From Candidatus Saccharimonadota bacterium (lineage in GTDB: Bacteria; Pseudomonadota; Gammaproteobacteria; Enterobacterales; Enterobacteriaceae): a stretch of DNA of 32,000 nucleotides. Below the pieces are notes generated by a model. The model searched no databases and was not told the origin of the DNA. It saw only the letters and a list, made by a program, of their open reading frames with translations. Within the stretch, counting starts at the first letter, position 1. Every line of letters begins with the position of its first letter. A program made the translations under genes and the position numbers. The stretch is taken from positions 330,001 through 362,000 of the forward strand of contig NC_014909.2 of NCBI RefSeq assembly GCF_000185985.2. The letters run 5' to 3'. Positions 1 through 32,000 of the stretch are shown piece by piece.

Positions 1-660
1 GTCAGATAAAATTTGTACTTCTATATGTCTTGGATTTTCTAAATACCGTTCTATATAAATAGAATCATTATTAAATATTTTTTTTGATTCTGACTTTGCT
101 AATTTTATAGCGTTTTGTAAATCATTTTTTTTTCTAACCACACACATTCCCAATCCCCCGGCTCCATATGCTGATTTAATAATAACCGGATAATTAATAT
201 TGATATGATTGGAATTCATATAAGGAATATTATTTATTTTTTCATTTATTTTTAAATCTTGTCCTGGCACAGATTTTATTCCTACTTTTTTCATAATAGA
301 AATAGCAGAAATTTTATTACTCATAAGACGCATGGTTTCAGAATTAGGTCCTATAAAAATAAATCCAGAACGTTCAACTTGTTCTGCAAAATCTGCATTT
401 TCTGATAAAAATCCATAACCAGGGTGAATTCCTGTGGCTCCTGTTATTTCAGCGGCAGAAATAATAGCTGGAATATTTAAATAGCTATCGACTATAGAAG
501 GGAGCCCTATACAAACAGTTTCATCAGATAATAGAACATGTTTTAGATCACGATCTATAGTAGAATGTACTGCTACTGTTTTAATTCCTAATTCCTTACA
601 AGAACGTAAGATACGTAAAGCTATTTCACCTCTATTTGCAATAACAATTTTATTTAACAT
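1..660 (-). CDS. accC: Biotin carboxylase (acetyl-CoA carboxylase subunit), N-terminal 220 codons; the 3' end lies beyond the window edge
   Basis: Not in the ORF track because it runs off the edge. The reverse complement from the ATG at 658-660 reads [44 protein letters not shown]..., nearly identical to the E. coli AccC N-terminus ([33 protein letters not shown]...). It starts 22 nt after the accB stop, as in accBC operons. Confidence 0.93.
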
Positions 661-682
661 ATTATATAATTTATTTTGTTTT

Positions 683-1147
683 TTATGTTATTTTTATTAT
701 AAATAAGGGTTCTCCAAATTCTACTGGTTTTCCATCATCTATCAAAATAGATTGTATTATGCCTGATTTTTCAGACTGAATTTGATTCATAACTTTCATA
801 GCTTCAATGATACATAATGTTTCTCCTATTTCAACTGATTTTCCAATGAATACAAATGGTTTATCATGTGGATAAGATGCAGTGTAAAATATACCTACCA
901 TGGGGGATCGAACTATATATGTATCAATTGTGTCTAATAATTCATGTTGGTGATCTTTATTTATTGTTGTACTAGATAAAGCTTCTGTTTTTCTTTTTGT
1001 TGTGATGGGAACTAAAGAAGATTGTGACGATATTTTATATTCAGATCTAATAATACGTATTGTTTTTTTTCCTTCAATGATTTCTAATTTAGAGATACTG
1101 GATTCTTCTACTAATTCTACCAATTTTTTTATTTTACGAATATCCAT
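683..1147 (-). CDS. accB: Biotin carboxyl carrier protein of acetyl-CoA carboxylase
   Basis: 154 aa. The C-terminal biotinyl/lipoyl domain carries the biotinylation motif EAMKVMNQI. It sits immediately upstream of accC. Confidence 0.93.
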
Positions 1148-1188
1148 AATTATAAGCTACCGTTAAATGTGTATATTCACTATATTTA

Positions 1189-1629
1189 TTAATTTTTGGA
1201 TAAATATTGATGTGCCATGCGTAAAGACACATGATATCCCAATTCTCCAAAACCACAGATTACTCCAATAGCGATATCAGATAAATAGGAATGACTTCTA
1301 AATTTTTCTCTTTTGTATATATTAGAAAAATGAATTTCGATAAAAGCAATTTTTACTGATAATAATGCATCTCTTAATGCTATACTAGTATGAGTAAAAG
1401 CTGCAGGATTAATAATTATAAAATCTGTATTATTATAACTTTCATGTATACGGTTAATTAATTTATGCTCGGCATTAGATTGAAAATGATTTAAAATAAT
1501 TCCTAAAGAATCAGCAGTTTTATTTAAATCTGATATAATTGTAGACAAACGGTTATGTCCGTATAGATTTGTTTCTCTTATTCCTAGTAAATTTAAGTTT
1601 GGCCCATTTATTAATAGTAATTTAAACAT
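1189..1629 (-). CDS. aroQ: 3-dehydroquinate dehydratase, type II
   Basis: 146 aa. Type II dehydroquinase pattern is present ([16 protein letters not shown] and [19 protein letters not shown]). The aroQ-accB-accC order is typical of many gammaproteobacteria. Confidence 0.9.
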
Positions 1630-2049
1630 GTTATTCAGATTAAATCTCTTATAAAAGATAAACTAAATTGGTGTATGGTAACATAAAATTTATATAAAAA
1701 AAATATATGTTTTTGTGTTTTTGTGCATACTGTAGTAAATATGAATTTGAATTTAACATAGTAATATATTATTGAAATATGAATGTTTTAAGAATTAAAA
1801 ATTTGTGAACAAATAATAATGTTTATATTTTTAGAACTTTAATTTGTTTATAATAACAATAAGTTACAAATAAATATTGATATTAGTAATATCTTCAATC
1901 TTTTATTGATATAATATTTTTATAAAAATAAATACGGTGATATACAGGTAGAATGTATATAAAATTAGAATTTTTACCTGTTGAATTTGCTAAGAAAAGA
2001 TTGAGTAATGATGATTGTTTAATTTTTATTAAAATAGGATAAGATTTAA

Positions 2050-3099
<1,050 letters not shown>

Positions 3100-3209
3100 A
3101 AAAAGATTATTTTTTAAAATTATACTTGTTTTTTTAATTTTATAATATTTTTTTGCGTATAAGTGAATTTTTATACTAATAGTTATTACAATTATTATAG
3201 GTGTAAGTT

Positions 3210-4040
3210 GTGCTTTATAGTAGAATTGTCAAAAGAATTCCATATTTGGAGTTACGTTTAATTATAGCGGTAATAGTATCGATTGTAATGGTTTTTGCTG
3301 ATAATAAGTTTCATATGTTTTCATCATTTAAAAATTGTATAGCAAATTATATTTATTTATTTTATTATTTATGTGATAAGCCAAATTATATTTTTAATTA
3401 TGTTGCCAAGGTATTGGTGACATATAAAGAATTAATTGCAGAAAATGATGCATTACGTAAGGAGTTATTTCTTAAAAATAGTGAATTGTTATTGATGGAT
3501 CAATATAAACATGAAAATTTGAAATTATACGAATTACTTAATTCCCCTGTTTATCAAGAAAAACGTAAGTTGATTACTAAAATAATTTTTATACATGTAG
3601 AGCCAAATAATCAACAAGCAATTATTAATCAAGGTAAAAATAAAAATATATATGTTGGACAACCTGTGTTTGCTGCTTCAGGAGTCATAGGTCAGGTAAT
3701 TTCGGTTAATGATTTTAATAGTCGAGTTTTATTAATTTCAGATTTTGAGCATGCTTTATCTGTGCAATTAAATCGTAATGATGCTAATAATGTGTATTTA
3801 ATATTAATGGGTCGCGGTTTTAATTTGGATTTATACGCAGAGTATTCAGGAAATTCTACTGATATATGTATTAATGATATATTAATTACATCCGGATTGG
3901 ATGGTCGTTTTCCAGCAGGATGCCCGGTTGCTAAAATCTCTCATATAGAAGTTAATTCGGAACAAGATTATACCATTGTGCGAGCTAAACCAATAGTTAA
4001 TTTAAAGTATTTACGTTATGCTATGTTAATTTTGGAATAA
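3210..4040 (+). CDS. mreC: Rod-shape-determining protein MreC, shortened (276 aa; the Pro/Ala-rich C-terminal tail of the 367-aa E. coli protein is absent)
   Basis: GTG start with AGGTG 6 nt upstream. It aligns to E. coli MreC (LRKELFLKNSELLLMDQYKHEN vs LRQELLLKNSELLMLGQYKQEN; SGLDGRFPAGCPVA vs SGLGGRFPEGYPVA). It lies between mreB and mreD. Confidence 0.87.
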   Translation: MLYSRIVKRIPYLELRLIIAVIVSIVMVFADNKFHMFSSFKNCIANYIYLFYYLCDKPNYIFNYVAKVLVTYKELIAENDALRKELFLKNSELLLMDQYKHENLKLYELLNSPVYQEKRKLITKIIFIHVEPNNQQAIINQGKNKNIYVGQPVFAASGVIGQVISVNDFNSRVLLISDFEHALSVQLNRNDANNVYLILMGRGFNLDLYAEYSGNSTDICINDILITSGLDGRFPAGCPVAKISHIEVNSEQDYTIVRAKPIVNLKYLRYAMLILE

Positions 4041-4177
4041 TGATCAATAATAAGAGATAAGTGAATAAAAAAATCATCAGTGTTATTATATGTGAAATAG
4101 GTATATAAAGTATTAATATATTTCGAATTAATGTTTATTTTTATTAATAATTTTGAATTTAATTAATAATATATATT

Positions 4178-4663
4178 ATGCGTCATTATCGTATAGTTAA
4201 GTATAAAATTGGAATAGTTTGTTGTTCCTTTATTATTGCAATGGTACTACAAGGGGTAATGTCGTTAGTAACAACATGGTATTTTCAGCCTAGTTGGATT
4301 TTGATGGTACTAATTTATTGGATTAATATGCATCCAAATAAAATAAATATAGGTGCTGGATTTGTTTTAGGATTATTAACAGATTGTATTTGTTTTTCTA
4401 CTATAGGGGTACATGCTTTATCTTTTAGTATACTTAGTTATGTAGTTGTGAGAAAAGTATATATTTTTAGATACACTTCGATATGGCAGCAATCTTTTTT
4501 TGTGTTGTTTTTCTCTTTGATTAATCAAAGTATTAAATTTTTAATAAAATTTTTCATAATTAAAAATTCATGTTCACCAGAAATTTTTTGGAATTGTATT
4601 TTAGATTTTTCAATATGGCCATTTTTAGTGTTTTTGATGAGTAAACATTTTACGTATAAATAA
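4178..4663 (+). CDS. mreD: Rod-shape-determining membrane protein MreD
   Basis: 161 aa polytopic membrane protein, the same length class as E. coli MreD (162 aa). Conserved blocks include PSWILMVLIYW, N.G.GFV.G...D and PE.FW. Position after mreC supports the call. Confidence 0.82.
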   Translation: MRHYRIVKYKIGIVCCSFIIAMVLQGVMSLVTTWYFQPSWILMVLIYWINMHPNKINIGAGFVLGLLTDCICFSTIGVHALSFSILSYVVVRKVYIFRYTSIWQQSFFVLFFSLINQSIKFLIKFFIIKNSCSPEIFWNCILDFSIWPFLVFLMSKHFTYK

Positions 4664-5022
4664 CATATTCACAATATTGTTTTTTATATGTATAAAAATA
4701 ATATTTATTAATAAATGATAATAAAAAAGATGAGTAGTACTTTACATTAAATATAATATTTTGATACAATTATTGTGTTAAAATCATTAAATTATATTAA
4801 GTTGTTTAATATGGTTATTTTATATAATTAATAAAAACAATTGTGTAATTGGTTTTTGTTGTTATTTTTTATAAAAAATTAATTAATAAGGATTTATTAG
4901 ATTAGATAGATAAAAAGTGGTTGGATACATTAATCCATGGTCTATCAAATATAATAATTAATCATTATATAGAATTAACGAAAAAAGACACAGATTTTAT
5001 ATAAAAATGAAATAGAGGTATT

Positions 5023-6501
5023 ATGAGTATAGAATTTGTCAGTCAACAAATTTTGGTTCCTAATAAGTTGCAAATTAGTGATCTTTCATATTTATTGGGA
5101 ATGGCAGAAAGTTTTAATATCGATTATTCAGATTTATATTTTCAATCCCGTTTTTATGAAAATTGGATTTTAGAAGATAAAATCATTAAATCCGGATCTT
5201 ATCATGTCAATCAAGGGGTTGGAATTCGTGTAATTGTAGGAGAGAAAACAGGGTTTTCTTATACTAATAAGTTAGTTTTAGATTCATTGGTTCACAGTAT
5301 GAATGATGCTATTGGTATTGTGAATTCTAATAATTTTAAGAATGCAATGAAATGTGATAATAGAGAAGTAGAATTACTTTTTTCTAAAAGAGAGAAGGAG
5401 AAAAATGCATATTTAAATGTTAATCCATTATCTGCTATGTCTAATGAAGAAAAAATTGATTTGTTAATAAGAATAGATAAAATTGCTCGCCATGAACATT
5501 CATATGTAAAAACAGTGCAAGCAACTTTATCAGGAATGTATGAGCAAATTTTAGTTGCTGCTACTGATGGAACTTTAAGTGCAGATATACGACCACTAAT
5601 TCGTTTGTCTATATTAGTGCAAGTAGAACATAATGGAAGAAGAGAGCAAGGTTTTAGTGGAGGAGGAGGTAGAAGTGGGTATGATTATTTTTTAAATAAT
5701 ATTATTCACGGAGAATCTTGCATTGATCATTGGACTAAAAATGCCGTTAAAATGGGGGTAACTAATCTTAAATCCATATCAGCCCCGATTGGCACTATGC
5801 CAGTAGTATTAGGTCCTGGTTGGCCGGGAATCCTAATACATGAAGCAGTAGGACATGGATTAGAGTCAGATTTCAATAGAAAAGGTAGCTCTGTATTTTC
5901 TAAAGAAATTGGGAAGAAAGTAGCTTCTGAGTTATGTACGATAGTAGATGATGCAACTTTTAAATTGTCTAGAGGCTCGTTAATCATTGATGATGAAGGA
6001 ATTCCGGGGCAATATAATATTTTAATTAAAGATGGAGTTTTGCAAGGATATATGCAGGATAAATTAAATTCTAAGTTTATGGGAGTATGTTCTACTGGAA
6101 ATGGAAGAAGGGAATCTTATTCGGATTTACCTATGCCCCGTATGACTAATACATATATGTTACCTGGAAAATCTACACCTGAGGAAATTATAAACAGTAT
6201 TGAATATGGAGTATATGCCACAAATTTTGGAGGAGGACAAGTAGATATTACTTCAGGAAAATTTGTTTTTTCTACTTCTGAAGCATTTTTAATAGAAAAA
6301 GGTAATATTACTAATTCAATAAAAGGGGCTACCTTAATTGGATCAGGCATTGAAATAATGCAAAATATTTCTATGATAGGCAATGATTTGTTATTGGATT
6401 CAGGAATAGGTACATGTGTGAAAAATGGACAAAAAATCCCTGTTAGTGTAGGTCAACCTACTATAAAATTAAATAAAATTACAATAGGAGGAGTAACTTA
6501 A
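5023..6501 (+). CDS. tldD: Metalloprotease TldD
   Basis: 492 aa. The [11 protein letters not shown] zinc-binding motif is present, along with strong similarity to the E. coli TldD C-terminal half (NGRRESY...[11 protein letters not shown]). GAGG lies 7 nt upstream of the ATG. Confidence 0.93.
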
Positions 6502-6535
6502 TCTAAATTTATATATAAATTTAGATTAAGTTACT
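6492..6535 (+). repeat. Perfect 44-bp palindrome (22-bp arms, no spacer) spanning the tldD stop codon; candidate intrinsic terminator or 3'-end stabilising hairpin
   Basis: Read directly: agtaacttaatctaaatttata|tataaatttagattaagttact. All 22 position pairs checked are complementary, and the flanks (g6491/g6536) do not pair. The left arm contains the last codons GTA ACT and the TAA (6499-6501) of tldD. Confidence 0.85.
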
Positions 6536-6805
6536 GTTTTGTTGGAAGTCAGTATTCAATTAGATATATTATTTATTTAATTTATATATAGGGATAATTT
6601 AATGTGAGGTTCAAAATTTATTAAAATTGATTAGAGTAAACTTTTTTTAAAAAATCAATATTAAAAGTAAATATACATATTTTTTAATATTTCTTGAAAA
6701 GTTATTTTTGGTAAAATCTTGACCCCCTTATACATAAAGGGATCATTCGATTGTATTGTGCATATGTAATTTTCATTGTTGGTTTTAGAATTATGAGAGA
6801 ATATT

Positions 6806-8146
6806 ATGGATTTAATGAGTGATGCAAAACAAAATGATCTTTTTTTAAAAAAGATAACTAATCGCACTCTGCAATTGACAAGTCAATGTTCTCAAGAATC
6901 AGAGGTCTCTATAATTAAGACTACTGGAATTAATGTAAGTACGCGTTATGGAAACGTAGAAAATATAGAATTTGATAATAATGAGATATTAAAAATTACT
7001 GTATTCTTTCAGCATAAGAAAGGTATAGTTTTTTTAAATAATTTAAGCGAACAATCCATAATAGATGCGGTTCATTATGCAGTGGATATTGCGCGTTATG
7101 CTTCTATAGATTTGTATTCTGGTATTGCAGATAAAGAATTATTAGCGTTTAATCCTGTATATTTAGATTTATGTCATCCAATTGAATTAGATATTAAGTC
7201 AAGTATTCAATTAGCATCTAGAGCAGAAAATACAGCTCTAAATTATGATCGACGAATCATTTGCACAGAAGGAGGAAGATTTAGTAGTCATATTACCACT
7301 GTAATTTTTGGTAATAGTCATGGCATGTTAAGCAGTTATAGTAGTAGTCAATATTTTTTATCTTGTAATGTGATTGCTGAAAGTAATGGTGTTATGGAAC
7401 AAGATTATTCATATACATTAAGCAGAGTTTTTAAAAAATTACGATCACCGGAATGGGTAGGAAAAGAATGTGCTCGGCGTGTGTTAATGCATTTAAACTC
7501 AAGAAAAATTAATACGATAGAATCTCCAGTGTTATTTACTTCAGAAACTGCTGTCAGTTTATTGCAACATTTAGCGAATGCCATTCATGGAGATAATATT
7601 TATAAGCAATCTACTTTTTTATTAAATGATTTAGGAAAAAAAATTTTTCCTTCTTGGTTTTGCATTAAAGAAATACCACATGTTTCTCAAGAGTTAGGTT
7701 CTGCTCCATTTGACGATGAAGGTGTACAAACATTAAATAAATCAATTGTGAAAAACGGGATATTAAATAGTTGGTTATTAAATACTTATTCTGCTAATAA
7801 AATTGGTTTAAAAAGCACTGGAAATGCTGGAGGTATACATAATTGGTATGTTAGTTGTCAAAATATCAGTTTTATGGAATTAATAAAAATCATGAATCGT
7901 GGTTTAATTATTACTAATCTTATGGGACAAGGGGTAAATATAGTAACTGGAGATTATTCAAGAGGAGCTTCTGGTTTTTGGGTAAACCATGGGGAGATAC
8001 AATATCCGGTACATGAAATTACTGTTTCTGGTAACTTACGGCAAATGTTTTTAAATGTGAATTCCATTAGCAATGATATTGAAACACGAAGTAATATTCA
8101 TTGCGGGTCTATATTAATTAATGCTATGCAAATAGCAGGAACTTAA
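6806..8146 (+). CDS. pmbA: Metalloprotease PmbA (TldE), partner of TldD
   Basis: 446 aa. It aligns along its length with E. coli PmbA (KTTGI.VSTRYG.VEN.EF; GLKSTG.AGGIHNW; ITGDYSRGA.GFWV..GEIQYPV.EIT..GNL; NDIETRSNI.CGS.L). Confidence 0.92.
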   Translation: MDLMSDAKQNDLFLKKITNRTLQLTSQCSQESEVSIIKTTGINVSTRYGNVENIEFDNNEILKITVFFQHKKGIVFLNNLSEQSIIDAVHYAVDIARYASIDLYSGIADKELLAFNPVYLDLCHPIELDIKSSIQLASRAENTALNYDRRIICTEGGRFSSHITTVIFGNSHGMLSSYSSSQYFLSCNVIAESNGVMEQDYSYTLSRVFKKLRSPEWVGKECARRVLMHLNSRKINTIESPVLFTSETAVSLLQHLANAIHGDNIYKQSTFLLNDLGKKIFPSWFCIKEIPHVSQELGSAPFDDEGVQTLNKSIVKNGILNSWLLNTYSANKIGLKSTGNAGGIHNWYVSCQNISFMELIKIMNRGLIITNLMGQGVNIVTGDYSRGASGFWVNHGEIQYPVHEITVSGNLRQMFLNVNSISNDIETRSNIHCGSILINAMQIAGT

Positions 8147-8159
8147 TTGTAAATTAAGT
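8141..8159 (+). terminator. Short hairpin (8-bp stem, 3-nt loop) overlapping the pmbA stop codon; weak terminator candidate
   Basis: acttaatt gta aattaagt, with arms that are exact reverse complements. The TAA stop (8144-8146) lies inside the 5' arm. The stem is almost AT-only and no clear T-run follows, so function is uncertain. Confidence 0.3.
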
Positions 8160-8374
8160 AAAGATCGTTCGTTAGACAGCGGATGGGAAATATAATAATG
8201 CACGGTGTTTGCACAAGAAAGGAGCGATAATTTTTTGAATTCTTTAATATATATAAAGAATATTATATTAATTAATTGCAGTGAAGTAAAGTAAGTTATA
8301 TAGGATAAAACCCTACCCTACTGCATCTTTAATTAAGAGACGTATTCTTTATTTATCTTTTAAAATAAGCCTTC

Positions 8375-8404
8375 TGTTGAATATAACTAATATGTCCCCA
8401 TATG
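8375..8404 (+). promoter_or_regulatory. Sigma32 (RpoH) heat-shock promoter of lon
   Basis: gTTGAAT (8377-8382), a 14-nt spacer, then CCCCATAT (8396-8403). This matches the sigma32 consensus (CTTGAAA / CCCCATnT) and my recollection of the E. coli lon promoter GTTGAATGTGGGGGAAACATCCCCATATA, with the same 14-nt TTGAA-to-CCCCAT spacing. It lies about 88 nt upstream of the lon ATG. The agctctATGaa start context also resembles E. coli. Confidence 0.6.
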
Positions 8405-8490
8405 TTAAGTATGTGGTGATTAAATATGATGAAGCCGAGTAGTAAAAAAATTTATAATTTGGCGAGCTAAATTAAAAAAAGGATAGCTCT

Positions 8491-10818
8491 ATGAATACCA
8501 AGCAATCTGAGCGCATAGATATTCCTGTATTACCGTTGCGTGATGTGGTGGTGTATCCGCATATGGTAATTCCTTTGTTTGTCGGTAGAGAAAAATCAAT
8601 TAAATGTCTTGAATATGCTATGAGCGGAGATAAAAAGATTATGCTAGTGGCTCAAAAAGAAGCATCTAATGATGAACCTAGTATTAATGATCTTTTTTCG
8701 GTCGGAACTGTATCTATTATATTACAAATGTTAAAGCTTCCAGATGGTACAGTAAAGGTATTAGTAGAAGGATTAATCCGAGCTCGGATTATTGAATTAA
8801 CAGATTCTGGTAATTACTTTAAAGCTGATGCAGATTATTTTGACATTAAAGAATTAAATGAAAAAGAAAAAGAAGTGTTAATGAGAACTGTAATTCATCA
8901 ATTTGAAGGGTATATTAAACTTAATAAAAAAATCCCTCCTGAAGTATTAGTGTCTTTAAATAATATAAATGATGCTGATCGTTTAGCAGATACTATTGCT
9001 GCTCATATACCGCTTAAATTACATGATAAACAGTCTATATTAGAAATGTCAAATATTACTGAACGTTTAGAATATTTAATATCAGTTATGGAGTCTGAAA
9101 TTGAATTATTGAAAGTAGAAAAACGTATTCGTAATCGAGTAAAAAAGCAAATGGAAAAAAGTCAACGAGAATATTATTTAAATGAACAGATCAAAGCTAT
9201 TCAAAAAGAATTGGGAGAAATGGATAATATTGTTGATGAAAATGAATCTATAAAACGACGAATAGAATCATCTAAAATGCCTAAAGAAGCTCGTAATAAA
9301 ATAGAATCAGAATTTCAAAAGTTAAAAATGATGCCTCCTATGTCTTCGGAAGCTACGGTAGTACGAGGATATATTGATTGGGTATTGTCGGTGCCTTGGC
9401 ATTCTAAAAGTAAAATGAAAAAAGATCTTGTAAAAGCTCAAGAAAGTTTAGATAGAGATCATTATGGCTTAAAACGAGTTAAGGATCGTATATTAGAATA
9501 TTTAGCGGTTCAAAATAGAATAAACAAAATTAGAGGACCTATTTTATGTTTAGTAGGCCCTCCGGGTGTTGGCAAAACATCTCTGGGCAAGTCGATAGCT
9601 AAAGCTACAGGGCGTAAATATATACGTATGGCTTTAGGAGGAATGAGAGATGAAGCAGAAATTAGAGGCCATAGAAGAACTTATATTGGATCTATGCCTG
9701 GAAAATTAATTCAGAAAATGTCTAAGATTGGGGTAAAAAATCCTTTATTTTTATTAGATGAAATTGACAAAATGTCTTTTGATATGCGTGGAGATCCTGC
9801 GTCTGCTTTATTAGAAGTATTAGATCCAGAACAAAATATAGCTTTTAACGATCATTACTTAGAAGTAGATTATGATTTATCTGATGTTATGTTTGTAGCT
9901 ACTTCTAATTCTATGAATATTCCTAGTCCTTTATTAGATAGAATGGAAGTGATTAAATTATCTGGATATACTGAAGAGGAGAAATTTAATATAGCTCGGC
10001 AACACTTATTATCTAAACAAATTGAGCGTAATGCTTTAAAGCCAGGCGAATTATTGATTCAAGATGATGCGTTGACAAGTATCATTCGTTATTATACTAG
10101 AGAAGCTGGAGTACGTAATTTAGAAAGAGAGATTTCTAAATTATGTCGAAAAACAGTAAAAAATTTATTATTGAATAAAAAAATTACCTGTATCACTATT
10201 AATGAAGAAAATTTGAAAGATTTTTTAGGTGTTCAACGTTATGATTGTGCTTTAGCGGAACAAGAAAATAGAATAGGACAAGCAACTGGATTAGCTTGGA
10301 CTGAAGTTGGAGGAGATCTGTTAACTATTGAAACAGTTTGTGTTCCTGGAAAAGGAAAATTAACTTATACTGGATCTTTAGGAGAAATTATGCAGGAGTC
10401 AATTCAAGCGGCCTTGACTGTCGTGCGAGCTCGGGCAGATAAATTAGGTATTAAAACAGACTTTTATGAAAAAAAAGATATTCATGTACATGTTCCAGAA
10501 GGTGCTACTCCAAAAGATGGACCAAGTGCTGGAATTGCTATGTGTACTGCTTTAGTATCTTGTTTAACTGGAAACTCTGTTAAAGCACATGTAGCGATGA
10601 CTGGAGAAATTACTTTACGAGGTCAAGTTTTACCTATTGGTGGCTTAAAAGAAAAATTATTAGCAGCTCATAGGGGGGGGATTAAAACTGTTTTAATCCC
10701 CTATGAAAATAAACGGGATTTAGAGGATATGCCTGATGTTGTTATAAATAATTTAAACATTTATCCAGTCAAACAAATAGATGAAGTATTAACATTAGCT
10801 TTACAAAACGCTCCGTAA
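8491..10818 (+). CDS. lon: ATP-dependent Lon protease
   Basis: 775 aa. Walker A GPPGVGKTS is present, as are the catalytic serine in PKDGPSAG and a lysine in GGLKEKLLAAHRGG. It is near-identical to E. coli Lon over long blocks. It ends at ...LALQNAP, about 9 residues short of E. coli Lon. Confidence 0.98.
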   Translation: MNTKQSERIDIPVLPLRDVVVYPHMVIPLFVGREKSIKCLEYAMSGDKKIMLVAQKEASNDEPSINDLFSVGTVSIILQMLKLPDGTVKVLVEGLIRARIIELTDSGNYFKADADYFDIKELNEKEKEVLMRTVIHQFEGYIKLNKKIPPEVLVSLNNINDADRLADTIAAHIPLKLHDKQSILEMSNITERLEYLISVMESEIELLKVEKRIRNRVKKQMEKSQREYYLNEQIKAIQKELGEMDNIVDENESIKRRIESSKMPKEARNKIESEFQKLKMMPPMSSEATVVRGYIDWVLSVPWHSKSKMKKDLVKAQESLDRDHYGLKRVKDRILEYLAVQNRINKIRGPILCLVGPPGVGKTSLGKSIAKATGRKYIRMALGGMRDEAEIRGHRRTYIGSMPGKLIQKMSKIGVKNPLFLLDEIDKMSFDMRGDPASALLEVLDPEQNIAFNDHYLEVDYDLSDVMFVATSNSMNIPSPLLDRMEVIKLSGYTEEEKFNIARQHLLSKQIERNALKPGELLIQDDALTSIIRYYTREAGVRNLEREISKLCRKTVKNLLLNKKITCITINEENLKDFLGVQRYDCALAEQENRIGQATGLAWTEVGGDLLTIETVCVPGKGKLTYTGSLGEIMQESIQAALTVVRARADKLGIKTDFYEKKDIHVHVPEGATPKDGPSAGIAMCTALVSCLTGNSVKAHVAMTGEITLRGQVLPIGGLKEKLLAAHRGGIKTVLIPYENKRDLEDMPDVVINNLNIYPVKQIDEVLTLALQNAP

Positions 10819-10928
10819 ACCCAACCCGTACAGTATACCCAACAAATCCTCAAAAAGATAACTATCTTTTTGAGGATTTGTTGGGTATACTGTACGGGTT
10901 GGGTTTACGGAGCGTTTTGTAAAGCTAA
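10795..10928. repeat. Perfect inverted repeat with 66-bp arms and a 2-nt centre, beginning 24 nt inside the lon 3' end; giant hairpin or cruciform-forming element and possible terminator
   Basis: Read directly: 10795-10860 (ttagctttacaaaacgctccgtaaacccaacccgtacagtatacccaacaaatcctcaaaaagata) is the exact reverse complement of 10863-10928, and the centre is ac. The next outward pair (a10794/a10929) does not match. By my count the arms are about 39% GC, above the surrounding spacer. Confidence 0.95.
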
Positions 10929-11249
10929 ATAATTTCTTTCTTATGCTGAATTTTAAATATATTTAATAATATCATAATGAGTAACTTGTTGTTTTTATAT
11001 ATGTTATATACATGAATATATATATGAATAATTATTGTTATAAATTGCTTTGTTTTAAAAAGATAGGTAGATAATTTATATAGTTAAAATAATTATATAT
11101 TTATATGTTTTGAATGAAATGATCATATATTTTGGTATTTCAAATTTATATATAAAATATATCATTAACAATAATTTTAATTCTAAAAAGCATTATAAAT
11201 GCATATCTAAATAATTTTTGATAATTTGATATATTAGTAGTCTTGTTAT

Positions 11250-11834
11250 ATGCTACATGATTTTAAATATTTGGCTAAAAATATGGTAAATACTAAAAAT
11301 CAACAATTAATGTTAATTAAAAATAATATTAAATTTATTCCAAATTATCCAAAAAAGGGAATTATATTTAGGGATATTAGCACGTTACTTGCAAATCCTA
11401 ATGCGTATTCTACAAGTATTACACTTTTAGCTAGTCATTATCAACATTATCAATTAACAAAAATAATAGGGGTAGAGGCTCGAGGGTTTTTATTTGGAGC
11501 ACCTTTAGCTTTAATTTTAAAAGTAGGATTTATCCCAGTTCGTAAAGCAGGGAAGTTACCTTGTAATACTATAAATGAAACGTATATTTTAGAATATGGT
11601 ACAGGATGTTTAGAAATACATAAAGATTCAATTGTACCAGGAGATAAAGTTCTTATTGTCGATGATTTATTAGCTACTGGTGGTACAATTGAAGCAACTG
11701 TAAAATTAATTAGAAGATTAGGGGGAAAGGTGAATGATGCTGCTTTTATAATAAATTTAGAATATTTAGGAGGTAATTTATTATTAAAAAATATTGGAGT
11801 AAATACTTATAGTCTAGTAGTATTTTCTGAGTAA
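11250..11834 (+). CDS. apt: Adenine phosphoribosyltransferase
   Basis: PRPP-binding motif [13 protein letters not shown] is present, with near-identity to E. coli Apt ([23 protein letters not shown]). The true start is probably the ATG at 11283 ([17 protein letters not shown]... aligns with E. coli MTATAQQLEYLKNSIK...), giving about 183 aa rather than 194. Confidence 0.93.
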
Positions 11835-11891
11835 TATAAATTTTAATTATTGCCTTAATATATGATTTATGATTAAAAAACTTTACAGAGA

Positions 11892-13556
11892 ATGATTATG
11901 ACTTATCAAATTCTTGCATTAAAATGGAGACCAAAAAAATTTTCAGAGATTGTAGGTCAAGCACATATTATAAAGGCAATGATACGTAGTTTTATTTTGA
12001 ATAGAATACATCATGCTTATATTTTATCTGGAACAAGGGGATCTGGAAAAACTACGATAGCGAGATTATTTGCAAAAGGATTAAATTGTGAAATTCAATT
12101 TGCATCTAATAATGATGTATGCGGTCAATGTAAAAATTGTTTAGATATTGAATCAGGGTGTTTTATTGATCTGATTGAAATAGATGCAGCATCTAGATCT
12201 AAAGTGGAAGAAACTCGGGAATTTTTAGATAATATGCAATATGCCCCGTCTCAAAGTCAATTTAAAATTTATTTAATAGATGAAGCTCATATGTTATCTA
12301 GGCATAGTTTTAATGCATTACTTAAAACATTAGAAGAGCCACCTCATCACGTAAAATTTATCTTAATTACTACCGACCATCAAAAGTTACCAGAAACTAT
12401 ACTATCTCGATGCTTACAGTTTTATTTAAAACCTTTAAGTACTTCTCAAATTACAACTCAATTACAATATATTTGTAATCAAGAAAATATTAATATAAAT
12501 GATATACATTTATTGGAACTATTGGCTAATTCAGCGAAAGGCAGTATGAGAGATGCTTTAAATTTATTAGAGCAAGCAATTATTTTAGGGGATAGTAATC
12601 ATATAACTTCTGACGTTATTAATAATATGCTTGGGATTTTAGATGTAGACGATTCTATATCTTTAATTGAAGATTTAATGAACGGAAATATAAACAATAT
12701 AATGCACAAAATTGATCATTATTCCAATATAGGAATAGATTGGGATCATTTTTTTTCTGAAATACTTACTATTCTTCAAAAAATAGCTATAAATCAATTT
12801 ACTTCATTTTCTACCATACAACAGCATAATACAAATAATAAATCGAAAAATATTAATCATCGTATACATAATTTAAGAACGAAGATATCTCCTGAGACTA
12901 TACAATTATATTATCAAATATTTTTACTAGGTCGACAAGAATTATCTTATGCTCCAAGTTATCGCATAGGAACGGAAATGACCATTTTAAGAGCATTAGC
13001 TTTTTCTCCAATCAATATACAATCAAAAAAAAATAGCAATAAAAATGATATTAATAAATTTAACGATAATTTAAAATATTGTAAAAATTCTTTACCACAA
13101 AGCACAACTCATTTAAACATGTTAACTATCCCTAAGAGTAAAACACTTATTAAAAAACCGTTGATTTCTAATAAGATTCATACAAATACAAATACTATAG
13201 AGTTACAGAAAATACAACATCAACATAATCTTTCTGTAGTAGATAGAAACCTTCCCCAAAACATAATACCTAATGATAATTCTTCCAATCATCAACTTCA
13301 TTTAGGCGACGTGACCAAAATCTTTAATACCCATCTTGTTTCCAATAAAATTCCTTCTAATACTGTTTCTGAAATATTAAAAGCACGATCAAAATTAATT
13401 AACTATCATGACAATTATAATAAAACAATTAAAATGAAGGCTAAATCAGATAAAAACATTGAATTTCAAAAAAAGTTAGCTAATATATTAAAACGATTTT
13501 CTGATATTAATATGACAGCAATTCCTCATGACTCTAAAAATATAAAAAAAAAATGA
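11892..13556 (+). CDS. dnaX: DNA polymerase III subunit tau/gamma (DnaX), domains I-III plus a low-complexity linker; the reading frame ends at a TGA directly after an A10 run
   Basis: Walker A GTRGSGKTT, a Cys4 zinc module (C..C..C..C in NCEIQFASNNDVCGQCKNC) and the SRC motif (ILSRCLQF) are present. It aligns with E. coli DnaX through ...TILRALAFSP. After residue ~375 the sequence is an N/K/I/S-rich linker. The sequence ...AAT ATA AAA AAA AAA TGA TAA terminates the frame at 13554-13556. Confidence 0.9.
   Translation: MIMTYQILALKWRPKKFSEIVGQAHIIKAMIRSFILNRIHHAYILSGTRGSGKTTIARLFAKGLNCEIQFASNNDVCGQCKNCLDIESGCFIDLIEIDAASRSKVEETREFLDNMQYAPSQSQFKIYLIDEAHMLSRHSFNALLKTLEEPPHHVKFILITTDHQKLPETILSRCLQFYLKPLSTSQITTQLQYICNQENININDIHLLELLANSAKGSMRDALNLLEQAIILGDSNHITSDVINNMLGILDVDDSISLIEDLMNGNINNIMHKIDHYSNIGIDWDHFFSEILTILQKIAINQFTSFSTIQQHNTNNKSKNINHRIHNLRTKISPETIQLYYQIFLLGRQELSYAPSYRIGTEMTILRALAFSPINIQSKKNSNKNDINKFNDNLKYCKNSLPQSTTHLNMLTIPKSKTLIKKPLISNKIHTNTNTIELQKIQHQHNLSVVDRNLPQNIIPNDNSSNHQLHLGDVTKIFNTHLVSNKIPSNTVSEILKARSKLINYHDNYNKTIKMKAKSDKNIEFQKKLANILKRFSDINMTAIPHDSKNIKKK
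13544..13553 (+). other. A10 homopolymer at the dnaX frame break; candidate site of transcriptional slippage or +1 ribosomal frameshifting
   Basis: Counted directly as ten consecutive A (13544-13553). The +1 frame has its last upstream stop at 13543-13545 (TAA) and is open from 13546 through 14067. The two dnaX frames therefore overlap only within this run. Confidence 0.7.
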
Positions 13557-13659
13557 TAAAAATCTATTAATAAAAATTAATTCTCACAAATCTAATATTA
13601 ATACCCATAGGGTAGATTATTATATCTATTTAGATTCTAAGAAACCTTTACATGTTATT

Positions 13660-14067
13660 ATGAAAGATATTTTTCAAGAAGCGGTACAATTTGATCCTTG
13701 GATATTTCAAATATATCAGTTGTCTTTATTAAAGCCAGCTAAACAGTTACTTTTAAGTTCTTGGAAACAAATCGTAGATGATAATAAGCTTTATTTAAAT
13801 TTATTAACTTGTTTTCAACATTTGTATTCTAAAGATCTGCATAATGCTATACAATTAGAAATTAGCAATAACCTTAAAATGCCGATTAAATTATATATAA
13901 TAAAAAATGATAATTTTGTAGAAAAAACTCCAATAGAATATTTATATATATTGTATACAAATAAAATTGTACAATTAAAACAAAAAATTTTAATTGATCC
14001 AAACACAAAAATAATTCAATCTCTTTTTAATGCTAAATTTTATGAAGAGGATATTCAAATTTTTTAA
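13660..14067 (+). CDS. dnaX: Detached C-terminal segment of DnaX (tau domain V, the Pol III alpha-binding domain); probably expressed as part of full-length tau after a frame change at 13544-13553 rather than as an independent gene
   Basis: 135-aa ORF in the +1 frame relative to dnaX. FQEAVQFDPWIFQIYQLSLLKPAKQ aligns with E. coli tau AAEAIERDPWAAQVSQLSLPKLVEQ. TPIEYLYILYTNKIVQLKQKILIDPNTKIIQSLFNAKFYEEDIQIF aligns with TPLEWRQAIYEEKLAQARESIIADNNIQTLRRFFDAELDEESIRPI, the extreme C-terminus of tau. There is no Shine-Dalgarno sequence before the ATG at 13660. Confidence 0.75.
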   Translation: MKDIFQEAVQFDPWIFQIYQLSLLKPAKQLLLSSWKQIVDDNKLYLNLLTCFQHLYSKDLHNAIQLEISNNLKMPIKLYIIKNDNFVEKTPIEYLYILYTNKIVQLKQKILIDPNTKIIQSLFNAKFYEEDIQIF

Positions 14068-14290
14068 TATATATAAGATATATAAGATTATCCATATAAT
14101 TTCTGAATTCTATTATGATGTAAAATATTTTATTTGAATTAAATGAAAATATAGTTATAAATTAAAATTTATAACAATTAATCATATTAATGTAAAATGT
14201 AAAACACAATGATTTTAGAATTAAATACATTAACTGAAATAATTACTAATTTTTGTATAACTATAATAAGAAAATTTTTAATAGATTTAT

Positions 14291-14959
14291 ATGATTCGTA
14301 TTATATTTTTGGGTCCTCCGGGATCTGGAAAAGGAACACAAGCTCATTTAATTGCAGATTTGTATAATATACCTAACATTTCTTCGGGAGAAATATTAAG
14401 ACATTCATATAATACCTTCAAGTTAAATTTACCCTCTACTAACGCTATAAACCTAATAAATTCTGGAAAATTAGTAAATGACGAATTAATAATAAAATTA
14501 ATTATTAACCGTATACGCAAAACAGATTGCCAACATGGTTTTATAATCGATGGATTTCCTAGAACAATTAATCAAGCTATAGCCATAAAAAAAAATAAAA
14601 TTTCTATTGACTTTGTAATAGAATTTTACATGAAAGATGCTGAAATTATCGATCGAATTATAGGGAGACAAATTCATTTATCGTCAGGCAGAATATATCA
14701 TAAAAAATATAATCCTCCGAAATTCCACGGGATAGACGATATTACTGGAGAAAACCTAATTGTTCGAAAAGATGATACCGAAGAAGTAATACAACAACGA
14801 TTAGATCAATATTATAAATATACAGCTCCACTTTCAAATTACTATAAAAAACAAGCAAAAAAAAATAATATGCATTTTTACGTTATAAACAGTAACCAAG
14901 AGATCATGAAAATTCATACAGAATTAGTTGATATCATAAATTTGTATGCATCAACTTAA
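14291..14959 (+). CDS. adk: Adenylate kinase
   Basis: 222 aa. It has the P-loop GPPGSGKGTQ, then GF.IDGFPRT, and a LID region with GR..H..SGR.YH. The length and order of motifs are typical of Adk. Confidence 0.95.
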   Translation: MIRIIFLGPPGSGKGTQAHLIADLYNIPNISSGEILRHSYNTFKLNLPSTNAINLINSGKLVNDELIIKLIINRIRKTDCQHGFIIDGFPRTINQAIAIKKNKISIDFVIEFYMKDAEIIDRIIGRQIHLSSGRIYHKKYNPPKFHGIDDITGENLIVRKDDTEEVIQQRLDQYYKYTAPLSNYYKKQAKKNNMHFYVINSNQEIMKIHTELVDIINLYAST

Positions 14960-15024
14960 ATGATGTTTTAATTAATTTAACTGAAACATTAATTTATAAT
15001 ATAATAATATTTTCATGAAATAAA

Positions 15025-15774
15025 TTATGAATAATCTAAAGGAAAGTTTACCAAAGCTATATTATCATTTTTATCATCTAATCTTACTACTGATCCACAT
15101 CTATTCCAACAACCTAGTACTATTCTTTTTAATAGAATTTTTTTTTCTTTATAAAAATAAATGTTATGAATGGCTGGTTGATGCGTATGCCCATGAATCA
15201 TAATTTGTGACTGATTTTTCATTAAAATATCTATAGCTTTTTTAGTGCTAATATTTAATTTATTTTTTGATTTACTTTGATTATATCGTGTTACATAGGA
15301 ATTCATAAAATTATAAATACAAAAACGAACAGATAAGGGCAAAGATAAAAATAATTTCTGAATTATTCGACATCGTAAAAATACTCGTAATCGTTGATAT
15401 GGTTTATCATAAATACATAAAGTATCTCCATGCAAGATTACTATGTTTTTTCCTGATGGTAATTTTAAAACTGGATTATCTGGTAATAAAATCATCCCAC
15501 AAGCATTAGCATATTTTTCTCCTAATAAAAAGTCTCTATTTCCTCTAATAAAATAACATGGAATTTTTTTTTTATTTAATGATTTTAAACCTTTAGCAAT
15601 GTTTATACACATTGAATTATCATTATCATCCCCTAACCATATTTCAAATAAATCTCCTAAAATATATAAAGCCTTTGCTTGAGTAGCTTGAATACGCAAA
15701 AAATTTAAAAATCCTTTAATAATCTTTGGTTTATTGTTGTGCAAATGCACATCTGAAATAAATAATATTGACAT
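15025..15774 (-). CDS. lpxH: UDP-2,3-diacylglucosamine pyrophosphohydrolase (lipid A biosynthesis)
   Basis: 249 aa. Calcineurin-like metallophosphoesterase motifs are present (SDVHL, GDLFE.W.GDD, GNRDFLLG, HGDTLC, HGHTH). It aligns with E. coli LpxH from the first residues (MSILFISDVHL vs MATLFIADLHL). Confidence 0.9.
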   Translation of the reverse strand: MSILFISDVHLHNNKPKIIKGFLNFLRIQATQAKALYILGDLFEIWLGDDNDNSMCINIAKGLKSLNKKKIPCYFIRGNRDFLLGEKYANACGMILLPDNPVLKLPSGKNIVILHGDTLCIYDKPYQRLRVFLRCRIIQKLFLSLPLSVRFCIYNFMNSYVTRYNQSKSKNKLNISTKKAIDILMKNQSQIMIHGHTHQPAIHNIYFYKEKKILLKRIVLGCWNRCGSVVRLDDKNDNIALVNFPLDYS

Positions 15775-16065
15775 ATTATCTTTTATGATGATGTATTTTT
15801 TTTATTTATAAAAATGCTATTAAGGTAATTTATATTAATTTAAATTGAAAAACAAAGTCATATTATACGGTTAAAATTACATGCATGTAAATTATTAATT
15901 GTATGAATTTCTTCTATAATTGTATTTTTTATATAAAAATAATAAATTTATTATTAATATTAATTAAATCAGTATAATTATATACTACTGGCAATGAGTA
16001 GTCATTTTTATAATATATAATTATAGATATATAATTTCATGATTGATAAAGAGTAGGCAATCATT

Positions 16066-17472
16066 ATGTTAAAAATTTTTAATACTTTAACTCAAAAAAA
16101 AGAAATTTTAAAACCAATAAATTTTAATACAATAAAATTATACGTTTGTGGTGTTACTGTATATGATTTATGTCATTTAGGGCATGCTAGAACATTTTCG
16201 ATATTTGATACAATTATAAGGTATTTAAATTACTGCGGGTATCAAGTTGAATACACTCGTAATATCACGGATATAGATGATAAAATTATACAACGAGCTT
16301 TTAGTCATCACGAAACTATAGTCCAATTTACAAATCGTATGATTCAAGAAATGTACATAGATTTAGATAATTTGAATATACTTAGACCTAAACATGAACC
16401 TAAAGTAACAAATTATATAGATACAATTATTAATTGTATTCATTTACTCTTAAAAAAAAAACATGCGTATATCACACGTAATGGTGATGTTATGTTTTCA
16501 ATTAATACTGCTAACAAATATGGAATTTTATCTCGTAACAAAAAATTAATTCAATCTATTTCTAAATATACGAACCATAATACAATTAAAAAAAATTCTG
16601 CAGATTTTGTATTATGGAAATCTGCTAAATTCAATGAACCATATTGGATGTCGCCATGGAGCAAGGGAAGGCCAGGATGGCATATTGAATGTTCTGCTAT
16701 CAGTCATAATATTTTAGGCAAAAATATAGATATCCATGGAGGAGGATCTGATTTAATGTTTCCACATCATGAAAATGAAATAGCTCAATCCGCTTGCGCT
16801 TATAGTATTGATCCTAATGTTTACGTAAATATATGGATGCATGTTGGTATGCTATTATTGAATAATGAAAAAATGTCTAAATCATTAAATAATTTTTTCA
16901 CTATACGGGAAATTTTAAAAAAATATGATCCAGAAACGATACGATATTTTTTATTATCAGCACATTATAGAAATCAGTTAAAATATAATGATAATAACAT
17001 GAAAAGCGCACAATTAGCATTAAAACGTTTGTATATTGCCTTATACGGAATTAATCCCATAGTTCACTCTGCAAATGATGAAGAGAGGTATTTTACATTA
17101 AAATTTATTGAAAAAATGAATGATGATTTTAATACCCCTGAAGCTTATTCAGTACTCTTTGAAATGGCACATGAATTAAATAGATTAAAAAGTAAACATT
17201 ATTATATACGTGCACAAAGACTAGCAACGCAATTAAAATTGTTAGCAAATATTTTAGGAATATTATATCAAAACCCTGAAAATTATTTACAATGTCAAGT
17301 GTCAAAAAATAAAAATCCTTTTGAGATCGAAAAGATTCAAAAATTAATCCAGATAAGAGAAGATGCTCGAAAAAATAAAAACTGGGAATTAGCTGATAAA
17401 ATACGTACTCAATTAACTACCTTGGGGGTAATATTAGAAGATGAACCTGAAGGAAAAACTAGATGGAGATAA
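16066..17472 (+). CDS. cysS: Cysteinyl-tRNA synthetase
   Basis: 468 aa. It has a class I HIGH-type motif (CHLGHARTF), a KMSKS motif and the conserved GWHIECSA block. Confidence 0.97.
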   Translation: MLKIFNTLTQKKEILKPINFNTIKLYVCGVTVYDLCHLGHARTFSIFDTIIRYLNYCGYQVEYTRNITDIDDKIIQRAFSHHETIVQFTNRMIQEMYIDLDNLNILRPKHEPKVTNYIDTIINCIHLLLKKKHAYITRNGDVMFSINTANKYGILSRNKKLIQSISKYTNHNTIKKNSADFVLWKSAKFNEPYWMSPWSKGRPGWHIECSAISHNILGKNIDIHGGGSDLMFPHHENEIAQSACAYSIDPNVYVNIWMHVGMLLLNNEKMSKSLNNFFTIREILKKYDPETIRYFLLSAHYRNQLKYNDNNMKSAQLALKRLYIALYGINPIVHSANDEERYFTLKFIEKMNDDFNTPEAYSVLFEMAHELNRLKSKHYYIRAQRLATQLKLLANILGILYQNPENYLQCQVSKNKNPFEIEKIQKLIQIREDARKNKNWELADKIRTQLTTLGVILEDEPEGKTRWR

Positions 17473-17575
17473 TATCAGTATCTTTTTAAAAATTTTACGA
17501 AATAAATCAATATTTTAAGATAATTTACTAATCAATAATTTTATTATATTTAATTATGTGAATGTACATAAAAAT

Positions 17576-18457
17576 TTATACATGATTATAATAAGCCTGC
17601 AGTGTATTTTGAATTAAAGTAGCTACTGTCATTGGCCCAACTCCACCTGGAACAGGGGTTATGTATGCAGCTCGTTCATAAGCACTAGGAAAATGTACAT
17701 CTCCTACTAGACTGCCATTATCTAATCGATTGATACCCACGTCGATTACTATAGCGCCTTTTTTTATCCAATTACCAGGAATAAAATTAGCTTTTCCAAT
17801 TGCTACAATTAGTAAATCAGCGTTTTTAATATACAATTTTAAATTTTGAGTAAATTTATGCGTAATGGATACAGTGCATCCTGCTAATAGTAATTCCATC
17901 ATCATAGGTCTGCCAACAATATTTGATGCTCCTACTATAACTGCATCTAAAATAAACATATTTATGTTGCATCCTTTTAGTAATGTCATAATACCTTTTG
18001 AAGTGCAAGGACGTAACACAGGAGATCGTTGACATAATCGACCTATATTATATGGATGAAACCCATCTACATCTTTATCAGGAATAATATGCTCTAAAAT
18101 TTTAATATCGTTTAATTTATTTGGTAATGGCAGTTGAATTAAAATTCCATCTATACGACAATCATTATTAAGAGTTTTAATTAGTTGTAATACTTCCTTT
18201 TCAGTCACTGTTATCGGCAATGTATAAAGAAAAGATATAAATCCAACTTGTTTGCATGCTTTTTTTTTATGAGTTACGTAAATTTTAGAAATTGGATCAT
18301 CGCCAATTAAAAGCATCGCCAATCCTGGAGCTCGTTTTCCCATATTTGTATTTTTATAAACTTGCTTAGCAATATCTTGTTTAATTTTTTCAGCAAAATA
18401 TTTACCGTTGATTAATTTGGCATTCATATTTAATAATATATTTGTAATAGGAGCCAT
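17576..18457 (-). CDS. folD: Bifunctional methylenetetrahydrofolate dehydrogenase/cyclohydrolase
   Basis: Strong identity to E. coli FolD ([21 protein letters not shown]; [18 protein letters not shown]; [23 protein letters not shown]). The likely true start is the ATG at 18425-18427 (MNAKLINGK... vs E. coli MAAKIIDGK...), 10 codons inside the ORF-track start. Confidence 0.95.
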
Positions 18458-18623
18458 TGTACTAATATTGTTTATATCATCATAGTATATATGAATAGTA
18501 CATTTAATTTGAAAAATATATTTCTATAACTATATTATAATATTTCATAATATCTAAACAGAGGAAATCAAAATACTATATAATCATGATATATATTAAA
18601 TTTTTAATAATATATATGATAAT

Positions 18624-18697
18624 GCGCTCTTAACTCAAAAGGATAGAGTAACGGCCTTCTAAGCCGTAAGTTATAGGTTCGAATCCTATAGAGCGCA
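18624..18697 (+). tRNA. argU: tRNA-Arg (anticodon UCU); CCA end not encoded
   Basis: Folded by hand into a cloverleaf. Acceptor GCGCTCT/AGAGCGC; D arm ACTC-AAAAGGATA-GAGT; anticodon arm ACGGC-CT[TCT]AA-GCCGT; variable loop AAGTT; T arm ATAGG-TTCGAAT-CCTAT; discriminator A. Total 74 nt. It closely resembles E. coli argU as I remember it. Confidence 0.93.
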
Positions 18698-18832
18698 TAT
18701 ATTTATACTATTTTATTAATAAAATAGATATTGAAATTATTTGAATTATTTTTAATTAGTAATTTTTTAGATTTATATTGATTTTTAATAAATATACAGT
18801 ATATATAGTAAAATTGTCTAACAAATAATTAT

Positions 18833-18868
18833 ATATCTCAATTTCGATTCAAATCAAAATTGAGATAT
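18833..18868 (+). terminator. Stem-loop (12-bp perfect stem, 12-nt loop) between tRNA-Arg and the transporter gene; a tRNA terminator or a 5'-leader/operator element, function unresolved
   Basis: atatctcaattt (18833-18844) is the exact reverse complement of aaattgagatat (18857-18868). The loop cgattcaaatca can itself pair (gatt/aatc). The hairpin is followed by tattgttttg. It lies 136 nt after the tRNA and 39 nt before the ATG at 18908. Confidence 0.4.
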
Positions 18869-18907
18869 TATTGTTTTGTCGATATATTATAGAATATTAT
18901 AATTATA

Positions 18908-19879
18908 ATGATTTTAGGAATTGTTTGCGCCATAATATCATGTTTATTATGGGGGGTAATATTCATAGGTCCTCTATTGGTACCAGAATATCCTGGTATG
19001 TTACAAGCATCAGGTCGTTATATAGTATTTGGATTGATTTCATTACCATTATCATGGATTGATAGAAAACATTTATGTAAATTATCACTGCAAGATTGGA
19101 TAGAAGCAATTAAATTAGTGATCTCAGGGCATTTAATATATTATGCTTGTTTAGCTAGTGCTATTCAACGTATAGGGGCCCCCATTTCAACGGCTATTAT
19201 CGGCACATTACCTATAATGATAATGATTATAGCGCATATAATTATGAAGAATAATAATCAAAAAAAAAATAATAAAAAATTTTTTAAATGTTCTATTATT
19301 ATGCCTATCGTGTTAATCGGAATAGGTTTATTGTGTATTAATATTTCTGAATTAAAATCTGAAAATTTGATTGAATATAATTCATTAGAATATATTGTTG
19401 GAATTATTCTAGCAGTTATTTCTGTAATATCTTGGTCTTGGTATGCATTAAGAAATGCTCATTGGTTAAAAACACATCCAAATAATAAACCTATCACTTG
19501 GACAAATGCTCAAGGAATAGTAACATTGCCGTTATCGTGTTTTACATATTTTATTATATGTTTGTATTCGTATTATGTAAAAGATGAATTTATATTGCCA
19601 TTAGGTCCTCGACCATTTTTTTTTATTTTGTTGATGATTTCAATTGGATTGTGTTGTTCTTGGTTAGGAACATTTTTTTGGAATAAAGCTAGTCAAAGAT
19701 TACCAACTACTTTAATGGGTTCCTTGATTGTATTTGAAACAATAGCAGGGTTAATATATGCCTTTATACATCGTTGGTTATGGCCCTCCTCATTAATTTT
19801 AATAGGAATAATTTTATTAATTTCGGGGGTATTGTGTATACTATATATCGAAAATGTTTACAAACATAATTATCAGTAA
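18908..19879 (+). CDS. Inner-membrane transporter of the drug/metabolite transporter (DMT, EamA-like) superfamily, YtfF-like
   Basis: 323 aa and highly hydrophobic, with about 10 predicted TM segments in two halves separated by a K/N-rich loop (NNNQKKNNKKFFK). The N-terminus (WGVIFIGPLLVPEYPGMLQASGRY) and LIYYACLASAIQRIGAPISTAIIGTLP resemble my recollection of E. coli YtfF. Orthology needs a search. Confidence 0.72.
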   Translation: MILGIVCAIISCLLWGVIFIGPLLVPEYPGMLQASGRYIVFGLISLPLSWIDRKHLCKLSLQDWIEAIKLVISGHLIYYACLASAIQRIGAPISTAIIGTLPIMIMIIAHIIMKNNNQKKNNKKFFKCSIIMPIVLIGIGLLCINISELKSENLIEYNSLEYIVGIILAVISVISWSWYALRNAHWLKTHPNNKPITWTNAQGIVTLPLSCFTYFIICLYSYYVKDEFILPLGPRPFFFILLMISIGLCCSWLGTFFWNKASQRLPTTLMGSLIVFETIAGLIYAFIHRWLWPSSLILIGIILLISGVLCILYIENVYKHNYQ

Positions 19880-20072
19880 AAATTAAGATTAATTATTATA
19901 GCAGAGTATAATTAACTAAAATAAACAAGATAAATGTAGAAGTACATTACTAAATATTTAAAAACATCGATTAGTTATATATATAATTGATATAAGAAAA
20001 GGATAGTATCTATCGATATTTTATTTATATAAAATAATGTTTTTTTAAATAAAATAGATTGTTTATTAAGAT

Positions 20073-21188
20073 TTATAAAACTTTAGAAATCATTTTACGA
20101 TGACTGTGCATAGACATAATACAACCAAACTCCGCCATTAATACTAACAGAGATGATCCGCCGTAACTCACTAAAGGCAAAGGCATACCTACTACTGGTA
20201 GAATACCAGTAACCATCCCTATATTCATAAAAATAGTCATAAAAAATATTAGTATAGAGCCTCCTGTTACCAACCGTCCAAACATATGTTGTACATTAAT
20301 CGCAATAAAGAATCCTCTTAATATTATGATTAAATATAATATAAATAACATAGATATTCCTAAAAATCCAAATTCTTCTCCAATTACTGAAAAAATGAAA
20401 TCAGTATGACGTTCTGGAAGAAATTCTAATTGAGATTGAGTGCCATGTAACCAGCCTTTTCCAATTAATCCTCCTGAACCAATAGCAATTTTTGATTGAA
20501 TAATATGATATCCTGATCCTAGAGGATCAATTTCTGGATTCCATAATATAGATATTCTAATCTTTTGATATGGATACATAAAAAAAAACCAAAATATAGG
20601 TATTAATGATATTATCATCGATAATATAATTATTATTAATTTCCAACTAATTCCAGATAAGAATAGCACAAATAGTCCAGTACTCATTGTTAAAATTGTT
20701 GTACCTAAATCTGGCTGTAATAATATAAAAACAGCAGGAATAGTTGTCAATAATAATACTATACAAACTCTTTTAATAGATGGAGGGTATTGCCCTTTAT
20801 TTAAATAATATGCTGTGATAAGCAAAATAGAGAATTTTACTATTTCTGAAGGTTGAAATTTTAATAATCCTAAATCTAACCAACGTTGAGCTCCTTTACT
20901 GATATGACCTGTTATATTCACTAAAATTAGTAAAATAAGACATATATTATATGTATGTAATGCATACATTTCATACTTTTTAGGAGGTATTTGTGCTAAT
21001 AGAATCATTATTATGAATCCAATTATGATTTGAATGATTTTTTGTTGAATTATTTCTACACTTTGTCCACTGGCACTCCATGTTATAAAAATACTGAATA
21101 GTAAAATACATAAAATTGGTAAAAATAATATTAAATCTATATGTAATATGTTGTGAAATATATTTTTTTTATAGATAATTTGATTCAT
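20073..21188 (-). CDS. rodA: SEDS-family peptidoglycan glycosyltransferase RodA (MrdB)
   Basis: 371 aa (E. coli RodA is 370 aa), polytopic. Conserved blocks include RWLDLG...FQPSE, LQPDLGT, HTDFIFSVIGEE.G and LP.VG.PLP..SYGGSS. It lies directly downstream of mrdA. Confidence 0.93.
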   Translation of the reverse strand: MNQIIYKKNIFHNILHIDLILFLPILCILLFSIFITWSASGQSVEIIQQKIIQIIIGFIIMILLAQIPPKKYEMYALHTYNICLILLILVNITGHISKGAQRWLDLGLLKFQPSEIVKFSILLITAYYLNKGQYPPSIKRVCIVLLLTTIPAVFILLQPDLGTTILTMSTGLFVLFLSGISWKLIIIILSMIISLIPIFWFFFMYPYQKIRISILWNPEIDPLGSGYHIIQSKIAIGSGGLIGKGWLHGTQSQLEFLPERHTDFIFSVIGEEFGFLGISMLFILYLIIILRGFFIAINVQHMFGRLVTGGSILIFFMTIFMNIGMVTGILPVVGMPLPLVSYGGSSLLVLMAEFGCIMSMHSHRKMISKVL

Positions 21189-21240
21189 TGTAAAAAATGA
21201 TTTTTAATATGAATAAAATGTATAATTAAATTAAAATTTA

Positions 21241-23091
21241 TTATAATAAAATATAATCCAATATTTTTCTAGTAATTGTTCCAATTGACATATTTACTCC
21301 TCCGTTTTCTAAAATTACTACTATGGCTACAGTGGGTTTTTCATAAGGAGCAAAAGCTGTCATTAATTTATGGTCCTGAAGATATTTAGAGATTTTACTA
21401 GGATCGTAATTTTGTTGATTTTTTAATCTGAATAATTGTGCTGTTCCAGATTTTGCCGCTGCTTTATATGTAGTGTTAGAAAAGCTATTTTTTACAGTCC
21501 CATTAGGCCGATTAGCTGCTCCAAACATTCCATCTTTAGCTATTTGCCATACATTTGATTTAGGATCTCCTACTTGTTTATTTTCTACTTGATTATATGA
21601 AATAGAATAATTTTTGTTTAATAAGACGCTGTGTAACAAATGAGGTATACGAACATTACCATCATTAATTAAAGTTATTAAAGCTTTAGACATTTGAACT
21701 GGGGTAGCAGTCCAATATCCTTGTCCAATTCCTACTGATATTGTATCTCCTTGGTACCAGGGAATTTTGAATTTTTTTACTTTCCATGCTCTATTAGGCA
21801 TAACTCCTGTTAATTCTTCACGTAAATCAATTCCAGTATATTTCCCATATCCAAATTTACTCATCCATTCTGATAAATTATCTATCCCCATTTTATAAGC
21901 AATTTGATAAAAGAATGTATCAGAAGATTCCTCTAAAGCTTTAGTAATATTTAATTCTCCATGACCCCATCGTTTCCAGTCTCTAAATCGTTTTTCAGAA
22001 CCAGGTAATTTCCACCAACCTGGGTCAAAAAAAGAAAAATTTTTGTTAATAATTCCTAAAATTAATGCAGATACTGAGATGTATGGTTTTACAGTAGATG
22101 CTGGAGGATATATACCTTGAGTGGCTCGATTAAGTAAAGGACAATCATGATTTTTCAATAATAAGCAATATTCTGATTGAGAAATCCCATTAACAAATAA
22201 ATTTGGATCATAACTAGGATAAGAAACTAATGCTTGAATCCCCCCGGTTCTGGGATCAATTACTATGACAGAAGATCTACTGCCTACTAATAATTTAGTA
22301 ATATATTGTTGCAAATGTACATCTAGAGTTAAAAAAATATCTTTTCCTGGTATGGGAGGTTTTTCATATAATTTTCGAATAATTTTTCCTCGATTATTCA
22401 CTTCTACCGCTCCATATCCTGGAGTTCCATGTAGAATGTTTTCGTAATAACGTTCAATGCCCAATTTACCAATGTTTTGAGTTGCTACATACTTTGCATA
22501 TATCCCATTTTTGTTTAATTGTTGTATATCTAATTTATTAATTTTAGAAACATATCCTACCACATGGGTTAATATAGGCCCATATGGATAATATCGACAT
22601 TGATATCGTTTTATAGTTACCCCATGAAATCGAAATTGATTTACAGCAAATCGAGCTCGTTGTTCTTCTGTTAAGCCAATTTTGATAGGTATTGGCGTAA
22701 AGCGAGGGTGGCGTTTACGTTCTTTTTCAAATTTATTGATATCATCAGCATCTAGTTGTAATAAAGATTGCAATTCTTGAATGGTTTCTGTGAGGTTTAA
22801 AGAATATTCTGGAATTATTTCTAAATGATATACAGCGCGATTTAATGCTAATGCTATTCCATTACGGTCGTAAATAATACCTCTTTTGGGTGAAATAGGT
22901 ATTATTTTAATGCAATTTTCATTAGATCTAATTGTGTAGATTTGAAATTGTATTATTTGTATATTGTATAAATATATAAATAAGGCACTAAGCATTAAAA
23001 TTATAATAAAAAATGAAATCATTACACGCTGTATAAATAGTAACGATGCAGTTGAATAATCAGGAAAAATTTGAAATTTATGAAATTTCAT
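21241..23091 (-). CDS. mrdA: Penicillin-binding protein 2 (elongasome transpeptidase)
   Basis: 616 aa with an N-terminal membrane anchor. It has the transpeptidase SxxK motif (ASTVKP) and a K[ST]G motif (KSGTAQ). The mrdA-rodA arrangement matches E. coli. Confidence 0.95.
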   Translation of the reverse strand: MKFHKFQIFPDYSTASLLFIQRVMISFFIIILMLSALFIYLYNIQIIQFQIYTIRSNENCIKIIPISPKRGIIYDRNGIALALNRAVYHLEIIPEYSLNLTETIQELQSLLQLDADDINKFEKERKRHPRFTPIPIKIGLTEEQRARFAVNQFRFHGVTIKRYQCRYYPYGPILTHVVGYVSKINKLDIQQLNKNGIYAKYVATQNIGKLGIERYYENILHGTPGYGAVEVNNRGKIIRKLYEKPPIPGKDIFLTLDVHLQQYITKLLVGSRSSVIVIDPRTGGIQALVSYPSYDPNLFVNGISQSEYCLLLKNHDCPLLNRATQGIYPPASTVKPYISVSALILGIINKNFSFFDPGWWKLPGSEKRFRDWKRWGHGELNITKALEESSDTFFYQIAYKMGIDNLSEWMSKFGYGKYTGIDLREELTGVMPNRAWKVKKFKIPWYQGDTISVGIGQGYWTATPVQMSKALITLINDGNVRIPHLLHSVLLNKNYSISYNQVENKQVGDPKSNVWQIAKDGMFGAANRPNGTVKNSFSNTTYKAAAKSGTAQLFRLKNQQNYDPSKISKYLQDHKLMTAFAPYEKPTVAIVVILENGGVNMSIGTITRKILDYILL

Positions 23092-23196
23092 TCAATATAG
23101 ATATATAGTAATTATTATTAAGATAATACATTTTAAGTATAGCTACTCATATATATACAATGCGTATATATAATTAAGATTTATTTTTTAAGTATG

Positions 23197-23526
23197 TTAA
23201 TTCCATAATTTTTCTAATTCATATAGTTTTCGTATTTCACTTTTCATAATATGTATTATTATATCTCCTAAATCAACTAGGACCCATTCTCCACATTCCA
23301 CTCCTTCTATTCCATAAAACTTATGAAAGCTTGTTTGACGTAATTTTTTTAATATATTTTGAGCAATAGAAACTACATGACGACTAGATTGACCAGTGCA
23401 AAAAATCATTAAATTTGTGATACTATATTTATATTTATCAGTATTTATATTTAAACACACAATATTTTGACCTTTCAAGTCTTCAATACAATTAAGTATA
23501 AGTTGCTTTAATATATCAAATTTCAA
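23197..23526 (-). CDS. rsfS: Ribosomal silencing factor RsfS (YbeB)
   Basis: 109 aa, RsfS/Iojap family pattern (MIFCTG.S.RHV.SIA..I......G.E.GEWVL.D.GD.I.H.M....R..Y.LE.LW). Position between holA and mrdA matches E. coli. Confidence 0.9.
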   Translation of the reverse strand: MKFDILKQLILNCIEDLKGQNIVCLNINTDKYKYSITNLMIFCTGQSSRHVVSIAQNILKKLRQTSFHKFYGIEGVECGEWVLVDLGDIIIHIMKSEIRKLYELEKLWN

Positions 23527-23598
23527 ATTCTCAGATTTCCTAAAAATTATTATAGTTTTTATAATGATTATTACATTAAAAATAAATACATATACATA

Positions 23599-23619
23599 TC
23601 CGTATATTAAATATACGGA
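23599..23619 (-). terminator. Hairpin in the holA-rsfS spacer (10-bp arms around a single central base); weak intrinsic-terminator or attenuator candidate on the minus strand
   Basis: tccgtatatt a aatatacgga, with arms that are exact reverse complements. On the minus-strand transcript it is followed by a U-rich stretch (uauguauauguauuuauuuuu). It lies 128 nt after the holA stop and 73 nt before the rsfS start. Confidence 0.35.
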
Positions 23620-23746
23620 GGATTTTACATTATAAAATATTTATATTATTAAAATATAAAATTATTTTAAATATCATATGGAACTTTTATCATTTTAATT
23701 TTATATAATGATGTATAATGTTCTATTTTATCTTTTGTTGAAATTA

Positions 23747-24769
23747 TTATGCAGATTTATAACATAAAATTTCTGCTAATAATTCAAAATGTATTTTAGA
23801 AACTTCCATATAATTTTGATAATACTGTAATTCCATTTGAGTTAATAAAAATATAGCTTTGTGTAATTGCATCAAACTTAATCGATGCATTGCTTTCGAT
23901 AACATTATACGTCGATATTGAGTATATATTTTATATTTGTCAAACAATACAGATAATACATTCTTTTTTGCTATTAAATCATATTTAATTCGAATTATTA
24001 TTAAGATTTCATGTTGTATTTTATGTAGTAATATTTTCAAGTTAAGACGCATATAATCTAATTGATTTAAAATACGGTTAGCACGTTGTTTTCTTCCCAT
24101 AAGAATAGATTCTATCCAATGATTATAATTAAAACAAGATGAATCAACTATTATAGTTTTAACACGGTCAAAGGTTAAATTTCCATCAGGATAAATTAAA
24201 AATAAATGTTCTAATATTTGTTTTAATCGAATGGTATTTCCTTCATAATAGGAACATAATAATTGACAAGCTAAATTTTCTATAACTAATTGCATACGTT
24301 TAGCCTGATTTTGTATCCACATTGTTAATCTTGAATATTCTGGGGTAATACAATTTATTAACAAAATATTTTGTTTATACAAATGATGAATCCAATTATT
24401 TTGTTGAATAAATTGATTTAATTTATATATTATTAAAATAAATACTAAATTATCTTTAGTCAATGATAACAAAGTAGATACGTTTTTTTTAAGAGACGAA
24501 ATAGGATAATCTTGTGAGAAATGTATTGATAATATTTGTAATTTTGAAAATAGATTAGTTTCTTTACATAAAGTAAAAATTTGATCCCAATCATAATTCT
24601 TATCTAATTGGATTCGAAAATGTTCACAATCATATGATTTTTTTATTGTATTTATAATGTCTTCATGACTGTCTTGTAGTAAAGATAAATCATTTCCAAA
24701 TAATATATATATAAATTTATTTTTTTTGTTTAATTTTTTAGATAATTGTTCTGGATATATCCAAATCAT
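23747..24769 (-). CDS. holA: DNA polymerase III delta subunit
   Basis: 340 aa (E. coli HolA is 343 aa). N-terminus MIWIYPEQLSKKLNKK...YILFGND.SLLQDS parallels E. coli MIRLYPEQLRAQLNEG...YLLLGNDPLLLQES. The C.YYEGN and LIYPDG.LT blocks are conserved. It lies downstream of lptE as in E. coli. Confidence 0.87.
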   Translation of the reverse strand: MIWIYPEQLSKKLNKKNKFIYILFGNDLSLLQDSHEDIINTIKKSYDCEHFRIQLDKNYDWDQIFTLCKETNLFSKLQILSIHFSQDYPISSLKKNVSTLLSLTKDNLVFILIIYKLNQFIQQNNWIHHLYKQNILLINCITPEYSRLTMWIQNQAKRMQLVIENLACQLLCSYYEGNTIRLKQILEHLFLIYPDGNLTFDRVKTIIVDSSCFNYNHWIESILMGRKQRANRILNQLDYMRLNLKILLHKIQHEILIIIRIKYDLIAKKNVLSVLFDKYKIYTQYRRIMLSKAMHRLSLMQLHKAIFLLTQMELQYYQNYMEVSKIHFELLAEILCYKSA

Positions 24770-24831
24770 ACAATTTTCACTAATTATTTTTATAAAACCA
24801 TGATTGTAATAGTATTGCCATATTATAATTT

Positions 24832-25413
24832 TTATTTCTTAATTGCATTAAGAAATTGTCTTGTTAATTTTCGGGCTACATCTTGATACATTTCTTCAAG
24901 AATTTCGTTTTCTTGTATTAAATTAGATAAAGCTTTTTCTGGATTATTAATAAAATTTCGATATGTTTGAACTATAACAGGATAACAATTAATTTGAGGA
25001 GGCGTACAAAATATTGCTCGTATTTTTAAGATTATTTGGTATTCAGATTTTATCCCATTTGGAAACACAGAAATTGTTATATATTTTTTAGACATATGTG
25101 TGATATTTAAGCTAAATTTATGTGATTCACAGTTTTTATGCATAATAGTGGTATCATATATATTTTCAATAACATTAATATTATTGATACACAATTCATG
25201 TTTCATATATCGCGTTATTGAATTATATGGATAAAAACTGTTTAATTCTATTGTTAATTGTTTGTTTTTTTCGGTATCACAATTATTTGCATTGCATCCA
25301 GTACTTAGATATGATGTAGTAGCTAATTCGTAATTACATCCTGAAAACAATAGCAATGATATGCAAATACTTTTATTAAAAATAATATAATAATTTTTTT
25401 TTTCTAAAAACAT
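24832..25413 (-). CDS. lptE: LPS-assembly lipoprotein LptE (RlpB)
   Basis: 193 aa with a signal peptide and lipobox-like LLLFSGC. The C-terminal half aligns with E. coli LptE (EYQIILKIRA...YPVIVQTYRNFINNPEKALSNLIQENEILEEMYQDVARKL vs EYQMIMTVNA...[40 protein letters not shown]). It starts 7 nt after the leuS stop. Confidence 0.85.
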   Translation of the reverse strand: MFLEKKNYYIIFNKSICISLLLFSGCNYELATTSYLSTGCNANNCDTEKNKQLTIELNSFYPYNSITRYMKHELCINNINVIENIYDTTIMHKNCESHKFSLNITHMSKKYITISVFPNGIKSEYQIILKIRAIFCTPPQINCYPVIVQTYRNFINNPEKALSNLIQENEILEEMYQDVARKLTRQFLNAIKK

Positions 25414-25420
25414 CGAATAT

Positions 25421-28024
25421 TTATTTTACAAGAAAGTTAATAACTTTGTTAGGAATGTATATAGTTTTATATATTTGGTTTTTTTTATAATTTATATATA
25501 AATTAATTGATTTTTTTGACATTTCATATATTGTATTTTTATCACTGTTTTTAGAAACAAAAATGCTTGCTTTTTTTTTGCCATTTATTTGTACAATAAT
25601 GAGTACATTTTTATTTTGTATCGCTTGCTCATCAACAATTGGCCATTTGGTATCATCAATATTTTTTAAATTTCCCAATGATTTCCATAATATAAAACTA
25701 ATGTGAGGAGTAAATGGATATAATAGTCGTATTGTTACAGAAAGTGCTTCCTGTAATACTATCCTATCTTGAATGCTAATTTTAGGTGCATTTTGTAAAT
25801 TATTAACTAATTTCATAATTGTTGATAAAGCAGTATTAAATGATTGTCGTCGATCAATATCATCAGTGACTTTAATGATAGTTTTATGCACTAGATGTCT
25901 AATGGTTTTATTTTTATCACTTAATTGATGAAAATAAAGTTCATCATTAATAAGCCCGGACTTAATATGTTGATAAGTTATATTCCATAAACGTTGAAGA
26001 AACCGATAAGCACCTTTAATACCAGATTCTCTCCATTCTAACGTAGCGTGTGCTGGAGCTGCAAACATTATAAAAAAACGAACGGCATCTGCACCATATT
26101 TTTTTATTATTACATTCGGATCAATCCCATTATTTTTGGATTTTGACATTTTACACATTCCATCGTAAATTAAATTATTACCATCGGTATCAATAGCCTT
26201 AACTATATGTCCTGTATTATTGCGGGTTACTACAACATTCTTAGGAGATACCCATATTTTTTGACCATCGTTTGAGATATAATAAAATGAATCTGTCAAG
26301 ATCATTCCTTGGCATAATAAGCGTATTGCTGGTTCATGAGAATTTACTAATCCTGCATCTCGCATTAATTTGTGATAAAAACGAAAATATATTAAATGCA
26401 TAGTAGCATGTTCAATACCTCCTATATATTGATCAATTGGTAACCAATAATTAGCAGCATTAGAATCTAACATTCCGTTATGGTAATTAGGACAAGTATA
26501 ACGTGCGTAATACCAAGAAGACTCTATAAATGTATCAAACGTGTCAAGATCTCTGGTAGCACTTTTATTTTTATACGTAGTTCTTATCCAATTACTCATC
26601 TTTTCTTTTAAAGTTTTTTTTATATTACTCTCGACTGAATATAACTGCTTGGGGAAAATTACTGGTAATTCATTCATAGGAACAGGTTTAATAACTCCAT
26701 TTTTTAGAGTTACCATCGGAATAGGAACACCCCAATAACGTTGTCGGGATACACTCCAATCTTTTAAACGATATAATACTTTAAAAAAAGCTAATTTTTT
26801 ATTAATTAAAACTTTAGTGATTATATCAGAAGCAACTTTAGATATTAATCCATTAAAATCACCGGAATTAAACAATATTCCTACACTAGTCATTGCTTTA
26901 GTTTTAATATTTATAAATTTATCATTTATATTTTTAATCACAGGTTTTATTGGTAAATTGTATTGGTGGGCAAATTCCCAATCTTGTTGATTATGAGCAG
27001 GACATGCTGCAATTGCTCCTATTCCATTGATTTCTACGGGTACTACAAAATTTGCTATCCAGATTGGCAGTATGCTATTGTTAAGAGGATGGACTGCATA
27101 TATATCGGTAAATATCCCTTTTTTATCATCATGAGCATTAATATTATAAAATCGCGTTAAATCAATACTATTTTTTTTAATAAATTCATTTATTTTTAGA
27201 TTAATTTTCGCTATTTTTAAGGATATAGGGTGATCTATGGATAATACTACATAAGTAATTCCCATAAAAATATCTAATCTAGTGGAATGAATAGTAATGA
27301 TATCATTGCTATTCATTATTTTAAAAATAATGTTGATTCCTTGTGATTGCCCAATCCAATTTCGTTGCATAGCTTTAACTTGATTAGGCCAATATTTTAA
27401 TTCATCTAATTTATCTAATAATTCTTTTGCGTAATCAGTGATTTTAATAAACCACTGAGGCATTTTTTTATACTGTATTTGATTCTGACAACGCCAACAA
27501 CTATTATTCACAACTTGCTCATTTGCTAAAACTGTTTCATGATATGAGCACCAATTAACTATTGTTGTTTTTTTATAAACTAACCCTTTTTTATATAAAA
27601 AATTAAAAAACCATTGTTCCCATTTATAATATTGAGGTTGACAAGTAATAATTTCCCTACTCCAATCATACGCAAATCCTAACGATTTTAATTGATTTTT
27701 CATGTAATCAATATTGGCATATGTCCAATCTGATGGATTGGTGTTATTTGTTATTGCAGCTTGTTCTGCAGGTAATCCAAAGGCATCCCATCCCATTGGT
27801 TGTAATACATTTTTACCAAGCATACGTTGATATCTAGAAATTACATCTCCAATAGTATAATTTCTAACATGGCCCATATGTAATTTTCCAGATGGATACG
27901 GAATCATAGATAAGCAGTAATATTTTTGTTTGCTTTTATCCTCTTGTACTGAAAATGTTTGGTGTATATGCCAATATTTTTGTACTATACGTTCTATATG
28001 AATAGGTGAATAAATTTTTTGCAT
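25421..28024 (-). CDS. leuS: Leucyl-tRNA synthetase
   Basis: 867 aa. It has a HIGH-type motif (KLHMGHVRNY) and a KMSKS motif, and is collinear with E. coli LeuS (860 aa). Confidence 0.98.
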   Translation of the reverse strand: MQKIYSPIHIERIVQKYWHIHQTFSVQEDKSKQKYYCLSMIPYPSGKLHMGHVRNYTIGDVISRYQRMLGKNVLQPMGWDAFGLPAEQAAITNNTNPSDWTYANIDYMKNQLKSLGFAYDWSREIITCQPQYYKWEQWFFNFLYKKGLVYKKTTIVNWCSYHETVLANEQVVNNSCWRCQNQIQYKKMPQWFIKITDYAKELLDKLDELKYWPNQVKAMQRNWIGQSQGINIIFKIMNSNDIITIHSTRLDIFMGITYVVLSIDHPISLKIAKINLKINEFIKKNSIDLTRFYNINAHDDKKGIFTDIYAVHPLNNSILPIWIANFVVPVEINGIGAIAACPAHNQQDWEFAHQYNLPIKPVIKNINDKFINIKTKAMTSVGILFNSGDFNGLISKVASDIITKVLINKKLAFFKVLYRLKDWSVSRQRYWGVPIPMVTLKNGVIKPVPMNELPVIFPKQLYSVESNIKKTLKEKMSNWIRTTYKNKSATRDLDTFDTFIESSWYYARYTCPNYHNGMLDSNAANYWLPIDQYIGGIEHATMHLIYFRFYHKLMRDAGLVNSHEPAIRLLCQGMILTDSFYYISNDGQKIWVSPKNVVVTRNNTGHIVKAIDTDGNNLIYDGMCKMSKSKNNGIDPNVIIKKYGADAVRFFIMFAAPAHATLEWRESGIKGAYRFLQRLWNITYQHIKSGLINDELYFHQLSDKNKTIRHLVHKTIIKVTDDIDRRQSFNTALSTIMKLVNNLQNAPKISIQDRIVLQEALSVTIRLLYPFTPHISFILWKSLGNLKNIDDTKWPIVDEQAIQNKNVLIIVQINGKKKASIFVSKNSDKNTIYEMSKKSINLYINYKKNQIYKTIYIPNKVINFLVK

Positions 28025-28170
28025 AATATTAATTTTTTAAATTTAATAATTTCTCTTACAAAGAAAATATACTTAATAATAATTATATTTTTTTTTGATA
28101 CATGAAACAACATGTCAATAAAATTAATTAATATATTTGAATATTATAATTATCTTTTTTTGTAATAATT

Positions 28171-29721
28171 TCAAAATTTTTTAAAAAACATATTTTTAAT
28201 GAATAAAATTGAATATGTTGTATATATTATTACAATTATTATAAATAACCACCACGTCCCGAATCGTGCATATGGAGTAAGCCCTGTAGTTGGAATTACT
28301 TTTTCGGTAAGTGTAGTAGAAATGAATTGGGAAACTTGAGCTTCAATTGATCCATCTGCTAAAATAATAGCAGTTACTCCATTATTAGTGCAACATAATA
28401 TAGGGCGTCCTAATTCTATGGCCCGCATACGTATCATTTGAAAATGTTGCCAAGGTCCTATAGAGCATCCAAACCATGCATCATTAGCAATAACTAATAA
28501 AAAATCACTATTAAATTTAAAATTATCTCGTATTTGGTTTCCTAAAATTATTTCATAACAAATAGCAGCTGTGATTTTTACATTTATGGCATTTAATTGT
28601 GGTTGTAGGTAACAACCACTTTTCATAAAAACAATAGGTATTTTTAGGTATTGAAATAAAGGTTCAAAAAAAGTTTGTAATGGAAATTTTTCAGCACATA
28701 AAACTAAATGATGCTTATTGTATCTATTATGATTTTCATAAGTATAAGGTATAGTATCTCCTAATACTATAATACTATTATAGTGATAGTATTTATTTTT
28801 TTTAGTATCAAATTTTCTATTAATAATTCCCGTAATTAAACAAGTATTACTTTTTTTTAATTGATGATCTAGTAAAGTTAAGAATTTATTATGAAATAAT
28901 TCATGGCCAAGAATAGCTGATTCTGGCCATATGATAATTTTTGATTTTCCAATTAAAGGCAATGTATGTTTTAAATATGTTTGTAATACTAATGCAATAT
29001 TATGTGCATTATACTCTAAATGTTGATCGATATTACCTTGTACTAAGGAAATAGTTGTGATTCGTTTAGGATCTAAGTGATACCATTGAATCCATGTTAA
29101 TGGATATAAAAACATTAATGTCATTAAAAATAAAAAAAATGGAAATAATTGTATTGTTTTTATACTTAATGCAAGTAATGCACTAATAAATACCAAAATG
29201 AATGTTATACCTTCTACACCTAAAATAGGAGCTATTCCTTTCATTGGCCCATCAATTTGAGTATACCCGAATTGTAACCAAGGGAATCCAGTACAAATAT
29301 ATCCTCGTAAACGTTCAATAATTGACCATAATGTCGCTGTAGCAATAACCAACGAGATCCATTTAGTTGTTATTGTTTGCAATATAACAAACAAGATAGA
29401 AAATAACATAGGGAAAAGAGTTAAATATATTATTAGTATAAAAATCAATAAAAAACTTATAACTGTATTAACATTAAAATATTGAGAAATACCAATATAA
29501 ACCCAATATAATCCACTTCCAAAAAAACCTAGTCCCCATAAAAATGTGTTACGTACAGCTTTCGTCCAAGAAACATCTAAAATTATAGTAAATAATCCAG
29601 TTAAGGAAATAATACTAGCTGGCCAGAAATCATATGGAGAGAATGCCAAAATACCAAACATACCTAAGATTAATGCCAAAACTAATTGTATATGTTTATA
29701 CTGAAAATTTAAAATTGACAT
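28171..29721 (-). CDS. lnt: Apolipoprotein N-acyltransferase
   Basis: 516 aa (E. coli Lnt is 512 aa). It has an N-terminal polytopic membrane domain and a C-terminal CN-hydrolase domain with the catalytic Cys context AAICYEI and the WPES block. Confidence 0.92.
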
Positions 29722-29747
29722 TAAGTATTTTATATATTGATAAAAAT

Positions 29748-30626
29748 TTATTTATTAGACAAATATAATGTATTTTTAGGAATTTGTACTAATAATTGAG
29801 TAATACGATGATTATCTGTAACTGTAACTTTAAAAGTATAACCTGAAATATTAATAATTTCTCCGTTTGCAGGTAAATGCCCAAAAGATTGCATAACAAA
29901 CCCGCCTATAGTATCTATTTCGTCGTTATAAAAACATGAATTAAATATTTTATTAAAATCATCAACAGTAGTTAATGCTTTTACTAAAAAGGTATGCTCA
30001 TTTATTTGATAAATATCGCGATCATTTTTATGATCATATTCATCCTCAATTTCACCTACAATTAATTCTAATATATTTTCAATGGTAATAATTCCAGACA
30101 TGCTTCCAAATTCATCAATTATAATTGCCATATGACATCGTTTTGCCCGAAATTCCTTTAACATCCTATCGACACCTTTATTTTCTGGAACTACCATAGC
30201 TGGACGTAAAATTTGATTAATATCACATGCTTGAGATTTATTTAATATAAAAGGCAATAAATCTTTAGCAATGAGAATACCTTTAATTTGTTCTAGATTT
30301 CCATTTAATACTGGAAATCTAGAATGAGTAGATTTTATAATTATAGATAATTGTTCATCCCAAGATTGTGTATCTTTTAAAAAGACAATTTGAGATCTAG
30401 GTACCATGATATCTCTAACCTTTTGTTCAACAATTTCCATTACACCTTCTAACATGTTTTTTGTATCTGAATCAATTAATGAGTTTTCTTCAAAATCACG
30501 TATCAAATTTAATAAATCATTCCTATTTTTAAAATTATCTCGAAATAAATGACGTAATAGTACGGCAAAAAAATTTTTTTTCCGGATTGAATTAACGCTT
30601 TCCTCCATATTAGTATTATTATTCAT
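29748..30626 (-). CDS. corC: Magnesium/cobalt efflux-associated protein CorC (YbeX), CBS-pair plus CorC/HlyC domain
   Basis: 292 aa, the same length as E. coli CorC. Conserved blocks include [37 protein letters not shown] and a C-terminal transporter-associated domain. It lies between ybeY and lnt as in E. coli. Confidence 0.9.
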
Positions 30627-30679
30627 AATGTTATTTATATATTTTTGATTTGATTATATGTGATGAATTTATATAATTT

Positions 30680-31147
30680 TTAATTAAAAAAATAATAATT
30701 GTGATATCCAAATTTTTGCATTATATTTAATTCCATCTGATGCATTAATTCAGCATCTTTGTTTAAAATATGATCATACCCCAATAAATGTAATGAGCCA
30801 TGAATGATCATATGAGCCCAATGCATAATAGAAGATATATTATATTGTTTCGATTCATATTCTATAATTTGCTTACAAATTACAATATCTCCTAATAGGG
30901 AAGATAATATTCCTTTTAATGGTGTTTTAAACGGAAAAGACAACACATTTGTCGGATGTTTTTTTCCTGCATAATACCAATTCAAATACAACATTTCTTG
31001 TATATCTACTATTCTAATAGTTAACTCTATTTTTTTATTGTACAGAAAAAAAATTTTTTTTATCCATTTTTGAAATATCTTTTTATTAGGTATGCCATAT
31101 AAATTTGTACATGCTATTTGTAAATTAAGAGTAATTTTATTAGCCAT
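30680..31147 (-). CDS. ybeY: Endoribonuclease YbeY (16S rRNA 3'-end maturation)
   Basis: 155 aa with the zinc-binding motif HGSLHLLGYDH and a PTNVLSFPF block. Confidence 0.93.
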   Translation of the reverse strand: MANKITLNLQIACTNLYGIPNKKIFQKWIKKIFFLYNKKIELTIRIVDIQEMLYLNWYYAGKKHPTNVLSFPFKTPLKGILSSLLGDIVICKQIIEYESKQYNISSIMHWAHMIIHGSLHLLGYDHILNKDAELMHQMELNIMQKFGYHNYYFFN

Positions 31148-31186
31148 ATTAATGGTTCCTTTAAATTTAAATATATAAAATTTATA

Positions 31187-32000
31187 TTAATCACAAGATT
31201 CGTAAGCGTCTATAATTTTAGTCACGATTGCGTGACGTACTGAATCTGATTTATTAAAAAAATTGAAACTAATATCTTTAATTACAGATAATATTTTAAT
31301 AGCATGAGCTAAACCTGATTCTTGATATGATGGTAAATCGACTTGAGTAATATCTCCAGTGATTATTGCTTTAGAATTAAAACCAATTCGTGTTAAAAAC
31401 ATTTTCATTTGTGTGATAGTTGTATTTTGACTTTCATCTAAAATAACAATAGCGTTATTTAATGTGCGTCCACGCATATATGCCAATGGAATTACTTCAA
31501 TGGTGTTTTTTTGTATTAATTGATCCATTTCTTTATATCCCAATACGTCACCTAATGCGTCATACAACGGACGTATATAAGGATCTGTTTTTTGATTAAA
31601 ATCTCCAGGTAAAAAACCTAGTTTTTCCCCAGCTTCAATAGCAGGACGACTTAAAATAATGTGTTGATTTTTTTTACGTTCTAATAAATCTATTGCTATA
31701 GCTATTGCTAAATATGTTTTTCCAGTACCTGAAGGGCCTATTCCAAATGTAATATCATGGTTGAAAATATTAGCAATATATCGAGCTTGATTTAAAGTAC
31801 GAGGCTTAATGATTCTATGTTTCAGAGTGATTTGCATTTGTATTGAGATAAAATTATTTTTTATGTTTGTTAAATAATTTGGTTGTTGTGTTAGTGCTTG
31901 AATATATTGAATAGCAAAAGATACTTGGTCAGGATTAATATCATTAATTGCTCCATGAATAGATATTGTATTTTCGTATAACAAAATTAAAGTTTTTATG
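31187..32000 (-). CDS. ybeZ: PhoH-like ATPase YbeZ, C-terminal ~270 codons; the 5' end lies beyond the window edge
   Basis: Walker A GPSGTGKTYLA is present, and it is highly similar to E. coli YbeZ (LSRPAVEAGEKLGFLPGD...PLAYMRGRTLN.A..ILDE.QNTT..QMKMFLTRIGFNSKA.ITGD.TQ.DLP). The ORF-track start at 31984 is only a TTG. The frame stays open upstream to position 32000, and E. coli YbeZ has about 80 more N-terminal residues. Confidence 0.93.
   Translation of the reverse strand, partial: IKTLILLYENTISIHGAINDINPDQVSFAIQYIQALTQQPNYLTNIKNNFISIQMQITLKHRIIKPRTLNQARYIANIFNHDITFGIGPSGTGKTYLAIAIAIDLLERKKNQHIILSRPAIEAGEKLGFLPGDFNQKTDPYIRPLYDALGDVLGYKEMDQLIQKNTIEVIPLAYMRGRTLNNAIVILDESQNTTITQMKMFLTRIGFNSKAIITGDITQVDLPSYQESGLAHAIKILSVIKDISFNFFNKSDSVRHAIVTKIIDAYESCD

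What the first reader, a model, noticed from the sequence alone, without database searches (positions are those of the whole stretch)
10795..10928. Perfect 66-bp-arm inverted repeat that starts inside the lon coding sequence
Seen directly: 10795-10860 and 10863-10928 are exact reverse complements (66/66) with a 2-nt centre. The left arm contains the last seven lon codons plus the stop (LALQNAP, TAA) and 42 nt of 3' flank. The right arm is a mirror copy of them on the other strand. On the minus strand that mirror copy is preceded by a stop only four codons upstream, so it is not a second gene end.

A 134-nt perfect palindrome is far beyond chance and far longer than a normal intrinsic terminator. 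The innermost ~17 bp (aaatcctcaaaaagata / tatctttttgaggattt) look like an ordinary terminator stem, and the remainder looks like an extension of it.

Perfect symmetry in a fast-evolving AT-biased genome implies one of three things:
- a very recent inverted duplication, for example template switching at a hairpin;
- active homogenisation of the arms;
- an assembly artefact.

Lon here ends about 9 residues earlier than E. coli Lon, so the event may have remodelled the gene end. The site is also a synteny junction: in E. coli, hupB, ppiD and many other genes lie between lon and apt.

Possible roles are an extremely stable 3' hairpin that terminates or protects the lon mRNA, a cruciform, or a rearrangement scar.
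Basis: seen in the sequence. Interest (0 to 1): 0.65.

Follow-up and report, generated by a model that had tools for sequence, protein, structure and literature searches.

The report
Long perfect palindrome ending lon
A real, exactly mirrored 134-base DNA hairpin sits at the end of the lon gene of the carpenter-ant symbiont Blochmannia vafer, at the spot where relatives keep their signal-recognition-particle RNA gene; long palindromes were already reported for this genome in 2010, so it is a documented oddity, not a discovery.

Summary
Positions 10795-10860 and 10863-10928 are 66/66 complementary around a 2-nt centre. The left arm holds the last seven lon codons, the stop and 42 nt of flank.

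The window matches Candidatus Blochmannia vafer BVAF in gene order and dnaX frameshift. Its genome paper (PMC3017870) already reports ten large palindromes of 64-136 bp, four of them over 100 bp. Two of these blocked Sanger sequencing and the Velvet k=49 assembly and were closed by hand, with 470-626x read support. My k-mer reconstruction and the estimated distance to tolA suggest this palindrome is one of those two gaps. An artefact is therefore unlikely.

Findings I did not see in the text I read:
- The palindrome lies where relatives carry ffs (4.5S RNA). B. vafer has lost ffs, ffh and ftsY.
- The left arm is the source and the right arm the copy, so lon's end was the template and was not remodelled.
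- The mirrored Gln-Asn codons (CAAAAC) create a U-tract after a GC-rich stem.
- No relative has a comparable palindrome at lon.

Best reading: a lineage-specific, recent hairpin-primed template switch, tolerated because SbcCD is absent. It now acts by default as the lon 3' hairpin and is a likely RNase III substrate. Interest is low to moderate.

The parts
8491..10818 (+). lon (endopeptidase La), 775 aa. Its last 24 nt (seven codons plus TAA) lie inside the left arm.
   Evidence: ORF. NCBIfam NF008053 scores 1559 bits over residues 1-775. Corresponds to BVAF_302 in the ortholog table.
10795..10860 (+). Left arm, the source copy: lon codons LALQNAP, the stop at 10816-10818, and 42 nt of 3' flank at about 40% G+C.
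   Evidence: The outer 15 nt encode LALQN, which is conserved in relatives, so this arm is the original.
10861..10862 (.). The 2-nt centre (AC). It is not self-complementary.
   Evidence: Because of it, 49-mers that span the centre are unique.
10863..10928 (+). Right arm: an exact inverted copy of the left arm. It carries a non-coding mirror of the lon end on the minus strand.
   Evidence: The minus-strand translation reads *ERNYLALQNAP*.
10844..10879 (+). Innermost 17-bp stem plus loop (AAATCCTCAAAAAGATA-ac-TATCTTTTTGAGGATTT). It is the candidate pre-existing hairpin that seeded the template switch.
   Evidence: Sequence. The seeding role is an inference. A 12/13 match to the sequence just 3' of ffs in L083 has p about 0.02 uncorrected and is not significant.
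10804..10815 (+). A-tract CAAAAC (Gln-Asn codons, 10804-10809) followed by the GC-rich stem base CGCTCCG (10809-10815).
   Evidence: Read. These are conserved lon codons.
10908..10919 (+). Mirror of the previous part: CGGAGCG (10908-10914) followed directly by GTTTTG (10914-10919). In the lon transcript this places a U-tract right after a 52-bp stem.
   Evidence: Read. The consensus terminator scan does not call it, because that scan counts at most 20 pairs and requires a loop of 3-8 nt.
10929..11249 (+). The rest of the lon-apt spacer. It is AT-rich and has no SRP RNA gene.
   Evidence: Rfam finds no RF00169 match even at E<=10. The 22-nt domain IV motif is absent from the whole window with up to 3 mismatches.
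11250..11834 (+). apt (adenine phosphoribosyltransferase), the next gene downstream. The database protein is 183 aa, so the real start is probably 11283.
   Evidence: P0121: 100% identical, 183 aa.

Best explanation
This is a genuine long perfect palindrome in the chromosome of Candidatus Blochmannia vafer. It is one of the four palindromes over 100 nt already reported for that genome.

**Origin (inferred).** It most likely arose recently, and only in this lineage, by an intramolecular hairpin-primed template switch during replication.
1. The nascent strand folded back at a short terminator-like hairpin downstream of lon.
2. It copied itself backwards for about 50 nt or more, through the lon stop codon and into the last seven codons.
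3. It then returned to the normal template, overwriting whatever lay downstream.

The site is the spacer where relatives carry ffs. B. vafer has lost the whole SRP pathway, so nothing essential was left to protect. The palindrome persists because Blochmannia has no SbcCD hairpin nuclease, no RecA and no MutS. The same template-switch process can also keep the arms identical.

**Function (inferred).** In the lon transcript it forms a hairpin of -119 kcal/mol. A 52-bp portion of that stem is followed directly by UUUUGU, the mirror of the Gln-Asn codons. It therefore most likely ends or caps the lon mRNA by default. As 66 bp of perfect dsRNA it should also be cut by the RNase III that the genome retains.

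**Shown:** the structure, its position, the direction of copying, its absence from relatives, and the loss of ffs.
**Inferred:** the template-switch origin, termination, and RNase III processing.
For: **Structure and uniqueness**
-.

**Identity of the genome**
- The gene order mreBCD-tldD-pmbA-lon-apt-dnaX(split)-adk-lpxH-cysS-folD-tRNA-ytfF-mrdB-mrdA-ybeB-holA-rlpB-leuS-lnt-ybeX-ybeY-ybeZ equals BVAF_297..320.
- The window's own Apt lies on a 722,585-bp contig. The published genome size is 722,593 bp at 27.5% GC.

**Published palindromes**
- Ten in B. vafer, 64-136 bp, four over 100 bp, nearly all at least partly intergenic.
- Two blocked Sanger sequencing and Velvet, and were closed with Illumina reads at 470x and 626x.

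**This palindrome is probably one of those gaps**
- With k=49 the only repeated canonical 49-mers in the window are 18, all in the arms. Contigs would stop at 10842 and restart at 10881, leaving 18+2+18 nt.
- That matches '18 bp' of Sanger extension plus five rounds of 4-7 bp.
- tolA, the site of the third gap, is BVAF_339. I estimate it lies 41-43 kb downstream from the gene list, against a 42,053-bp contig.

**Copy direction**
- The LALQN codons in the left arm are conserved in relatives.

**Lineage specificity**
- No comparable inverted repeat follows lon in ten related loci.

**ffs site**
- RF00169 lies between lon and apt in B. floridanus, the B. camponoti clade, B. ocreatus and the C. 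obliquus symbiont. It is absent here.
- ffs, ffh and ftsY are blank for B. vafer in the ortholog table. The loss is also stated in PMC4779614.

**Repair and RNase gene content**
- There are no sbcC, sbcD, recA, mutS, xseA or recJ rows. rnc, rho, sbcB, smpB and tmRNA are present.

**Mechanism precedent**
- PMC8794818 and PMC7202029.
Against: - No close relative or ancestral state is available. The nearest Lon is 89% identical and the spacers cannot be aligned. The 'before' sequence of a template switch cannot be shown, and the seed hairpin is only assumed.
- I could not inspect reads. No independent assembly of this species is in the collections.
- The consensus terminator scan calls nothing here. 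The sequence just after the full stem (AAUAAUUUCUUUCUU) is only moderately U-rich.
- The genome authors argued that such palindromes would decay without selection. That favours a selected function over a neutral by-product.
Confidence: 0.6

Rival explanations
1. Selected 3' element. The palindrome is kept by natural selection as a lon terminator, as an mRNA stabiliser, or as an RNase III retroregulation site. This is what the genome authors suggested for Blochmannia palindromes in general.
For: - The authors argue that intergenic palindromes would decay under Blochmannia's high mutation rate unless favoured. They found them in all three genomes studied: 20, 10 and 6.
- The architecture is terminator-like when nested: A-tract, GC-rich stem base, U-tract.
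- A second perfect palindrome (6492-6535) also overlaps a stop codon (tldD) and is followed by GTTTTGTT.
- rnc and rho are retained.
Against: - Function does not need 66/66 identity. Selection on an RNA stem would tolerate G-U pairs and mismatches.
- No relative has a comparable element after lon, so it is not conserved.
- Perfect arms are what recency or mechanical homogenisation predicts.
- The scan finds no canonical terminator.
Confidence: 0.2
2. Perfected fossil of ffs. After ffh and ftsY were lost, the dead 4.5S RNA gene, itself a roughly 100-nt imperfect hairpin, was converted by repeated quasipalindrome template switches into a perfect palindrome at the same locus.
For: - Same position as ffs in four relatives and a similar size (91-98 nt against 134 nt).
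- The SRP proteins are lost.
- The arm flank is about 40% G+C, unusual for a Blochmannia spacer.
- There is a 12/13 match, ATCCTCAA(T)AAAG, to the sequence at the 3' end of ffs in L083.
Against: - There is no detectable similarity. The domain IV motif is absent with up to 3 mismatches, and Rfam gives no SRP hit at E<=10.
- Local alignments of four ffs 3' halves rank the palindrome 346th to 1189th of 3192 window tiles.
- The short match is not significant after correcting for the eight comparisons made.
- The arms extend into lon codons, so the symmetry axis is not that of an RNA gene lying 56 nt or more downstream of lon.
Confidence: 0.1
3. Assembly artefact. The perfect symmetry, or the whole fold-back, was produced by de Bruijn graph behaviour at a hairpin plus manual gap closure, and the real sequence differs.
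For: - A perfect 66-nt arm cannot be traversed at k=49.
- The paper states that two gaps at palindromes were closed by hand, by an 18-bp overlap or by iterative read-walking. The central ~38 nt would then rest on that procedure.
- Coverage inside one long palindrome was 276x against 930x genome-wide, with unclear linkage among three variants.
- No independent assembly is available.
Against: - If this palindrome is one of the two hand-closed gaps, each contig would have carried up to 48 nt of an arm attached to unique flank. Most of the inverted repeat would then be de novo assembled (inference).
- PCR from genomic DNA sized the gaps as short, and Sanger reads failed because of secondary structure. 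That is physical evidence for a hairpin.
- The full read set mapped back at 470x and 626x across the closed gaps.
- The lon-apt adjacency is ancestral, not a suspicious join.
Confidence: 0.08
4. Dispersed palindromic element of the REP, MITE or RPE type that inserted next to lon.
For: Such elements are palindromic, are often intergenic, and sit at gene ends (general knowledge).
Against: - The arm occurs only at this locus in the 32-kb window, even allowing 3 mismatches.
- There are no matches in viral contigs or plasmids.
- One arm is simply the lon coding end and its flank, so the 'element' has no sequence of its own.
- The published Blochmannia genomes are described as having strictly conserved gene order.
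Confidence: 0.02

Closest known systems
Long intergenic palindromes of Blochmannia genomes (Williams & Wernegreen 2010, BMC Genomics 11:687; PMC3017870)
   Same: Same genome. It meets their search criteria (arms of 30 bp or more, gap of 20 or less, 3 mismatches or fewer), lies partly in an intergenic spacer, and falls in their 64-136 bp range and their class of four over 100 bp. It fits their account of palindromes that blocked Sanger sequencing and Velvet.
   Different: The accessible text does not list individual palindromes. It does not mention that this one starts inside lon or that it occupies the former ffs site. They propose transcription control or mRNA stabilisation. I favour a mutational origin with a default function.
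Quasipalindrome-associated template-switch mutation (Ripley model; E. coli work of the Lovett laboratory, PMC7202029; RNA-hairpin creation by template switching, PMC8794818)
   Same: A hairpin-primed strand switch writes the exact reverse complement of adjacent sequence. It makes or extends perfect stems in one step, does not need RecA, and can re-homogenise the arms.
   Different: Typical documented events copy a few to a few tens of bases. Here at least about 49 nt beyond the presumed seed were copied. No ancestral sequence is available to show the event.
Intrinsic (Rho-independent) terminators, including bidirectional ones with paired A- and U-tracts
   Same: It sits at the 3' end of a gene. 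It has a GC-rich stem base (CGCUCCG/CGGAGCG) flanked by CAAAAC upstream and GUUUUG downstream, and the stem overlaps the stop codon as in many compact genomes.
   Different: The stem is 52-66 bp against the usual 5-20 bp, and the loop is 2-4 nt. The consensus scan does not call it. Termination has not been measured.
RNase III-processed 3' hairpins, for example lambda sib retroregulation of int (from my own knowledge)
   Same: A long 3' hairpin downstream of a coding region would be a substrate for RNase III, which the genome retains (rnc, BVAF_542). Cleavage would expose the upstream mRNA to 3' exonucleases.
   Different: No cleavage data exist. Here the stem includes the stop codon and the last seven codons, so cleavage could even produce non-stop lon mRNA. 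That is speculation.
Engineered long palindromes in the E. coli chromosome that are cleaved by SbcCD (from my own knowledge)
   Same: A perfect palindrome over 100 bp with a tiny spacer, expected to extrude a hairpin or cruciform during replication.
   Different: This one is natural and chromosomal, and it is stable enough to be the majority genotype. The host has no sbcC or sbcD in its ortholog table.

Membership tests
Blochmannia long palindromes (EMBOSS palindrome definition of PMC3017870) | Inverted repeat with arms of 30-1000 bp, a gap of 20 bp or less, and 3 mismatches or fewer | tested here: met
   66-nt arms, 2-nt gap, 0 mismatches. Criteria quoted.
Blochmannia long palindromes (EMBOSS palindrome definition of PMC3017870) | Located at least partly in an intergenic spacer of a Blochmannia genome | tested here: met
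   24 nt lie in lon and 110 nt in the lon-apt spacer. The window matches B. vafer gene order BVAF_297-320.
Intrinsic terminator | Short GC-rich stem (about 5-20 bp) with a 3-8 nt loop | tested here: not met
   The stem is 66 bp with a 2-nt centre. The consensus scan finds 0 sites in 10300-11400.
Intrinsic terminator | U-tract immediately 3' of the stem | tested here: inconclusive
   After the full stem comes AAUAAUUUCUUUCUU. Nested inside, CGGAGCG is followed directly by UUUUGU (10915-10920), which also pairs with the upstream CAAAAC.
Intrinsic terminator | Transcripts end at the element | not testable with these tools
   This needs Term-seq or 3' RACE on symbiont RNA.
Template-switch (quasipalindrome) product | The new sequence is the exact reverse complement of immediately adjacent sequence | tested here: met
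   The right arm is the exact reverse complement of the left arm. The left arm is the original because it carries conserved lon codons.
Template-switch (quasipalindrome) product | The ancestral or sister sequence lacks the copied segment and has only the short seed repeat | tested here: inconclusive
   Ten related loci lack any comparable repeat after lon. The nearest is only 89% identical in Lon and the spacers do not align.
Bacterial small SRP RNA (ffs, RF00169) | Conserved domain IV (GGUCAGGUCUGGAAAGAAGCAGC-like motif with a GNRA loop) and a covariance-model score above threshold | tested here: not met
   No RF00169 match at the gathering score or at E<=10 in 10600-11400. The motif is absent with up to 3 mismatches. 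The same searches find ffs in L001, L083, L090 and L091.
Dispersed palindromic repeats (REP/BIME, MITE, RPE) | Many copies per genome with a family consensus | tested here: not met
   Only this locus matches within the 32-kb window. Nothing matches in viral contigs or plasmids. The rest of the genome could not be searched.
Fold-back assembly artefact | Sits at a contig end or join and lacks reads that cross flank-arm-centre | not testable with these tools
   Location at a hand-closed gap is likely. The paper reports 470-626x mapped coverage and Sanger blockage by secondary structure. Reads are not available here.

The most novel reading that the evidence does not exclude
In SbcCD-, RecA- and MutS-less endosymbionts, hairpin-primed template switching is an active generator of new gene-end structures. 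After B. vafer lost the SRP pathway, the relic ffs hairpin or its terminator next to lon was converted in one or a few steps into a perfect 134-nt palindrome. This palindrome now terminates lon and is cleaved by RNase III inside the last codons, so a purely mutational process created a new retroregulatory element. It lies 1-3 kb from the apparent replication terminus.
Probability: 0.12. Interest if true: 0.5.

Novelty: already known. Interest (0 to 1): 0.3.

Why it matters
- The case shows that a finished endosymbiont genome can stably carry a perfect palindrome over 130 bp that would be lethal or unstable in E. coli. This is consistent with the loss of SbcCD.
- It marks the exact place where an otherwise near-universal RNA gene (ffs) disappeared.
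- For annotation, it warns that lon's stop codon and last codons are part of a very strong RNA and DNA hairpin, and that this region was probably closed by hand.
- For evolution, it is a clean candidate example of template switching building a large hairpin in one step.
- None of this changes current understanding. The palindromes and the SRP loss are both published.

Tried and rejected
1. **Independent assemblies of the same organism.** Exact look-ups of the window's Lon and Apt, and of P0121, found nothing. Read-level or second-assembly support could not be checked.
2. **ffs remnant in the palindrome or spacer.** All tests were negative:
   - Rfam at E<=10.
   - The domain IV motif with 3 mismatches.
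   - Shuffled-control local alignments.
   - A tile-ranking test of four ffs 3' halves against the whole window.
   - An apparent CCGTAA...ATCCTCAA spacing match to L083 did not survive that test.
3. **Alignment of the lon-apt spacer with relatives.** The spacers are saturated and no informative homology remains.
4. **A matching palindrome in the closest Logan sample (SRR12918483).** Its lon contig stops 22 nt after the stop codon. The tail of L081 and the head of L089 are not complementary by eye, so there is no evidence for a palindrome there.
5. **Mobile-element or phage origin.** No other copy in the window, and no hits in viral contigs or plasmids.
6. **Rfam hits to plant and animal microRNA precursors (MIR7993, MIR1878 and others).** All score below their gathering thresholds. 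I read them as a generic long-hairpin effect, not homology.
7. **Exact distance to the tolA gap.** I used an estimate from the gene list.
Full report
**1. The observation**

The repeat is exactly as described. The arms 10795-10860 and 10863-10928 are 66/66 complementary with a 2-nt centre.
- It is by far the largest inverted repeat in the window. The next perfect hairpin has a 22-bp stem.
- As RNA it folds at -119.1 kcal/mol, with z = -22 against dinucleotide shuffles. As DNA it folds at -81 kcal/mol, z = -26.
- lon is the ORF 8491-10818 (NF008053). The left arm therefore holds LALQNAP, the TAA at 10816-10818, and 42 nt of flank.
- The minus-strand mirror reads *ERNY-LALQNAP*. It is not a second gene end.

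**2. Where the window comes from**

The annotated order is mreB-mreC-mreD-tldD-pmbA-lon-apt-dnaX (split into two ORFs)-adk-lpxH-cysS-folD-tRNA-ytfF-mrdB-mrdA-ybeB-holA-rlpB-leuS-lnt-ybeX-ybeY-ybeZ.
- This is the order of BVAF_297 to BVAF_320 in the ortholog table of the Candidatus Blochmannia vafer genome paper (PMC3017870). The dnaX frameshift is described there too.
- The closest Lon proteins in the databases are 86-89% identical and belong to other Blochmannia. B. vafer itself is missing from the named hits.
- The window's own Apt sits on a 722,585-bp contig. The published size is 722,593 bp at 27.5% GC, and the window is about 27% GC.
- I take the window to be B. vafer BVAF.

**3. What is already published**

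The genome paper searched the three Blochmannia genomes then available for palindromes with arms of 30 bp or more, a gap of 20 or less, and 3 mismatches or fewer.
[quoted passage not shown] - It suggested roles in transcription control or mRNA stability. The present element meets those criteria.
- The Velvet assembly (k=49, 100-bp paired reads) gave three contigs of 42,053, 118,857 and 561,103 bp. One gap was the tolA repeat.
[quoted passage not shown] They were closed by hand from Illumina reads and checked by mapping at 470x and 626x.
- A follow-up paper found 419 variants between two B. vafer genotypes in the same read set. Three of them lay inside one of the four long palindromes, where coverage was 276x against 930x.

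**4. Is this palindrome one of the hand-closed gaps?**

Probably.
- At k=49 the only repeated canonical k-mers in the whole window are 18, all in the arms. A de Bruijn contig from the left would stop at 10842 and the one from the right would start at 10881. That leaves 38 nt, made up of 18 + 2 + 18.
- The paper's third gap was closed by a Sanger extension of '18 bp' followed by five rounds of 4-7 bp of read-walking. That is what these numbers predict.
- tolA is BVAF_339. Adding typical lengths for BVAF_320-338 to the 21 kb seen in the window puts it roughly 41-43 kb downstream, against the 42,053-bp contig. This is an estimate.
- If so, the central ~38 nt rests on manual closure. The outer 48 nt of each arm was assembled de novo onto unique flank, and the Sanger failure is physical evidence of a hairpin in genomic DNA. 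I put an artefact at about 8%.

**5. The locus in relatives**

- B. floridanus has the same pmbA-lon-apt-dnaX order. The lon-apt adjacency is therefore ancestral gene loss and not a fresh junction.
- Between lon and apt, B. floridanus carries the SRP RNA gene ffs (RF00169, 50.7 bits, starting 56 nt after the lon stop).
- ffs is also there in the B. camponoti clade, in B. ocreatus, and in the symbiont of Colobopsis obliquus. The last still has lon-hupB-ffs-hha-apt.
- The 22-nt domain IV motif is identical in B. floridanus and B. camponoti. It is absent from the entire window even with three mismatches.
- Rfam finds no SRP RNA here at any threshold.
- The ortholog table leaves ffs, ffh and ftsY blank for B. 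vafer. Another paper lists B. vafer among the few bacteria lacking both SRP components.
- The palindrome therefore occupies the site of a lost ffs.
- No relative has a comparable repeat after lon. They show only short AT-rich imperfect ones.

**6. Direction and age of the duplication**

- The outermost 15 nt of the left arm encode LALQN, which is conserved in every relative. The left arm is therefore the original and the right arm the copy.
- A single event therefore used the lon end as template and did not rewrite it. The short Lon C-terminus (775 aa against 776-794) is not explained by this event.
- The two B. vafer genotypes differ at 5.8e-4 per site (419 of 722,593). By my arithmetic, the chance of no mismatch in 132 nt falls below 5% once about 0.023 substitutions per site have accumulated.
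- Spacers between species are saturated. The duplication, or the last homogenisation, is thus recent on the species scale. It need not be younger than the genotype split.

**7. Mechanism**

The simplest process that writes an exact reverse complement of adjacent sequence next to a hairpin is an intramolecular template switch at a quasipalindrome. This process does not depend on RecA. It is documented in E. coli and has been shown to create and maintain RNA hairpins (PMC7202029, PMC8794818).
- The innermost 17-bp stem (10844-10879) is a plausible seed.
- Blochmannia's ortholog table has no sbcC, sbcD, recA, mutS, xseA or recJ. That removes the nuclease which destroys long palindromes in E. coli (my own knowledge).
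- I tested whether the arms are a relic of ffs. They are not detectably so.

**8. Likely function**

- In the lon transcript the stem base CGCUCCG/CGGAGCG is preceded by CAAAAC (the Gln-Asn codons) and followed by its mirror GUUUUG (10914-10919).
- That is the A-tract, GC stem, U-tract layout of an intrinsic terminator with a 52-bp stem. The consensus scan cannot call it, because it counts at most 20 pairs and requires a 3-8 nt loop.
- rho and rnc are retained. A 66-bp perfect duplex should be an RNase III substrate (my own knowledge). Cleavage could even remove the stop codon. smpB and tmRNA are present.
- All of this is inference.
- A second perfect palindrome (6492-6535, 22-bp stem) overlaps the tldD stop and is followed by GTTTTGTT. 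Hairpins that reach into the last codons are thus not unique to lon.

**9. Verdict**

The element is real with high probability and belongs to a class already published for this very genome.
- What I add is its placement at the lost ffs site, the copy direction, the terminator-like nesting, its lineage specificity, and the likely link to a manually closed gap.
- Novelty: already known. Interest: low to moderate.

Noticed in passing
window 6492-6535: A second perfect palindrome (22-bp stem, no spacer, 14% G+C). It starts 7 nt before the end of the tldD stop codon region and is followed by GTTTTGTT, so it looks like the tldD terminator. The B. camponoti-clade locus has a 19-bp perfect hairpin in the same tldD-pmbA spacer (L083 177-215).
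   Followed up: partly
window 10819-11249; L082 5335-6028; L086 3030-3567; L087; L088 196-408: Besides the window, four Blochmannia contigs assembled from public ant sequencing runs have no detectable SRP RNA gene between lon and apt (Rfam at E<=0.01). B. floridanus, B. camponoti, B. ocreatus and the C. obliquus symbiont do have one there. Loss or relocation of ffs may be recurrent in Blochmannia.
   Followed up: partly
window about 12000-14300: Third-codon-position GC skew on the + strand is positive for every gene up to dnaX, whatever the gene's strand. It is mostly negative from adk onward, and cumulative GC skew peaks at 12-13 kb. This looks like the replication terminus, only 1-3 kb downstream of the palindrome. 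The counts per gene are small.
   Followed up: partly
window 11892-13556 and 13660-14067: dnaX is split into two ORFs (554 aa and 135 aa). The second matches the tau C-terminus. This is the homopolymer frameshift already described for B. vafer and B. floridanus.
   Followed up: yes
window 10677-10701; L001 4978-5002: A 12-bp perfect hairpin with a 1-nt loop (GGGGATTAAAAC-t-GTTTTAATCCCC) lies inside the lon coding sequence, at the GGIKTVLIP codons. B. floridanus has an 11/12 version at the same place. It may simply reflect the codons used.
   Followed up: no
L081 3979-4000 and L089 1-126 (Logan SRR12918483): In the sample with the closest Lon (89%), the lon contig ends 22 nt after the stop codon and the apt contig starts 126 nt before apt. 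The spacer failed to assemble there too. The two contig ends are not complementary by eye.
   Followed up: partly
L085 (Polyrhachis turneri symbiont) 5469-8337: This genome has lon-hupB followed by pmbA and tldD on the opposite strand, with recC upstream of lon. It therefore has an inversion relative to the Camponotus symbionts, with a breakpoint next to lon-hupB.
   Followed up: no
window 8491-10818: The window's own Lon protein is absent from the protein collection, in both the homology search and the exact look-up. Its Apt is present there (P0121). The reason is unknown and may be an indexing gap.
   Followed up: no

Follow-up and report, generated by a model that had tools for sequence, protein, structure and literature searches.

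A poly-A frameshift in dnaX of Blochmannia vafer and ten related lineages, with tau probably made by slippage

In E. coli a short form and the long tau subunit are both made from the one gene dnaX by a −1 programmed ribosomal frameshift at A_AAA_AAG, with a Shine-Dalgarno-like (SD-like) element upstream of the slip site and a stem-loop downstream of it, and tau is the subunit that tethers the polymerase to the clamp loader. Poly(A)-frameshifted genes of endosymbionts are reportedly rescued by transcriptional slippage, a finding attributed to Tamas and colleagues in 2008, and Wernegreen and colleagues are said to have stated in 2010 that 'selection maintains ancient frameshifts'. As relayed at second hand by citing papers, B. 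pennsylvanicus and Buchnera have genes other than dnaX for which slippage was demonstrated, and full-length transcripts are a minority of about 30% in the case of poly(A)-frameshifted endosymbiont genes; the passage on this in PMC3017870 likewise cites a full-length share of ~30% among the transcripts of such genes, dnaX not being one of them.

The closest described system is the locus itself. Williams and Wernegreen (2010, BMC Genomics 11:687; PMC3017870) compared three genomes, described a poly-A frameshift in dnaX of B. vafer and the same in B. floridanus, placed the B. vafer site downstream of the E. coli slip site and proposed a rescue by transcriptional slippage. Locus, run, join and proposed rescue are identical to those discussed below, and the dnaX frameshift of B. 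vafer has therefore been known since 2010; an earlier note on this DNA, made from the letters alone, had treated it as a possible discovery and was anticipated by that publication. What is added here, by comparison of the genes of relatives, is the same break in ten related lineages, belonging to one clade and showing both shift directions. In a search covering mainly journals outside subscription, we came across no later paper that describes the dnaX frameshift for a whole clade of Blochmannia.

A dnaX consisting of two ORFs, with recoding at poly-A, is a described class as well (Antonov et al. 2013, NAR 41:6514; Atkins 2016). In these genes, known from Chlorobium, Flavobacterium, Coraliomargarita and others, the recoding yields tau; there are 17 of them, mostly with A10 and each with a −1 shift in the DNA, and the part of the supplementary text of Antonov et al. 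that is accessible makes no mention of Blochmannia. In Thermus thermophilus, as the work of Larsen et al. (2000) is summarized by Atkins (2016), tau is the zero-frame product and slipped transcripts lead to gamma.

The dnaX locus and its two reading frames

The window, that is the whole stretch of 32,000 nucleotides that was analyzed, comes from the carpenter-ant symbiont Candidatus Blochmannia (Blochmanniella) vafer BVAF. Its dnaX is split at an A10 run and is the only gene in the window that is split at a homopolymer. The parts of the gene are the following, all on the forward strand and numbered from the first letter of the window:

11892..13556, + strand: dnaX zero-frame ORF, 554 codons from the first ATG, domains I-III plus linker
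13544..13553, + strand: A10 homopolymer, putative slippery site, in phase A_AAA_AAA_AAA
13546..13659, + strand: +1-frame spacer from the run to domain V, stop-free, sequence unconserved
13554..13559, + strand: tandem zero-frame stops TGA TAA adjoining the A10 run, at 13554 and 13557
13660..14067 including the stop, + strand: tau domain V (C-terminal, binding the Pol III alpha subunit), +1 frame, PF12170

At its 3' end the zero frame reads ...AAT ATA AAA AAA AAA TGA TAA, and from the annotated start at 11898 its product has 552 aa (RefSeq WP_071818259.1). The +1 frame has stops at 13543-13545 and 14065-14067 and is open from 13546 to 14067 (173 codons), so that both frames are open together only within the A10 run. 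Deleting one A results in a continuous protein of 724 aa (...SKNIKKNDKNLLIK...), with no other defect in the gene, and the 722-aa protein deposited in GenBank as ADV33702.1 (genome CP002189) corresponds exactly to the join with one A skipped. The junction peptide predicted for A9 is ...HDSKNIKKNDKNLL..., and for A12 or a −2 shift it would be ...NIKKKNDKN....

Using Pfam profiles we could assign the zero-frame ORF (11892-13553) to domains I-III only, with PF13177 (E=2.8e-40), the lid PF22608 (E=6.4e-15) and PF12169 (E=1.4e-20), while the region of domain IV and the linker is poorly conserved. Beyond the run, 13660-14064 matches DNA_pol3_tau_5 (PF12170, E ~2.9e-19) over profile positions 12-142 of 142 and aligns to residues 512-641 of the 643 residues of E. 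coli tau (PDB 8gj0_B, 5fku_E), with the DPW...QLSL and TP.E motifs common to both; the run lies ~40 residues upstream of the counterpart of E. coli tau residue 512. Both marks of a DnaX clamp-loader subunit, domains I-III and domain V, are thus found in one gene, the latter in the +1 frame. RefSeq annotates domain V apart, as a protein of 135 aa (WP_044026128.1) starting from the lineage-specific ATG 13660.

Much of this had been read correctly in the earlier note. The A10 run at 13544-13553, the stop at 13554-13556 and the +1 frame open over 13546-14067 are in the sequence as it gave them, the stop positions bear out that the frames overlap solely inside the run, and removal of one A did produce the continuous protein of ~724 aa that it had foreseen. 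It had taken the downstream region for the C-terminus of tau and named an HMM search of 13546-14067 as a check; this search was run and matched tau domain V, in agreement with the alignment to E. coli tau 512-641. The standard 554-aa product was expected to lack domain V, and the zero-frame ORF indeed matches domains I-III only. Its reading of the locus as a frameshift relieved by slippage, similar to the cases of 2008, also agrees with Williams and Wernegreen (2010) and with ADV33702.1.

The frameshifted clade and selection on the downstream frame

The dnaX DNA of relatives was recovered by exact-protein look-ups. A break at the same site is present in ten further lineages, namely B. floridanus (L001) and nine SRA-derived assemblies (L002-L010; source runs SRR32934332, 364, 365, 381, 490, 495, 582, 590, 591), and both the break and the open spacer are seen in the comparison of orthologues that the earlier note had proposed. 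Together with B. vafer these 11 lineages form one clade (NJ bootstrap 96/100), and each of them has a run of A9-A12 with domain V out of frame: the phase of domain V is +1 in five and −1 in six, and in frame in none. A Lys run at the site is absent from 19 intact Blochmannia DnaX proteins, and a long A run is absent there from both intact genes that were checked as DNA, those of B. camponoti, reading GAT AAA ATT AAT AAA GAT, and of B. ocreatus. As judged from these genes, the break is old and clade-wide, and the A run is kept at a length of at least 9 wherever the break exists. Among the matches listed from a profile search of the genome collection, built on 21 sequences, there was no Blochmannia; all were from free-living Enterobacterales, Vibrio and Pasteurellaceae.

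Some sequencing chemistries make errors at homopolymers, and the earlier note had named an error of sequencing or assembly, with A9 or A12 in the true genome and an ordinary gene, as the main way in which its reading could fail. We find this barely credible and rejected it, since the consensus of the B. vafer genome was re-called by majority genotype from Illumina reads at 542x, the frameshift was curated and annotated explicitly by the genome authors (PMC3017870), and the same break recurs in the separately sequenced B. floridanus and in nine assemblies, in both directions and with runs of 9-12.

The density of off-frame stops inside dnaX is 0.119 per codon. With this value the 35 spacer codons of B. 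vafer would be stop-free by chance with P ~0.012, and all 170 codons 3' of the A10 run with P ~4e-10. The spacer is open in 11/11 frameshifted lineages (summed log10 P = −18.4), and the stop-free stretch comprises 160-170 codons per lineage with P ~1e-9 to 1e-11 each. The argument for selection that the earlier note had drawn from the stop-free spacer of B. vafer therefore holds and becomes much stronger over 11 lineages. The mean identity of the spacer is 0.25, and an unconserved but stop-free spacer would fit a linker that needs read-through translation. For dN/dS (NG86) we obtained 0.52 in domain V, 0.9-1.1 in the linkers and ~1.1 in the spacer, values that are comparable only among themselves, as saturation of dS (~0.7-0.8) is probable in a genome of 27% GC. 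On this scale domain V is under purifying selection in the frameshifted clade.

These data also bear on the idea that domain V is a dying remnant and that the lineages live with a truncated DnaX. Blochmannia genomes are eroding; gene loss can start with a frameshift, as Williams and Wernegreen (2010, PMC3017870) point out, and the divergence of domain V relative to domains I-III is slightly higher in the frameshifted clade than in intact lineages (1.63x against 1.43x). On the other hand, no stop has entered the frame in any of the 11 lineages although they share only ~49% identity in domain V, the DPW, QLSL and NSW motifs are kept, PF12170 still matches every downstream ORF of the relatives, and the dN/dS of domain V is well separated from the ~1 of the adjoining linkers. 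In addition, tau is described, in the excerpted literature, as the essential DnaX form in bacteria, that of E. coli binding Pol III tightly. Decay of domain V was rejected on these grounds, and we regard it as extremely unlikely.

Domain V could also be translated separately from an internal start, which would be ATG 13660 in B. vafer, and exist as its own polypeptide. The 135-aa RefSeq call points in this direction, and separate downstream ORFs are called in 9/10 of the related loci, B. floridanus having none. However, the called starts are located at differing positions, give products of 104-160 aa and in several cases lie within domain V. Between the run and domain V, 6/11 lineages have no ATG, GTG or TTG at all, and the five that do have such a codon share no start position and show no Shine-Dalgarno-like GGAG upstream of the spacer starts. 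ATG 13660 itself occurs in B. vafer only, and the 20 nt upstream of it contain no Shine-Dalgarno sequence. Furthermore, independent initiation needs no spacer that is stop-free all the way back to the run, as it is in every one of the 11 lineages, and a free domain V would presumably leave polymerase and clamp loader unconnected in this organism. As the spacer is open throughout and starts are absent or unshared, translation probably passes through the junction and does not restart behind it, and we rejected independent translation of domain V as very unlikely.

Routes to tau at the A run

We thus favor, with a probability of roughly 80%, a genuine genomic frameshift in the A10 run, with a gamma-like default product and with tau arising via slippage. 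Default expression would halt at the TGA adjoining the run and give a gamma-like subunit of 552-554 aa, consisting of domains I-III plus linker and predicted to be unable to bind the Pol III alpha subunit. Some of the expression events would shift phase at the run, with one A fewer or two more, and lead to tau at its full length, 722-724 aa or one residue longer. The likeliest cause would be slipping of RNA polymerase on the T10 template, resulting in mRNAs with A9 or A12, and sliding of the ribosome on poly-A may contribute. The break, the homology of both halves and the open, selected downstream frame of the clade are observed, while the slippage at the dnaX run, its efficiency and its level, be it RNA polymerase or ribosome, are inferences. 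According to the review by Atkins (2016), RNA polymerase slips efficiently on tracts of 9 A or T, and the slippage of bacterial RNA polymerase described there mainly adds bases; B. vafer would accordingly need +2 or −1, which may be rarer than +1.

The main route to tau might instead be ribosomal, by frameshifting or sliding on the poly-A, with a programmed −1 shift at A_AAA_AAG or A_AAA_AAA in the −1 lineages and a shift of +1 or −2 beside the zero-frame stop in B. vafer. Ribosomes sliding on lysine-encoding homopolymeric A stretches are reported in PMC4363877, as far as its accessible part goes. A zero-frame stop follows directly after the run (or after the run plus G) in 8/11 lineages and one codon later in two more, and a stop right after the run is the layout described for reversed dnaX frameshift candidates. 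The −1 lineages L002, L003 and L005 moreover have an in-phase A_AAA_AAG heptamer, with the stop adjoining it in L002 and L003 and one codon further on in L005, which makes a ribosomal contribution possible; in L009 the heptamer is A_AAA_AAC.

As the main route this is nevertheless unlikely in our view. No SD-like stimulator was found upstream of the run in the window, there being no GGAG or AGGA in cctcatgactctaaaaatat, and no downstream RNA structure is conserved across the 11 lineages: z is ~0 in 10/11, the fold of 13554-13633 in B. vafer has an MFE of −8.2 kcal/mol (z = −0.81), and B. floridanus alone has a downstream hairpin (z = −2.7). The runs are all at least 9 nt long, whereas a heptamer needs only 7, and in B. 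vafer a +1 re-pairing where the run ends would bring tRNA-Lys onto AAU, probably a poor match. Finally, +1 and −1 configurations occur within one clade, which by the criterion of Antonov et al. (2013) argues for transcriptional realignment over ribosomal frameshifting.

Slippage of RNA polymerase as the probable source of tau would also place the gene next to the endosymbiont class of 2008 ascribed to Tamas and colleagues. As in that class, B. vafer dnaX is intact but for one indel, which lies in a tract of 9 or more A, and tract and frameshift are kept across lineages with the downstream part under purifying selection. With the genes of Antonov et al. (2013) it shares two adjacent ORFs at a poly-A and a stop right after the site. 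Those genes, however, are all −1 and belong to unrelated phyla, while B. vafer is +1 and its clade mixed +1/−1, and the run in Blochmannia is of independent origin, because intact Blochmannia are without it.

The likeness to Thermus that the earlier note had seen stands for the mechanism, as there too an A/T run in dnaX (of 9) lets RNA polymerase slippage give two DnaX forms, but not for the outcome: in Thermus tau is a single ORF read in the zero frame, whereas in B. vafer the short form comes from the zero frame and tau has to come from slippage. The two-ORF genes are therefore the closer analogue, because recoding makes tau in them. In comparison with E. coli, a short form and the long tau from one gene and an A-rich Lys motif near a stop are common to both, but the outcome is reversed, exactly as the earlier note had it, with a short zero-frame form in B. 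vafer and tau needing the shift. The site of B. vafer also lies further downstream in the gene than that of E. coli. E. coli uses −1 at A_AAA_AAG, while the run of B. vafer reads A_AAA_AAA in phase and needs +1, and neither the SD-like element nor the stem-loop of E. coli was found at the B. vafer run.

Two DnaX forms and annotation

Finding the frameshift again at this locus adds nothing alone, as the point was made in 2010. The wider sampling is a modest addition and makes dnaX a good test case for the question whether such frameshifts are tolerated or are used to obtain two clamp-loader forms. A sole dnaX that needs an expression error for tau would illustrate the extent to which reduced endosymbionts depend on imprecise transcription or translation. 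Not one of the sampled lineages is in frame, although A runs are mutable and the change of a single base would be enough to restore it. It is conceivable, though we hold this only tentatively and with more doubt than belief, that the out-of-frame dnaX is not just a lesion that is tolerated but a recoding switch kept by selection, with a single origin at the base of this large Blochmannia clade (B. vafer, B. floridanus and at least nine further lineages), and that it has set the ratio of gamma-like subunit to tau ever since, with two or more changes of phase between +1 and −1. If this were true, endosymbionts would have reinvented, independently and in a manner specific to them, the two-product dnaX known from E. 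coli, from Thermus and from two-ORF genes of the Chlorobi type.

For annotation the split matters in any case: with 552 aa and 135 aa called separately by RefSeq in B. vafer, and most of the related loci divided in the same manner, tau may be mis-scored as truncated in gene-content comparisons.

The dnaX break in Blochmannia vafer

Within the window dnaX, the clamp-loader gene, is interrupted at a run of ten As and the region for the α-binding domain V of tau continues in the +1 frame. The frame end, the run and the open +1 frame all lie where the earlier note had placed them, and reading of 13543-14067 confirmed that the run is the only open stretch which the two frames have in common.

Features of the dnaX locus in the window
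11892: ATG opening the zero frame, which reads ...AAT ATA AAA AAA AAA TGA TAA at its end and stops at 13554 and 13557
13544-13553: homopolymer, exactly A10
13546-14067: open +1 frame, previous stop at 13543, next stop at 14065
11898-13556: RefSeq WP_071818259.1 (552 aa)
13660-14067: RefSeq WP_044026128.1 (135 aa)

The first ORF contains clamp-loader domains I-III (PF13177, E=2.8e-40; PF22608; PF12169). A profile check bore out the proposed tau homology downstream, as 13660-14064 matches the domain V profile PF12170 (E=2.9e-19) over its positions 12-142 of 142 and, among solved structures, aligns with residues 512-641 of the 643 in E. coli tau (8gj0_B; tau C-terminal chain 5fku_E). Deletion of one A in silico resulted in one protein of 724 aa (...SKNIKKNDKNLLIK...), the length predicted for skipping one A. 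As off-frame stops occur at 0.119 per codon within the window dnaX, the 35-codon spacer that links the run to domain V would be stop-free by chance with P ~0.012 and the entire 170-codon tail with P ~4e-10.

In a protein search the zero-frame product was 100% identical to a protein of Candidatus Blochmanniella vafra, and the poly-A break has been published with the B. vafer genome by Williams and Wernegreen 2010 (PMC3017870). They located it downstream of the position at which E. coli ribosomes slip, within the tau-exclusive region, and proposed some level of full-length tau production; B. pennsylvanicus has no break because two thymines interrupt the tract (PMC3017870). For frameshifted genes in earlier work, ~30% full-length transcripts are cited in the same paper. 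The B. vafer consensus is a majority-genotype call from Illumina data at 542x coverage. An exact-sequence look-up identified GenBank ADV33702.1 (722 aa, B. vafer BVAF) as exactly the join with one A skipped, and RefSeq splits the locus into two proteins; gene calls likewise split dnaX in 9/10 related loci, with a varying start of the downstream ORF. From the published report, the GenBank join and the described architecture it follows that the window finding is correct and was known before, including the very join in the annotation.

Relatives carrying the break

The DnaX proteins of Blochmannia include intact ones of 660-700 aa (B. pennsylvanicus-like group, B. ocreatus, B. obliquus and SRA-derived contigs) and a second set of 503-541 aa without PF12170, nearly all ending in ...KKK. 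We compared the DNA of ten loci with a short DnaX, from B. floridanus (L001) and nine Logan contigs of different SRA runs (L002-L010). In all ten, domain V is out of frame behind a run of A9-A12 that sits at the orthologous site, and this comparison of orthologous dnaX genes, suggested by the earlier note, revealed that break and open spacer are kept in 11/11 lineages including the window.

Junction runs and frame of domain V (five lineages +1, six -1)
Window, 13544-13553: A10, +1
L001 (B. floridanus), 4115-4123: A9, +1
L002, 4042-4050: A9, -1; in-phase A_AAA_AAG at 4045-4051
L003, 4060-4068: A9, -1; in-phase A_AAA_AAG at 4063-4069
L004, 2242-2251: A10, +1
L005, 1724-1732: A9, -1; in-phase A_AAA_AAG at 1727-1733
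L006, 4042-4051: A10, -1
L007, 2331-2340: A10, -1
L008, 4072-4081: A10, +1
L009, 4066-4074: A9, -1
L010, 2824-2835: A12, +1

The gene order apt - dnaX (short) is found in 10/10 fetched loci and a separately called PF12170 ORF ahead of adk in nine of them; in B. floridanus the domain V stretch has no gene call, yet its frame is open for 187 codons. A zero-frame stop follows directly behind the run (or the run plus G) in 8/11 lineages; in two others it comes after one further codon.

In a neighbour-joining (NJ) tree of a single protein, DnaX domains I-III, the 11 frameshifted lineages form one clade (bootstrap 96/100), which splits into three subclades. One comprises five lineages, every one of them -1 (100/100); the second, L009 (-1) together with three +1 lineages (100/100); the third, B. 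vafer with B. floridanus (75/100). This NJ tree requires at least two switches between the +1 and -1 phases, and none of the 11 sampled lineages is in frame. The Lys run is absent at this site from 19/19 intact Blochmannia DnaX proteins. At the DNA level the site was read in two intact lineages, B. camponoti (GAT AAA ATT AAT AAA GAT, in agreement with the thymine-interrupted tract described for B. pennsylvanicus) and B. ocreatus, whose dnaX shows no A run there. Two phase switches avoiding the in-frame state are weak statistical evidence for selection; the out-of-frame state may be selected as a switch between a gamma-like product and tau, or may merely be tolerated. We found no earlier report of a clade-wide dnaX break with phase switching in the searchable literature, outside of which most subscription journals lie. 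Judged from these sequences, a clade-defining break tied to run retention and phase switching without an in-frame member would be the addition to the known case, extending the three-genome comparison of 2010 to 11 lineages.

Domain V and the route to tau

Domain V is conserved across the frameshifted clade: its DPW, QLSL and NSW motifs are kept and its mean pairwise identity is 0.49 vs 0.69 for domains I-III, with a divergence relative to I-III of 1.63x in this clade vs 1.43x in intact lineages. By NG86, dN/dS amounts to 0.27 in domains I-III, 0.52 in domain V and 0.9-1.1 in domain IV/linker and spacer, values comparable solely among themselves since dS is probably saturated. In sequence the spacer shows no constraint (identity 0.25), yet no stop interrupts its domain V frame in any of the 11 lineages (naive per-lineage P 0.012-0.04); with a summed log10 P of -18.4 its openness as a sign of selection, claimed for the window, holds across the clade. 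It contains no ATG, GTG or TTG in 6/11 lineages and has them at differing positions in the other five, and ATG 13660 of B. vafer is lineage-specific and without a Shine-Dalgarno (SD) sequence. The open spacer, the scattered or absent starts and the missing SD sequence argue for domain V being reached by translation through the junction and against its independent initiation.

For tau, a B. vafer transcript would need one A fewer or two more. We favour transcriptional slippage at the A run as the main route, as did the genome authors, on the basis of run length, the presence of both phases in one clade and the lack of stimulators. None of the 11 lineages having the break has a run shorter than 9 nt, and 9 As or Ts in a row let bacterial RNA polymerase slip efficiently (Atkins et al.). 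No SD-like element was found upstream of the run in the window, and there is no conserved downstream RNA structure, z-scores being ~0 in 10/11 lineages (-1.03 to +0.42; window -0.81). B. floridanus alone shows a stable predicted hairpin past the run (L001 4124-4203, MFE -11.8 kcal/mol, z = -2.7).

Ribosomes may also contribute to tau at the poly-A run, as three -1 lineages carry the E. coli dnaX slip heptamer A_AAA_AAG in phase. The zero-frame stop lies immediately past this motif for L002 and L003, one codon further on for L005; a -1 shift there would yield tau, not gamma. Ribosomes reportedly slide on poly-A, according to the title of one paper. Against such a contribution speak the missing upstream element and conserved structure as well as the occurrence of +1 and -1 in one clade, since rescue of both shift directions marks transcriptional realignment over ribosomal frameshifting (Antonov et al. 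2013).

Known systems and the surrounding sequence

An E. coli-type programmed -1 frameshift was rejected for the window dnaX, which differs in direction, lacks the stimulators and has the outcome reversed, the zero frame giving the short product here as the earlier note had stated. By analogy, it would work like the poly-A rescue cases in endosymbionts reportedly described by Tamas in 2008, a likeness that we uphold. It also resembles the two-ORF type, of which Antonov et al. 2013 list 17 dnaX genes from Chlorobium, Flavobacterium and further genera, most of them with A10. Thermus, contrasted with the two-ORF genes by Atkins et al., makes gamma by slippage on a run of 9 nt. The likeness to Thermus drawn previously stands for RNA polymerase slippage on an A/T run and fails for the outcome, and a Thermus-type assignment was rejected because tau spans two ORFs here.

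The gene order at 11250-14959 of the window is apt - dnaX - adk, with a non-coding gap of 223 bp between dnaX and adk (14068-14290). There ybaB, recR and htpG, which lie between both genes in E. coli, are missing in the window and all fetched related loci. A second A9 run (13025-13033, TCA AAA AAA AAT AGC) is located at the end of domain III, where a -1 slip would lead to an immediate TAG and a product of ~382 aa with domains I-III only; it is probably incidental as it is not a conserved feature in related lineages. Other in-frame A10 runs are present in intact Blochmannia dnaX (L091 2199-2208, L092 2229-2238). Many A/T runs of 9-10 nt exist in the genes of the window, of which a search found dnaX alone to be split at such a homopolymer; should RNA polymerase slip on every such run, many genes would have a sizeable share of out-of-frame transcripts.
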